Assembly (NCBI GenBank): GCA_946965045.2
Contig: OX337241.1
Span: forward strand, 1,488,001 to 1,552,000
Direction of reading: 5' to 3'
Origin: Epithemia pelagica
Taxonomy: Eukaryota; Protista; Bacillariophyta
Length of the DNA: 64,000 bases
Shown: positions 1 through 64,000 of the stretch, piece after piece
Numbering within the stretch: the stretch's first letter is position 1
Layout of the letters: each line of letters opens with the position of its first letter
Position numbers and translations under genes: made by a program
The notes under the pieces: model-generated
Database searches by the model: none
What the model was told of the DNA's origin: nothing
The model's input: the letters and a program-made list of their open reading frames with translations, nothing else

Positions 1-75
1 TGACGTTAAACTCGAAGTCGCCGAACCCTCCATGTCGCTTGTCATGGTATCGTCTCCTGGTACATCGGCTGTTTC

Positions 76-684
76 TTAACGGGTGGACCTTGGTTGTCTC
101 ATTTCCACCTCAATTTCTTGGTTGTGAAGGACCTCGTGGATATTGGAAGGTCGCAACACGTTGTATTGATGAGATCGTTGTCGTTGCTGTTCATGTCGTC
201 GATACAGTTGTTCTCGCTGCTTCCGACGAGAACGAGAAGACGAGGCAATAGACGCCGGCGACGACCTGGTTTTCTCCAACACTTCAGTTTGGGAATAGAT
301 ACTTTTATTCGTATCCATTGTGTTGTGAGCAATCTCACCGTTATTGGGGTGCACACGTCGTTTGCTCCGAGCAATACTACTTGATGATTCCCTCTCTTTA
401 TTCGTATCCATTGTGTTGTGAGCAATCTCACCGTTGTTGGGGTGCACACGTCGTTTGCTCCGAGCAATACTACTTGATGATTCCCTCTCTTCCGCCCGTT
501 GCTGTGCGGCCTCGAGTGTTTCGAGACGTCGGGGCGAACACGACCGAGCCCGAATCAGGGTATATTCTCGTTTCTCCTTGCGGCCTCGAGTCGGCGACAC
601 ACTCCTGCCGACTGAGCATCTTCGAGAGGAGCGTGTCCGAACCGATGCCGCGTCATTCAACTCTTCTCTCCCCCGACGAACCAC
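76..684 (-). CDS. Possible hypothetical protein or gene remnant (R/S-rich)
   Basis: 202-aa ORF with an in-frame duplication and no recognisable motif. It may be a fragment. Confidence 0.2.
   Translation of the reverse strand: MVRRGREELNDAASVRTRSSRRCSVGRSVSPTRGRKEKREYTLIRARSCSPRRLETLEAAQQRAEERESSSSIARSKRRVHPNNGEIAHNTMDTNKERESSSSIARSKRRVHPNNGEIAHNTMDTNKSIYSQTEVLEKTRSSPASIASSSRSRRKQREQLYRRHEQQRQRSHQYNVLRPSNIHEVLHNQEIEVEMRQPRSTR
304..489. repeat. 93-bp tandem duplication (2 copies, 1 mismatch)
   Basis: Units 304-396 and 397-489 differ only at ttAttgg/ttGttgg. The 31-codon period preserves the frame of minus-strand ORF 76..684 (ERESSSSIARSKRRVHPNNGEIAHNTMDTNK twice). Confidence 0.95.
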
Positions 685-1435
685 CGATTTGATGGATGCG
701 GCCGAGGAGACAACGTGTAGTTTCTTTCGGGTTCACTGGACTCGGCCAGGGGCGACGTACTGGGCAGGACAATTGTCAAGGCTGAAGCCGTTACCGCCGA
801 CTTGTTGTCGTCAATATCGATCGACCGGCCACGCCGGACTGCTGCCTGAGAGTTGCGATTGCGCCCATTCTTTCGAGAGGAACCCCGTGTATGTGTGGTT
901 CGTTGACTGGCAATGCTTTTGCTCGACGAGTGTTTGACTCCCGGACCCGATGATACCGATCCTTCCTCGTCGTAGGTCGTTTTGTTGTGTCTATGTTTTA
1001 ACCACATGATACTCCACCTTGTGTCCTTTTGGAATGACAGCGTCACCAACCAACGGCAATATAACTTTAAAACACGTGGTCAACAGTGTCCAGCAAGAAG
1101 AGAATGAAGGAACAATTCAACAAACTGACATGAGTGATAACGAATCGATTAACGCGAACAGTCGAGTGCCTCTTGTCATTCACCGTCCAGCGATGATTCT
1201 GAAATCAACTCTCTTTCTTCAATCGTTATCTCAGGAACCTTTGACTTGAAAGCAATAATAATAATAACTCATGGATTAGTTTAATAACTGCCAAAGGCTT
1301 TAACGTCGCTTGCTACCCAAAGGGAGCCGTAGCCCGCCCGGACAAGTCGACCAAACAAAAGAAAAAACACATGCAATAGAATCGTAAAAACATAAAAAGG
1401 GAAAGGAACTCCAGGGGCAGCCAAAAAACAATATC

Positions 1436-4400
1436 TTACTCATGGCTGCCACCGGAGCGGTAGAAGAAGGTCCGGAGACACCGTTGTTGTCGGCGCAGAG
1501 CGCGCGAAGCAGCCGAGGCAACGGGTGTAGAAAGCCGGCGAAGAAACGCCAGCTGGATGTGTTGGGGATCCTGGAGACGGGAGTCCAAAGGACGTCGGAA
1601 CAACAACCGATAAGCAGGGGAGGAACGTAGCGGCCCCGAGTACGCGTCCCGAATGGCGGCGCAGCGTTCCTCGGAGAGGCGCTGGGCCTCCTGGGAGTGG
1701 AAGACGGCGTTCCTATGCTCCCATTGATCCCACGCTGTATTCCACAATTGTTGAATAAGGAGGGACAACCAGCGCTTGCCTGAATTTCGCTTGCCTAAGA
1801 AGCGGTAGTGTGCTTCTTGGATTTCGGCCCAACGCCAGGACCAGTGGCCTAAAACTGCCGTGTTCCAACCCAACTCCTCCTGATCTGCTAGTGCGGCGCG
1901 GAGACCGGGGACCGATGTAAAAGGAGCCTCCCAAGAGACGTCGTCGACCCACGCCCGAAGTGCCTGAAGAATCATACGAGCCATCGCGGGTTGTGTATGC
2001 CGTAACGCGAGCCACCGATCCAAATCATCCAGTGCAGCATACCACCGGGATTTGGCGTCAGCGTGAGAACACGTGAGCACGTGATCCGCGGTTTCCACCG
2101 CTACTCCGCAACGAGGACACGTCGGCTGACGCCATTTGCGTCGTCGCACCATCTCGACCCCGACGGCAGACCGGTTGGCCGTATGCTTGATGATCCAATG
2201 CCTGCGGCTCTGAGAAACCTCCCGAAGTGCCAATTCCCGCGCGGACCAATCCACAGTTGAAGGCGAACTCGTACCGAAACGGTCCAGTTTATCCCAGTGG
2301 GCTAGAGTAGGGGGTCCGAGAACGTGGTTGCGAAGGGACGACGCCAAATCGGAGACAACTTCGGTATCCCCAATAAGGACCGGGGGAATAAGACCAGGGG
2401 CGAAAGACGAAAAGCAATCAACTGGCACCCTGGAATAGACCTCCGCAGCACAGAAATCCGCATAAACATTCCGGCTCGCCCAGATATCAAGCTGAGAACT
2501 GTCGCGATCCTGGTGCCCCTTAACATGTTTTCCGTGCCACGTGATAGACGGCGTGCAGTCCAACAGAGAACGACAAACCGACACCAAATCCCAGCTGTGA
2601 TCAGCCGTCGTAGCAGGTGACGGACGACGAAAGAGGCGACTCAACACGGCGTCGCTATCGGTGGCAAAAGTAATGGTACCACCCAAACCTGGGGCAAACC
2701 GCACCAATTGGGCCACCACGGTTGCGATCCCAATCAACCCTGACAACTCGCTACGAAACGAACACTGTGCGGTTGGCGGACCCGATACCCGGAAGCCAGC
2801 CATAATTGCGGCAAGCTCAGTCGCATTGGTGGCGAGGCCCCAGGCGCATGTACCAGATTGGCCCGCAATAGCGGACCCATCGGAAAACGCGGCCAACTGG
2901 CCCTCCGCGACTGCAGTACAAAGGAGAGTAAAGGACTCCGGAGTAGGAGGGATGAACCACACGGGTGCAACCTGCTGGATGATATCATGCTGCCAACTGA
3001 GGGAACGGGCACTCCGCGGCAGAGCTGGCCAGGCATCGCGCACTTGAACCGGGAGACGATCGCAGGTGAGGAGAATGGGGGAGTTGGTAGGTCCGTAGAC
3101 ATCCGCCGCAAAAATTGGTGGGCAAAGAGCAAGAGACGCCACCGAAATACGGTCATCAGTTGCTCGGAAAACCGGGCGTCCGCGGGCGCGGGGTTGCTCA
3201 ATGGCTACGCGCCATATGCCCGCATCGCAAGGAACGAAAAGCCGATTCCATTGGGGACAGAACAACACAAGCGAACCTTGCACTAGAGGCCAATTCCAGG
3301 AACCCAGCGTAGAGGTTAATCGTCGGAATCGAGGGTCTACTCCAAAAGTGGCCACTAGGGCTTCCCTCCATTCGGTCCAGGCCAGTGCCCCCGACGGGGG
3401 GGAGCGAGGCCACCACTCCAGAAAAGGACGTCTGCTGCACGGCGCGGAGCCATGCCACGCGGCTAACAAAATACATGAGCCGTCCACGGAAACGATATCC
3501 GCCAAAGTAACAGCCTTAATGAACATCCGACAGGCGTTCAAACGGGCGAGGACTTCTGGATGCCGGAAACCGTGACGCCAAAAAGCGTCCATAAGGAACT
3601 GGTCGCCTTCCCGCAAGGGAAGGAGGGGCGATATCGGGGAAGGGAGAGAAATCGAATAACGAGAGCAAGCAGACCAAAGGTGAGTACACCAGGAGGATAC
3701 GGCACATCGATGCCACACGGCAAAGGGGAGAGAAAAAGGGTGCGTTGAAGAACCAAGTTCGACTTGAAGAAACTCTAATGAATTGCGCAGAAGAAAGCCA
3801 GTGATGGAAGAAAAGGACCAACCAAAATTTAGAAACGCCGTGATATGAGCTAGGCACTGTTCAACAAACAGATCGGGGACAGCAAAACCTCCTGCTGATG
3901 CCGGCCCGTGGACCACCGCCCGAGGCATTGACCGTACTATGTGAGAACGGCTAAGGCCAATCTGGAACAAAGGCGTACACAAGGACCGGCACTCCGATTC
4001 GGTGAACGTCGTTGCAGCCAAAGGGTAGGTCAGTGTTTTGAAAATCCCGGTGTGAAGCGACAACCAAACTAAGCGATGGGGAAGCCGGCGAATGCGGATG
4101 CGTTCGGTCCAATGGCGGATCTTACCCTGGAGATATTGGTACTCAGCTGTCATTGATCCGTCGGGCGCGGTCCAAACCCCAAGGGTTTTCCTGGCCTCAT
4201 TTGGCGGGACGCGTTCGATAGGAACCACCCGACCCGAGGGAGACCGGATCCTGAGAGGTGCATCCGCAGCCGATGGGGGAACAAGGCGCCACTGTCCGTC
4301 TGACCAGCGATAGTCGATCAGGTACCAATGGCACTTGGCCGGAGACAGGGCGCCACCAGACGCACGCAGGGACGCTTCCCAAAAATTGGCACTTTCTTGA

Positions 4401-7261
4401 AGCCGGGCAGCCACTGTGGCGGCCGTCGCCGTAGGATCCACATCATTAATTACGAGGTCTGTGTCGTCCACAAACGCGTAGCCAACGAAAAGGAAGGATG
4501 AACCAGACCCAGGGGATTTTAAGTACAAACCGTAGCCCCGTTGCCGCATGGCATTGAAGATTGGAGTACTTACTACCGCCCAAATCGCTGGGCCGGCACC
4601 GTTACCCTGTCCAATGCCTTGCACCGGCACCTCATGGCCGTCCGCAGAGAAAGACGTCGTTGAGTTGCCATAGACAGTACGAATGTAATGGCGCAGGCGT
4701 TGAATAGGGCCCAAAGAAGACTCTACCAACGGCGGAGGAACCCCACATCGCTGCATAGCCAAACCCGCGGAGCTATGACCAATACGGTCATAACAAGATT
4801 TCGCGTCATTGGAGCATAACCCACCAGGCCTCCGCGTCTGACGAAGAAGGTCAAAAGTCAGGACCTTATTCAGACATTGGTAGATGGCGCTATGACCTTT
4901 CCGGCTTCCGTACTGTTCAGGAGCCAGGAGGTTATTCGCTTCAGCGAAACGCATCATTGCGCGGCCCATAAGTTTATTGTTGTGGTTAAAGTCACACTCG
5001 TATAACAAAATAGTGCGTAGTTTGGATACTTTCGTAACGCCCGGCTTCTTCTCGAGCATGACGTTCAAGCCTTGCTGCCAACGCCGTGGAAGATAGCCGG
5101 TAATCGTAGGAATGCGACTCATCGCCGCATCCACGGCGCCAAGGGCAGGAGACAGGCTATTCGCCATGAAGTGGCCGAAGTGTAAGCCGGACGGTCCCGT
5201 CGCTGTGAACTCATCCATCTTTTGCCAGGTAGCGCTATACGTGGCCGTGCGGAAATCCAGGTCAAAAGGGTGTGGAGCAACCAAGACGGACGGCCGACGG
5301 TGCTGAGCAAGGTAGGCAGTTGCCTCGGGGGAGATCAGCGGAGAAACAGGAGAAACAATACCATCATCCAAGAGCGCTTGAGCACTGGGTGACGTGCCAG
5401 TCGGGCCAAGGATAGAAACTACTTCCGGGTGGAGCAAATCCGTATCCGAGGCTTGACGAAAACGGCGGTCATTCTCGGTTAAACAGCCTTCTTCCATACC
5501 GGCCCGATCTGACCTTGTGGCCCAAGCACCAGTCCATTCCCCATCTTCCCAACTTCCTTCGCCCACGGGCACCTCTACCGACGACAAACCCTTGCGAGAA
5601 CTGGGAGATAGGACGTGACGAAGCAGGCGCGCATCGGCGCGTTGTTGTTCCCGACGAACCATGTTCGATAACCCCGATACAGCCGAGTCCCATCCCTCCG
5701 CGGCCCGGGCGTCCACCAAGGACGCAAGGAAAGCGCGCCGCGCCTGAGGGGCATTCCGCTTTAACCGTTTGTAGTTCTGCCAAGCGTCGGAACGATGGAG
5801 CAAAACCTCTTCGGGTGGCATGGAATGAGGCATGTCAAGACCTGCTTTGTGTGCGAGGCGTTGGAGAAACTTCCGACTGATGTGACGACCAATGGTGAAC
5901 GCATAGAAGCGGTCCCAAAAACGATGCACAGCAAGGGCGTGGGAAAGAACCGGAGACCAAGGAACGGAGCCAGTGCGCAACTTCCGACACTTCCGGTCGG
6001 CCAAAAAGATACCCTGTACCCGCAGCGAATCAAGGGCTTCCCATTCGCATGCCTGGGCCGCGGTGAGCGGACCGTTGATCGATGATTCTAAAGCGAAAGT
6101 CCGTGCCGGGATGTCGTGTTGTTGGTAAAATTCATCGAGCGTAGCCTGATAGCGCCGGACAACACGCGGGTCACGACATTGAAGACGCCGAGCAACGCGC
6201 GGCTGAACCGGGCACGAAGCAACACCAAAAACATCAAGCAAGGGAATATCCAGCCACAAAGCGCGATGGTCCCCGGGAGCTTCGCCAAACGGACAGTACC
6301 CCCCGCATCCACCCTGGAGAGACGCCGTCGATCCAAACATTGCGTCGATTGGCCGAGATCCTCTGTTGTGGGTCTGGGGTGCCGAAGCACGATCGTGACG
6401 GACAAAGTGTAGATTGGTCATGTCATACGGAGCCGCTAACGCATCCAACGGGTTACCAGGAGACCAGAGTTGTGGTTCGTTTGCATCGAGCGCTAACAGG
6501 ATCTGATCCCCAGTTGCATACGCTTCCTTGAGCAACGCATCTAGATCATCCAGAAAGAGTTGTCGAGGATCGCCCTGTCGAGGCGGTTGTTGCGTCTCGA
6601 AGAAACGAGCGTGTTGTGACCAGGTGGAGCCCGCTTCCCGGGGGTTACTGACAGGACGGTAAGCACTAAGAATTCGAAGCATGGAACCGTTATGACCACG
6701 CATCCGAATCCATACCCAGCGGCCCAGCCCAGAGGAGTCGATTCCCGACCCGCAGATGCGTCCGGTGTGACTATCCCGCACCAAAATCGCCACTCCTCCA
6801 CGTTGGAAAGTCGAAGCCAAGTCGGGGTCACGATAGGAGGCCACCTTGCAATAAACAGAATGAAACCAAGGGCGAACAGTGTGGACCAGTTGTTGGGCCT
6901 CAGGAAGGTTATGCCAGGCCACGTTGAGTTCCGACATACACAGCACATCGACCGAATAGTCTAGTAGGAAATTTTGCAGTTCATCGTATTTAGGATGTTG
7001 TGCCGACAGAGGCAAGCCAGACACGTTCTGAGCCACGACCCTGAGGACGGTGTCAGACGGGGAAGGGTCCAGCGGGTCGCCCCACCATTCCAAGTCGGAG
7101 GACGGGGGCAAACCCTCGGGGGTCCTTGAGGTCATCCTCTCGGTGTCCCGGGTCGCAAGGTTCGAGCGCCGGGACGAGGTCGTAGGACTAATGGTCCTGC
7201 CCCGTCGCCGTGGTAGGGGCCGACGGGGAAGTCCGAGAGGAGAAGGAGAGGGCTGAGGCAT
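1436..7261 (-). CDS. Retrotransposon ORF2: AP endonuclease + reverse transcriptase + RNase H + C-terminal CCHC knuckle, 1941 aa
   Basis: APE motifs QNVSG, CMSELN, ALDANE, SRPID, PGDHRAL. RT motifs KLRTILLYE, QYGSR, SNDAKSCYDRI, GIGQGNGAGP, AFVDD. RNase H motifs FSDGS, RSELSG, TDS, HVKGHQD, NVYAD. Zn knuckle CPRC...ETADHVLTC. Confidence 0.97.
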   Translation of the reverse strand: MPQPSPSPLGLPRRPLPRRRGRTISPTTSSRRSNLATRDTERMTSRTPEGLPPSSDLEWWGDPLDPSPSDTVLRVVAQNVSGLPLSAQHPKYDELQNFLLDYSVDVLCMSELNVAWHNLPEAQQLVHTVRPWFHSVYCKVASYRDPDLASTFQRGGVAILVRDSHTGRICGSGIDSSGLGRWVWIRMRGHNGSMLRILSAYRPVSNPREAGSTWSQHARFFETQQPPRQGDPRQLFLDDLDALLKEAYATGDQILLALDANEPQLWSPGNPLDALAAPYDMTNLHFVRHDRASAPQTHNRGSRPIDAMFGSTASLQGGCGGYCPFGEAPGDHRALWLDIPLLDVFGVASCPVQPRVARRLQCRDPRVVRRYQATLDEFYQQHDIPARTFALESSINGPLTAAQACEWEALDSLRVQGIFLADRKCRKLRTGSVPWSPVLSHALAVHRFWDRFYAFTIGRHISRKFLQRLAHKAGLDMPHSMPPEEVLLHRSDAWQNYKRLKRNAPQARRAFLASLVDARAAEGWDSAVSGLSNMVRREQQRADARLLRHVLSPSSRKGLSSVEVPVGEGSWEDGEWTGAWATRSDRAGMEEGCLTENDRRFRQASDTDLLHPEVVSILGPTGTSPSAQALLDDGIVSPVSPLISPEATAYLAQHRRPSVLVAPHPFDLDFRTATYSATWQKMDEFTATGPSGLHFGHFMANSLSPALGAVDAAMSRIPTITGYLPRRWQQGLNVMLEKKPGVTKVSKLRTILLYECDFNHNNKLMGRAMMRFAEANNLLAPEQYGSRKGHSAIYQCLNKVLTFDLLRQTRRPGGLCSNDAKSCYDRIGHSSAGLAMQRCGVPPPLVESSLGPIQRLRHYIRTVYGNSTTSFSADGHEVPVQGIGQGNGAGPAIWAVVSTPIFNAMRQRGYGLYLKSPGSGSSFLFVGYAFVDDTDLVINDVDPTATAATVAARLQESANFWEASLRASGGALSPAKCHWYLIDYRWSDGQWRLVPPSAADAPLRIRSPSGRVVPIERVPPNEARKTLGVWTAPDGSMTAEYQYLQGKIRHWTERIRIRRLPHRLVWLSLHTGIFKTLTYPLAATTFTESECRSLCTPLFQIGLSRSHIVRSMPRAVVHGPASAGGFAVPDLFVEQCLAHITAFLNFGWSFSSITGFLLRNSLEFLQVELGSSTHPFSLPFAVWHRCAVSSWCTHLWSACSRYSISLPSPISPLLPLREGDQFLMDAFWRHGFRHPEVLARLNACRMFIKAVTLADIVSVDGSCILLAAWHGSAPCSRRPFLEWWPRSPPSGALAWTEWREALVATFGVDPRFRRLTSTLGSWNWPLVQGSLVLFCPQWNRLFVPCDAGIWRVAIEQPRARGRPVFRATDDRISVASLALCPPIFAADVYGPTNSPILLTCDRLPVQVRDAWPALPRSARSLSWQHDIIQQVAPVWFIPPTPESFTLLCTAVAEGQLAAFSDGSAIAGQSGTCAWGLATNATELAAIMAGFRVSGPPTAQCSFRSELSGLIGIATVVAQLVRFAPGLGGTITFATDSDAVLSRLFRRPSPATTADHSWDLVSVCRSLLDCTPSITWHGKHVKGHQDRDSSQLDIWASRNVYADFCAAEVYSRVPVDCFSSFAPGLIPPVLIGDTEVVSDLASSLRNHVLGPPTLAHWDKLDRFGTSSPSTVDWSARELALREVSQSRRHWIIKHTANRSAVGVEMVRRRKWRQPTCPRCGVAVETADHVLTCSHADAKSRWYAALDDLDRWLALRHTQPAMARMILQALRAWVDDVSWEAPFTSVPGLRAALADQEELGWNTAVLGHWSWRWAEIQEAHYRFLGKRNSGKRWLSLLIQQLWNTAWDQWEHRNAVFHSQEAQRLSEERCAAIRDAYSGPLRSSPAYRLLFRRPLDSRLQDPQHIQLAFLRRLSTPVASAASRALRRQQRCLRTFFYRSGGSHE

Positions 7262-9956
7262 TTGTCAGTTGAGCAAGTTGGGAACGGAGATCTTGTGTTT
7301 GAGGAGTGTCTGGAAGCGAAGAAATAACAGATTGGAGCGAGGTCAAAAAGCCAGTCAAGGCAGGGGCTATTGCGGGAGGAACGGACGGGGAAGACAAGGA
7401 GGAAGCCGTGGTTGCTGCGCCAGGGTCAGGGGGATCACGAGTATTGGTGGAGCGTGACCCAGTACTGGCAGTAGACGCCAAGGACGTGCCCTGGGGGAGA
7501 GTGGAGACACTATCGGTATCTCCGGCAGCATCATGAGGACGAACCAATGAGCGCGTGACAGAAGTGGCCAGAGTGGAAGCTGGGGTAGCATCATCACCGA
7601 AACCGGAGCAGTCAAGCTCGCCATCTCCCGAATCGAAAACCCACCCGTTATAGTCGTCCGCCGGGGAGTCAACCGTCATCGTTGTTGGATTCCACACGGC
7701 TCCGACCGCCCGATCGAGGGCATCCTTGCTAAAATGACAATACAAGGAACGGGCAAAAAATCGCTCCCTCTCCACGTCCGACAAATCAGGCACCTCTTGC
7801 GCCATCTTCCAACGCAAATACGGAATCAATGCGATAATCATCGCCCTCGCTTCGTCTTCACGAGCGGGATGAAAAGCGAATTGCATCGCGCCTTCGCCCA
7901 CATGGCTCGGGTCCACGGTGTGGAAGAGCTGGTGACCGTCAGCAGAGCTCCGGATAGCCATCAAGCGGGAACGCAGAGTGAATTGAGTCTCCTGGTCTGG
8001 CTGGTCAATGGAGTGTAACTCCCAGGTCCGCATCCCCCGCATGTGGGTGCAAAACTGGAGCTGACGCAGGCGCAAGGCAGCCACCTTCTCGCGGGTGCGG
8101 AGGTTCATGACGTCCGACAGCGGCCAAACTAAACGCATCTTGATGCCAAGGGGGAACGCCGTTGCGGTCCGTGCGTAGAGGTCGGCCAACCGACGCTTGG
8201 CCTCTCGTTTGTGGGTGCGATTAACCTCGAAGTGCAAGGCCTTAGCCATCTGATCGGCTGGGATAGAACCTGATTGACCCGTCTGGATGGTGCGCCAACG
8301 AATACCAAGGGGGAAACCAAGCGCCTCTTCCAAAACCTTTTTTAACGCCGGGATGTCGATCGATTGCAGGGAGTTCAGGCCCCATCCCACAATGTACGTG
8401 GATTCACACTGAAGTTGGCGAGTCCATAAGCCATGACGCTCGCTCTGGAACCACCACGACAGGTCCGTTTTCAAATCCTCAAACGTCCGGGAATGTCCGA
8501 GATGGACCGATGGGTACACGAAACCGCCAGTAGGGCGAGGCAAAGCCCGCGGGAAATACCGTCGAAGGCCTTCCATCGTCGCCGGAATGTCATCCGGTTT
8601 AGAGATGGCCCGCCAGCGGCGACTGCCATTTTGCTGCGTCGTGTTGTCGCGGTCGGACCAGGGGTGAATAACAAGGGACGCGTCGTACTCCTTGATCTTC
8701 GCAAAGAACGCCACCAGGGTCGCCCGGAGCTCGGCATCGGCATTACTCGACGGAGCAAGTTGCAGACGCATTTCATATCGCACTTCAATGGGGCGCGTCG
8801 GAAGTAGCTCCGTGCGTAAGTAGGGATTAGCCTGTTGGACAGTGCGGCTCGGGGCTCGGGGTTGGGCGCGAACAATCGACGTGGGAGGTTGTGCGGTTCC
8901 CACTTCAGCTGGGACCGAGATAGCAACCGGCTGATTGACAAATAACTGGGTAAAGGAACCTTCGGTGTTATCCGTCGCGACCGTGATGGCATCGGAGACA
9001 TCCATCGCTGCCGTAGTGCCTGCCTCGGTGTCCGGGGGAGGCGCCGTCGCCGCGTCCACGCCAGACTCCACGTCTTCCTGACGAGTACGTTCTTGGAGTG
9101 CCTGGACCTCGGCATTGAGCAACGCCTGAAAACTACCTTGGTGAGGGGAAGTCGTCGAAGGTTGCGAGGACGAGGATGAATGAGCACGACGCGGTAGGGC
9201 CTGGAGAGTACTCGGGGGCACGGCGTCCAAGGCGGTGGCTGTCGAGACCGCCGACGCAGCAGATTGAGAACGAGTGGTGACTCCATCGGTAACCAACCTT
9301 GCTTCAACCATAGGGACATCAGCTGGAGACGACGACCGAGATTGACGAGAAGCTGGAGAACGTCCTCCGCGCCCAGCACGACCAGTGTTGAACGGGCTTC
9401 GGCCACTCGAACGACCACCCCGACCCGTAGCTGGAAGTCCCTGGGAGGGAGACGAAGGTGCAGAACTGGCGGATCGTCGATTCCTTGACGATCGGCGTGG
9501 TGTGCCCCGACCTGAAGATGACTCCAAGCGAGAAGCTGATCGACGGGCCCGCGAGTTGGGAGGAGACCGAGGCGGCCGCGACGGAGCAAGGGCCGAGACG
9601 TGAGGCGAAGAATCCAGAATAGGGTCGGCTGGATCGTCTCGCGACGGGGCCTGGTCGACATCCATGGTCGTTGGACCAACGGGGCGCTGCTGTGTGGAAG
9701 ACGAATTCCGAGCGGGGGACGACGAAATAGATTGGGTCGTCCGCTGTGGGGACCCACGTGCAGCCGCTGAGTTGTGCGTAATGCGTTGGGTAGATCGAGC
9801 AGCCTGCGAAGTTGGATTGGATGCAGCCGCTGGTGTCGCCGAAAAGAACTGGGTGACGTTGGATTGAACCACCGAGGAGAAGGTCGGTGGAGAGGCCCCG
9901 GGGACGCGACCATGGGAGGAACGGCCAGAGGACGGCGTAGAACGGCGAGAGGCCAT
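7188..9956 (-). CDS. Retrotransposon ORF1 (922 aa; S/R/P-rich N-half, globular C-half)
   Basis: Lies upstream of ORF2 inside the TSD-bounded element. First ATG at 9956 (MASRRSTP); the track start at 10070 is a TTG within the TSD. Overlaps ORF2 by 74 nt in another frame. Confidence 0.88.
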   Translation of the reverse strand: MASRRSTPSSGRSSHGRVPGASPPTFSSVVQSNVTQFFSATPAAASNPTSQAARSTQRITHNSAAARGSPQRTTQSISSSPARNSSSTQQRPVGPTTMDVDQAPSRDDPADPILDSSPHVSALAPSRPPRSPPNSRARRSASRLESSSGRGTPRRSSRNRRSASSAPSSPSQGLPATGRGGRSSGRSPFNTGRAGRGGRSPASRQSRSSSPADVPMVEARLVTDGVTTRSQSAASAVSTATALDAVPPSTLQALPRRAHSSSSSQPSTTSPHQGSFQALLNAEVQALQERTRQEDVESGVDAATAPPPDTEAGTTAAMDVSDAITVATDNTEGSFTQLFVNQPVAISVPAEVGTAQPPTSIVRAQPRAPSRTVQQANPYLRTELLPTRPIEVRYEMRLQLAPSSNADAELRATLVAFFAKIKEYDASLVIHPWSDRDNTTQQNGSRRWRAISKPDDIPATMEGLRRYFPRALPRPTGGFVYPSVHLGHSRTFEDLKTDLSWWFQSERHGLWTRQLQCESTYIVGWGLNSLQSIDIPALKKVLEEALGFPLGIRWRTIQTGQSGSIPADQMAKALHFEVNRTHKREAKRRLADLYARTATAFPLGIKMRLVWPLSDVMNLRTREKVAALRLRQLQFCTHMRGMRTWELHSIDQPDQETQFTLRSRLMAIRSSADGHQLFHTVDPSHVGEGAMQFAFHPAREDEARAMIIALIPYLRWKMAQEVPDLSDVERERFFARSLYCHFSKDALDRAVGAVWNPTTMTVDSPADDYNGWVFDSGDGELDCSGFGDDATPASTLATSVTRSLVRPHDAAGDTDSVSTLPQGTSLASTASTGSRSTNTRDPPDPGAATTASSLSSPSVPPAIAPALTGFLTSLQSVISSLPDTPQTQDLRSQLAQLTNASALSFSSRTSPSAPTTATGQDH

Positions 9957-11453
9957 GGTGATTGGGTTCACGTAGAAACGGCACGTAGAAAGCAGTACTA
10001 AAAGACTATAGGCTAAAAGAGTAGGCGTAGAAAAAAGATCGACATCGAAAAAGTTTTGACTTGAAAGCAAGGTTCTACAAGAACGTACCTTTGCTGCGGT
10101 ATTATTTGTTGCGAGACCTTTGTCACTTATAGGATGGGGAGACCGAACGGATTGAAACCAACCATGTACAGAAGGCTTTGGTTTCTGGAGGGCACCACGG
10201 TCACCGCGACACTACCCACACAACGCATGTATGTGGAGCGCCAACAACTGACACACCATGCCGTCTGCGTCCGTTTTCTTGGATTTGTCTTGGATCAGCA
10301 AGGCAGGAGCGCAGCGACACAACGACTCTACTTACACGTGACATAACGAGCAGCTTTGGTTTGGCAGCATATGTACGATATGGTTTGGTCGTTGGCGCAG
10401 ATCATGGTCCAAATTCCGACAGCCCTCAAAATTTTCGTTCTTCCAACTTCCCCAACGGTCGGTTCGCCCCGTCTTCCGCATCTTCGCGCAACTCTCCTCG
10501 TGCATGCCAAAACAACCATAGGTACTGTACAGTCGATTCATGCTATTGTATTGTCCATAGTGCGCGCTCACCGAACACCGAACCTCTCAGGGGAAAATCT
10601 GCGATCGAAAAAAGTGTTGGATGCTGATATTGCCATTTGCCATGACACACTTTGGTGTACAATGGGATTGTTCATTGCGTGAACACTTTTTCTTTGCGTC
10701 CGGTGTGGGTACGGTTGCATGTAGGCTTTTGTTTGGACGAAAACGTTTTGGTGGGGAGAGCAAAGCAAGCAAAGAGGACTGAGTCTTCATGACTTGGACC
10801 AATCAATTGGAAAATGTTGAATCCTCCGATAGTCCACTCATGGAACAGATTCTCACCTGAGGTGGAATCAAGACCTACGAATGAGGACGGCAACCGCAAG
10901 CAGCAGCTCACCATATCCAGCAGGCTCGAATGTTCCGTCTTGGTGAAATCGCAAGTCAATCTTGGTCGTGTGATTGCTGGTTTCCGTTCCTTCTCTCGCA
11001 CTCGCAACGGACTGGGACGTGTTTGGGAACAAACTCGAGTCGCGCTCGACCATTTGATCCACCAATATATACTCGTATTCCATGTTTGGGGCACCAGTCG
11101 AATGGCCATAAAGTCTTGGATTGACAGAACACGATTGAACGGATGCGAGATATCCGGTTGCTTTCACCTTGCTACTACCCTATACCTTCTCTACGACACC
11201 GAAACGGATACTGTAATTCTGTCAACGTGACGCAAAATATGGAAACCGATAGTATCGAGGATTCGTGGCCATGGGCTGTCGCGTTCCAGCCAAGTCGTGA
11301 CAGTACATGCTGCAAGTACTCGCAATGACGAAACAGGTAGAATGTTTGAAATGCATTTCCTTGTTTCTGTGATCACAAAAATCATTCAGTGAAATTTGAA
11401 AAACGACATAACAACTCTCGAACAAAACAAGGCTATCATACAAGGTTCTGACC

Positions 11454-13818
11454 ATGATCTCAACTCACTGGTCATCCCGCCATGTTGTTGCCTTGGCAGC
11501 AACATGGCTTTTCAGTGGCATTGTACCAACACTAGCTCAAGACTGGAGTCTTTACAAGCGAAGTGGCAAAAGCCTCGAACGAACGAGTTCCTTCAGTGAA
11601 GAAAATGCGGGATACTCTGGTCGACAAACGGCTCCCATTGCTGGATTTGCTTGTTCGGGCGATTTCTGTGACAACAAGCAACTCGTTGTGGTTCGCAATG
11701 GCAATGAGACACCCTTGCAGAATACAGGACATTGGACGCATTGGTTTACCGACGTGGAAGCACCAACTTGGGCAGACTGTCCTTCCAATATGCTGGTGAA
11801 TGAGCTTCAGTGCCGGGGTGATTATTGTGATGACATTCGACTTCAATGCGGCACTCTTTACGATGGTTACCGTGTGGACAGGAACGATGTCAAGACTGTG
11901 GATTGGTTTTCCGAGGAACAAGGTGAGCAACTTTGTCCGGACGGATACTACGTGTTTGGTATGGCGTGTCGTGGGCATTACTGCGATGATATGAAGTTAC
12001 GTTGCGCTCGAGTGGAATGGATTGCTTCGTCAAACCACGCATGGGATATTTTTTCACGGTCCGGCAAGAACATTGAACGAACGAGTTCCTTCAGCGAAGA
12101 AAATGCGGGATACTCTGGTCGACAAACAGCTCCCATTGCTGGATTTGCTTCTTCGGGCGATTTCTGTGACAACAAGCAACTCGTTGTGGTTCGCAATGGC
12201 AACGAAGCACCCTTGCAGAATACAGGACATTGGACGCAATGGTTTTCAGACGTGGAAGCACCAACTTGGGCGGACTGTCCTTCCATTATGCTTGTGAATG
12301 AGCTCCAGTGCAGGGGGCATTATTGCGATGACATTCGACTTCAATGCGGCACTCTTCAGGAGAGCTACCGTGTCGACAGGAACGATGTAAGGACTGTGGA
12401 TTGGTTTTCCGAGGAGCAAGGTGAGGAGCTTTGTCCAGACGGATACTACGTGTTTGGTATGGCGTGTCGTGGGTATTACTGCGATGATATGAAGTTACAT
12501 TGCGCTCGTGTGGACAGGGTAAATTGTACCGCTCCTTCTACGCCAGCGCCCCCGGTTACTCCACCCAAACCACCTGTCACTCCAACAATGCCACCTGTCA
12601 CTCCACCAAGGCCGGCTCCTCCCCCGCCACGACCATCGCCTCCTGCCAAACCCAGTTGGACATTGTACACGCGGGCAGCCAAGAAGATTGAACGCACCAA
12701 GTCTTTTAGCGATGAAGGCTCAGGATATTCGGGACGCCAGACCGCACCAATTGCAGGAGTTATCTGCTCTGGTCGCTACTGCGATAACAAACGTCTTGTC
12801 GTAGTCCGACACGGTAAAGACACACCGCTTCGAGCGACGGGCCACTGGACACGCTGGTTCACCGATGGTGATCCTAGCTGGGCCGACTGTCCTTCGGGTA
12901 TGCTGGTGAATGAATTTCAGTACAAAGGTCGATACTGTGATGATGTCCGACTTCAATGTGGACGTTTGAGCGGAGACTACCGGGTGGATCTGAGTGACGT
13001 GAAAACGGCAAACTGGTTCTCTGAGGAGGAAGGTGAGCGGTTGTGCCCCGACGGCTACTACGTATTTGGTATGGCTTGTCGTGGACGATATTGCGATGGG
13101 ATCAAATTAAATTGTAGGCGGGTAGACTGGAGGCCAAAACCGTCTCCCCCCAAGAATGTTGTCGCTGATTCGTTAAAGTTTGCACCCATCTATTTCTTTG
13201 ACGGCAAGGCTCAGGATACTGTGTCCCTGATTACCCCATAAGTGACAACAATGGAGTTTGTCGCAAACAATGGCATAGTCCGATGCCCACTCTCGTGGAA
13301 TACAGCCACTGTGACGGATATGAAGTGTACACCTTTTGGCTGTGGTATGGTTGGCAGAATGGATGTTTCTTTTGCACAGGAGGACGCCACGACAACGATT
13401 GGGAGCATGTCTCTGTGTTTGTGGAGAATGAACGCGTTCAGCGTGTCATTTACCATTTACATGCTTAACACTATACCCGTGTCCGCGGAAGCTTTGAACA
13501 GAGCGGAGAACGTCCTCATGTGTATATTGGCAAGACCGCCCATGGTTCATACCACGCGAATGTGACGGTGTTTGTGACTTCAAGGAGTTGTTTGTTGGTT
13601 GTCTCGGTTCCGTTAACTATTGTCAAGGAGGATGTGGGTATTGGGACGACTTTCGCAACCCTGGGCGTCGTGTTTCCTACTTGAGGGTGATAGACTTGCA
13701 GCGCGGTAAGACAATCGACGGGATTAAGAGGCCTGCACGCAATATTTGCGTTGAACCATGCGAGGGTTCAGGATCACGACTGATCCACACTGGTGGATGC
13801 TGGCAGAATAATGGCTAA
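11454..13818 (+). pseudogene. Secreted protein: signal peptide + 3 Cys-rich ~160-aa modules + Pro linker + NPP1/NLP-like domain disrupted by 2 frameshifts and 1 stop
   Basis: Intact ORF 11454-13241. A -1 shift at ~13217 leads to YCVPDYP...YTFWLWYG...GGRHDNDWEHVSVF. TAA at 13466-68 is followed in frame by HYTRVRG...PHVYIGKTAHGSYH. A second -1 shift at ~13560 leads to CDGVCDF...GCGYWDDFRNPG...WQNNG*. Confidence 0.8.
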
Positions 13819-14548
13819 GTGTCAGCACCAGAGTCAATGGATTCTTGTCCACTTCATGAGACTTAGTCTTGTTCCTAGCCATGAAGACTGTATGTGAGAA
13901 AAAGACTATTAGGTAAACATGGAGATCAAGAACTTAACTTTGGCCAATGCGGTGCTTCCATAACAGTAGGGCCTAAAAATGTAAGAAAGAGAGTCATCAC
14001 ACAAAAATAGGAAGAAGACTCAAAATAGAGAGGATCGATAGACAAGAATCGCATCTTTAATATAGCTTGACCCAGTCCCCAGATGACAGTTCTGGACCGG
14101 CTTTGTCGTCTATCAATGGTGTGACACACTGTGACCCAAAACTGAGGCAAGGATCGATTGGATGTGATGTACGAGAGTGATTCACGGCTAATACCAGGAA
14201 CATACTCCTACGTGTTTAATGCTCTGTTAGCTTGGTTACTATGGGGGTCATCGCTCGGACTACTCCGACAAGTTTTATTTTTCACTCTAGGGTTAAAGTT
14301 TAAATTAGTATTAATACTTCCCGGTGTCGAGTCCTTTCAAGGAGGGACCGCCCGGCGCGGAGGGTAGAATGACGAGGAGGGCAATGGTCGAGGAGGGCGC
14401 ACGCCCGACAAGACAATTGCCCGTCGAGTCATTCTCCCGACAAGCCGGGCGCCCCCGACGCGAGAGGACGGCCAGACACAGGGAAGTAGTAAACTTACTC
14501 CCTATCAAGCTGTGTAGGTAGTGAGAAATTCCTGGAAGCCATGTCACA

Positions 14549-14581
14549 AAGTGTCACACAAGTGTCACACAAGTGTCACAC
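14549..14581. repeat. 11-bp tandem repeat (AAGTGTCACAC)x3 inside a 13-bp inverted-repeat pair (14510-14522 / 14666-14678)
   Basis: Read directly. CTGTGTAGGTAGT and ACTACCTACACAG flank it. Confidence 0.7.
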
Positions 14582-14824
14582 ACGAGAGGGAAACCGCACG
14601 ACTCGCACGAAACTACTTCCCGGTCGTACAAAAAATTCCTACTGTAGTATAAAAATGTGAGAGGAACTACCTACACAGTCTGGTATGGCGTTAGAAAATC
14701 ACCACTCACCATGACTTGATGCGGCCGTTCATCAGATCAAGACCCTGACAGAAGTCGAAGCCTCATGAGTGTCGAAACAAGTCGGTAATGGGAGGACAGA
14801 TGAAAAAAGGGGATCTACAACATC

Positions 14825-16144
14825 ATGAGTACTCAGCCACCATCACGTCTGTTTGATTATAACAATCGCAATACGCTAGATGATCTGCGGCTGAATGCGT
14901 TCGCATCCGATGGCTCGACAAGCACTCCTCGTATTCCTCCGGAACTACTTTACGAACCGTTCCAACAATTTTTGGTGGATACCACCACGCCATTGCGTTC
15001 TTTAGATGACGAACGAATGAGCATTCCGTCGCTTCAACCACCTTCTGACTACTTCCGTTTCGTCACAGAGTTCCTGCGATGCACTGCGCGGAGATATGCT
15101 CAGGAGGAGCATTATTCCCAGGCTCTCAACTCCGTTTTGACGAAGTTAATCGGCGTTACCATGGGGAGGAACCTCACTCCGCGAGGGCCCGGGGAACGTG
15201 AAGGAAACGCCGATGGTGCTATCGTATACACTCCCCTCGGCGCTTCTCGACATTTCATTATCATTCGGGAAGATACACTGGGGAGTGGATCCGGTGGCGG
15301 CGATAGCATGGTCGAATTGGTCGGCCACTATCAGAATATTTTGCTTTGTGATCCACCAAGGCCAACATCACCGACTATCCTCGTGGAGGTTGTAGGGACT
15401 CGCTTGATCATTTCGCTTGCCGCATGTGACAATGAGCGCAAGTTGTCAATTGCACCGGCCGTTCTTTGCAAGAGTCTCAATGTCCAAGCAGCCCCTGAAC
15501 CTCTGTTCGCGGAACTGGCGGCAGTTTTCATTGGTCTCCGGAGACTAACGGCCACCATAGCAGGGCAATGCACAACAGGATTTCCTCAGCCACTATACTC
15601 GCAGGAGGCACGAAGAGGCCCTAATCTTGTTTTTCAAAGACCCGACGGGGGCTTTGACAAGTTCCTCCGTCAAGGTGCTTCGTACGGCGAAGATGCCCAC
15701 AACTGGTGCAGTACAATGCGCTTCGCACCAACCTTTGTCGTGAAAGAAGTTTGCCCCGGGTGGAAGAAGGTACAGATGGAGGCGACTGGTGACGAATGGA
15801 AAATTGCTGTTGGTGCAGCGGGGTCATCACTTAGAGACAAAGTTGTGGCCAAGGTCACAAAGATGTTGCACCTGCTTCACGAAGCTGGCTATGTACATGG
15901 AGATGTTCGCGCATCCAATGTGATTTATAGGGTTGGCAAATCAGAGAAAGACGATGAACATCAGCAAGATGTACAAGTTATGCTGATCGACTTTGATGAT
16001 GCTGGAAGGGTGCCTGATGCCCACTACAGTCTGCTGCCATTCAATCCAGATGTCCCTTCACACCCTAATGTCATGCCTGGCGGGAAAATAGACGCGGAGC
16101 ATGATTTGTGGAGAGTTGAGGACAACGATCGATTTTTCAAGTAA
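14825..16144 (+). CDS. REase-like + protein-kinase-like protein (Crinkler/CR-effector-type architecture), 439 aa, intronless
   Basis: Kinase motifs xDKF (Lys), HGDVRASNV, LIDFDDAG, DAEHD. N-half has PPELLYEPFQQF and ADGAI...IIIRED..GSG, resembling a degenerate PD-(D/E)xK module. Confidence 0.72.
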   Translation: MSTQPPSRLFDYNNRNTLDDLRLNAFASDGSTSTPRIPPELLYEPFQQFLVDTTTPLRSLDDERMSIPSLQPPSDYFRFVTEFLRCTARRYAQEEHYSQALNSVLTKLIGVTMGRNLTPRGPGEREGNADGAIVYTPLGASRHFIIIREDTLGSGSGGGDSMVELVGHYQNILLCDPPRPTSPTILVEVVGTRLIISLAACDNERKLSIAPAVLCKSLNVQAAPEPLFAELAAVFIGLRRLTATIAGQCTTGFPQPLYSQEARRGPNLVFQRPDGGFDKFLRQGASYGEDAHNWCSTMRFAPTFVVKEVCPGWKKVQMEATGDEWKIAVGAAGSSLRDKVVAKVTKMLHLLHEAGYVHGDVRASNVIYRVGKSEKDDEHQQDVQVMLIDFDDAGRVPDAHYSLLPFNPDVPSHPNVMPGGKIDAEHDLWRVEDNDRFFK

Positions 16145-16479
16145 ATGACCACGCTTCATCATCATTGACACAACTGCGCACTTCAGTGTCCTACCACGGT
16201 TTTGAAAAGGTTAGCACACCTGTAGCCTGTAAGGCATTCCAGAGGGACACGTCGATTCTTGCGGGAGAGCGTGTGTGCACCACGAAACATCGCCTAGATG
16301 CGACCAGCGGCATCTTCACGAATAGCTCCTTCCCAATCTCCGTACCGACGATACGTGCTAGCCATGAGAGCTCGAACGAAAGTTACCTCGAATCGTCGGG
16401 TCTGTGCCCCTAACGCTCTATAGCAGGAACGGTGCGTTTCCTCTCGTCCACCGAGAGTCAACGCACGGTGAATCATCGT

Positions 16480-17281
16480 GCCAGCATCATGGTCGTGCGG
16501 AACGGGTGGAGGAAGCCGAAGGTCTCCTTACCATTATGAAAGATTTTGCAGAGAGGACGGCAGATCCAAATCTTCATTGGATGCCGTCTGCTTCAATGCC
16601 TTGATCTGGGTCTGGGCCAGAGCCGGTGGTGCCGAAGCCATTTTTCTTCATATGGTCGCAGCCATGGACGCAATAGTGGTAGATGGAAGTGGAAGTGAAC
16701 TGCTGCTGTCCCAGAAAAACTTGACTGGTGTCCTGACTTCTTTCAAGGGAACCAGATGCCGCCCGTCGCCTAGATTATTCAACAATTGGAAAAATTCTTG
16801 AAAGAGCAGCAGCACAAGTGCTCATGGCACAACAGTACAGTTTAATGTGGTCATTGGGGCCTGGTCCAGTTCGAAATCGAACAAAGCGGCCATGAAAGCC
16901 ACAGCTATCTTTGAATGTGTAAAGCAGTGGAAGATTGCGCCAGATATAATCACCGACAACAGCGGGTAAAACTGGGTAGAACAAGATGCCCAGCAGCGAA
17001 TGGAGAGCATGCTCGACGAAATGCTACGTGAGTCAAGAGAAGAGAGTTCGTTCGTGCAACTAGACTGGCACAATCTTTCGGCCTCTATTTTTGAGCAAAT
17101 GAGAGATCGACGAGTACCGCCCTACTATGTGACCTATAACTTACAACACGGCAATGAAACTCTGGCCCATGAGAATGCGGCCGAACCGCGTCGAAAGGTC
17201 TCTTATCAAGAAATGAAACGTAGATACTACTTGCGGGATGAAAACCTCAAGCCTTCTTATGAGGCGTTTATTACTCGCTGA
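16480..17281 (+). pseudogene. Degraded pentatricopeptide-repeat (PPR) gene fragment
   Basis: PPR-like pieces in different frames: ERVEEAEGLLTIM; CFNALIWVWARAG; QFNVVIGAWSSSKSNKAAMKATAIFECVKQWKIAPDIITDNSG*; IFEQMRDRRVPPYYVTYN. Confidence 0.7.
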
Positions 17282-17676
17282 TAAGCCGAGTCTGCCATAG
17301 GAAATCCGCAAATGACTGTCATGGCACTCCTGGAGCTTGCATCTAAATCTGATGAAGGCTTATTTTCTTTTTGTTATTGTTGTACACAGTCATCCAACTA
17401 CCTACTCCTATTTCATTTTCATCCCGATCGATCATTCATTGGTGTTTCCACCCCGTAGTCACCATAGCTAGCAATCAAGAATGTGCAATCTTATCGTTCT
17501 TTGATCGGCGTATACGCGTGTCCCACATCTACATTTCAACTCATCCTCGCTGGGGAAGAGAATCTTTCTTGCTTCCGGATGACGAACGTGCACGTGCAGA
17601 ACGAAGCAACGAGAAGAGCGTCTCGCAGTCCTCTCCTCAACCCTCCATAGATGTTCCGTCCAATCCATCACATAAT

Positions 17677-18567
17677 ATGCAGATGTCCCGTTTGGTGTTG
17701 ATACCTGTTACTTTGGCCCTTCGAACGGGAATCACATTGGCTTTGTCGGTACAGCCAGCTGCCACCAAAGGAACGAGAGGAATTCCATCTGTTGGAAGAA
17801 TACTGAAACCTGGTCGATCTCTCTCTACTACAACAACGTCTATTTCCGCCACGTCGTCATCTACTGTAATCGAAGGTCCGGAGTTGCCTCCTGTTGGAGC
17901 AACTTCCAAGCGCTTGTTCTTGGTCCGTCATGGAGAAGTGATTAATCCGGGCGGCGATCGGCCAGTGTACTATGGAGCTCAAGATGTCTCGTTATCTCCT
18001 TTGGGCGAAGAAGAAGCGATTGCTGCGGGTGACTATTTAAGCCAATTCGAACTCTCTCATGTCTTTTGCAGTCCCCTGAAACGAGCTATATTTGGTGCAG
18101 AAAAGGTGCTAGAAAAACAAAGCTCAAAAGAAACACTGAAATCCCCGACGCCCATTATTTACGATGGTTTCAAGGAGCTGGATCGTGGCGAGTGGTGCGG
18201 TAAAACAAAAGCCGAAATCGGCGCCGATCAAATGGCTCGATTTGATGCCTGTGATGAATCCGTGACTCCACCTGGTGGGGAATCATATCCAGCACTCAAG
18301 GCCCGAGTATTGGATGCGTTGCGGCAAGTTCTCACTGACCATATGGAAGCCGGTGACGCTGCATCGATTGTTAGTCACTTGCAGGTCACTCGAAGTATGC
18401 TGTCCGAAGCATTGGGAATTCCCACCAATGAAATGGCAGCATTAAAAATAGCCACAGCGAGTGTCACATGCATCGACTACGATGAGAACAACCAACCAAT
18501 GATGGTGCACTTCCAAAGCTTCAAACCAAACGTCGGGTTGGCTGTTGCCAAGGACGGGGCAAACTAG
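17677..18567 (+). CDS. Histidine phosphatase / phosphoglycerate mutase-family protein with N-terminal targeting peptide
   Basis: LFLVRHGE, CSPLKRA, ELDRGEW, GGES, IVSH motifs. First ATG at 17677 followed by a hydrophobic stretch then an S/T-rich stretch (possible plastid bipartite signal). Confidence 0.9.
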   Translation: MQMSRLVLIPVTLALRTGITLALSVQPAATKGTRGIPSVGRILKPGRSLSTTTTSISATSSSTVIEGPELPPVGATSKRLFLVRHGEVINPGGDRPVYYGAQDVSLSPLGEEEAIAAGDYLSQFELSHVFCSPLKRAIFGAEKVLEKQSSKETLKSPTPIIYDGFKELDRGEWCGKTKAEIGADQMARFDACDESVTPPGGESYPALKARVLDALRQVLTDHMEAGDAASIVSHLQVTRSMLSEALGIPTNEMAALKIATASVTCIDYDENNQPMMVHFQSFKPNVGLAVAKDGAN

Positions 18568-18713
18568 GTAAGTGAATCATTACATACATAGTTAACTTAT
18601 CTTATCAATTGTTTCGGGTGGACATTACGAAGATGTTGGGCAGTGAAAGGACAAAAATAGACGGTTGATTCATTTCACATTGGGACGACACAGATATCCT
18701 TCATAGTCTCGCA

Positions 18714-19779
18714 TCACGGAACCACTGATGCACTAGCTACAGGATTGTTTCCATCGTCAGTATCATATGCGGGAACTGCTGTTGCGGCAGCAACAGCATC
18801 ACCGCCTTGTGTTTTTCTGGTTTCCGTCACGGTTTTGCTTCCATCCGTTTGATAGACTGTGGTAGTGGTGACTGTGGTTCGAGTACCATCTTCGTCCACG
18901 ATAGTTTGCTCTACTGTCTCCGTCCTTGCACCTGCAGGAGTTTGAGCATTTGTCTCGCTGGCCCTGACCACTGGTGGCGACTCATTTTTAGCACTCGCCT
19001 TTGGTTCGGGAAGAAACAACATGGACAGCCCGGTACCGAACCATAGGCACGATGCCGCAATGGCCAAATACCCGTCTTGCCGAAGTTCGCAGCTGGACGA
19101 GTCGGAGCACAAATCAGATAACAGCATCGTCTGAACACAACGAAATATAAGTCATAAACAACTTGAGATGATTTGTGTACTGTTTAGTTTGAGCAACGTA
19201 CCAACGTGAATATAAGAAGCAATGCAAAAATGAAGAAGGCAGCTGCACTCAATTGTTCGAGATTTTTGGGAAACGAGGTACACGTCGTAATCATCAACAC
19301 AATCCACATAATAATGGCACTATTGCTGGTCAACATCGTAGCAAACCTAGTGTATCGGATGGCTCCATCCCGTTCGGTCTCGCCCAAATCACTGTTGACG
19401 CTCCATCGTACACAACTTCCATCCCCGAAGAAGGGAATATCTTCCACCAACCAGGGGCCCACCGTGATGGACTCTTCGCGTCCCAGCCTTTCGACGTAGA
19501 AGCTTGTTTCAAAGTAACGACAGTCGTAAGTCACAACCCATGTGATGACCAACGCTGCGCTACATAGCACAATCGGTAGGAGCGTGTACGGTCCATACAA
19601 ACAACAGCCACAGCCATCTTCCCTGGAGAAACACAAAATAGAACGGTAAGGATTCAGAACATGAGGTCGGCGTCATCGCGGTGCTTTATGGGTTTCGGTT
19701 TGCTTGTAACAGACAACACCAAAACACCGATTGTTTGAAATCGACTTTGCTCGACCTACCTGTTATAATTAGACGGCAT
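18714..19779 (-). CDS. Multi-pass membrane protein (about 4 TM, Cys in loops), 3 exons: 19779-19760, 19622-19202, 19130-18714
   Basis: GT-AG introns 19759-19623 and 19201-19131 join the track ORFs in frame (MPSNYNR|EDGCGCC...IFTL|TMLLSDLC). T-rich C-terminal tail. Confidence 0.7.
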
Positions 19780-19913
19780 ATCAGAAGTATTCGAAATAGA
19801 CAAGTTCTACAATCACGGAGTTCGTTGCTTTGGTTGTGGTGGAGGCCGATGATATCTGTTATGAAGAATTTTTTTCCATTTTCATTGTTCGCCATCGTGG
19901 ATCGCATCCGGAA

Positions 19914-21315
19914 GAGGGGAGTGAAATGACAGACTTTCATGACAGACTTTCATGACAGACTTTCGGATAAACTTTCAACTTTAGAGGGAATTTCGGCCCA
20001 ACGAGATTCACTCTATACATTTTCCCGAAGTAAAAAACTAAGATGAATTGCCCCTCATCCCTCACATGGACCGACCGATCAATGAGATGCACACCATGGC
20101 GAGGAGGCTCTAACACAACAGCAATCAACCCGCCTCCTCTACTTGTATGAACATGACTAATTGAGTGAGAGCATGTACTAGTTAGCTTTGTACATACTTG
20201 TATGTGTCATACTCGTAGGCAATCGTTTCGTCCATCCATCCTCGTTCACCATCCTGTCTTTTGCCTGCATCGATCCATTTGTCTTTGTCTTTGTTTATTG
20301 TTGTTTCACCATCCAGTAAGAGTGTCAAGATTCGATAAGGTGCTCTCGTTTACGGCGTCCACTCCTTCTTCCACTCGAACTGTGTTATCGGGAGCAGCCG
20401 AATGGTGCTGTTGCCATGCCGTCGTCGCCGATTGTTTTGCCGTTGGGCAGAAACGAGGAGTTGATTGTTGAGTATGTTGTTCTTGTGGTTGTAGCCGCAT
20501 GTTGTTGTTGTCGCTGTCGTTGTTGTAGCCGCATGTTGTTGTTGTCGCTGTCGTTGTCGACGCTTGCTGTCTTGTCGCATGTCGTTGCTGCAGTCGCCGC
20601 ATGTCGTTGTTGCTTCTTGTTGTCATTGACGGGCACAGTCTCGTGCACTGGGTTCGGTGACAGCGAGTAGTTGATTGTTGCGTGCGGGTTGTTTTTGTTG
20701 TTGTTGCCGAGTGTTGTCATTGTTCGTTGTTCGTTGGCAGCGAGTAGTTGGTAGGTGATTGTTTGCTGCTTCCTTGGCGTGGTTGGTTCCATCATTGTTG
20801 GGTCCAAACGAGCAGTCTGATTACGGGAAATCAAGACACTAAAAGGCAATATTCTCTCTATCATGTGTAGATATGATGTTGGTTGGGAACATTTTTTTGT
20901 ATTGTAAATAGAAGATACTACAAAAATAAAAAGTTTTCCCGAATGTCTGTCAAAAAGCTACCTGAAACTCCGAATGTCTGTCAAAAAGCTACCTGAAACT
21001 CCGAATGTCTGTCAAACAACTACCCCGAAAGTCTGTCATTTCACTTTTTCAGGCCTGAATAGCGAAATGACAGACATTCGGGTAAACATTCGTTTTTAGA
21101 GTTAGGGTTAAACGGGGTATCCTCGTCATGAATTTGAAGTGGCACTGACGAGACAAGAAGGGCTGTAGTAAAATGACATTTTATTTTAATGAAGAGTGCA
21201 TGTGGAAGAGCAACATTGACATGGAGTGCAACCGGATAGTCTGTCCGTATAACAGTCAACATTTTGAAAGTTTATCCGAAAGTCTGTCATGAAAGTCTGT
21301 CATTTCGCTATTCCC
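19914..21315. mobile_element. Non-autonomous Mutator-like (MULE) composite TIR element
   Basis: 9-bp direct repeat CATCCGGAA at 19905-13 and 21316-24. Outer ends share the inverted array (ATGACAGACTTTC)n-GGATAAACTTTCAA. 31-bp subterminal tandem repeats at 20939-21016. No transposase. Confidence 0.8.
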
Positions 21316-21653
21316 CATCCGGAACAATCCCCCAAAAATGGCACAGATATCAGATGATACATTTCGCAGTGCCATTCTTGCATGCACCCATGTGCCAGAA
21401 AAAGTCCCGCGTGTGGGGTTGAAAGTTAAAATTTAAAATTCCCTCACTGTGAGATTCCACTGCGCACCACAGTCGCCTCCAAGTCCCGTTCCAAGGATGG
21501 ACAATTGACGTCGTCCGTCGTCCTCACAATGCCATCCGGTCCAGGTCCAGCCCGTTGACAACGACATGATGCCATTTCAAAGACATCGTTTCCAAAGAAA
21601 GTCCCCTTGAGACTCGCTCTCGTTGAAGCAGAAGTGGAAAATTCACACCGTGC

Positions 21654-24600
21654 ATGTCTAGCACAACTTTCAATGACGATATCAGCCTGCTGAGCAGCAC
21701 CGAACTAGTGTGCAAACCATCTCAGCCTTCTTCCATCTCTTTGTTTCACCGGCGGAACGATGACGAGAGTTTCACGATTGACAAGCTGCAGCTTGACAAG
21801 TGTGAGCTGTTGGGCCGGGAGAAGGAACTTGAAATACTTCAAGGCAAGTTTCAGCAAGCCGTCCAACTTCCAAGCAAACAGATTGTCTTGATTGGTGGAG
21901 AGCCGGGAGTTGGAAAATCAGCGTTGGCTCTGGAACTCCGAAAGTCCTTCGGGAGTGATCTTGCCTTTTATCTCTATGGCAAGTTTAAAGATGACTACAA
22001 TCAACCCTATGGAGCAATCATCGAGGCGTGCGATGTGCTATGCGACATACTTGCTTCTCCACCCGAACGATGTTCCTTCTCGCGTGATGATGTACAGAAA
22101 GAACTCAATCGACACCTGACCATGGAAAGTCTTGAAATGCTGGAAATGATCTTGACGAGTATTAAAAGATTACGTGGTGATTTGTGTGATGAAAAAATAC
22201 AAAATGACAAGGAGATACCGACGCATATCATCAACTACTCCCAACTCGCCACGGCTTTTCACGAAGCTTTTTCAAAGTTTTTCAAAACAGCGTCCTCCTT
22301 CGGAACCATAGTGTTAGTGATTGATGCTGTGCAGTGGGCAGACGAGGCCTCAATCGATTTGATAGAAGCTCTGGCCAAGGATGTCAAACTTGACTCATTA
22401 CTTCTTGTGGTACCATACCGAACAGAGTCCATGGACGAAAGTCATGGATTCAGACAGGTCGTGGGACGTTTACAACAGATGGAATTTCCGTGCGCTGTCG
22501 TCACTGAACTGATTCTGAATAATGTTCCTCCGGAGATTGTGGTGGATTTCCTTAAAGCATTGATTTTGTCAAGCGATGAAGATATCGTTGCTTTGGCAAA
22601 ACTGGTTCATTTCAAGACTGGTGGCAACATGTTTTATGTAAAACAGTTTCTCAACATGTTGACTGCAACCAAGCAACTGGTGTTTGAAATTTGTTCACTG
22701 AAATGGAAGTGGAACTTGTGCACAATCAAATCTGAGGCAATGGCAACGGAGAACGTTGTCTCCATGATTTTGGCACGTCTTCAGGAGTTCCCAGTGGAGT
22801 TCCAAACCTTACTGCCCCGGGCTGCATGTTTGGGAACAGTATTCACTTCAGCCAGTTTCGATATTGTCGTCCGTCGGTATTGCGATGACGTTGGTCGCTT
22901 GATTAGGACGTATGAGGAAGTCCGTAGTGAACCCAACACAAATGGAACACATCAAAGCGAATCTATGGATGAAACGTCCACAATAGGCAGAAGCTCATTC
23001 GCATCCATTACAGAAAGTTCTCCGACACGAACGCTTATTGCGTAAGCTGAAAGATGGTGTATATCAGTGGGAACACGACAAAATAAGAGAAGCGTTATTG
23101 AAATTGGCTGACCAAAGTGAGCTTGCCGACATTCAGTTTGAAGTGGGAAATCTTTAATACGAACAGCTCCCTCCAAAGGAGTTGAGCCAGCATTTGTCCT
23201 CAGTAGTCTATCTCCTAAACACGAAGGCACATGAACTAGAACCGGAAAACAAGCAACGTTTGGAAATTGCCAGACTCAATCTTCGAGCAGGAAACACTGC
23301 TCTTTCTTCATCTGCCTTTGCATTGGCTGTGGACTACTTGGCAAAGGGACTTGATCTATTGCCCAAGAATTCACTACAGAACAATGACCCACTGACTCTC
23401 GACTTATATTCTTCACTTGCTGAAGGGTTCTTTTGCATTGGGAAGCACAAGCAAGTGAATGAAATCTACGTTCTGCTGTCACGACAAACACAACTTGCTC
23501 TTTTCGACAAAAGGCGTGTGTGCAATGTCCACATTAGCTCACTATGTGCACAAGGCCGGGTTACAGAAGCAAAAAACTTGACCATTGAGATTTTGGAACA
23601 ACTCAATTGCCGTTTCCCAAAGTACCAGCGTGTTGTTTTCACATTGGCTGGTGTATTTCGTACCTTGTCTGGAGTGGATCGATCAATCTCCAAGATAAAG
23701 CATCTCGGTCCTATATCTGATCCCTCCAAGACATGGGTCCCTTATCTGATTGACCGTCTGGCCACCTTTGCATACCAAACAGAGCCAGATTTGATGCCTC
23801 TTGCATTCCTCAAAGGTCTTCGTTGGACGATCAACAACGGGATTTGCGATATGACAGCTCCTCTATTGGCTCTCATTGGTTTATTGCTTGTTTCTGTTGG
23901 CGATTTTGCGTCGGCTAAGAAATATGCCGATCTGGCGTTGACATTCACTACATCGCAGAACGAGTCTCGCACATTGTTGCTTTGTTACCCTTTTGTAATT
24001 CATATGCAGGCTCCGCTCGAGACTTGCAAAAGGCCACTACTTCGTGCATACAATGTTGGAATGGCGACGGGTGACCTTGAATCGGCCTTCTGGTCGATCG
24101 TCGGTGTAATCGAGTTCAGTATTATTACAGGAACTAATCTATCGCTGGTCCGCGAGGACTTTGAGAAATACGTTGGTGAAATGGAGTCCTTGAACCAGAC
24201 GAAACCTGTGCTTTGTGCCAGAATGTCGTGGCAGCTGGTTCTCAACCTTGTACAGGGTGGGCATGAGCTTGGAGATGACGTGCTGGATGTCAAAGCAGTG
24301 ATTGCTCAAGTCACTGAAAATCGTCAGTATGCACTCGAATGCATACACCTTCATCGTACAAAGCTTGCCTGTGCGTTCTGGTATGATCAATTCCAGGTTG
24401 TCTGCTCCATCATGGAACAAACTGGATACAACAAATTCCTTCCGGAGAAAGAGAAACCAGGTCTTGCACACCATGGCCAGATGTACATTTATTGCGCTCT
24501 TTCATGCATTTCAGTTGCGCGTTCTCTGCAGGACCCCGGAGAAAAAAGACGAAGGCGAATACAAGCTACCAAGTTTCTTTCGAAATTTCAATCATGGTCG

Positions 24601-24912
24601 TCACGCGGGAACCTTGCAGTACAACATGCTGAGGTGTTGGTAAAGGCTGAGTTGGCTTCATTGGATGGGAACCCACAAGAAGCAGAGAAAGATTATGAAA
24701 TTGCGATACTACTGGCTGGCAGAAATGGCTTCAGCAATTATCAGGGTCTAGCACACGAACGATGCGCAGCTCATGCCCTCCGAGTGGGAGACATGAATGA
24801 AGCAAGATACAATTATCGTCGTGCACTCGACTTGTACACGGAATGGGGTGCTTTGGGGAAGGTGGCCCATCTAGAGCCGCTCATAAGCAGTATCATGTCG
24901 GATGAGTACTAA
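21654..24912 (+). pseudogene. STAND/AAA ATPase + helical TPR-like protein with premature stop
   Basis: Walker A GEPGVGKS, Walker B-like VIDAVQWAD, KTGGNMFY, HDKIREA, NLRAG. Frame change near 22920-23010 (intron or frameshift). In-frame TAA at 23155-57. Confidence 0.75.
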
Positions 24913-25527
24913 GAAAAAGCGATATGGTTCTTTCGTTTTGAAGGCTTCATGACATTGTCTTGGGCTATTACTCCTGCTCCTCTAGGTTTGCTTTTTTTCT
25001 TGTTTCGAAAGCGCATACCTAGAGATCTATGCAAACAAACCCCCCAAATCTTTGGTGCCCCCCTCTCATCCCGCAAACTTGTCGGTCACGCTTTGAGGAC
25101 TTGTGGAGTTTGTGGAGCGGGTCTGCGTGCTGCTCGTACTTATTCTTACATCGAGATGGGCATTCTTGCGCGACAGAACTCAAACTCAACGGATGGGGAA
25201 GGCGAAAAATCCATCGTCGCGCCGGCCCAACCTCCGCCGAACCACAACCAACCAAAACCATGCAAACAAAGTTTTCTCGAAACCCCCGAACTTCAGACAT
25301 TCGCCACGCATCTAGTTGCGGAAGTCGACTGACTGGGAGCTGGGGTAATCCTGAGCAGCTCGCTGTCATGCCAGGCAAAGTCTGACTACAAAGCGGAACA
25401 CGACCAGAACGCTTAATCGATGTACTATAGCATAAACTATGAACATGGACAAATAGAGAACTAATAGAAAGATTTAGGCCCACCACCACGCGGTTTTTGC
25501 AACCGCCCCAAATCATACTACATTTAT

Positions 25528-26600
25528 TTACAGACGCACCATCTTGTGTTTCATGCCGCCTTCAAACTTGGCGTCCGGCTCATGTAGGGAAATCAACAAC
25601 GCTCTGAATCCGTTTGTTGTGTCGCACATAAATTCGTAGTCGAACCTGCTTTGGACCATGAAAGGAAGAGTCAGAGAAAACTTTGACCTGACAAAGTCTG
25701 TTTCTCTTTTTTGCATCTGATTCATGGCGTCTTCCAAAGCAAGTTTCATTCGTAGGTTTTTCTCCTCGACATGCCACTCTCTGTGCATGTGTTGGGTTAG
25801 ATACTGGATATGAGTTGCGTTGTCAGGCCAAATTACCTTCACATGTACCTGTAGCTGGCTTGGATCCACTTCAATCAAGCAATTTGTTGTGTCTTCATGT
25901 GCAATACCTGTAGGCAACACCACCAAAATCACCAAATGACGCTGTTTCTTGTCGTCGACCCACTGTGTCAAGACATGAGGAGGCTCCCAATTCCTCATCA
26001 TGTCATTACCACTGTCTTCTTCATTTGTCTTTTTCCTCTTTTGTTGTAGTTGTACCTGTAGTGTCTCCTGTAATGGCATGGATCCTGCCGCCCTTTTCTT
26101 CACCATAGCATCATCACTGACAACAGACTCAGGAGCAACCTTGGCAGCAACACCTGGTCATAAAAGACAATAAACCACCACAGGTAAGGACAGTGACTCA
26201 ACAATCAAACAAACAGTGTACACTGGCACTTACCTTGTCCTTTGGACAACCCAAACAAAGAAGGAGCTGGTTTGAGATCTCCATCATTGGGGTTCCTTAC
26301 CTTTCCACCCATAGATGGGGCCGTCTCACCACCACCCAACAACTCATGACCAGTCTCTCTCTCATGTTGATCCTTCAAGTGGACTTGATATTTTTTTTTG
26401 GCTTTGTTGAGGGCCGACCTGAATGATTCCAATTTGTACTTTTGGAAAACAGCATGTTCCAACCACGCAGATTTGGGTGTGGCGCTCTCCAGGATCAAGC
26501 CTTCTGACACGATTTTGTCAAGGAATTCGGCATCTTTCGACTTTGAATCCCACAAAAGCAGGGCACCCTCGCCCAAAGTGTTGCGGCCAGACCTGGTCAT
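25528..26600 (-). CDS. Harbinger accessory ORF (2 exons: 26600-26234, 26153-25528)
   Basis: Intron 26233-26154 (GTAAGT...CCAG) joins the ORFs in frame (LSKGQ|GVAAKV). Lies inside the TIRs, divergent from the transposase. Confidence 0.75.
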
Positions 26601-26793
26601 CGGAGTATAGGTACTATTAGTACCTAAAACTGTAGCGCGAGGGAGTGCAAAACCAGACTGGTCTGTTCGCACGAAAACTAATTATGACCCTAAAAACAGT
26701 TCACCAAAATCCAAACTGGGTCGGTTTTCATCATGGACTCCATTTTTCAATCGAGGAGGCCATGCCCAATTTGGCTCCAATTCTGAAAGTAGT

Positions 26794-27016
26794 GCGACCC
26801 ACGTATTGCCCTTGCCTTGGGTCAACCGTGGGTCGTTCGTCCAAATGAATTGGGCACTTATAAGGTGTCCTGGGTCGGTTTTAAAAAAACGAGCTGGGTC
26901 GATTTTTTCGAGCCAGGTCGTTTTTTCAAAACCGACCCAGGACACTTTCTAGTGGTTCAAATGATATAATCAAGCGACCCACAGTTAACCCAACATAAGG
27001 GCAATATGTGGGTCGC
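26794..27016. repeat. Nested inverted repeats between the divergent transposon genes
   Basis: 43-bp arms 26794-26836 / 26974-27016 (36/43), each itself a hairpin. Perfect 18-bp inner arms 26865-26882 / 26928-26945. Confidence 0.85.
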
Positions 27017-27356
27017 TTAAGATGTAGAAAGGAATAGGATGTTGGCGAGGTAGGGCCATTCAGAAATTCCAGTTTTTGAATGAAAACGATTTTTGAATCG
27101 ATTTCTGCACCGTTCCAGGCCGGTTCCAATGACCGGACACGAATTCGAATGAGTCACTTTATGTAGAACAGTACAAAGTTTAGTGTCACTGCTCAACTGA
27201 CCAGCCAATCAAATGAACGTGATGAAATTTCAAAAAACCTGTTCCAATGAACTGACAGTACTACACAGAGACAGACCGAGATCAGAGTGAAGGTGTGGTT
27301 AGCATCGCGACACAAACTGAGCAAACATAAATTTTCCAAAGCGATTTTCTCCCACC

Positions 27357-28295
27357 ATGTTGGTGACACAACGAACATTCATTAACTCGGCTCTGCCAAT
27401 GCTTGGTAGAGGAAGACACTCACATTCACTTGATTTCTCACGTGCTTTTCGCTCTTACTTTGGAATGTCTCCTTTGCTCTGTGTTCATGTGTGGGATGAA
27501 CTGGACAGTTCATTGCCCAAAGGTGCATCGCCTCGTCATTTGTTGTGGACACTGGCTTTTCTGAAAGTCTATGCTACAGAGGATGTTATGGTCTCAATGG
27601 CCAAAACAACGAGGAAGACCTTCAGGAAGTGGGTCAAAGTGTTTGTAGATTTGTTGTATAGTGGTCTTCATTATGTAAGTACATGGCCCTACATGAATTT
27701 GCCATGAAGTCGTCCTCCTCATATCTGACCATTGCTGTTGTTCTTATAACAGATTGTATGGGACAATAGGTTTGATTGTTGTGTACCTGGACAGGTCTGT
27801 TTCATTAGTTTGGATGGTACTGACTTCAGGATTTTGGAGCCGTCACCTTTTGATCCAAAATGGTACTCGCACAAGTTTAAGGGAGCAGGTGTGAGGTATG
27901 AGGTGGGAATCTGCCTGAAAACTGGCTGGATAGTGTGGTGGAATGGTGCATTCCCTTGTGGCGCTTGGCCAGACCTACGGATTGCCAGAGACTGGCTTGT
28001 TCAAGAGCTACTACCGAATGAGAAAGTGATTGCTGATGGTGGTTACAACGATTCTGGATGCTACTTTGTCACACCTACTGGGAGAAATGACTATCAAGAC
28101 AAGATGATGGCAGATGCCAGGGCGAGACGTGAAACTGTCAACAATTTACTGAAACATTACAATATCTTAAAGGAGAAATACAGAGGAGATCTGGATGGGC
28201 ATCACAAGGTGTTTGGAGCAGTGGTGAATCTGGTTCAGATGAAGATTGAAAATGGTGAGGCGAAAGTGTTTCAGATCGAAGTGGAAGATGACTAG
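27357..28295 (+). CDS. Harbinger/PIF-type DDE transposase (exons 27357-27674, 27753-28295; 286 aa)
   Basis: Phase-0 intron GTAAGT...ACAG. Motifs SLDGTDF, YSHKF, RYEVG, NGAFPCG, IADGGY, RARRETVN (D-D-E triad present). Confidence 0.9.
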
Positions 28296-28935
28296 CAGTA
28301 CAAATATGTAGCGGTTATGAACCGGGTGGTGGTGGGTTTTAATAGTACTAGCAGTCAGTATATCATCTTTTGTCGCTAGAGTGTTCTTTATTCAGAAAAA
28401 GCGTTCGGTAACTCCTATAGGTCACAGTCAGTATCTGACTGGTAAGGTAGCGACCTGCTCAGGATTACCCCATCTCCCTGTAAAAGAAATTGTTGGAATC
28501 GAAAGGGACGAAATGGTTGACGTCACTTGACGGAAAGAAACTATACGAGTGACACGACTTTGAGAGAAACCCGCATCTTCCCTGGGGCAACTGCGGACAT
28601 CACATCCCGTCTCCTGTTGCCACATACGAATCTTTCAGACAACAACAATCTCAAAGACACCTCTTGTTTGCTGGTGTGACAAACAGCCAACGCATTTCCT
28701 TCTCCGTCTCATCATTTTTTAAATGCACCGTTTCGGCGCGGCGTTCATGGTTCAATCTTACATCATAGTTCCTACCAAGAGCAAAGATTGCGTGAGGAGA
28801 ATAAGAAGTCCGATATTCACCCATCGATTCAGTCGTCCAAAACGTGAACACAACAAACAGCATTAGCAGAACCGCAATTTGGTGTTGCTATAATTTGGAA
28901 TACGACGACCCAACGAGGTTTGCATTGACACCAAA

Positions 28936-31900
28936 ATGCCATCCTTGTCGGAACTGTTTGACCAAGGCGCACCCTTCCATGACCATTCGTCGTCATGGGG
29001 GGAGGACGAATTTGATTACAGGAATGACTTTTCTGAGGAGGAAGAGTCTTATGGATGGCAAGCATTGTTACACCGTTTCCTGAAGGAGAAAAAAGATGAC
29101 GGTCGAATGGACTACAGTGCCTTGTCGGTTGCCGTCATGACACTCGGTTTGATTATGGTCGTCGAAGTGTTGCGCCATCGCTTGGATCATGCGGCCATGG
29201 GAAAGCCCTATTTTGTGGCTGTTCTCGAAAACATTTATGCGGAATGTAAGCATGCTTAACCATTTTTGAGATTGAAATACGATATACCTATGTCTTTGCA
29301 TTCTAATCAACGATCTTTATTTTTGTATCAGTGACCACCCTTGGTATTGTGGAGTTCTTTGTCTTTCTTCTGCAGAGATACCACACAGCCATGAACAAAG
29401 CGAAGAAAGACGTGTTTGGAGACGTGCATTTTGCTCTGTTTTACACTGCCATTCTCAATGCCTTGTAAGTTCCAACCCCGTGTCGCAGTATGTTCCGTCA
29501 AACACGCATTTTTCTCACTTGTCTATGGTAACAGTCAATCGATGATATTGGCCTTTATTACGCGAAGAGTTTCTCACAAAACTTGGGTGAAAACTGAAGC
29601 CTTGGAGTTGAATCACTACGTGGAAGTGCGCGAGGAATTTGATCGTGTGCGAACCCTGTTGTTCAAGAACCGGGATGCTCCGGATGGAAAGAAGGGTGGA
29701 GCTGGCTCTTCCACCACCAGTGACGAGGATCAAGATGGAAACATTACCAGCAAGAAATCGTCTTCTGACGGCAGCTATGACGGATCCTGGAACGGAATGA
29801 AGTCCTTCATGTCTGGTGTCGTGGACCACATTCGTCGTCCGGGACTGTGGCACAAGTACAACAGCTTGCTGATCCAGGTTCGATTTCACGATTTGCGTAA
29901 ACATTTCTTGATTTCCTACAATTTGCCGCCCAACTTTAAGGTTGCGGATTACTTGGTTCGTTGCGAATTGCATGTACTGATCAAACTTGTGCATGTGTCT
30001 TCTGTTGCCTGGCTCTTGTTGACGGCTTCATTCAACTTGTTGTACTTTCTTCTTGGAGTCATTGGTTACTTTGAAGAGTCTCCGCAGTTGGTTGGGACAG
30101 CTCTTATCTACATTTTCTACTTTGCCTTGTTTGGATTTGTGGTCTTGGCGCTTCTTGTCTTCCACAAAGTCAAGTATATTTTCCAAGAAATTATGCACCG
30201 GAATGAACTTTGGGAATCGACGCTTGCCGAAGAACGACACCGGGAGTTGGCGAAGGAACAAATGCAATTGTTTTGGTTCGGATCGCCCAAGTTGGTCATT
30301 TCTGCGCTTCAGTTTATGCAGTTTGGTTATGCCGTTGCATTGGCGGTAGTCCTGATGTTTTGGGAAACCATTGACGATGCTGATATCAGTATGGGATGGT
30401 ACTTTATGGCCATTTTGCTCTGCTACGGAATTTTCGTGGCGGTAGCTGCCCATGTGATCCCCCGATACACTTTGTGCACAAGTTTGGCCCAACTGGTGGA
30501 TAAGGATCGTTTGAATACTACAGTTGCCAAGTTCCACTTGGAGGAGGCCCGTCGTCAAAGAGAAGAAGAAGCGTACATTGCAGCATACGACAAGGATCAT
30601 CCTCTAGAATCGTACCATTCTACTCTACCAGAAACCATGAGCATGGACCCACACAACCTCCGTTCTTCAGTTTCCTCAGTGTCTTCCTTGTCCACACCTA
30701 CAGAAATTGGTGGTCCCTATGCTCCGATTGAAATGGACTTGGAGGGAGTCGAGAAACAATCCGTCAAGCCCACAGCGGAAGAAGAACGATTCAATCGCCG
30801 TCAAGCAAGACGCCGCCAGCGGAAATCAGTCTCAGATGGAGTTGCGCTCATGGCGTCTCTGAAAGATGTGGAGGAAGAGAAGACTGAAGTTGAAGATGAC
30901 CATTTCCCCACCACAGCACACTCTGTGTCCTCGGAGGAAACTGAAAAATCCCGACGTGATCGTCGCAAGGCAATGTCTGATGGAGTCGCTGCCATGGCTA
31001 GCATGAGATCATCGCGTCCTCGTCCCGGCCTTATTGCCCAAGATTCACAGAGAATTGCGAATTTGGTCGATGTTGACACAGCCTCGCTTCGCGAACAATT
31101 GACTCAGGCCGATTTAATGAAATTTGACAAGAAGTCTCAACGTACCAAGTCTAAATCGGACCCTGAGAGGTTGAAGAGATTATTGAGAAAAGGTCCGAAA
31201 GATGGAGAGGAGAGCACAAACGAGAAGAGACGCAGCATCACGTTTGGGATTCTGCCGTCAAAGAGCCACGACAAAGAGGAAGACTTTGATGACAACCTTA
31301 GTGATGTCGATGACATTCCTGGTGTAGATTATGGTCACCTTGATTCGATTCGAAAAGCTAAGGAACACGAAGAAGAACGCTTGTCGTTTAAGTCACAGTG
31401 TGAGCAGTACTTTTTGTCAAAGAAGTTTCCTGTGTTCAGCAATGTTTTTGGTACAATGGTTGCCTTCTTCTTGATTGGCTCTCGTGTGGAACGTTTCCTT
31501 CACACTGAAGACATTGTTGCGCGTGACTTTATCTCGTTTGATTTTAACGAAACAGTCACATTCTGGATTTTGTCATGCTATTTCATGTTCTTCTTGCTGA
31601 TTGATGCGCTCGCTCTGTATTCGGTTAACCCGAACGGTACACACAGAAAGTCTCGATCCCGGTTCTTGGCAGCATGCATGGACGCTGCCCTCGTTGCGTT
31701 GTGCTGGATTTTGTTCTGGGTAGCTGAATCCAAGCGTTGTTGCAATGAAACAGAAGAATCTCCCGAAGCCAGGTGGTTGGAAGACGAAGACAAGGGGTCC
31801 AATTATGGACCGGCTCCATGCAGTTGCCCTGCGTTCGGTTCGAGATTGTACGGTGGACTTGGAAAGATTGAACCCTTCACCTCTCTCATTGCGTTGCGAT

Positions 31901-33750
31901 TGTTCCGCTTCTTCATCGCGAGAAAAATTGTTAGGAAAAGGAACCGCAAGCTCGGGATCCTTCCTTCCGATCACGACTTGCAGGCAGAATTGAGAGACGA
32001 AGCCAACTTGGACCCTTTCAATGTTAACGAGAGCACACAACGTCATGGCTCTGGTGACGAGGACGATCACGGAGAACACCACGATGGTCATGATGACCAC
32101 GGCCACCATGATCATCAGCGTGGGTCAGCTGCCGAACTTTGGGAGACTGCCATTGCGCAACACCCAGATATTGTCGAAAAATATGGTATGTTTAGTGGTG
32201 AAATTCTTCAACTCATGCTTGGCCTCCCCCTTCCAGTGAATGCTGGTCATGGTAAAACCATGGATAGAGAAGAGACTCCTATCGGGGAAGAAGCATTGGT
32301 CACGGTACCGGGACCTGCCGTGCCTTCGAATTACAAGATTGACGACAAATATTCCAACCTTTCAGTTGGAGCCCAAGAGATCATCATGCAGGGAATGCTC
32401 GGTAAAACTGTCAGGTCTGTTAGCAACTTGGCTGCCCTTGATAGTGTGCAAACAATTCCTGAAGAAACAGAGACCAACAATCGGCCATCCAATTACATGT
32501 TCCAAGTGTCCGATGAAACTTCCGTTGCTCCCGCAGTCAACTTGGATCGACTTCTGTTTGATACCCCTAATGCCCGGCTTGTCCGAAGCATGCGAAGATG
32601 CGATCGTAAACTCCTTCCAATGTTGAACAAATGGTCGTCAGTTGACGTTGTCATGACCAGATTCGAAATGGTTTATTTCGATGCTTCAGAGTTCACCGAT
32701 GTTCCAGAAGCAGATTCAATCATGCAAGCTTTGAAGGCAACCAAGGGAGGAAAGGGGCTTCGACTCAAGGATGTCGCGATGGGCAGGAAGGTCGTTGGTC
32801 ATCTACCAATCTCGGACATAACTTCTCTGGCGATTGAGAGATACATGCCTGTGGAAAATGCAGGAAACGATGGCCATTATACAGATAATTCCCCTCAGAC
32901 TGAATATTGGAAGGAGGGGACGCATAATTATTCGCGGGGAAGTGCTTGGCCTAGAATCGAACAAGATACTCTTGCGGTACATACGTCTCACGGAAACACG
33001 TTGTATTTGCGTTTTTATTCGGACTTGGAAGAAGCTGAGTCGATGCTCAACCGCCCAGCTGACGAACCAATCACCGATGTTAATTTGCGGAAGAACAATG
33101 CGTTCCAATGGGTGCAAACCCTTGGCCGTTTCTGTGGCCCCGATCAGCTTCATCAAAGTTTGCCACATTTTGGTGAAGATAACGACAATGAACTCAGAGA
33201 TTACCTTGTTGTTCACCAACAAAATGAACACAAGAGAAATCTCAATTTCCTCGCAAATCACGGCCCTAACATGCGTAACCAGGAGACTGTCGGAGCTGTT
33301 TCGGAACGTGCTAACAAGAGATTTTCTATTATGAGACTTTCGTCGTTTCATCAACCTGCACCTGCTGCTGACGACGCAGAGAACGTTGAAGGAGCAGACG
33401 AGGTTGATACCAACCCCAACCAAGGTCGCTCCAAGTCCGTTTCTCCGCTCAGAAGATCACTTTCTCCCTTTCAACGGGCAAATTCTTCGGATGACATCGA
33501 TGTGGTCAGTTCCGCTAATAAGTCGAGTTCTCGGGGTTTCAAGAAACGTCCGAATCCAGTTCTCCGTCGATCTCAGTCTCTCAGTGAACTATTGAAGCCG
33601 ACGAAGGAAGAAAACAAGCCGACAGAAGCAAACGATAGTGAAACGCCATCATCACCCATTCCAATGCCAACCGTTGTTGAAGGCGATGGTGGTGCAGTTC
33701 TTGAAAATGGAAGTGCCAGTGTACAACATGATGATGACAGCCCAGTTTAG
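28936..33750 (+). CDS. MLO-like membrane protein with long C-terminal extension (exons 28936-29245, 29332-29464, 29535-33750)
   Basis: Spliced N-terminus ENIYAELTTLGIVEFFVFLL and FWFGSPKLVISALQFMQF resemble MLO signature segments. A second 4-TM block and a beta-rich cytosolic domain follow. Confidence 0.75.
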
Positions 33751-33905
33751 AGCTAATGTATGTGACCTTAAGTAATTTGATGTGAAAGATCTATTTTCAT
33801 GTTTTCTTCGACTTTCCCTTGAAATGTTGAGCTCGATATCGGTACTGTAGACTGAAGTACGAAATGGGAGAACAAAGGGATGTGGCTATAACGAAGGTAG
33901 GGATT

Positions 33906-35027
33906 CTAATCGTTAATTGTAACGTAGCGAAACCACCTACTGGGAGGATGATGGGTCGCTCTGGAGGGCTGGTCGTATGTTGATTCATTTTGGTTTCGGG
34001 CATGCCTTGTTCTGGATGGGGCATTAGAGGCGACCTTCCGGGGAAGTTTCACCAGTCTATTTCTACAGCATCCCCACAACCAGAAAAACCCACAACCCAT
34101 GCTACTACCACTATCGGTCTCTGCGTCCACAGTTTCGATGGCGGCTGCCACAGCGGATCGAGAAATATCTTGGTATCCAAGGAGTGACTGCTCCTGTTCC
34201 AAGATATAAACATTTTCCAACTGCGTGGTTTGATAATACCAATGATGATCCATCCAGAAAAAGGTTTCCATTAGTTCCTGGCTACCACCTCCACTCGAAG
34301 CCTCGTAAGTTGTTGAGTCTTCGTCGCCCGTTGACCATCCGGAAGAGCCTGTGGACGATGAGGATGACGAGTAGAACAGTTCCGTAGACTGATTTGCACT
34401 CACTGGTGAGACCGGTTCCACTATTTTGACACCCAATAAGACAGGATCCACCACCGTCTCATGTTCCTCGGTGGGAGGGGAAGATGCTTCCATATAGGCA
34501 GAAGATGAGACACGTGATTGCTCATGGAAACAAAGTTGTGCATAGGGGCCGGACTCGTGGTGCAAAATGACTTCACTCGGTGGTCTGCAATTGCTCTCAA
34601 CCGAGTTATAGGTCATTTCACCATCGTCCAACAATATGGTTCCTTTGCAATGTCTCAAGGACAGTGCAGTTTCAAGCATGGGTGTGACAGTACTCAGCTT
34701 CAACGAGACCATGGACAATCGAGATCCCGCGTTTGGGTTTTCGTTGTTGCAACTGCGTTGTGCTGCTGACCCCATCGATTCTCCATCAGAATTTTGGGGA
34801 CTACTACTGGAAGTGCTCATGGTCCGTGCCCCATCGTGGTGGTGCATATCGCCGTCGTTGGACGTCACTGTGCTCCAACTCCTCATTCTCGAAAACGAAG
34901 CATCCGATAGACTTTTAGAAGAAATGACAGTCGATCTCCATGAATCACTTCGTTGATCTTGTTCCTCCTGGCTGTTGGAACATCGAGATAAGGGTGAGTG
35001 GAATACCATCGAGATGGAACCGGCCAT
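33906..35027 (-). CDS. Hypothetical Ser-rich, largely disordered protein
   Basis: Open ORF of about 373 aa from the first ATG. No family motif recognised. Confidence 0.55.
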   Translation of the reverse strand: MAGSISMVFHSPLSRCSNSQEEQDQRSDSWRSTVISSKSLSDASFSRMRSWSTVTSNDGDMHHHDGARTMSTSSSSPQNSDGESMGSAAQRSCNNENPNAGSRLSMVSLKLSTVTPMLETALSLRHCKGTILLDDGEMTYNSVESNCRPPSEVILHHESGPYAQLCFHEQSRVSSSAYMEASSPPTEEHETVVDPVLLGVKIVEPVSPVSANQSTELFYSSSSSSTGSSGWSTGDEDSTTYEASSGGGSQELMETFFWMDHHWYYQTTQLENVYILEQEQSLLGYQDISRSAVAAAIETVDAETDSGSSMGCGFFWLWGCCRNRLVKLPRKVASNAPSRTRHARNQNESTYDQPSRATHHPPSRWFRYVTIND

Positions 35028-35582
35028 TGTACATATGCTCTTGGAAAACACAAAGTTATGCAAAACATAACTCTAAGGATCCTTCGCAAAACGGGAACTG
35101 CTGGCGAGGCACGTATCGTGGAGGATCGGAATGACTTCGTTCCGTTTTTCGCACCAATATTGTAACCGTGACTATACACCACCACGAAGCGCAGGGGCGA
35201 GATAAAAGGTGCGAAGCAGTCTGTATACACGGTCCGTCGGCGAAAATATTTAATTTTCATTCCTGGCCTTTACCTTTCCTTGGTTCTCTTCGAAATAATG
35301 TTACCCAAACACCCGTGGTCAAATCAGCTGCGGCACTTCCACGGGTACGAGATTTTGCCAGCTCGCACCAGCATCATCTGCACCATAACCGCTACTGTTG
35401 CGTAACGGAACACACCAAAAACCACTCACTCGTATCAAAGTTCGCCCGAAGAGATTCCTAATTTACTTCATTTACTTGGCCCCGAGGAATTTGCGGAGTC
35501 GAACCCACGACAAGGACCCGAGACGAAATGAAATGAATGGCAATCGTTGGTTCTACTCAACTACATCGTCCTTTCCAGGGAT

Positions 35583-38500
35583 TCAGTCGCCATGGTTGGA
35601 ATAACAGTCATGATATCCCACTGCATTGGACGGTACGTGTAAGCAATAATGTTTGTGTTCAGTGGCCATGTACAAGCGGGAAAATCGATTCAACCCAGAA
35701 AAGTTCTGACAGAGGTTGAGAATGGCATTCGTTTCGTCCACTTGACCACGTTGACCTTTCCGTGACTTGGAGGACGAATGGTCCAAAATCTCGTCCACTT
35801 TGACCCAAAACTGGTTGGCCAAGGCTGCCAATTCGTCCTTTTTGCTGTCGTTGGAAGACAGACAACTAACCCCCGCATGGGGGAAATCACCGGTAAACAT
35901 ACACCCATGTTTTACTTTGAGTACCACAATGTGTTTGGTTTCACGAGCAATCTCAAACGTTTCGGTCGGATCACCACAGCGCACGTGACAAAAGGCACGA
36001 TCGTCCTTTGTGGAAGGAGATGCGGTGGCATTACAACGAACAATTTGATCCTTTTGGACGCCAATCATTACAAACGGAGAGTCTTCCTCCTCCTCCTCCT
36101 CCTCCTCCTCCTCCTCCTCATCATCATCATCATCATGATCATCATGCGTGTCGGTGGTGGTGGCGGTGCCGTCGTTTCGAGTATTTGTCGTTGTTTTATA
36201 AGATCCCGTCATGGGAAGCAACAGAGCCATGGGAGCATGTTGAGACATCATGGCACGGTTGTATTCCAATCGATTGACTTCCCATCCAACCGTTTCACTC
36301 TCATCGGACGACACGTCGTCATCCTTGTCGTTAAACTTGTGTTTTTTGGTTTGCACAAGAACTTGATCCATATCCCAAGAATCGTCCGAGTCAATGTCCT
36401 CCGAGTCTGTTGGCTCCTCCCAAACATTTGTGTTGTCATCGTCCGAATCGACATGCTTTTGGTAATGGGTAACTCTCTTGTTGTTGTTGTTGCTGCTGCG
36501 TCCCCTGTTCCTCCGGGGGAACCTTTTATTTTCCGGACACGGTGACGGTTGCTTTTTGCGACGGCGAGATGATTGGGATGGAGCTTCTTGTTCCTGTCGT
36601 GGTCGTCTGGGTCGCCACGTGACCCAGTCGCGTGGAATATCGTGATGCAAACTTTGGTCATGCGTTCCTCCGATCAAAAGGGACAATTCCTCCAATCGTT
36701 CGTATCGGGCATCCAAGACACCCGCATCATGGAGAATGGTTTCCACCCGACTCCGTGTGCTTGCCGTGGAAGAACCCTCCTCCAAGGGACTTGTCGTCGT
36801 CGTCGTGCCACCATTCCAAGACGAAGAAGAAGAACGAGTACCGTACCCCGCCAGCACATGACTTTGAATGGGAATTTGCCATCGTCGATCGGCACCACAA
36901 AATGGCGACGAGTCGTCCTTGGAACTACCAAAGTCAATGTAACTATTGCGAATGGTTCGTGTGGCATCCCGACTTGCCCGTGGATGCAAGGCACCCTGTG
37001 AAGTAAAAAAGAGGCTTTGCAATTGGGCTACTTGATCACGGGTCAATCGGGAGGGACCAAAACGGGGACGGGATTCTACCAAATCAAACGGACGAGCAAA
37101 GGTGTGATTGACACGATGCCACAAGACTGTTTCTTTCAAAAACTCGTCCTCGGTCATACCCGTCGCTTCTTGTGTCAGGACCGTTGCTTGTGGTCGAGTT
37201 AGACGAGAAGGAGGAGGAACGGCAAGTGTGGGAGCGGGACGGAACCGTCCCGCCCGAATGGGTCGTTTTCGTTTGGTTTTGCTGCTGGTCGGTTGTCCTT
37301 CTTTGGACTCTTGCTGTTGCTGCTGCTGATGTCGTCGCCGCTGTTGTTCTTGTTGCTGATCTTTTCGTTTCAATTGAAAACGTCGTTTTTTTATTTCTTC
37401 CAGTTCCAAGGCACGTTCGTTACTATAACTTTTTCTCGTGACACTGGGATCCGTCCAAATGCCCGTCATGGTGGTGGTGGTTTTTCGTGTGGTCGTACTG
37501 CTGGATTGTCGTGGAAGTGGAATGTCTTGTAAATATACAAGGTTTTCGACAGAAACCAACGTGTCCTTGTCCAAGGCCACTTTTCCTGCTCCGCCGCCTC
37601 CTCCCTTGGGTCTTCCGCGTCGTCGCGGTCCTGGGTGTTTTCCAGATGGCTTGTACCGTTTGCAGGTTGTCAAGAGGAGTTGTTGTAACTCTCGATACTG
37701 TACCAAGTCGTCCATGGGTGCTGTCTGGGTCAAATACGTCGTGGCTTGATGCAAAAGTTGCAAGGTGCGAAGCAAGGTTTGTACAAAGACTGTCGACACG
37801 GTTGACGATGATGGTGATGATGATGACGACGATGAATTTGGTGCTGGTTGTGTCTGTGTGGTCGCCATGGGTGTCTCGTCCGACAAGAAAAGGTCAGCCA
37901 AGGAAAACTCGAGTGGTTGAATGCAACGCAAGACGGCACGACCGTTCGTGCCGGTTGTGGGGGTGGTTGTCGGAGACGTTGCACTTGTGGTTGCTTCTCC
38001 TGCAGGGTCTGCTACTGGCGTTGTTGGTTCCTGTTGTTGAGTGACGACCAAGGTGAGGGGCAAGACCAGTCTCCGTATCTTGGCCAAATCTTGCAAGGGA
38101 ATTCTACCCTGACGACATTGCCACCACAAGAGTTCTTCGGTGGCTCCATAACAGTGGGTGAGACGATCCGTTTGCAAGCATGGTTCCTCTGTTGGGAAAG
38201 TAGATTCAGTAGCACTAGTGGCAACAGTAGCAGTAGTAGCATCCATTGCTGTAGAGTGTGGTCCTTGTTGCATCGAAGAAGCCTTGTCCTTGTTGTCGTC
38301 GTCGTTCTCCGACAGCAAAGGATCCCCCCGTTTGGTGCTGCAAGTCTCCGCAGTATTGTTATTGGGTGGATGCCCATGACCACAACAGTGTTGAAAAAAG
38401 AGTTGGGTTGCCGTTTGAATTTCGGTGGGAGCATCCACGGGTTGTTGCAGGAATTCCTCCAACACATGGGACTGGGACACGTACGTGGCCAAATGACGAC

Positions 38501-39167
38501 GAATCCACAAGTCTTGTCGTGCCGTGGGACCATGCCGCCACAAGAACCAAAAGTCTTCCTCGTCCACACCCACGTCGTCGTTTTCGTCGTTGTCATCGTC
38601 ATGGTTGTTGTTATGGTTGCGTGGTTGAATGGTCAAGTGTACGACCGCGCCCGATCCTGCTGGCATGGAGCAGCGGTCGTCCGACCCTTGTTGCGACCCA
38701 GAGGTTCCGGTAATCACGTCCAAGACTGTGATGGTAGTGAGTTCGACCACCGATGCCGTAGAATTTCCAGTGCTATTGCTGCTGCTGCTACTATTGGTAG
38801 GACCACAAGAAATGCCGTGCAAGGCCTGTAACAAGGGTTGCAAGGAAACAGACCAGGTCACGTGTTGTGCCAAGGACGATCCATCCTGATCCTTGTCGTG
38901 GTGGGGTTCTTGAATTGCCACAATGGGTCCATGGGGTGTGGGAGAAGAAGAACCATGATCCGGAGTAATATATTGGATATACTCGGGGCTGCGCCATTGG
39001 ACATGAAAATAAAAACAGGAATCGTCGGTGGGACCTTGTGCTGCTGCTGCTGCTGACGACGACAAGAATCGTTTGTGTTCGTCCCACGAGCCTGCCAAAT
39101 GCCGTCGTCGTCTTGGACGACGTCGATGACGACGTTGTTGTTGTTGTTCCAAGGAGGAGGGTGCCAT
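35583..39167 (-). CDS. Large low-complexity protein, possibly with a split 2OG-Fe(II)/cupin-like C-terminal domain
   Basis: 3.6-kb ORF with Q/T/S/D/E runs. QSLHHD and FTGDFPHAG resemble the HxD...H facial triad. Confidence 0.65.
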   Translation of the reverse strand: MAPSSLEQQQQRRHRRRPRRRRHLAGSWDEHKRFLSSSAAAAAQGPTDDSCFYFHVQWRSPEYIQYITPDHGSSSPTPHGPIVAIQEPHHDKDQDGSSLAQHVTWSVSLQPLLQALHGISCGPTNSSSSSNSTGNSTASVVELTTITVLDVITGTSGSQQGSDDRCSMPAGSGAVVHLTIQPRNHNNNHDDDNDENDDVGVDEEDFWFLWRHGPTARQDLWIRRHLATYVSQSHVLEEFLQQPVDAPTEIQTATQLFFQHCCGHGHPPNNNTAETCSTKRGDPLLSENDDDNKDKASSMQQGPHSTAMDATTATVATSATESTFPTEEPCLQTDRLTHCYGATEELLWWQCRQGRIPLQDLAKIRRLVLPLTLVVTQQQEPTTPVADPAGEATTSATSPTTTPTTGTNGRAVLRCIQPLEFSLADLFLSDETPMATTQTQPAPNSSSSSSSPSSSTVSTVFVQTLLRTLQLLHQATTYLTQTAPMDDLVQYRELQQLLLTTCKRYKPSGKHPGPRRRGRPKGGGGGAGKVALDKDTLVSVENLVYLQDIPLPRQSSSTTTRKTTTTMTGIWTDPSVTRKSYSNERALELEEIKKRRFQLKRKDQQQEQQRRRHQQQQQQESKEGQPTSSKTKRKRPIRAGRFRPAPTLAVPPPSRLTRPQATVLTQEATGMTEDEFLKETVLWHRVNHTFARPFDLVESRPRFGPSRLTRDQVAQLQSLFFTSQGALHPRASRDATRTIRNSYIDFGSSKDDSSPFCGADRRWQIPIQSHVLAGYGTRSSSSSWNGGTTTTTSPLEEGSSTASTRSRVETILHDAGVLDARYERLEELSLLIGGTHDQSLHHDIPRDWVTWRPRRPRQEQEAPSQSSRRRKKQPSPCPENKRFPRRNRGRSSNNNNKRVTHYQKHVDSDDDNTNVWEEPTDSEDIDSDDSWDMDQVLVQTKKHKFNDKDDDVSSDESETVGWEVNRLEYNRAMMSQHAPMALLLPMTGSYKTTTNTRNDGTATTTDTHDDHDDDDDEEEEEEEEEEEEDSPFVMIGVQKDQIVRCNATASPSTKDDRAFCHVRCGDPTETFEIARETKHIVVLKVKHGCMFTGDFPHAGVSCLSSNDSKKDELAALANQFWVKVDEILDHSSSKSRKGQRGQVDETNAILNLCQNFSGLNRFSRLYMATEHKHYCLHVPSNAVGYHDCYSNHGD

Positions 39168-39925
39168 GATTGTTCGTGTCGGAGGAGCGTGTGGAAGAAA
39201 CCGTCGAACAATCAAACGACAACCTCGCAACAATCACCGTTCTCGACTTGGATCGCGGTGTTCCAGAATGCAATCGTCTCAAACCCAAGCTCTTGAAGGA
39301 TCACACGCAATCTTCTTCAAGGTGTCTGGTGAAGTTTTGTTGTTCTCTCAATTCTCTCTACGGCGTTTGACGACGAACGACGAATCCACAAAACTTGCTG
39401 TGTGTTGCCCTGCGGTTGATAGTATCCCCCCAAAACATAGTATTATTTATGGGGTCCCCCCAAAATCGAGAGTCGACCGGTCGTAGAAGATGCAGAAGTC
39501 TCTCTGTAATACCCCCATTTTAAAAAGGGGCATACTGATTCCTAATGGGGGTGGTGAAGAAACTATGTTGTATATCCGGTATATTAATGATACTCTTTTT
39601 CTTAACGGATACTCGCTAGTTGCTTGGCAAAGACTGCTTCCGGGAAACAGAATCCAACACTATTTTCGTTCGACAATATCCAATCCGCAGACTGCATGCT
39701 TTGGAGGCAATGGACAGGATCTTCGTCCCCCCATCCACACACATATATGGATTCTACCATGCGCTGTGGTGTTTGGTACATTGGGGATGGATTCCACCCA
39801 TGGTACTATAATATAGAGATAAGAGTCGTCCATACACGCACAGTCTCTTTCGACTTTGGGGGCGACGCGGCGACTTGTGTGAGTGGATTGGTTTCGGTTG
39901 TTTAGTGGTGAAGAGGGTAGTCTTA

Positions 39926-40906
39926 TCATTTGGAATGTTTGGTGGTTGTTGTTGTTGTCGTTGTCGAATTTTCGGGACTCCACCATCCTTGTTGTTTGGC
40001 ATGCTCAAACATGGCTTGAATGTCCTGTCGTTCTTGCCGTGTGACATCGGGATGCCACACATCGACCAACAAGACGACGCGCTTGGAATTGGTTCGATTC
40101 CAAACATGATGAATATAGGAATCATCCAACAAAAGAGCTTTTCCAGGAATCCACACTCGTTCCAACGATCCCACACGAATGCCACAGGGGAACGACGATG
40201 CGGGGCTCGTGTCCTCCGGGTGGTGGTTGTTGTCGTCGCCACTGTCGTTTCCCATGGTTGGTACGTCGTCGTCGTCCTCCTCTTCTTCTGGGACGAGCAA
40301 TGGCAAATGAATGCGAATTCGAAAATTCATGGGCGCCGCATGAGCGGCAATGCGACTCTGTGGATAAAGTGTGGAGAAAAAGGCATAGCCAAAGGGAACA
40401 TGTTCAAACAAGACGTTCTTGTCTCGCAAGGTTTGCAAGACTTGGGTCGTTTCGGGAAAGGCTTGACCAAATGAGGAGGCGGCATTCTCATCATTGGACG
40501 TTGCTGCTGCTGCTGTGACCTGTCCCTTGGTCATGTAGGAATGCCAATCCCAGGTACCATCGTGTAAGGTATGGTGTTCGGTATCCACTTGATAATCGGA
40601 TGGGAGAGACGGTGCGCCTTGTTGATATTCCTTCCGAATGGTTTCCCACGATGCTTCCAAGTGTTGGACCACCCAGGTCAAGGTTGGATCTTGATAGGCC
40701 ACCTTGGTCCGCATCGTGGTTGGAGCAGTGCATGTACTGGAAGTAGTAGTACCTGTGGTCCTTGTCGTGGGTGAGACTGGTACTTGTTGCGTCCAAAAGG
40801 GCAAGGATCGCAAACCAGGAAGATACAACAAGGAAGGTCGTGGTCGATCGACACTGGTCCGCAACAAGGAGGGACCCTTGACAATGTCACTGCCAGTGGG
40901 TGGTGG

Positions 40907-40986
<80 letters not shown>

Positions 40987-41233
40987 GGGAGGTCGAAAAC
41001 AAAGAAGACGCGGTTCGGCCTTGCCAACCAGTAGTAGTAGCCAATCTACCCGATTCCGGTCGTAGTGATACGTCGTTTCGTTTGGTGGATATTCGAACTG
41101 TGGTGCTTCTTGCTGCCATTGTCCTAATGGTTCGTATTGGTGAGCAGCATGATATTTTCAGCGTCCTGGTCCAGCAGGGCGTGGTGGTACCGGTGAATTT
41201 TAGCATCCTTTTCATAGTAGTCTTCTGAATCAT
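39926..41233 (-). CDS. Aspartyl/asparaginyl beta-hydroxylase-domain protein (2OG-Fe(II)), possible mitochondrial presequence
   Basis: FSTLYPQSRIAAH..MNFRIRIHLPL, CGIRVG, GKALLLDDSYIHHVWN, RVVLLVDVWHPD. N-terminus is R/T/S-rich and lacks acidic residues. Confidence 0.9.
40908..40985. repeat. (GAT)26 microsatellite encoding poly-Ser on the minus strand
   Basis: Perfect trinucleotide run. Confidence 0.97.
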
Positions 41234-41542
41234 TCTTGTGGATGGCCAGTGGGTATGAGTGCGGACAACAAAGAGTACGAGAGATTGTCGACTACCGACG
41301 AGATCGAAATAATGTTGCGCATGCCATCAAAGATCTTTGACAAAGATTTTCTTAACGCCCCTCTTTTATCCGAATCATGCCCCCGCTGCACTTTTTCGCA
41401 CAACACTCCCTGCAATCCTTTGGGGGTGGAGAAAATCTTTCCCATTTCGCGCTACCCCAACCAGCAACCAGTGGAGACTATGAGTCACGCGTGATTGAAT
41501 GCACGAAGAGCATAACTCACCAATCCTAATGACTTTTTGTTA

Positions 41543-41696
41543 CCCCCGCTGGGGTGTAATGTTGCGCAAATAGATTGGGTAACCTTACCAACTCCCAAGC
41601 ATGGTGGACCCGGTCAGTCGCATTTTTAGGTGCCTTCCCTTATTCATGTGCAACGTAGTTGCACGACTCATCTGCGGCCTCACCCCTGCTTGGGGG
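41543..41696. mobile_element. Small TA-flanked MITE-like element (family shared with 61898-61998)
   Basis: TA|CCCCCGCTGGGGTG ... CACCCCTGCTTGGGGG|TA. Internal CCCAAGCAtGGtgGACCCGGTCAGTCGCA matches the reverse complement of 61968-61996 at 26/29. Confidence 0.55.
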
Positions 41697-42012
41697 TATA
41701 ACCTCACCTTTTTTTCCCATTTTGAACTTTGATGTTGGGAATGTAATTGTGGTCGTCGAGATTGTCGCACACGCATTGGGTTTCATCTAAGAGAGAGAGA
41801 GAGAGAGAAAGAAAGACTACAACTCCTAGAGAGTAGAGATTTCGAGTGTGTCTTGCTCGATCATCATCCTCATCCTTTCTTTGCACTTTCAGCGGGAGAC
41901 GACACGGCTCCAGAGAAACGGTTCACAGTTGCCAAAACTACGTAGGGCCAAAACGCTACGATCCCTCCACAACCAACGACAAGAACGAGAATAAGAACAA
42001 GAACGACCCACA

Positions 42013-44455
42013 ATGGTTACCGACAATCACCGAGTGGCACCACCTTCCTTGCATTCCTCCACGACCAATACTCCAAGTAATAATAGTCTTGCGCAGAACG
42101 ATCCATTGCAAGTGCCAACCACCACCCTACGTCCGAGTCCCAAGAACCGTAGTGGTCGTCGGATTGGTTCTCTGTGGAAGTGGTTGGTCGTGATCACTGT
42201 ATTGGGTGTTGTCATTCCTTTGGTAGCTCCTTCCATTTGGTCACTGTCCTCCTTTCCATCTTCTTCTTCGTTGTTGTTGTTCCAAACATCTACCATTGAT
42301 TTTGCAAGCGCGACGAATCCCTTGGATTGGATGGTGGAATCCCTCATGAAGAATCAGAAAGACGGTGCAACATTTCATCCACAACTGTGGTCCATTCCCA
42401 ATCTTACACAAGTGCTCGTGGCACTGACAAGGACAAGCAACAGTCCTATTAGTACTAGTAGCACTTGGAACCATTTCACAACCACAAATCATTCCTCGAC
42501 CAAGGAGGAAGGGGAGGATAGCGCTTCTTCTCATTCTAACAACAACATGAATGATACGCCTCGTTCTGACGACTTGCCACGCATAACCGTCATTCCCAAA
42601 CCCAAGCATTGGCACCAATCACCAGGAACCCCCTTGGCCATTTCCGCCACCACCAACATTTACATTTCTCATGACAGTCTTGAACCCGAAGCCACATTGT
42701 TGGCTCAAACGATGCGTGCCTCGACTGGATTTGACTTGCCCATTCATGTTATTTCATCTGCGGATCCGCAGGGTTGTCCCCAGGGAGGAAACATTTGCTT
42801 GTTGTTGGTCCCCAGTCCAGGGCGTACCTTTTTGTCGGCCCTTACCCCTAATACCCAAGAAGCTCATGTGGTACATGTGGGACGGCATGGAGTAATTGTA
42901 GCCTCCTTTACTCGCAAGGGTCTCTTTTATGGAACCCAAACGGTGTTGCAACTCTTGCCACCAGCCATTTTTCAATCATCCTCTTCTACTACTTCTACCA
43001 CGAATTGGACACTTCCCTTGGTACAAATCCACGATGCGCCGCGTTTTGGCTGGCGTGGCTTACATTTGGATGTTTCACGACATTTCATGCCCAAACTCTT
43101 TGTCTTGAAATTGTTGCGGGTCATGGGATTGCACAAACTCAATTCCTTACATTTGCATTTGACGGATGATCAAGGATGGCGGTTGGAGATAGCGGCCTTG
43201 CCCCTCTTGACCAATATCAGCGCCTGGCGTGCACAAACTATTATTGGAAAGGACAAACCTCGTCGATACGATGGCAAACGGTATGGAGGATTTTATACAA
43301 AAGACGATATTCGAGAAATGGTGCGAGTAGCATCGCAGTATCATATTACCATTGTTCCAGAAATTGAAATGCCAGGTCATACACAAGCCGTCGTGGCAGC
43401 CTATCCACACGTGGGATGTCGTCCAGACAAAACCTGTAAGGTCAAGGAGGAATGGGGCGTGAGTAAGCATATCTATTGTGCCGGCAGTGACAAGACGTTT
43501 GACTTTTTGGAAACCATTTTGACAGAAGTCATGGAATTGTTTCCCAGTGAATACATTCATGTGGGTGGTGATGAAGTGGACAAGATTCATTGGGAAACAT
43601 GTGAGTTGTGTCAAGCACGCATGAAAGAGGAAAAGTTGAATTCGGTGGAGCAATTGCAAACCTACTTTATTCGACGAATTGAAACCTTTTTGAATAAACA
43701 TGGGCGCAAAATGATTGGATGGGATGAAATTTTAACGGCAGGCTTGTCGCAACAGGCTACGGTAAGTCGATCGGCTACAACTAAACGGATGTGACGCAAT
43801 CCTGTAATTTTTGGCTGTGCCTCAACCGTTGTTTGTTCCTGCTTTTGCTCTACTGGGATTGTCATTTTTCTTATTTGCATTACTGGGATTGTCATTTTTC
43901 TTATTTGCATTGTTCGTTCTATAGATTATGTCATGGCGCGGCGTAGGTCCTGGAATGCGAGCGGCTCGACGAGGCAACCAAGCCATTCTGGCGCCAGTCG
44001 AAAACACCTACTTTGACTGGTATCAATCCAAGAACACGTCGGCCGAACCCTTGGCGTGGGGTGGCTTTACACCGCTGGATAAGGTCTATGACTTTGATCC
44101 CCTCGTCGCGCCACTTCCCGCCGATAAGACACACTTTGTCTTGGGAGGGCAAGCCCAATTGTGGACCGAATACATGCCCAATCCACAACAAGTCGAGTAC
44201 ATGGCCTTTCCTCGGGCGGCCGCCTTGGCTGAAGCCGTGTGGAAACCAAAGACACCATCACTGCATCGACGACAAGAAAAACAACAGCGACAACGACAGC
44301 GACGAAATGATGAAAGACCATCTCGGGAGAACGAGGAATATGAAGATTTTTACCATCGTCTCATGGATGGACATTTGCCACGACTCGATGCCTTGAAGGT
44401 CAACTATCGAAGACCAACGCACATGTACGAACCCGACACAGATTTTGAAAACTGA
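42013..44455 (+). CDS. Beta-N-acetylhexosaminidase, GH20 (exons 42013-43761, 43925-44455), N-terminal membrane anchor
   Basis: PRFGWRGLHLDVSRHF, HLHLTDDQGWR, VPEIEMPGH, catalytic HVGGDEV, GWDEI, QAQLWTEY, MAFPR. Intron GTAAGT...ATAG. Confidence 0.95.
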
Positions 44456-44767
44456 TGGAAGGGAAACGATTTCCTGATGGCTGCCTAGCAAATAGCACGC
44501 ATGGAGATAGTTTTTTCAGAAGGGGAATGAAACAAACATACCATGTGATTTACCTATGTTGCTTTCTGCCTTTGGTGACCTACAATACAACAAACGTGTA
44601 TAGGTTAAACAACATGTACTCAAATGGACCAAAGTCCTTAAACAAAGACTACAAACTCTCATACCATGGTCAAGATGGACGAAAATGCTCAGTGTATATC
44701 CCAACTCTCGTAGAGTGCGCGCCACTTCTCGTTTCTTCTTCCAGGGGTAGTCGTACGGGCGTACTGT

Positions 44768-47700
44768 TTATTTTTGAAACACGGCCATGCGGTCCTGCAG
44801 CCTTCGTTGTGATTCGGTTCGCTTGTTCTTGTCTCGTGCCCGGTTCCGGGAAATGGCACGCTGTTGGGCGTGAAAGTCCAACAGACATCCACGAAAACCA
44901 GTGTCTCCGTATTCTTCATCCGACGAATGACCACCACCACCATTGTTTCGGTCGTCGTATGGGCCATCAGTGGATCCCGTGGAGCCACGACGTCGAGCCT
45001 CTTGTCCCATAAAGGGCTCGTCTTCATCGTCTGAGCTTCTTGCACTGTGACTGGAACGATTTAAATCCAATGTATCGTTCCTGCTTGGTTTATCCTTGAC
45101 TACGTCCGGAGGGATCTCAAATCGTTTCTCGGAAACAAGAGTGGCAGGTGGTGCCGCATTGACTCCTTCCTTTTTCAAAAAGTCAGACTTTCTTGCGCCG
45201 CGTTTCTCCCTCTTGCGTGCAATAGCACGTTGCTGAGCCTCAATATTCATAAAGGTTCCTCGATAGCCACCGCCCGCGTCGTATTCGTCTTCGGTGTCAT
45301 TTCCACATGCCTCTTTCTTGTCGCTACCCGATGCTTCATCTCCTGAAGCAATGGATTCCATGGGGAACCGCTTCTTCTTCTCCAGTGCCTTGGTTACGCC
45401 GAACGGTCTTGACGAAGGCGAAGAAGCTCCCAATGAGCTCTGATCACCGCCTGTCCTTGAATTCGTGGTGGGCACATTACGTGGAGAGCTCGGTGGACCT
45501 TTGGAGAACAAGTCACGCGAACTGTTTGCTTTCTTTTCAAACAGATCACGGGCTGAATTGACCTTGCTGCCGAGCTCACGGGACGATTCTCCGCGCTTTT
45601 TGGCCCGTCTCCGCCCGATGGCTCTTTGTTGCGCTCCGAGATCCATAAAGGTGCCTCGATAGCCACCGCTGGCCTCGTACTCGTCTTCCGTGTCATGTCC
45701 CCCGTTTGCGTCTTCTTCCGAGTCACTATTGTTTGAAGTACGACGGGATCTACGAGAAGTTCTGGGTTCTTCATTGCCATTCGATTCATCTCCAGAAGCA
45801 ATTGCCTCCAAGGGAGCGTGGTTCCGGTTCATTTCTGTGGCACGCGATTTTAGCGCAGATTCATGTACTTCCCTGTCTCCCTCGGTGGATGAGACGCCGT
45901 GCTTTGAATAGTTGAAATCTCTTGATGATGCCGCTTTTCCTTTAGCAAACGCGTCACGTGATGAGTTTGCTCTCTTTTCGAACAGATCTCGGGCAGAATT
46001 AACTTTACTGCCTAATTCTCGTCCTGGTCCTCCATTCTTTTTGGCTCGACGGCGACCATTGGCTCGTTGTTGCGCATCAACGTCCATGAATGTTCCTCGG
46101 TAGCCACCACTGGCCTCATACTCATCTTCGGTATCATGTCCTCCACGACCATAGTCATCGGATGGGTCGTTATCCTCACCACGACGCGACCTTCGCTTCA
46201 ACTTGGTGTCTTGATTTCCATTCGATTCATCTCCGGACACAATAACTTCCATTTGAATAGAGGTGTTCTCGCTTGCCTTGATTCGTGGTGGAATATGATC
46301 GGTAGAAGTCCATGATGAGGACACTGCATCAGACGGTGTATCGGTCTTTGTGGATGTAAGATCTCTTGATGAGGCCGGTTGTTGTTTGGTGAACACGTCA
46401 CGTGATGAGTTTGCTTTCTTTTCAAACAGATCTCGGGCAGAATTCACTTTACTGCCTAATTCTCGTCCTGGTCCTCCATTCTTCTTGGCTCGACGGCGAC
46501 CAATGGCTCGTTGTTGCGCATCAACGTCCATGAATGTTCCTCGGTAGCCACCACTGGCCTCATACTCATCTTCGGTATCATGTCCTCCACGACCATCGTC
46601 ATGGGATGGGTCGTTATCCTCACCACGACGCGACCTTCGCTTCAACTTGGTGTCTGGATTTCCATTCGACTCGTCTCCTGATACAATAACTTCCATTTGA
46701 ATAGAGGTGTTCTCGCTTGCCTTGATTCGTGATGGAATATGATCGGTAGTAGTCGATGATACTGCATCAGACGGCGTACCGGTCTTTGTGGATGTGAGAT
46801 CCCTTGAAGAGGCCGGTTGTTGTTTGGTGAACACGTCACGTGACGAGTTTGCTTTCTTTTCAAACAAATCTCGGGCGGAATTAACTTTACTGCCCAGTTC
46901 TCTTCCTCCATTCTTCTTGGCTCGACGGCGACCAATGGCTCGCTGTTGCGCATCAACGTCCATGAATGTTCCTCGGTAGCCTCCAGTTGTCTCATACTCA
47001 TCTTCGGTATCATGTCCTCCACGTCCGCTGTCATCATCATCTCCATCGCTGTTCTCCTCTCCACGACGAGGTCTTCGGACTAGTTTGGAAGAGCGAGTTT
47101 CGGCAGAAGGTGGTTGCTCGGAAGTTTCTTGCGAACCAGTTTCCAAACTGGGCGATGTGAAGAGAGAGGTATTATTTGTCTTGCTCGAACCTGGACTGTT
47201 TGGAGCCGTGCTGTCAGTACTGTGATAGCTGGGACGGCTCACAATGGATGGCTTGATAGGGCTCTGTGGGGTTCGTACTTGATGGTTTCGCGGTGAAGCG
47301 CAACCGGTTGATCTTGCAGATTTCATTGTAGCGTAGGACTTGATACTCGTGGCCATGGACAATTCATCGTCATTGAAAAATGTGGGACACAGAGAGGTAG
47401 CGTTCGTATGACCAGATCCACCGAGTGCATCTCCTTGATGATAGTAGGATCGGTTTTCGCTCAAATCATCTTCGTCTTCGTTTGCTCGACTCGACACCGG
47501 CTTCCTTTTAGGAGAATCCTCCAATCCAGATTTTGCCATTCGCGATTTGCCATTTGCATTTGTTTTCTTTCTTTCAGCCATGGACGATTCATCGTAGAAT
47601 GTGGGACAAAGAGAAGTCGCATTCGTATGGGCGGATTCCATTCCGGCTTTTGCCATTCGCGATTTCGCTTTCTTCCTTTCGGCCATGGACGACTCATCGT

Positions 47701-48535
47701 AGAAGGTGGGACAGAGGGAAGTCGCATTGGTATGAGCAGATTCTGTGGTAGCCGTTCGAGCTTTGGCGTGGGCCTTTGCTTTCCTCCTGTCAGCGGTTGA
47801 TGACTCATCGTAGAATGTGGGACATAGGGAAGTTGCATTCGTGTGGGCCGATCCTCCCAGGATACTGGGATCTTGATAATAAGAGGGGTACACAGTATGG
47901 TCTTCATCGTCAGCGGACGAATCAAAGTCTTGACGGCGTCCGAGACGATCGTTACGCGAAGACTTTTTCTTCTTTTGAGAAGGAGAGAGGTCACGTCCTT
48001 TGAGCAATTTTGCTTTCACAAGCATTGCACTTCTCCTGGAGCCATCACTTTCACTCGTCACAGATCGTTGATCGCCATCATCCGACTCTCCATGTGATCG
48101 AAGAGATCTACTTTCCTGGCTACTGTTGTCAGGGCGAAGAGATCTTCTCCGAGACTTTCGTGAAAACATCTTGGGAGGAAGGTCGTCATCACTCGAATCC
48201 AGGGAACCAGTCGAATTGGATCGACGAACCGGAGGACGAGTTGAATATTGGGCGGCAACTTGTGCCAAGAACTTTTGCGGGCTAATTGCGCCAGATTTCT
48301 TCTTGCTATTGCCATCACTGCCATCACTGCCCTCTGCACTTTCCCCCTCTGCTTTCGAGATTCCTCCCTCGTGACGAATACTAGAAGTCATGTTTCTCCT
48401 GTCAGATAAGGGGCTTTCGAATGTGGAAGACGAGTTATCTTCTGTCTCTGCAGTAAACGAGTCACCTTTGGCACCGGCGAGTCCTTCAGTCAAGTTGCGG
48501 GTGGAGGAGGATGAGTTCTCGTGCTCAATCCTCAT
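44768..48535 (-). CDS. 1255-aa hydrophilic protein with two internal repeat families
   Basis: HTNATSLCPTF(Y/F) x4. DTEDEYxxxGGYRGTFMxxxAQQRA x5 plus one diverged C-terminal copy. No TM segment or signal peptide. Confidence 0.8.
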   Translation of the reverse strand: MRIEHENSSSSTRNLTEGLAGAKGDSFTAETEDNSSSTFESPLSDRRNMTSSIRHEGGISKAEGESAEGSDGSDGNSKKKSGAISPQKFLAQVAAQYSTRPPVRRSNSTGSLDSSDDDLPPKMFSRKSRRRSLRPDNSSQESRSLRSHGESDDGDQRSVTSESDGSRRSAMLVKAKLLKGRDLSPSQKKKKSSRNDRLGRRQDFDSSADDEDHTVYPSYYQDPSILGGSAHTNATSLCPTFYDESSTADRRKAKAHAKARTATTESAHTNATSLCPTFYDESSMAERKKAKSRMAKAGMESAHTNATSLCPTFYDESSMAERKKTNANGKSRMAKSGLEDSPKRKPVSSRANEDEDDLSENRSYYHQGDALGGSGHTNATSLCPTFFNDDELSMATSIKSYATMKSARSTGCASPRNHQVRTPQSPIKPSIVSRPSYHSTDSTAPNSPGSSKTNNTSLFTSPSLETGSQETSEQPPSAETRSSKLVRRPRRGEENSDGDDDDSGRGGHDTEDEYETTGGYRGTFMDVDAQQRAIGRRRAKKNGGRELGSKVNSARDLFEKKANSSRDVFTKQQPASSRDLTSTKTGTPSDAVSSTTTDHIPSRIKASENTSIQMEVIVSGDESNGNPDTKLKRRSRRGEDNDPSHDDGRGGHDTEDEYEASGGYRGTFMDVDAQQRAIGRRRAKKNGGPGRELGSKVNSARDLFEKKANSSRDVFTKQQPASSRDLTSTKTDTPSDAVSSSWTSTDHIPPRIKASENTSIQMEVIVSGDESNGNQDTKLKRRSRRGEDNDPSDDYGRGGHDTEDEYEASGGYRGTFMDVDAQQRANGRRRAKKNGGPGRELGSKVNSARDLFEKRANSSRDAFAKGKAASSRDFNYSKHGVSSTEGDREVHESALKSRATEMNRNHAPLEAIASGDESNGNEEPRTSRRSRRTSNNSDSEEDANGGHDTEDEYEASGGYRGTFMDLGAQQRAIGRRRAKKRGESSRELGSKVNSARDLFEKKANSSRDLFSKGPPSSPRNVPTTNSRTGGDQSSLGASSPSSRPFGVTKALEKKKRFPMESIASGDEASGSDKKEACGNDTEDEYDAGGGYRGTFMNIEAQQRAIARKREKRGARKSDFLKKEGVNAAPPATLVSEKRFEIPPDVVKDKPSRNDTLDLNRSSHSARSSDDEDEPFMGQEARRRGSTGSTDGPYDDRNNGGGGHSSDEEYGDTGFRGCLLDFHAQQRAISRNRARDKNKRTESQRRLQDRMAVFQK

Positions 48536-49171
48536 GGTCGTTGAGCCAAAAGGATTTTCTCCATTGGGGGCGCCGTCGTACTACACAGTGTTCCCAACAC
48601 AATACAGAAAACCGATGGGCGGGCTCCTTAAGGAATTTGGTGCGTTGAAATTTGAAAATGGATACAGTCCCAGCGCGCGAGATACCTAAAACTCAAGCCC
48701 CCTACCAAGTTCTCATACCGACGCTTGTCATGCCCCTTCCCTTTGAGCCAGCAGCTTTTTTTGCAGAATTGCCCAACCAATCCATCGGGGCATAAATTAA
48801 TAGAGATTTGAGCCTCACATTTCCCCCATGTTGATGACCCTCTGACGAGGTAGCAAGGTTCGCGACTGGAAATTGTGGGTGGACAGTAGCTGGGTCTTGC
48901 CTTGAACATGCTTCCTAATACCTGTCTGTTTGGTTCATGAAATTCTTGCTTCTGAACAGACCAAAGCTTTCTAGTAGAGGAGTTCCCGGGTGTGTAGGAG
49001 TAGGTCGAAGTCCAGTATGTACGGATAACGCGTAACGCGTACGCGTACTCCTACCAAGAATGTGAACCTCCACCATCACATTTTGAACAGTGGAACAGAA
49101 TACAGAATTGCCCCGTAGCAGACACCAAGACCACCCGGAACAGGGACGATTGAAAAGACGATCCCGATCTA

Positions 49172-49776
49172 AGGGCTGGGTAAGCCGATCCATGTTCGGC
49201 TAAGTAGGCTCAGTACATTAACCTACGTAGTACTATTTTCGTCTGTGTAAGAAGTGGGGCGGATGGTCTCAAATTGAAAACTTGCTGCCACGAGAAACAA
49301 TGCAAATTGGAAGCCATCGCTCGACAATGGTGGAAGCCATCACCCCCATGGCCATAACTTCCTCAATAATAGAGCTTGCCTCGACCGCTTTGACAAAAAG
49401 ATTATTTACTACTAGAGTGACTATGCTTTCAATTCGGTCGAGTCAGCATTGAAAAATGAGTGAGTTAGGGCGGTCGTTCGATTTCATCAGTGCAGAAAAA
49501 TGAGCGTACCTTTTCAGCCAACTTGGCAAATCTTCTGTAATTTTACACAACAATTTCAAAGGTAAAGGCAAAGGACTTACGGTGGTTGGATGTTTATGCG
49601 ATGCATGGGTGAATGCATACGGCGTCACCGGATCTCGCCATCATTGTCGAGCGTTTTTGCATTTTTTTGAACTTCCGACCATTTCCGGCGTGACGTGTAC
49701 TATGTGATTTTATGTACTCTGCGTAGGTTTTGTACTGAGCCTACCTAGCCGAACATGGATCGGCTTACCCAGCCCT
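49172..49776. mobile_element. 605-bp MITE, copy 1
   Basis: TIR AGGGCTGGGTAAGCCGATCCATGTTCGGCTAxGTAGGCTCAGTACA at both ends, flanked by TA. Second copy at 62095-62700. Confidence 0.93.
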
Positions 49777-50699
49777 TAGAATCTAGAGATAGGTAGAGAC
49801 AAGCGACAAAAGGGGATAATGCATCCCGGGATTCATCGTACGAGTGCATTGAAACGAGCGACTCTTCATCGCATTGACAAACACAGCCCCAAGAATGCGC
49901 GCGCGTCAAGTTCGACACAACATATCATTCATCTTCATCCCTCTCATAATTCTCGAGAGGGGGTCTTCTTCACAGCCAAAGGTGGCATCCGCTCTGGTGT
50001 CGATCGGAGACGCTCGTGATGTTGCAGTGTCCATCTACTTAAAGGCAGTCATTCCAACTATAGCATGGCCCTTTGAGGGACAGGGGTTGCACGGACACTC
50101 CCAGGCATACCGGGGTTATGTATTACACGTTCGGACAGGATTTCAGTACCATTCTCACCTCATCTCGCAAGTGGTTTTCCCTTTCTCTGGTTCGACTCTT
50201 GTGCAGATTTGTCAAGCAAGATCTCAAGCCACTGTCTACCTACCTAGAGGAGGGAAATCACTTGAGACAAAATCTCAGTTCGGTTCACCAGGAGAACCCC
50301 TCCCAAAGTCGCTCACACACCGACAATTCGTTGAATGCCATCATCACCGGTCGCTTCACAACTACGCCTACCCACGGGATTCTACTTCTAGGGTAGTCCC
50401 AGCACCAACCATCAACGGCATCTATCCAAAACTTTCAGATTCTATGACATTGTGATTCATTCTCGTCCCTGTTGCCACAAAATCGACTGTTGGACTTTCA
50501 TAAGAGTCAAAACAGTCTCCTTCTGCTGAAATCTGAGCTTCGATTTTCGAAAACAGAGGTCGTAAGACGCGGCCTTTTTGACTGTGCGAGAGCCTTGGGA
50601 CGTCACATGAGCTTTTGAACTCGCTTTCCTTTTTGAGCGAACCAGAGGACAGGACATCAGCGGCATAACCCCCTGTGTGGCTCATTTGGTCCGTGCAAT

Positions 50700-52190
50700 C
50701 TATGGAGCAATTCGAGTGTTCCCTCTGTAGACTTCTCTCGTGGCCATAATGAAGGTAAAAACCCGCTCATTGAAGATCTGGCCTTGGTATGCAGGATCAT
50801 GTGGTTCTAGGGGGATGCTTCCTCTTTCTTGATAGTTGAGAATGGCAAAATTGGAGTTTCCAATGTTATAGTACGGGCTACCATCAATTCTCCGGTAGAA
50901 CCTTGAGATGTGTTCATCAAGGTTCTTCCTTTCTGTCGTGTTGCTCCCCGTAGTAAGTACACATTCAACATAAGAATCAACTGTTGAGTTCAGGTAGAGG
51001 TCAGGTTTCCTTGCCGCCGTCCTCGCATTGATCAGCTTTGGATTGAAAAGGCATGTGCCTAGGCGTGAGAAAACTGTAAGTCCAAGCATTAGCTCGAACG
51101 TTAGCGCGTCCTCAATAGGTCCACCGTGTGCGGCGTATTGGTCCCAGTTAAGTCCAGGCAAAGCATGACATAGGAGCTGTCTAAGACCCTCAACTCCAGA
51201 ATTGAGGGTTCCAGTAACTGCATTTGCTGTAGAGCATTCTCCCCTCTGAGCTTGAATGAATGCTTCAAACAGAAACGGAGAAACAATCTTGCCATGCACA
51301 TCACAGAATCCTTTCTTCTGGAGGTCTTTCAATGTCTGGGGATCACGTATCTTATACAAGAGAGGGCGAACATCTGTAACGGTAACATCAGGCAAGATAC
51401 GGAGTGTCAAATCGGAGAACTGCTGCTGCAGTCGGAATTCGACAGACTCAAAATGACCAATCGTCTGGTCCACGGAAGCCCCATTGTCACGGATAAGCGG
51501 AATAAGTTGTTCTGCAAGCGACATAAGAGGGCAAATGTGACCACCAACATGTGTACGGAGAAACTTGAGAAGCTTCGCTATCTCATCACGTTTTGGATTC
51601 GACATTGGAAACGGGGAAGCAAAGTAGTCAATAATCCCTTCCGTTGATAGCATGGCTTCTGTGACAAAAAGACGATCATTTGTGATTCTGTGCTTGAAAC
51701 TTCCGCTTACGGTGGGAAACTCAGGCACTCCTGCTCCGATTGTTGTTATTTTGTGGCGCATGTTGTTCTTCAGAAGCAGGGTAAACAGTCCTGCGTTCGG
51801 ATTACTCTGCGTTTCGTCGACCAGCAGATAGACTTCTTTTTTTGACCGCGCCATTTCCTTTACCCATTCAATCACTTTTTCTCGACTAAATTCACTGGCA
51901 GATTCAAAGAAATACAGCGTGTCACCTCGTTCAGCGAGAACCTTGCCGACCTGGTGGAGCAGTGTGGTTTTCCCAGCGGCCTTGCACCCACTGATATGTA
52001 CCGATCGATGCGGGCCAGCATTTTGGACAATCTCGTCGACAAGTTGCTGCCTCTGCACAACGAATGGCCCAAATCCAACGCTTTCTTCGTTGAATGTTGC
52101 AAAGGTTTCTTGCAACCGGAAGGAGAACTCATTGCTTGACATGGCGGATGCATGTACCTTATATTCAGATTTTGAAGAAAGTGGTCCCAT
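50700..52190 (-). CDS. P-loop NTPase + C-terminal PD-(D/E)xK-like nuclease (CR-type NTPase-REase architecture), 496 aa, intronless
   Basis: Walker A ISGCKAAGKT, Walker B YLLVDETQ, C-terminal RKPDLYLN...YVEC. Confidence 0.7.
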   Translation of the reverse strand: MGPLSSKSEYKVHASAMSSNEFSFRLQETFATFNEESVGFGPFVVQRQQLVDEIVQNAGPHRSVHISGCKAAGKTTLLHQVGKVLAERGDTLYFFESASEFSREKVIEWVKEMARSKKEVYLLVDETQSNPNAGLFTLLLKNNMRHKITTIGAGVPEFPTVSGSFKHRITNDRLFVTEAMLSTEGIIDYFASPFPMSNPKRDEIAKLLKFLRTHVGGHICPLMSLAEQLIPLIRDNGASVDQTIGHFESVEFRLQQQFSDLTLRILPDVTVTDVRPLLYKIRDPQTLKDLQKKGFCDVHGKIVSPFLFEAFIQAQRGECSTANAVTGTLNSGVEGLRQLLCHALPGLNWDQYAAHGGPIEDALTFELMLGLTVFSRLGTCLFNPKLINARTAARKPDLYLNSTVDSYVECVLTTGSNTTERKNLDEHISRFYRRIDGSPYYNIGNSNFAILNYQERGSIPLEPHDPAYQGQIFNERVFTFIMATREVYRGNTRIAP

Positions 52191-52534
52191 TGCAAAGTAA
52201 GAGGCGTTAGGTGGTGCAGTTGTAGTCGCTAGGTGGTTTGAGCTCCTGCGCGCGGGCGTTTGAGCTCCTACGTGCGTTTGGTCGGGTTTTACCCCAATCC
52301 TTTCCTCGACGGTCGCTGAAAGGCCCGTCCATCACCCGCTCAGAACAACCAGATGGACGGGCGACAGCGACACGGACATCAGCCCATCTCTGTTCTCTGT
52401 GGGAGCATTCTGTTTTTGGATCCTTTTGGCAATGGCGGTCGCCATCGTTGGGACTTGGTTTAGCGTCGTATTAGCTGTGTCATTCCGCAAATAAAACTGT
52501 GACTCTAATTGTCACGCAGGAACAACAAATTAGT

Positions 52535-53797
52535 ATGCTTCGACTTGCTAGTTGCAACTCGACGAGAAGGATTGGGTTGGTGCGGTTGTCGCCGTTTGCT
52601 GGTACGGAGGTTTCCATGCCCCAGCAGCAACCGCACGTGTGTTTCTCCAGTAATCATAACAATCGTGGTCCTCCGTTTCGACGCGGTGGTGGAGGTCCTA
52701 GCGCTTCTTCCTCCTCCTCCAAACCTTCCAGCGGTGGACGCTCATCGTTCCAACCTCGCCGTCGTCCCCCCAAGGAGTATCGTCCCTTTGTCTCGAAACG
52801 GGTAAAGACCAAGAAAGAAACAGAGGGTGGACACCCGTTCTTTCGATTTTCCACAGACGATAATCCAGCAGTGACAGATGATTTGGAAAGACAGTTTGGA
52901 CCCCACATGGCTGAAGTGATCAAGAAAATGCGTCGTGAAAAGGCCATTTATGAAAGTGATACCATGGGGTTGCACGATAAGGTCGAGGAAGACTTGAGAG
53001 CCCTGGATTTTTTTGGAGCCGAAGCGGGTACAACCGAGGAACAAATTTTTATGAGGCGAGCGATGGAGCACCGCTCTGAGGAGGAGCAGAAAAAGTTTCA
53101 TAGGGATCTTCGTGAGTGGGAAGTGTTTGGGGAGCAGAATTGGCTGAACTTTGAAGATCACACAGATTATCGAAGGATGAAGCCACCTCGTCCGAAAAAG
53201 AATGAAGAATTCCAGCACCTCATGTCGTCCCATGAAGAAAATATTTTGTTCTCCCGACAGGACGACGACCCTGACAATCGTTTTGATCCATACGCCAAGG
53301 CTCATGGAGTGTGGAGTGAATATCTGGTTAGTGTCGATCGGGGAAATCACAATTGGCGCGGTGGAAGATTGATAAGTTTCCGGGCCATGGTCGTTGGTGG
53401 TAACGGAAACGGCTGTGCCGGATTTGGTGTCGGCAAAGGTAACACGGCCTTAAAGGCCATGATAAACGCGGGACACGAAAGTCGCCGCAACATTTTCTTT
53501 GTGGAACCGTATTTGAACAATCGCTTCACCAGTGATTTGGTGGGCAGGCACAACAGTTGCAAGGTCGTCCTGCGAACAACCCGAAACGGGCTGCGAGGTA
53601 ATGTTTTGTGCAGAGAAATTCTGACCCGTTTTGGAATTGTACACGCCTCTTGCAAGGCCCATGGAAACCGTCATCCGTGGAGTGTCGTCTATGCAACATT
53701 CAAGGCTGTCTTGGGTCATGAATGCCTCGAAGATATGGCAATGAAGACAGGGCGACGACTCACCACACTCGATAAGATGCTTCGTATGAGATTGTAG
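52535..53797 (+). CDS. MRPS5: Mitochondrial ribosomal protein uS5m
   Basis: C-terminal S5 domains (ISFRAMVVGGNGNGCAGFGVGKG...KAHGNRHPWSVVYATFKA). Basic presequence from ATG 52535. Confidence 0.88.
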   Translation: MLRLASCNSTRRIGLVRLSPFAGTEVSMPQQQPHVCFSSNHNNRGPPFRRGGGGPSASSSSSKPSSGGRSSFQPRRRPPKEYRPFVSKRVKTKKETEGGHPFFRFSTDDNPAVTDDLERQFGPHMAEVIKKMRREKAIYESDTMGLHDKVEEDLRALDFFGAEAGTTEEQIFMRRAMEHRSEEEQKKFHRDLREWEVFGEQNWLNFEDHTDYRRMKPPRPKKNEEFQHLMSSHEENILFSRQDDDPDNRFDPYAKAHGVWSEYLVSVDRGNHNWRGGRLISFRAMVVGGNGNGCAGFGVGKGNTALKAMINAGHESRRNIFFVEPYLNNRFTSDLVGRHNSCKVVLRTTRNGLRGNVLCREILTRFGIVHASCKAHGNRHPWSVVYATFKAVLGHECLEDMAMKTGRRLTTLDKMLRMRL

Positions 53798-54017
53798 TCG
53801 AAGTAGCACCGTACGACCAATATAACCCCAAAGCAACCAATATTCTATATACTCGTAAGTAATTGCTATTTTTCAATTGATTTTTCAAAAGGCGAAGATT
53901 CGGTACACAGACAATATTCCAAGTAGTAGGTAGTCAAGCCCCACAGCTATGGAATTCTATAGCCTCACCATATCGACTACTTTCGATCATTCAAATGCAT
54001 CGAGGGCGTTTCAAGCT

Positions 54018-57000
54018 TTACTTCTCATCCTCTTCACTGTCGTAGCGGGAACGACTACGGCTTCGACGACTCCCTCCTCCACCACGATCTTGTCGACTAT
54101 CCTCATCACTCGAGTCGTCTCTGCGTCGTCGTCTGCTTCTCCTTGCATGATTGTCGTCCTCATTTTCGGAATTTGTGTCCGTATGTGTTCGCTTATCTCG
54201 ACGTTTGTCTCGTCGATCGTGGGCAGATTCCTTTAAATTCTCTCGACCACGGTGTTTACGCCTGTCGTCAGTGTCGGGATCGGAATACGAATCGTCTTCT
54301 CGGTTGCGGCTCCTGCGGGGATACCTTTCCTTTTTGTCGCCGTCTTTTACGGGGCCGTCATCATCACTTTCTCGACGTCGGTCATGACTTGATTCCTTCT
54401 CGTCATCATCACGCCGGCTCTCTTTGATGTGTCGTCGTCGTCCAGTCTCTGAGTCAGATTCCTCATCGTAATTATCCTTCCGTCCGCTACGTCTCTCCTT
54501 GATGTCTCGTCGTCGGTCTTTGTCACGTCTTCGTCGATCTTTGCCTGAGACTTCTTCCTCCTCACGGTCGGATGCATACCTACTTCGGTGTCGGGTCTGC
54601 TGGTCTTCTGAGGCGTGGTCCTTACCGACTCGTTCTCGGTCCTTGTCCCGACCATACTTTTCTCGGTTGGAGTTAAACCTGCTTTTGTGTCGATCGTTCT
54701 TGTCTCCTGAGTCGTCGTCCTTAACGCCTCTATCGTTGTCCAAATTATCTCCCTCGTCTCTGTGCCTGTTACGTATTCTTTCATCATGGTTTTCTGAGTC
54801 GCTCTCCCTTCGTTGTCTTCGTCCATACTCGTCATGTCGTCGTCGTGCCGCTTCGTCCGAGCTAGCTTCCCCATCATGGTTAGACTCGTTCTCGCGGGGC
54901 CGTCGGTCCTCTTGTACCTCGTGTTTTTCTTCTGAATGCGTTTCCTTGTCTTCTGCTCGTCGGTCATATCGCCGTTGTGGTCGTCTCTCCTTGTCCGAGC
55001 TGTCGTCCATGTTTCGATTTGATCGATGGCGTCCCCGCTCACTGTCTCTAGACAGGTCGTCCCTGTGGTCTCGTCGTTCGTTCGAATTCCGTGACGAGAC
55101 AGAAGAAGAGCGCCGCGTTCGTTCCTTGCGTCTCCTCGTTTCGTGACTACGTCTTCGTTTCGAAGAGGGACGACGCCCACGACGTCGACGGCGATCCCTG
55201 TCTTCACTCGAAGAGGAGCTGCTGCTGGAGGACAGCGAGGAGGAGGATGACGAACTTCTTGAGCTGCTACCACTGCTACTGTTGCTGGAACTGGACAAGA
55301 CCGACGATGCGTCATCGTCTTCGTCCTGCTTGTCTTGTTCCTCTTGTTGTCGTAATTGTTGTTGTTGAAGCAACGATGGCGCCTGTTTGAGGAAGACTCG
55401 CATCGAATCCGTCAAGGGTCCCAATCCAATGGATGTCAAAAAATTAATGGCATAGCGTGTTTCTCGTAAATTGCCTTGCATCGGGAACAGACCTTGGAAC
55501 CATTGAACGTAGTCTGGTTCTTCCGGTTGGTTGGTCTTGGTATTCGTCGTTCTGTTCTTCTTGCTACCATCCCTCGTTTCGTTGTCCTCGTCCAGATGGA
55601 ATTGCCGTTTGAGTTCAGCCATACCCAATGCTTGAGCCATTTCTTGCAACAAAATTTTACAAAAAATACGACTAGACGAAGTAGTGGCATCTTCCGTCAT
55701 GCGGATGGTTTGTAAGACACTCCAGGGCAAGGAATGGGTGTAGAGCAAATGGGCAAAGAGTTTGGCCACATTGCGCAACTTGTTGGTTTCCAACCGATGA
55801 ATCGTATTGTATTGCTGCGCAAAGGCTTGTTCAAAGGCCGACTTCCATCGATTGTGTAAGAGACAAAAACGAGCTCCAATCATGCCATAATAGCGCAGAA
55901 AGGTGCGTTCTTGGGCACAACATTCCAACAGCATGTTGACCAATTCCTCTTCCCGGCCTTCGGGAATGTCAATCGAGGCCAACTTGTGAGCGCACTCTTC
56001 AAAGGTCGCACTTGACATAATTGTAAGATAAATTGTGCGACGCAAATGAACTAAATCGGCTTCGGTCAAATCTTGGACCTGGACCACGGCATGACCACCA
56101 CTGCCAGGAGGATGTGAGGATTCTCCTGTTCCGGATTCAGGTACCTCCTTTTCATTGTCTGCTTGATTTTCGTCGTCCTCGTCAGCACTATCTTCTTCTT
56201 CTTCGCCATCGTCGTCATCATCATCGTCGTCACTGTCCAAACCAAGCAATTCTCGTTGAATGGCCAACCATTCTCGTTCGTGTTGAACATGGTGGGGATC
56301 GTACTGAAAGTGATCCAATTCGTAACACGTATCCAATTCCGGTTGATCCAAATCCAAGTCGGTGAGAGTAATTTGATCTTCCAATTCCACCAAATCCAAC
56401 CGAGGATCCACAGCAGGACTGTCTGTGTCATGGTTGCGCTGCTGTTGTTGTGACGCCAGCAAGTCTTGAAGGGCTTGTTGGACTTGTGGATGCAACTCTC
56501 GTTGCGACGCCAAGAGAGCCCGCAATTGATCCAAAATGGCTCGATGACCAGCTGGACTCACTTGTCGCAGTGTACCACCCACAATTTCCAAAATAGTAAT
56601 GGCCACACTGAGAGAATCATGCGTCGGTCCAGTGTTGGACGATGACGACGACGGACCCGTCAAGAGCAAGGTCAAGAGTTGCAAAACGAGCAATTCATGC
56701 AAGACGGCTTGAACGAATAAATGCGACAAGGCCATGGCCAAGGCCGTCACACGCGCCTTATCCTTGTGAGCATAGGCTTTCCGAAATTGATCCACCAACC
56801 GATGGACCGTGACTTGTCCTACCGTGGGCAATTTGCTGTGCAATACCGCCAAAAAACTGGCATAGACGGCATGATAGCTGGCCGACGTTGTGGATGTCAT
56901 GGCTTGGACCAAGGAATGAGCCATACAGCCCCGCATTCGTACCACATTAACATGTTGCAACAAGTGGACAATTCGATCCTTTAGATTGGTGACCGACAAA

Positions 57001-57701
57001 CGATTGATGCATCCGTGAATGTGGCGTGATTGTTCTTGCCAGGTACGACGTTGATCTTCGATTCTCCCAGAGATTTTCTTGCCCTTCCCTTCGTCATCAC
57101 CATTGCTGTTTTCCTCGTTGGGTTCCGGTTCCAATCCCTCTTCTTCTTCGTCGTCATCGTTTTCCTGTTCTTTTTGGCTCTTTTGGAATTGCAACTTTTC
57201 TTGTTCCATGCGACGGCGTTTGGCCGGTGGAACGTAGAGAGAAGGTCCCGGTCGGCGTGGTAACCGAGAAGGCGGTGGTGGTCGGGGTCGTTGGTCTGCA
57301 CGGGAATTGCCATAGGGATCCACGTCGTCCCCTCCATGGTTCCTCCGACGATGGTGCCGTCGATCCGAACCATGATGATGATGATGACGACGAGAGTCAT
57401 GATGGGAGCGACGATACTCTTGATGATATCTCGAAGAATCTCGATCATTAGGCTCTTGTCTTTCATTGGAACGTGGATTATGACGCGGACCCCAACGACT
57501 GGGACGTTGTTGTTGTTGGTCCGGTTCCACTCGATCCGCTGCAAGGTCGTGGTTGGTGCCTTTCTCGTTTTTGGGTGATCCTCCTCCTTCTTCTTTTTCC
57601 TCTTTAGGATTAGTGGTCGAAGTGAGAGGAGGCATATCGTCCACCACAACGGCGGGTGCAACGGTAGGTTCGTCAGGAGTCAACGCAGCGGCAGCACTCA
57701 T
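54018..57701 (-). CDS. CWC22: Pre-mRNA splicing factor CWC22 (MIF4G + MA3 domains, RS/RD-rich tail)
   Basis: LYVPPAKRR, IHGCINRL, DLVHLRRTIYLTIMSSATFEECAHKL, ECCAQERTFLRYYG, IHRLETNKLRNVAK, RYAINFLTSIGLG. Confidence 0.96.
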   Translation of the reverse strand: MSAAAALTPDEPTVAPAVVVDDMPPLTSTTNPKEEKEEGGGSPKNEKGTNHDLAADRVEPDQQQQRPSRWGPRHNPRSNERQEPNDRDSSRYHQEYRRSHHDSRRHHHHHGSDRRHHRRRNHGGDDVDPYGNSRADQRPRPPPPSRLPRRPGPSLYVPPAKRRRMEQEKLQFQKSQKEQENDDDEEEEGLEPEPNEENSNGDDEGKGKKISGRIEDQRRTWQEQSRHIHGCINRLSVTNLKDRIVHLLQHVNVVRMRGCMAHSLVQAMTSTTSASYHAVYASFLAVLHSKLPTVGQVTVHRLVDQFRKAYAHKDKARVTALAMALSHLFVQAVLHELLVLQLLTLLLTGPSSSSSNTGPTHDSLSVAITILEIVGGTLRQVSPAGHRAILDQLRALLASQRELHPQVQQALQDLLASQQQQRNHDTDSPAVDPRLDLVELEDQITLTDLDLDQPELDTCYELDHFQYDPHHVQHEREWLAIQRELLGLDSDDDDDDDDGEEEEDSADEDDENQADNEKEVPESGTGESSHPPGSGGHAVVQVQDLTEADLVHLRRTIYLTIMSSATFEECAHKLASIDIPEGREEELVNMLLECCAQERTFLRYYGMIGARFCLLHNRWKSAFEQAFAQQYNTIHRLETNKLRNVAKLFAHLLYTHSLPWSVLQTIRMTEDATTSSSRIFCKILLQEMAQALGMAELKRQFHLDEDNETRDGSKKNRTTNTKTNQPEEPDYVQWFQGLFPMQGNLRETRYAINFLTSIGLGPLTDSMRVFLKQAPSLLQQQQLRQQEEQDKQDEDDDASSVLSSSSNSSSGSSSRSSSSSSSLSSSSSSSSSEDRDRRRRRGRRPSSKRRRSHETRRRKERTRRSSSVSSRNSNERRDHRDDLSRDSERGRHRSNRNMDDSSDKERRPQRRYDRRAEDKETHSEEKHEVQEDRRPRENESNHDGEASSDEAARRRHDEYGRRQRRESDSENHDERIRNRHRDEGDNLDNDRGVKDDDSGDKNDRHKSRFNSNREKYGRDKDRERVGKDHASEDQQTRHRSRYASDREEEEVSGKDRRRRDKDRRRDIKERRSGRKDNYDEESDSETGRRRHIKESRRDDDEKESSHDRRRESDDDGPVKDGDKKERYPRRSRNREDDSYSDPDTDDRRKHRGRENLKESAHDRRDKRRDKRTHTDTNSENEDDNHARRSRRRRRDDSSDEDSRQDRGGGGSRRSRSRSRYDSEEDEK

Positions 57702-58004
57702 GATCTCATGGTTTGTGGGTCAAGACCCAAACAAGAACGAGATTTTGTTGGTGCCCAGATAGTCGGGGGCGAGAAGGGGGCACGAAACGAAGGGACCCCC
57801 AGACAACCCCGCTTTGCGGGGTTGTGGACCTGCGATGGGAGTGTCAAAGGGAGACACCGACGATTTCTAACAGATCTCTGGGTCCTCTGGAAGGCCAGTC
57901 AAATTCTAGCAGATACTCTCCTTGGTTTGTTCAGTGCCCGTCGTTACATTTGCTGGGGGAAGCGCGAGTGGAAGGACAATCCAACGACAAACGTCTCTTC
58001 CGTC

Positions 58005-61000
58005 ATGTTACGCGTCACACCCATTTATGGAAGTCAATGGTCCGCCGGTGGATCGGCAGAGGAACCCACCTGTACCTTGGTGGAATATGGTGATTGTCGA
58101 ATCTTGCTCAATGTGGGATGGATTCATCAACCCGATGTTGGAGCAACCACACAACAACAACAACATCAACAACAACCGGCCGAGTTTCCCTGGTTGCCCG
58201 ACCACGATTGTGTCTTGTTAACCGACAGTACCTTGCAATCCATGGGAGGATTGCCCCTTTACTATCAACAACAACAGCAAAAGCAAGAGGAACGACGACA
58301 AGAAAGGCGACGACAGAAAGGATCCGAACCAGTTCCTTCCAACGCTACTTCCTCCTCCGCCCACGCCGATGAGGACGAGGACCATCTCGGCGAAGCAGCC
58401 TGGTTGCCTCCCATTTATGCCACCTTTCCCATTGTCAAAATGGGTCAAATGACATTGTACGATTATCATGCCACCATTTGTTTGGATGGTGGGCGACCAA
58501 CCTTTACCCTGTCCTTGATTGACAATGCCATTGCCGCCATTCAATCCATTAAATATTCACAACCCATTTTGCTGTCCCCTTCCCTTTCGACCAATTCCTC
58601 GGTACCAGCAAACAACAGCAACAGCAACACCACGGCGGCAGCCACCTTGACGGTCATGGCCCATCGGGCTGGTCATTGTGTGGGAGGATCCTTTTTTGTG
58701 TTGCAACGAGTCCAAGATGAAACGACAGTCGTTCTGACCAAAACGTACTACATGGGCAAGGAATTGCATTTGGATTCCTCCACCTTGCTCAAACATGCCA
58801 CAACGCCCGATGTCTTGGTCACCTATCCAGGAGGACCTGCAATGGCACCTTTCAAGGCCTTGGCCCTCCCAGCCTCGTCCAATAATACGACTACGACGAC
58901 AAGTTCCGGCAAAAAGGCCGTGGCGCCTCCCTTGTTGGCTGTCCCCCAATTGGTGGCACAAGTGGAACGACACTTGACCGAAAGTGTCATGGCCGTCTTG
59001 AGACGAAATGGCAATGTTTTGTTTCCAGTCGATGCTGCTAGTCGGTCGTTGGAATTGGTCTTGCAACTCAATCGACATTGGGAACGACAACGACTACAGG
59101 CAGCCTACAATTTGGTATGGTTGGGACCCATGGTACAAAATACCATGGAATTTGCCAAATCACAATTGGAATGGATGTCGCAAAGCTTATTGTCGTCGAC
59201 CAATAGCAGTAACAAGAAGGACGGCGCCAAGGACGCCTCGTCATCATCGTCGTCTTCCTTATTTCTCCAATGCAAGGCCTTGCGTATCTGTTCCACCCTT
59301 TCGCAGGTCGAATCGCTCATGCAACAAAATCCAACGTGTATTGTGGCTACGGGATTAACATTGGAGCACGGTCCGGCCCGAAATGTCTTTCTCCGGTTGG
59401 CGGATAATCCAGACAATGCCATTTTCTTTACCGATTCCTCTCAAGCCTTGCCGAGACGACGACGACAACAACGACTGCCCAAACCAGAAGGTTCCGCCAT
59501 GGAAACCGTCCCAAGTATGGACCCGAGGAACGATCTGGAGGGCAAGATACCCATGACGACCGACACTGCTGCATCTCTTGCCACCCATACCGATCGTGAC
59601 GGTCCTGCGGTGGTACAGGACGACGAGAATGGAAATCTATCCCAGCAACTACCCCAAGAAACAACGACTGCGGCGGCCGAGGAAGACGACGAAGATGGAG
59701 TGGGAGGAGATGGGGAGAATCCTTTTTTTGCCCTCGAAAGTGGTGGCGCAAGCAGTAATAGCAGTAGTAAATTGGTGGTCTTGCACAATCCGCAACAAAC
59801 TGCGTCGCCCTGGAATACGGCGGCGCAGTTGTTGCGAGCCTGGGGTCAAGCCAAGGCTCAGGGGAAGGAAGAAATGGACGATTCCATTTGGATTGATGTG
59901 CCGGTTCCCAAACGTATGCCCTTGGCCGGGGCCGAACTCAAGTCATTTTGGGCCACTGAAGAAGAAGCGCGGTTGCAACGTATTCAGTGGCAACGACAGC
60001 AAGCCATGTTACGAGAAGTCGAATTAGCCAAGGGACAATTAAGATTGGGAGAAGATGATGCGGGGGGAACCGCAACAACCACAACGAGCAGTGGAGACGC
60101 ATTGGGCACCACGTCTAGTTCTAGTGCTACAACCGCCAACAAGGGACGTTCGCCTGGGAAAACCAGCGCTCTCACCACACGACCCCGCAAAAAGAGTCGA
60201 TTTGATCAATCCCTCTTTCTTAAATTCTCCAAACCTTTGCATTGTAAGTCAAAGTATATCGTGTGAAGAATCGGTTGGTTTATATATCACATCATGAACT
60301 TCAGAATTGACTGAAAGGAACACAAGAACAAAGACGAAGAGGCGTGTTTGGCATTTTCACTGTTTGTTTCTCATCCGGTTCTGTTTGTGCTTTGGACACA
60401 GTGTGTTTTGAGGTTCGGGAAGAAGCTGTTGGTATTGGACAAAATGATTCCATTGCGAAGTTCGGTATTGGAGAATCCATTGGTCGGTCGGGGGAAGTAT
60501 TAGAGGACGATTACGGTATTGCGGTACAGCATGAGCATTTTACGGACATTGTTTCGGGAGTTGATCCATCCAAGTTTGGTGCATCGGGACGAGTGGGAGA
60601 AGACGTATTGCGACGAGGGTTTGGCTATGCAGGAAGTGGAGCATCTGGTGGTGGCGTCAAGACAGTATCCGATGATGAAGGACCTGGTGGTGGAGGCGGT
60701 GGAGCTGGTGGAGAAGGATCAGAAGGTGGAGACAATGAACGTGAATTGCAAGAAGCCATGGATTTATCGGAAGGAAATGGCATCGTGCGCGGTCGCAATG
60801 GGCGTCCTCCAATGAAGATCACAACTGTCATGTGCAAGTTAGAAGTTTTGGCAGAAATATCTTACATTCCTGGGCTGGAAGGCAGAGTGGATGCCAGGGC
60901 AGCACGGCAATCCGTCCGAGCCTTGCAACCCCGACAAGTGGTTGTCTTGGGTGGACCAGAACGTGGTTCGAACACATATTCAACGAACGACGAGTATAAA

Positions 61001-61600
61001 TTGCCATTGGTTGATTCCGTGACACAGTTGGCGGAAGCAGCTCATTCCTTTTCTACGGCCACGGAGAATTCAGATTCTGCTAATCTGTTGACTCCTAGCA
61101 ACGGTGAAACCATTGAACTGAACGTAGGACATGCTGCCTACGCCGTACGCCTCATTGACACACCATTTCAATCACCAGAAGAGAAGGAGGCTGGCATTCC
61201 AGTTCCTGAACCAGTTGAACCACATGAGGTTAAGTTGGGGGCCTGCACCGTTAGCTGGATTGACGCAGTGGCAACGGGACAGAAGGTAGCATTGGATGGG
61301 AGTTTGGTCTTAGCTCCACCCGCTAATGCACACAAAAAGAGAAAAATTAAGAAGTCGTTGCATCTATCTTCTGGTGATGTATTGCTGACGGATTTGCGTG
61401 CCGAACTAATGGCCCACCCGCAGGGACGATTCAAGGCGGACTATAGTGCACACAAGGGATACGCTCAGTTGGTTGTGAATGGTGGCAAAGTGATTGTACG
61501 TAAAGACTTGAACTCAGGAAGGATTCAAGTGGAGGGTCCTCTCTGCCAAGATTTCTGGACCGTCAGGGAAATAGTCTGCCGACAATACGTTGTTCTATAG
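58005..61600 (+). CDS. CPSF2: Cleavage and polyadenylation specificity factor subunit 2 (CPSF100); exons 58005-60243, 60402-61600
   Basis: MBL/beta-CASP features PIYATFPIVKMGQMTLYD, IKYSQ, AGHCVGGS, LRRNGNVLFPVD, EFAKSQLEWM, DFGLEGRVD-like YIPGLEGRVD, EGPLCQDFWTVREIV. Intron GTAAGT...ACAG joins in frame. Confidence 0.93.
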
Positions 61601-61897
61601 GAGTAGATATTACGGATAGCTTAATAGCCTAATAGCCTAAACCAAAATGCATTTCCTTGGTCCTCTACTCAAGTCAAGCCTCCCTTTCATGGCGCTCAAA
61701 AGGTTCTCGCAGGCCAGCGTAAAAAGTTTGCGCGAAAGGCGTGGCAACGGAACCACAAGGACTCGAAACATTCGACTGGGTCCGTTGCCGTCCGTTGTTG
61801 TAGTCCACCGGATGATTTTGGAATGCAAAGAAAGCTACAAACTGTATTATGAAGAGGGTAAAACTCCTCTAATGTGCTTGTGTACGGTGTACGACTA

Positions 61898-61998
61898 CCC
61901 CCCAGCGGGTGTGAGTGTGTCCCGCAGGCCTCAAAGCTGCACTCTGGTTCTTGAATGCAACACTTGGTGCGACTGACCGGGTCGCCCCTGCTTGGGGG
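61898..61998. mobile_element. 101-bp TA-flanked MITE-like element
   Basis: TA|CCCCCCAGCGGGTG ... GCCCCTGCTTGGGGG|TA. Shares sequence with 41543-41696. Confidence 0.55.
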
Positions 61999-62094
61999 TA
62001 GGTGTACGGCGTACGGCGTAGATTGAGTAGTTTCTCCCAAAAATTCGACATTTTGACAGGGCACGTGCCGTAGCCATGTGCCACGGGCGATGTA

Positions 62095-62700
62095 AGGGCT
62101 GGGTAAGCCGATCCATGTTCGGCTAAGTAGGCTCAGTACATTGATCTACGTAGTACTATTTTCGTCTGTGTAAGAAGTGGGGCGGATGGTCTCAAATTGA
62201 AAACTTGCTGCCACGAGAAACAATGCAAATTGGAAGCCATCACTCGACAATGGTCGAGGTCATCACCCCCATGGCAATAACTTCCTGGATAATTGAGCCT
62301 GCCTGAATCACTTTTACAATAAGAATCTTTACTACTAGAGCAACTTTGCTTTCACTTTGATTCAGGCACCCTTGAAAAATGAATGAGTTAGGGCGGTCGT
62401 TCGATTTCATCACTGCAGAAAAATGAGCGTACCTTTTCAGCCAACTTGGCAAATCTTCTGTAATTTCAGACAACAATTTCAAAGGTAAAGGCAAAGGACT
62501 TACGGTGGTCGGATGTTTATGCGATGCATGGGTGAATGCATACGGCGTCACCGGATCTCGCCATCATTGTCGAGCGTTTTTGCATTTTTTTGAAATTCCG
62601 ACCATTTCCGGCGTGACGTGTACTATCTGATTTTATGTACTCTACGTAGATTAATGTACTGAGCCTACTTAGCCGAACATGGATCGGCTTACCCAGCCCT
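62095..62700. mobile_element. 606-bp MITE, copy 2
   Basis: Same TIRs as 49172-49776, TA flanks at 62093-94 and 62701-02. Confidence 0.93.
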
Positions 62701-62894
62701 TAATAAACAAATGTCGCCTGCTGACTGTCCAACGGACTCCAACAGACACCATATCTAGTTCAGCCTTCACCTTCACCACTTCGTCCCATTATCAATGTGG
62801 TCCTCCAACAGATTTCTCACCAGAATGTCTCCCAAGGAAACCAGTTACTTGACCATTAATTTCATGTCAACTCTGTTCGTTCCACAAAGTCAAG

Positions 62895-64000
62895 ATGATG
62901 GAAGAGATTGACCTGAACGATGAGCAACAGATTGCGCAAAAGATTAAAAGGAAAAAGTTCTCTCGGGAATCTTCCAATTTGATGGATCGGTTCGACGGTG
63001 AGATTCCAGACGATGCCGACAAAAAGTCTGGCGTGTTTTCCCTGAAACGAGCTCTCCAAAGTCCGTGGTGGAAATTCGCATGCTTGGGGCTCTCCTTCTT
63101 TATTTTTTCAATCATCTTGACTATCGTCGCTGTCCGAACGTCGCGGGAATCAGACAACAACGATGTCATTGAGAGCTCTGAAGCAAATGATAGTTGGACC
63201 ACTCCTAGTCCTTCGCCATCACCATCGCCTGAAATCAATCAAGCCAGCCCACCTCCGACGTTGTCCATTGACTCCTCATCTCCTCCTCACACATCATCGA
63301 TTCCGTTGCCACTCCAAGACAGAGACGAATTTTCCCATTTTATAGTTCAATGGGGCATTGAAACGCAAGGCTGCTACCGCCTTCAGTGGCCATCGATTTT
63401 CTTATCGTGTGGTGAGGAATTTGGGGAAGCTTCCATTGATGTGGTGGACATGAAACTGCCAGCAGCATTCAACGACCTCGATGACGAATCTCGACCCAAT
63501 ATTGAATGTACGCGCAAAGTGAAAGATGCGATTGTGTGCAAAATGAAGAACTCTCAGGTACAATACTCGCATTCGAACGCGTCATCTTCCTTACTGTACG
63601 GATCATTGCTTGTCGTATGCGGAGGCAATTCCTCCAAGGACGAGGCATCTTCCGAAATCTTGAGCCAATATCATTTGAAGGCGGACATTTTGCCTCATAC
63701 ATTTGCAACTAGCTGTCTTGACATCAAATCCATCACAACACTAAACAAAGACCAAGAGGAACGCGTCAATGGAGGATATGCCATGCCATGGCTCTCCGTT
63801 GGCCGGTTTTGTCATGATTCCACGAACGGAGGCAATCGACGCCAACGAAATCTTCAGTCGCCCACTACAGCTCAAAGGAAGATGAATCCGCAAGATCACC
63901 TTCGAACAAGGGCAACGACGGGGGCGTTAGACGACAACAATTTCCAAGACAGACTGAAGGTCTTGACGGACATGTATTGCGAGCAAGGAGAACATTTCTC
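62895..64000 (+). CDS. Type II membrane protein with Pro/Ser linker and Cys-containing ectodomain (runs off the window; missing from the ORF track)
   Basis: My translation is open from ATG 62895 (MMEEIDLNDEQ) to the window end. One TM segment FACLGLSFFIFSIILTIVAV, then SPSPSP linker and scattered Cys. Confidence 0.75.
   Translation, partial: MMEEIDLNDEQQIAQKIKRKKFSRESSNLMDRFDGEIPDDADKKSGVFSLKRALQSPWWKFACLGLSFFIFSIILTIVAVRTSRESDNNDVIESSEANDSWTTPSPSPSPSPEINQASPPPTLSIDSSSPPHTSSIPLPLQDRDEFSHFIVQWGIETQGCYRLQWPSIFLSCGEEFGEASIDVVDMKLPAAFNDLDDESRPNIECTRKVKDAIVCKMKNSQVQYSHSNASSSLLYGSLLVVCGGNSSKDEASSEILSQYHLKADILPHTFATSCLDIKSITTLNKDQEERVNGGYAMPWLSVGRFCHDSTNGGNRRQRNLQSPTTAQRKMNPQDHLRTRATTGALDDNNFQDRLKVLTDMYCEQGEHF

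Follow-up and report, generated by a model that had tools for sequence, protein, structure and literature searches.

A diatom-wide protein family joining a divergent MLO-like module, a four-helix membrane bundle and a predicted PH-fold domain

The window, a 64,000-nucleotide stretch of Epithemia pelagica DNA, holds a single real, expressed, spliced diatom gene (28936-33750, plus strand) for an 11-TM protein. Its parts follow one another in order: a 7-TM module that sequence comparison identifies as a divergent member of the MLO family; a charged cytosolic linker of ~300 aa; a four-helix membrane bundle; a His-rich stretch; and a domain modelled as a PH superfold. This fixed architecture defines a diatom-wide family, with 62 full-length homologues at E <= 4e-92. 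As a whole, the protein is best explained as a diatom-family MLO transport core combined with a 4-TM/PH regulatory or anchoring unit (probability about 0.6).

Removal of two GT..AG introns yields a single frame of 4659 nt, or 1552 aa (Table 1). The original prediction had the same start ATG (28936) and stop (33748-33750), although its figure of ~1590 aa was slightly too high. Exon 1 aligns Met-to-Met with Epithemia homologue P0002 (58% identity, E 2e-38), and both exon junctions fall inside ungapped conserved blocks of the homologue alignment. Transcript data, the check proposed for the splicing, come from X4, a public sequencing run from the same organism with transcript-type contigs (runs X1-X3 are DNA-type). 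One X4 contig lacks both introns, and its joints, 29245>29332 and 29464>29535, are identical to those predicted. Together, X4 contigs tile 28850-33716, and no additional intron is present in that span.

Table 1. Features of the gene and its product; positions are those of the window, residues (aa) those of the spliced frame.
Feature	Position	Strand	Description
Exon 1	28936-29245	+	aa 1-103 and one further base; acidic extension at the N-terminus, then TM1 (aa 61-83); ATG at 28936, donor gtaagc
Intron 1	29246-29331	+	86 nt, GT..AG; absent from X4 contig record 25, kept in DNA-type runs X1-X3
Exon 2	29332-29464	+	aa 104-148; TM2 (ELTTLGIVEFFVFLL), a short loop on the outer side and the first part of TM3; splicing restores frame; ungapped block in homologues; both flanking joints in X4 contig
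Intron 2	29465-29534	+	70 nt, GT..AG; joint 29464>29535 present in X4 contig
Exon 3	29535-33750	+	one open frame, 1404 codons plus stop, from the ORF list; MLO-module TM3, linker, 4-TM block, PH-like domain, tail
MLO-like 7-TM module and proximal tail	29116-30591	+	aa 61-500, across both introns; from hydropathy and Pfam Mlo
Linker basic motif, two copies	30811-30987	+	RRQRKSVSDGVALMAS (from aa 574) and RRDRRKAMSDGVAAMAS (from aa 621); RRxxS-DGV type, cytosolic linker
Second membrane block	31387-31953	+	aa 766-954: pre-helix, S1 778-805, S2 820-844, S3 852-880, outer loop 881-926, S4 927-954 (IEPFTSLIALRLFRFFIARKIVRK)
His-rich (H-G/H-D) stretch	32044-32115	+	aa 985-1008, directly after S4
Conserved helical segment ELWETAIAQHPDIVEKYGMFSGEILQLMLG	32128-32229	+	aa 1013-1046; invariant W, G, F, S, M and L columns; three short helices predicted, pLDDT 87-95
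PH-superfold domain (modelled)	32539-33216	+	core aa 1150-1353 (32539-33150), extended to 1375; seven strands and capping helix NAFQWVQTLGRFCG; AF2 pLDDT 83
C-terminal tail	33217-33747	+	aa 1376-1552; Ser/Pro/basic-rich; low occupancy and low conservation in family alignment

Hydropathy of the N-terminal module shows seven peaks between aa 61 and 458: TM1 61-83, TM2 100-118, TM3 138-156, TM4 299-324, TM5 338-358, TM6 405-425, and TM7 438-458, with a 140-aa loop (157-295) between TM3 and TM4. The positive-inside rule suggests that this loop is cytoplasmic and that the C-terminus is cytosolic. TM7 is followed by IPRYTLCTSLAQLVD and an amphipathic helix; the conserved amphipathic stretch RLNTTVAKFHLEEARRQ (family consensus RLxETVAxFxLEEAKR) occupies a candidate calmodulin-binding-helix position.

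The profile search named as a check on the proposed MLO-like N-terminus, Pfam Mlo (PF03094), matches the window protein at E 1.5e-4 and 20.8 bits, below the gathering cutoff of 24 bits; the alignment covers profile positions 236-450 of 483 and is limited to TM3-TM7 and the proximal tail. Five homologues exceed the cutoff: P0059 (48.1 bits), P0047 (44.9), P0058 (35.6), P0045 (33.6), and P0035 (27.8). These are whole-protein relatives at E <= 1e-120, and the same region is matched. Mlo matches occur in 18 of 30 homologue N-terminal regions, at consistent profile coordinates (146-470 of 483). Because the window protein lies below the cutoff while clear homologues exceed it, its MLO family membership is supported transitively, through those homologues, rather than by the window sequence alone.

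Plant MLO proteins have been reported to act as channels that are permeable to Ca2+ and probably trimeric (PMC9810639; bioRxiv 10.64898/2026.05.18.725938; bioRxiv 10.64898/2026.04.10.716904). The diatom module shares with them the 7-TM plan, the long cytoplasmic TM3-TM4 loop, and a cytosolic tail that opens with a conserved helix, along with significant Pfam Mlo similarity across TM3-TM7 and the proximal tail. However, the diatom protein is three times as long, and no alignment to it is obtained over the opening third of the Mlo profile, from TM1 as far as the first outer loop. The invariant extracellular cysteines of plant MLOs (barley C86, C98 and C114 in EC1, and C367 in EC3; bioRxiv 10.64898/2026.04.10.716904) have no counterpart, because the matching diatom loops, TM2-TM3 (aa 119-137, RYHTAMNKAKKDVFGDVH) and TM6-TM7 (aa 426-437), are short and free of Cys. 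These four cysteines are a plant-clade feature; non-plant MLO-like proteins were found difficult to align in this region by Kusch et al. (PMC4824068). The tails also differ: that of plants is short, calmodulin-binding and disordered, whereas that of the diatom protein comprises four extra TM helices and the predicted PH-fold domain.

Another parallel is provided by the protist fusions of MLO with calmodulin-like EF-hands; these MLO-like proteins, too, come from outside the plants and carry a regulatory module at the C-terminus (Kusch et al. 2016, PMC4824068). That survey covered oomycetes, Ectocarpus, alveolates, and others, and diatoms are absent from its list. The fusion partners it describes are EF-hand, glycosyl hydrolase, RNase H-like, LEA, and mechanosensitive channel modules, whereas neither an extra TM bundle nor a PH domain is reported there.

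The linker that follows the diatom module carries a basic motif, present in one to four copies in 54 of the 62 family members, that may resemble a basophilic-kinase or calmodulin-type site.

Beyond the linker, hydropathy identifies TM segments at aa 779-877, and the AF2 model supplies the fourth helix (aa 927-954). The model (pLDDT 85, pTM 0.80) has four long helices, at model residues 19-46, 61-85, 93-121, and 168-195. Charges in the loops alternate between basic (inside) and acidic (outside), as the positive-inside rule predicts. Modelling depicts a bundle of four helices, N-in/C-in, in which the near-invariant R936, R939, D864, and F834 lie buried. The original prediction placed this block accurately (31425-31930, aa 779-946), and the four motifs that it quoted, FFLLIDAL, CMDAALV, IALRLFRFFIARK, and AFQWVQTL, are all found in the translation. 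Residues conserved among the 62 members include R798 (62/62), E800 (58/62), E879 (60/62), R882 and C884 (both 62/62), E927 (62/62), R936 (61/62), and R939 (62/62). The outer loop, aa 881-926, is Cys-rich (RCC...CxCPxFGSRxYGGLG).

Hallmarks of a voltage-sensor domain (VSD) are three or more basic residues at every third S4 position, an S2 aromatic residue, and acidic residues in S2 and S3. Residues corresponding to the charge-transfer centre are unevenly retained here. F834 in S2 and D864 in S3 are each present in 61 of 62 members, whereas the S2 acid, D838 (the Asp of FFLLIDAL), occurs in only 30 and is replaced by Ser in 20. Of the proposed S2/S3 counter-charges, the one in S2 is not conserved. 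In S4, R936 and R939 lie three residues apart; the +6 position is hydrophobic, and K or R follows at +8 in 47 members and at +9 in 41.

These features admit two accounts of the bundle. In the first, which falls only a little short of even odds, it is a lineage-specific structural bundle with no kinship to voltage sensors, and the buried Arg/Asp pair is itself structural. Its role could be oligomerisation, packing on the MLO helices, trafficking, or a return of the chain to the membrane that places the PH-like domain at the bilayer; the odds given are for this account with all of these roles taken together. Searches in Pfam, PDB profiles, and exhaustive HMMER found no sequence link to known families, which favours this account. 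The HMMER search, of 1.8 billion proteins with the 4-TM block, returned 250 proteins at E <= 0.001; the best 150 all belong to this diatom family or are fragments of its members, no voltage sensor is among the matches listed, and within those 150 the block never occurs apart from the MLO and PH-like modules except in gene-call fragments. The disulfide-type Cys pattern (RCC, CxC) is conserved and suggests a folded ectoloop, which is commoner in structural 4-TM proteins. Structural matches, too, are of the kind that a generic up-down bundle of four helices attracts. Against this account, three of the four helices hold invariant charges placed as deep as those of a VSD, more than packing needs; moreover, voltage sensors are the commonest membrane-protein class among the structural matches.

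The second account, rather less probable, holds that the block is a true VSD, homologous to S1-S4 of voltage-gated channels, Hv1, or Ci-VSP, so that membrane potential would gate the MLO pore or drive the PH-like domain. As in those proteins, four antiparallel N-in/C-in helices follow a short amphipathic helix; helix 4 has Arg at three-residue spacing, helix 3 carries an Asp in its inner half, and helix 2 a conserved Phe. In the diatom block these Arg, Asp, and Phe residues are invariant or nearly so, the Phe lies in mid S2, K or R occurs beyond the two Arg, and Glu residues mark the outer ends of S1 and S3. As in Ci-VSP, a cytosolic domain of lipid-binding type comes after the bundle. In structure comparison by VIA, about 23 of the 50 best matches are VSDs (Nav, Cav, Kv, TPC, Hv1, Ci-VSP, CatSper, NALCN, and SLC9C1). 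The best of them is a Nav1.7 VS2 chimera (Z 10.4 over 130 aligned residues); Ci-VSP, TPC3, and Cav1.2 reach Z 9.8 each.

However, four-helix bundles designed de novo reach Z 10-11.7 and so match or exceed all the VSDs (Z 8-10.4), and the aligner's guidance is that, for helical bundles, Z values below about 13 carry no information. The superposition on VSDs offered as a check therefore occurs, but no better than on generic bundles. Foldseek finds no significant match for the block model (best E 1.0, TM-score 0.27-0.39), and an atlas comparison returns mixed families at TM-scores of 0.38-0.50. For two of the three members tested, a protein language model places Ion_trans/Hv1 clusters as neighbours, at scores of 0.78-0.86 where only 0.9 and above counts as more than a lead; the third, P0059, has no match. 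The second proposed check, Ion_trans (PF00520), matches neither the window protein nor any of the 62 members at E <= 10, and no VSD is retrieved from the PDB by a profile of the whole block or of S4 alone. The diatom block also has only two regularly spaced Arg residues, lacks a conserved S2 acid, and carries an unusual Cys-rich S3-S4 loop of ~45 aa; neither a pore domain nor a phosphatase follows it. The original voltage-sensor reading is neither proved nor disproved: topology, R-x-x-R, the helix 3 Asp, and the helix 2 Phe speak for it, and the missing sequence signal, the non-conserved S2 counter-charge, and the lack of structural specificity speak against it. "VSD-like" is best treated as a tentative hypothesis for this block, one that we would sooner doubt than adopt.

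The His-rich stretch that follows the bundle is shared by 33 of the 62 members (at least four His within 20 aa at the same position). The conserved C-terminal domain is modelled, with good confidence, as a PH superfold. Strands span model residues 169-176, 179-189, 193-202, 233-240, 244-252, 292-299, and 304-309, and a helix spans 337-354, mostly with pLDDT >90. Foldseek matches the Btk PH domain at E 1.2e-4 (probability 1.00), and its top 50 are all PH domains; the VIA top 50 are all PH-superfold structures (Z 7.4-9.2, model residues 151-354), with rmsd of 2.2-3.8 Å in most rows and up to 6.7 Å in a few. Agreement between the two aligners bears out the PH-like domain of the original prediction, whose beta-rich interval (32575-33135) was also accurate. 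Pfam PH-clan (CL0266) profiles, the check suggested for it, match none of 59 family members at E <= 1.

In common with the Btk PH-TH, SKAP-Hom, ARAP3, GRK2, and Dbs/Trio PH domains, the modelled fold is a seven-stranded beta-sandwich with a C-terminal capping helix and a basic cluster at strand 1; VIA Z reaches 9.2, with rmsd about 2.7-2.9 Å over 97-109 residues. It differs from them in sequence (identity 9-14%, with no Pfam PH-clan match), in the sizeable insertions it contains (two helices placed between strands 3 and 4, and a low-confidence loop of ~40 aa), and in additional conserved N-terminal elements (aa 1013-1110) that appear packed on the domain. The basic cluster, ARLVRSMRRCDRK, sits partly on strand 1 and partly ahead of it, and a conserved loop reads TKGGKGLRL. 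Conserved basic residues, R1165, R1168, R1169 (invariant), R1172, and K1173, together with a loop bearing K1221 and R1224, may form a phosphoinositide site.

Together, these modules suggest how the favoured reading, an MLO core with a 4-TM/PH unit, might work. By analogy with plant MLOs, the MLO module would be the transport core, an oligomeric Ca2+-permeable pathway. The 4-TM/PH unit would replace the short plant tail as a built-in regulatory and anchoring unit: the bundle could keep the PH-like domain at the inner leaflet, where acidic lipids or a partner might bind to that domain's conserved basic face. The buried charges of the bundle (two invariant helix 4 Arg, the helix 3 Asp, and the Glu residues that mark the outer ends of helices) might serve to sense the membrane field or an ion. 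Ion conduction, voltage or lipid sensing, and coupling between the modules are things that we infer; to our knowledge, no experiment demonstrates ion conduction by any non-plant MLO. Regulation of the MLO pore by voltage, pH, or lipids is conjecture throughout.

A bundle that is a working voltage (or proton or ion) sensor, permanently wired to an MLO-type Ca2+ pathway, is unlikely. If true, it would mark the first pairing of a voltage-sensor module with a non-P-loop, MLO-scaffold channel, and the PH-fold domain would act as cytosolic effector or lipid clamp. Diatoms would gain a second, unrecognised class of excitable Ca2+ entry, and the protein would serve as a natural "Rosetta stone" fusion hinting at how MLO channels are gated.

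The claim that this is one gene is upheld by the uninterrupted exon 3, the spliced contig, and 121 homologues of the same domain order. Chance read-through of an adjacent MLO-like gene and 4-TM/PH gene, which would make the long protein an annotation artefact and might seem favoured by the 46 "MLO-only" and 41 "4TM-PH-only" proteins in databases, is very improbable and effectively refuted: exon 3 is one open frame of 1404 codons from MLO TM3 to the end, transcript-type contigs tile it, transcriptome homologues keep the order (MMETSP Amphiprora, Odontella, Thalassionema, and Proboscia; the "type:complete" transcript P0046), and both partial proteins tested are intron-split pieces of a full gene, the missing half adjoining on the same strand with introns alone between.

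No published description of the MLO-4TM-PH architecture was found. The proposed survey for the same order of domains shows it in at least 121 database proteins (among 226 fetched), and every named one is from a diatom. They span the raphid, araphid, polar-centric, and radial-centric diatoms, and include Phaeodactylum B7FXP5, annotated as "predicted protein".

The gene encodes an MLO-family protein that carries a previously undescribed, lineage-wide C-terminal extension, composed of a four-transmembrane (4-TM) block and a PH-fold domain. Its 1552-residue product comprises an MLO-like seven-transmembrane module (residues 61-500), a linker, the 4-TM block (residues 766-954), and the PH-like domain (core residues 1150-1353). 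The original prediction of a chimera, in which the 4-TM block was taken to resemble a voltage-sensor domain (VSD), had the same start and end coordinates as the spliced model, although its length of ~1590 residues was slightly too high.

The forward strand contains a long open frame of 1444 codons with two short in-phase coding blocks on its 5' side. Splicing in silico yields a frame of 4659 nt (1552 codons) with one stop, at the end. Public sequencing runs from the same organism were compared with positions 28850-33850. Three DNA-type runs (X1-X3) contain the unspliced genomic form. In the fourth run (X4), a contig of 2110 letters joins 29245 to 29332 and 29464 to 29535, exactly the predicted joints and both GT..AG; tiling by X4 contigs reaches 33716 and reveals no further introns. 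The absence of introns from this contig is as expected for an assembly made from RNA. The X4 contigs break at about 30950 and 31300; the DNA-run contigs break at the same places, so these breaks reflect allelic variation and not transcript ends. Exon 1 aligns with an Epithemia homologue, first Met on first Met (58% identity, E 2e-38), and both exon junctions fall within blocks of the family alignment that are conserved and free of gaps. Exon 3 by itself extends from TM3 in the first module as far as the C-terminus, which makes the reading as a single gene secure.

Features of the gene, its product, and its neighbourhood (nucleotides as window positions; residues numbered in the spliced protein; fractions are members of the 62-sequence family set)
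Feature	Position	Strand	Observation
Upstream ORF	27810-28292	+	transposase match
Exons 1, 2, and 3	28936-29245, 29332-29464, 29535-33750	+
Intron 1	donor gtaagc after 29245; acceptor ...tatcag before 29332	+	canonical, read from DNA
Intron 2	donor gtaagt after 29464; acceptor ...taacag before 29535	+	canonical, read from DNA
Long open frame	29416-33750	+
Linker indel	30901-30943		second form in all four runs
His-rich repeat	32044-32115		H-G/H-D
Downstream ORF	33906-35063	-	convergent
Helix 1, outer end	R798 / E800		62/62, 58/62
Helix 2	F824 / W825 / F834		60/62, 57/62, 61/62
Helix 3, inner half	D864		61/62
Helix 3, end	E879, R882, C883, C884		60/62, 62/62, 61/62, 62/62
Outer loop	CxCPxFGSRxYGGLG		conserved motif
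Helix 4, start	E927 / P928		62/62, 61/62
Helix 4	R936 / R939		61/62, 62/62
Helix 4	K/R at 944 / 945		47/62, 41/62

Hydropathy analysis places seven TM segments within residues 61-458, with a loop of 140 residues after TM3. The sole Pfam match of this N-terminal module is Mlo (PF03094). The window protein scores 20.8 bits (E 1.5e-4, profile positions 236-450 of 483), which is under the 24-bit cutoff. Mlo is also matched by 18 of 30 homologue N-terminal regions (best E 5e-12), and over profile positions 146-470 five homologues score 48.1 (P0059), 44.9 (P0047), 35.6 (P0058), 33.6 (P0045), and 27.8 bits (P0035). All five are unambiguously homologous to the window protein over its full length; the module is therefore a divergent member of the MLO family, as had been proposed. 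It differs from its plant counterparts in two respects: the stretch from TM1 up to the first outer loop is left unaligned by the Mlo profile; and the outer loops, which in plant MLOs carry four invariant Cys residues, are short and Cys-free. An MLO profile search against PDB sequences found no solved MLO structure in the copy used.

The linker of about 300 residues is charged and mostly variable. A basic motif occurs in it in two conserved copies, RRQRKSVSDGVALMAS and RRDRRKAMSDGVAAMAS. At least one copy is present in 54 of the 62 members, and the motif is a candidate site for a basophilic kinase or for calmodulin. For the variable part of the linker, all four runs also contain a second form, in which 41 nt are skipped and CC is inserted, a net in-frame change of 39 nt (13 codons, approximately residues 604-617). 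This form looks like a heterozygous allele, because its contig depth is about half of the total in the DNA-type runs.

The 4-TM block is a genuine four-helix membrane bundle, conserved and bearing charges, whose topology and charge placement are like those of VSDs. In an AlphaFold2 model built from 62 sequences (pLDDT 85, pTM 0.80), the four helices are long and preceded by a short pre-helix; the loop that joins helices 3 and 4 has low confidence. The loop charges alternate as expected for an N-in/C-in arrangement. The original prediction had assigned to this block the acidic S2 and S3 counter-charges and the S4 RxxR of voltage sensors. The S4 arginines (R936 and R939) and the S3 aspartate (D864) are indeed near-invariant, but the S2 aspartate, D838, is present in only 30 of the 62 members.

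Is the block homologous to voltage sensors? We consider this possible, at somewhat less than even odds: topology and charge placement favor the relationship, but sequence searches came back empty and structure searches equivocal. The whole window protein matches no VSD family in Pfam at E <= 1, and the expected Ion_trans (PF00520) match was found in none of the 62 block sequences at E <= 10. Against PDB sequences, the block profile recovered no VSD (its best match was a designed repeat protein, E 0.029), and a profile of S4 alone gave no matches at E <= 10. Exhaustive HMMER searching with the 4-TM profile, over 1.84 billion cluster representatives, returned 250 at E <= 0.001; the best 150 of these matches all belong to the MLO-4TM-PH family itself and do not merge into the very large Ion_trans family, so this search is uninformative on remote relatives.

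Structural comparisons were equivocal. Foldseek found no significant match to the 4-TM model in the PDB (best E 1.0). With VIA-align, VSDs occupied about 23 of the top 50 rows at Z 8-10.4 (Nav1.7 VS2 chimera, Ci-VSP, TPC3, Cav1.2, Nav1.5, SLC9C1, CatSper, Kv4, Hv1, and NALCN), a range that the tool's own warning marks as uninformative for helical bundles (Z below ~13). De novo four-helix bundles reached Z 10-11.7, and in both the wide search and a second look VSDs did no better than these. A shape search of the ESM Atlas gave TM-scores of 0.38-0.50 to mixed families, including an MS channel, CatSper2, FliS, and MerC. Protein-language-model neighbours in Ion_trans/Hv1-type clusters were found for the window block (0.86) and for that of homologue P0046 (0.80), both under threshold and serving as leads only; the P0059 block had none.

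Weak Pfam matches of the block sequences at E <= 10, to MARVEL (four members, best E 0.036), Voltage_CLC (two), and Claudin_2 (one), are scattered and were treated as noise. A tetraspanin-like block, an idea that came from the RCC/CxC motifs in the TM3-TM4 loop, was dropped: there is no tetraspanin among the structural hits, and of the 45 weak Pfam families none of the 25 listed is one.

The fourth helix of the bundle is followed directly by the His-rich repeat, whose character is kept in 33 of the 62 members and which resembles the loops that bind metal in metal transporters. After it come a conserved segment of three helices and then the C-terminal domain (model pLDDT 83). Here the structural evidence bears out the predicted PH-like domain: PH domains account for all of the top 50 Foldseek hits (Btk PH-TH with E 1.2e-4 and probability 1.00; GRK2, Dbs, Vav1, ArhGAP9, and CARMIL), and the top 50 VIA-align rows are all of the PH superfold (Z 7.4-9.2 over model residues 151-354, most rows with rmsd 2.2-3.8 Å). 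The domain matches none of the PH-clan models in Pfam, so the fold is visible through structure only. Candidate ligand sites are the conserved basic cluster ARLVRSMRRCDRK, on and before strand 1, and the TKGGKGLRL loop.

The three modules occur together in a broad family. With the exon-3 protein as query, a word-indexed search retrieved 62 proteins (888-1996 aa, E 0 to 4e-92), aligned over all modules. Profiles of the three modules, scanned over all 226 fetched proteins, found the predicted order MLO-4TM-PH in 121, MLO only in 46, 4TM-PH only in 41, 4TM only in 15, and MLO-4TM in 3; such counts from metagenome protein sets are unreliable for this family, because gene callers split intron-containing genes, and many of the shorter relatives in the databases are artefacts of this. 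The partial proteins might be paralogues that preserve traces of separate ancestral genes. This reading was rejected for P0125 ("4TM-PH only") and P0079 ("MLO only"): in their contigs (L001:2-3500, L002:1345-6450, and L003) the missing half adjoins on the same strand, across an intron-sized gap, and both are gene-calling artefacts, intron-split pieces of one gene.

All organism-named members of the MLO-4TM-PH family are diatoms: Epithemia, Amphora, Amphiprora, Seminavis, Fistulifera, Cylindrotheca, Thalassionema, Odontella, Attheya, Cyclotella, Stephanodiscus, Proboscia, and Phaeodactylum. Several are transcriptome-derived (MMETSP), so that in relatives the fused order is independently supported at the transcript level. 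The closest named relative of the window protein is from Epithemia clementina (61% identity). The family has been overlooked so far: the Phaeodactylum tricornutum orthologue (P0246; XP_002179592.1 / B7FXP5, 1498 aa) carries no annotation beyond "predicted protein" and lacks a Pfam match at E <= 0.01, and diatoms are not listed in the main paper on MLO phylogeny. That survey (Kusch et al. 2016, PMC4824068) described MLO-like proteins in oomycetes, Ectocarpus, alveolates, and others, and listed calmodulin-like EF-hands and a small number of other domains as fusion partners; unlike the diatom family, its fusions include neither a TM bundle nor a PH domain. Literature searches that combined MLO with diatom, Phaeodactylum, or voltage sensor, or that used the Phaeodactylum accession, turned up nothing relevant.

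The proposal that MLO proteins are Ca2+-permeable channels is recent, and their gating is an open question. Natural fusions are often clues to a protein's functional partners or to its regulatory inputs; the fused bundle and PH fold would suggest that MLO activity responds to membrane potential, to ions, or to lipids of the inner leaflet. Most likely, the diatom protein would provide a cation (Ca2+) pathway of the MLO type and carry its own regulatory unit, embedded in the membrane and close to its lipids; we infer the conduction, sensing, and coupling steps. This hypothesis is directly testable, since Phaeodactylum is genetically tractable. Plant MLOs are reported to be Ca2+-permeable channels (PMC9810639), and are proposed to form trimers with a central pore lined by TM2 and TM3 (bioRxiv 10.64898/2026.05.18.725938; 10.64898/2026.04.10.716904).

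Immediately downstream of the gene lies a Ser-rich ORF of 385 residues with no Pfam match. The ORF just upstream matches DDE_Tnp_4, a Harbinger/PIF-type transposase family (E 1.5e-8, 34.9 bits).
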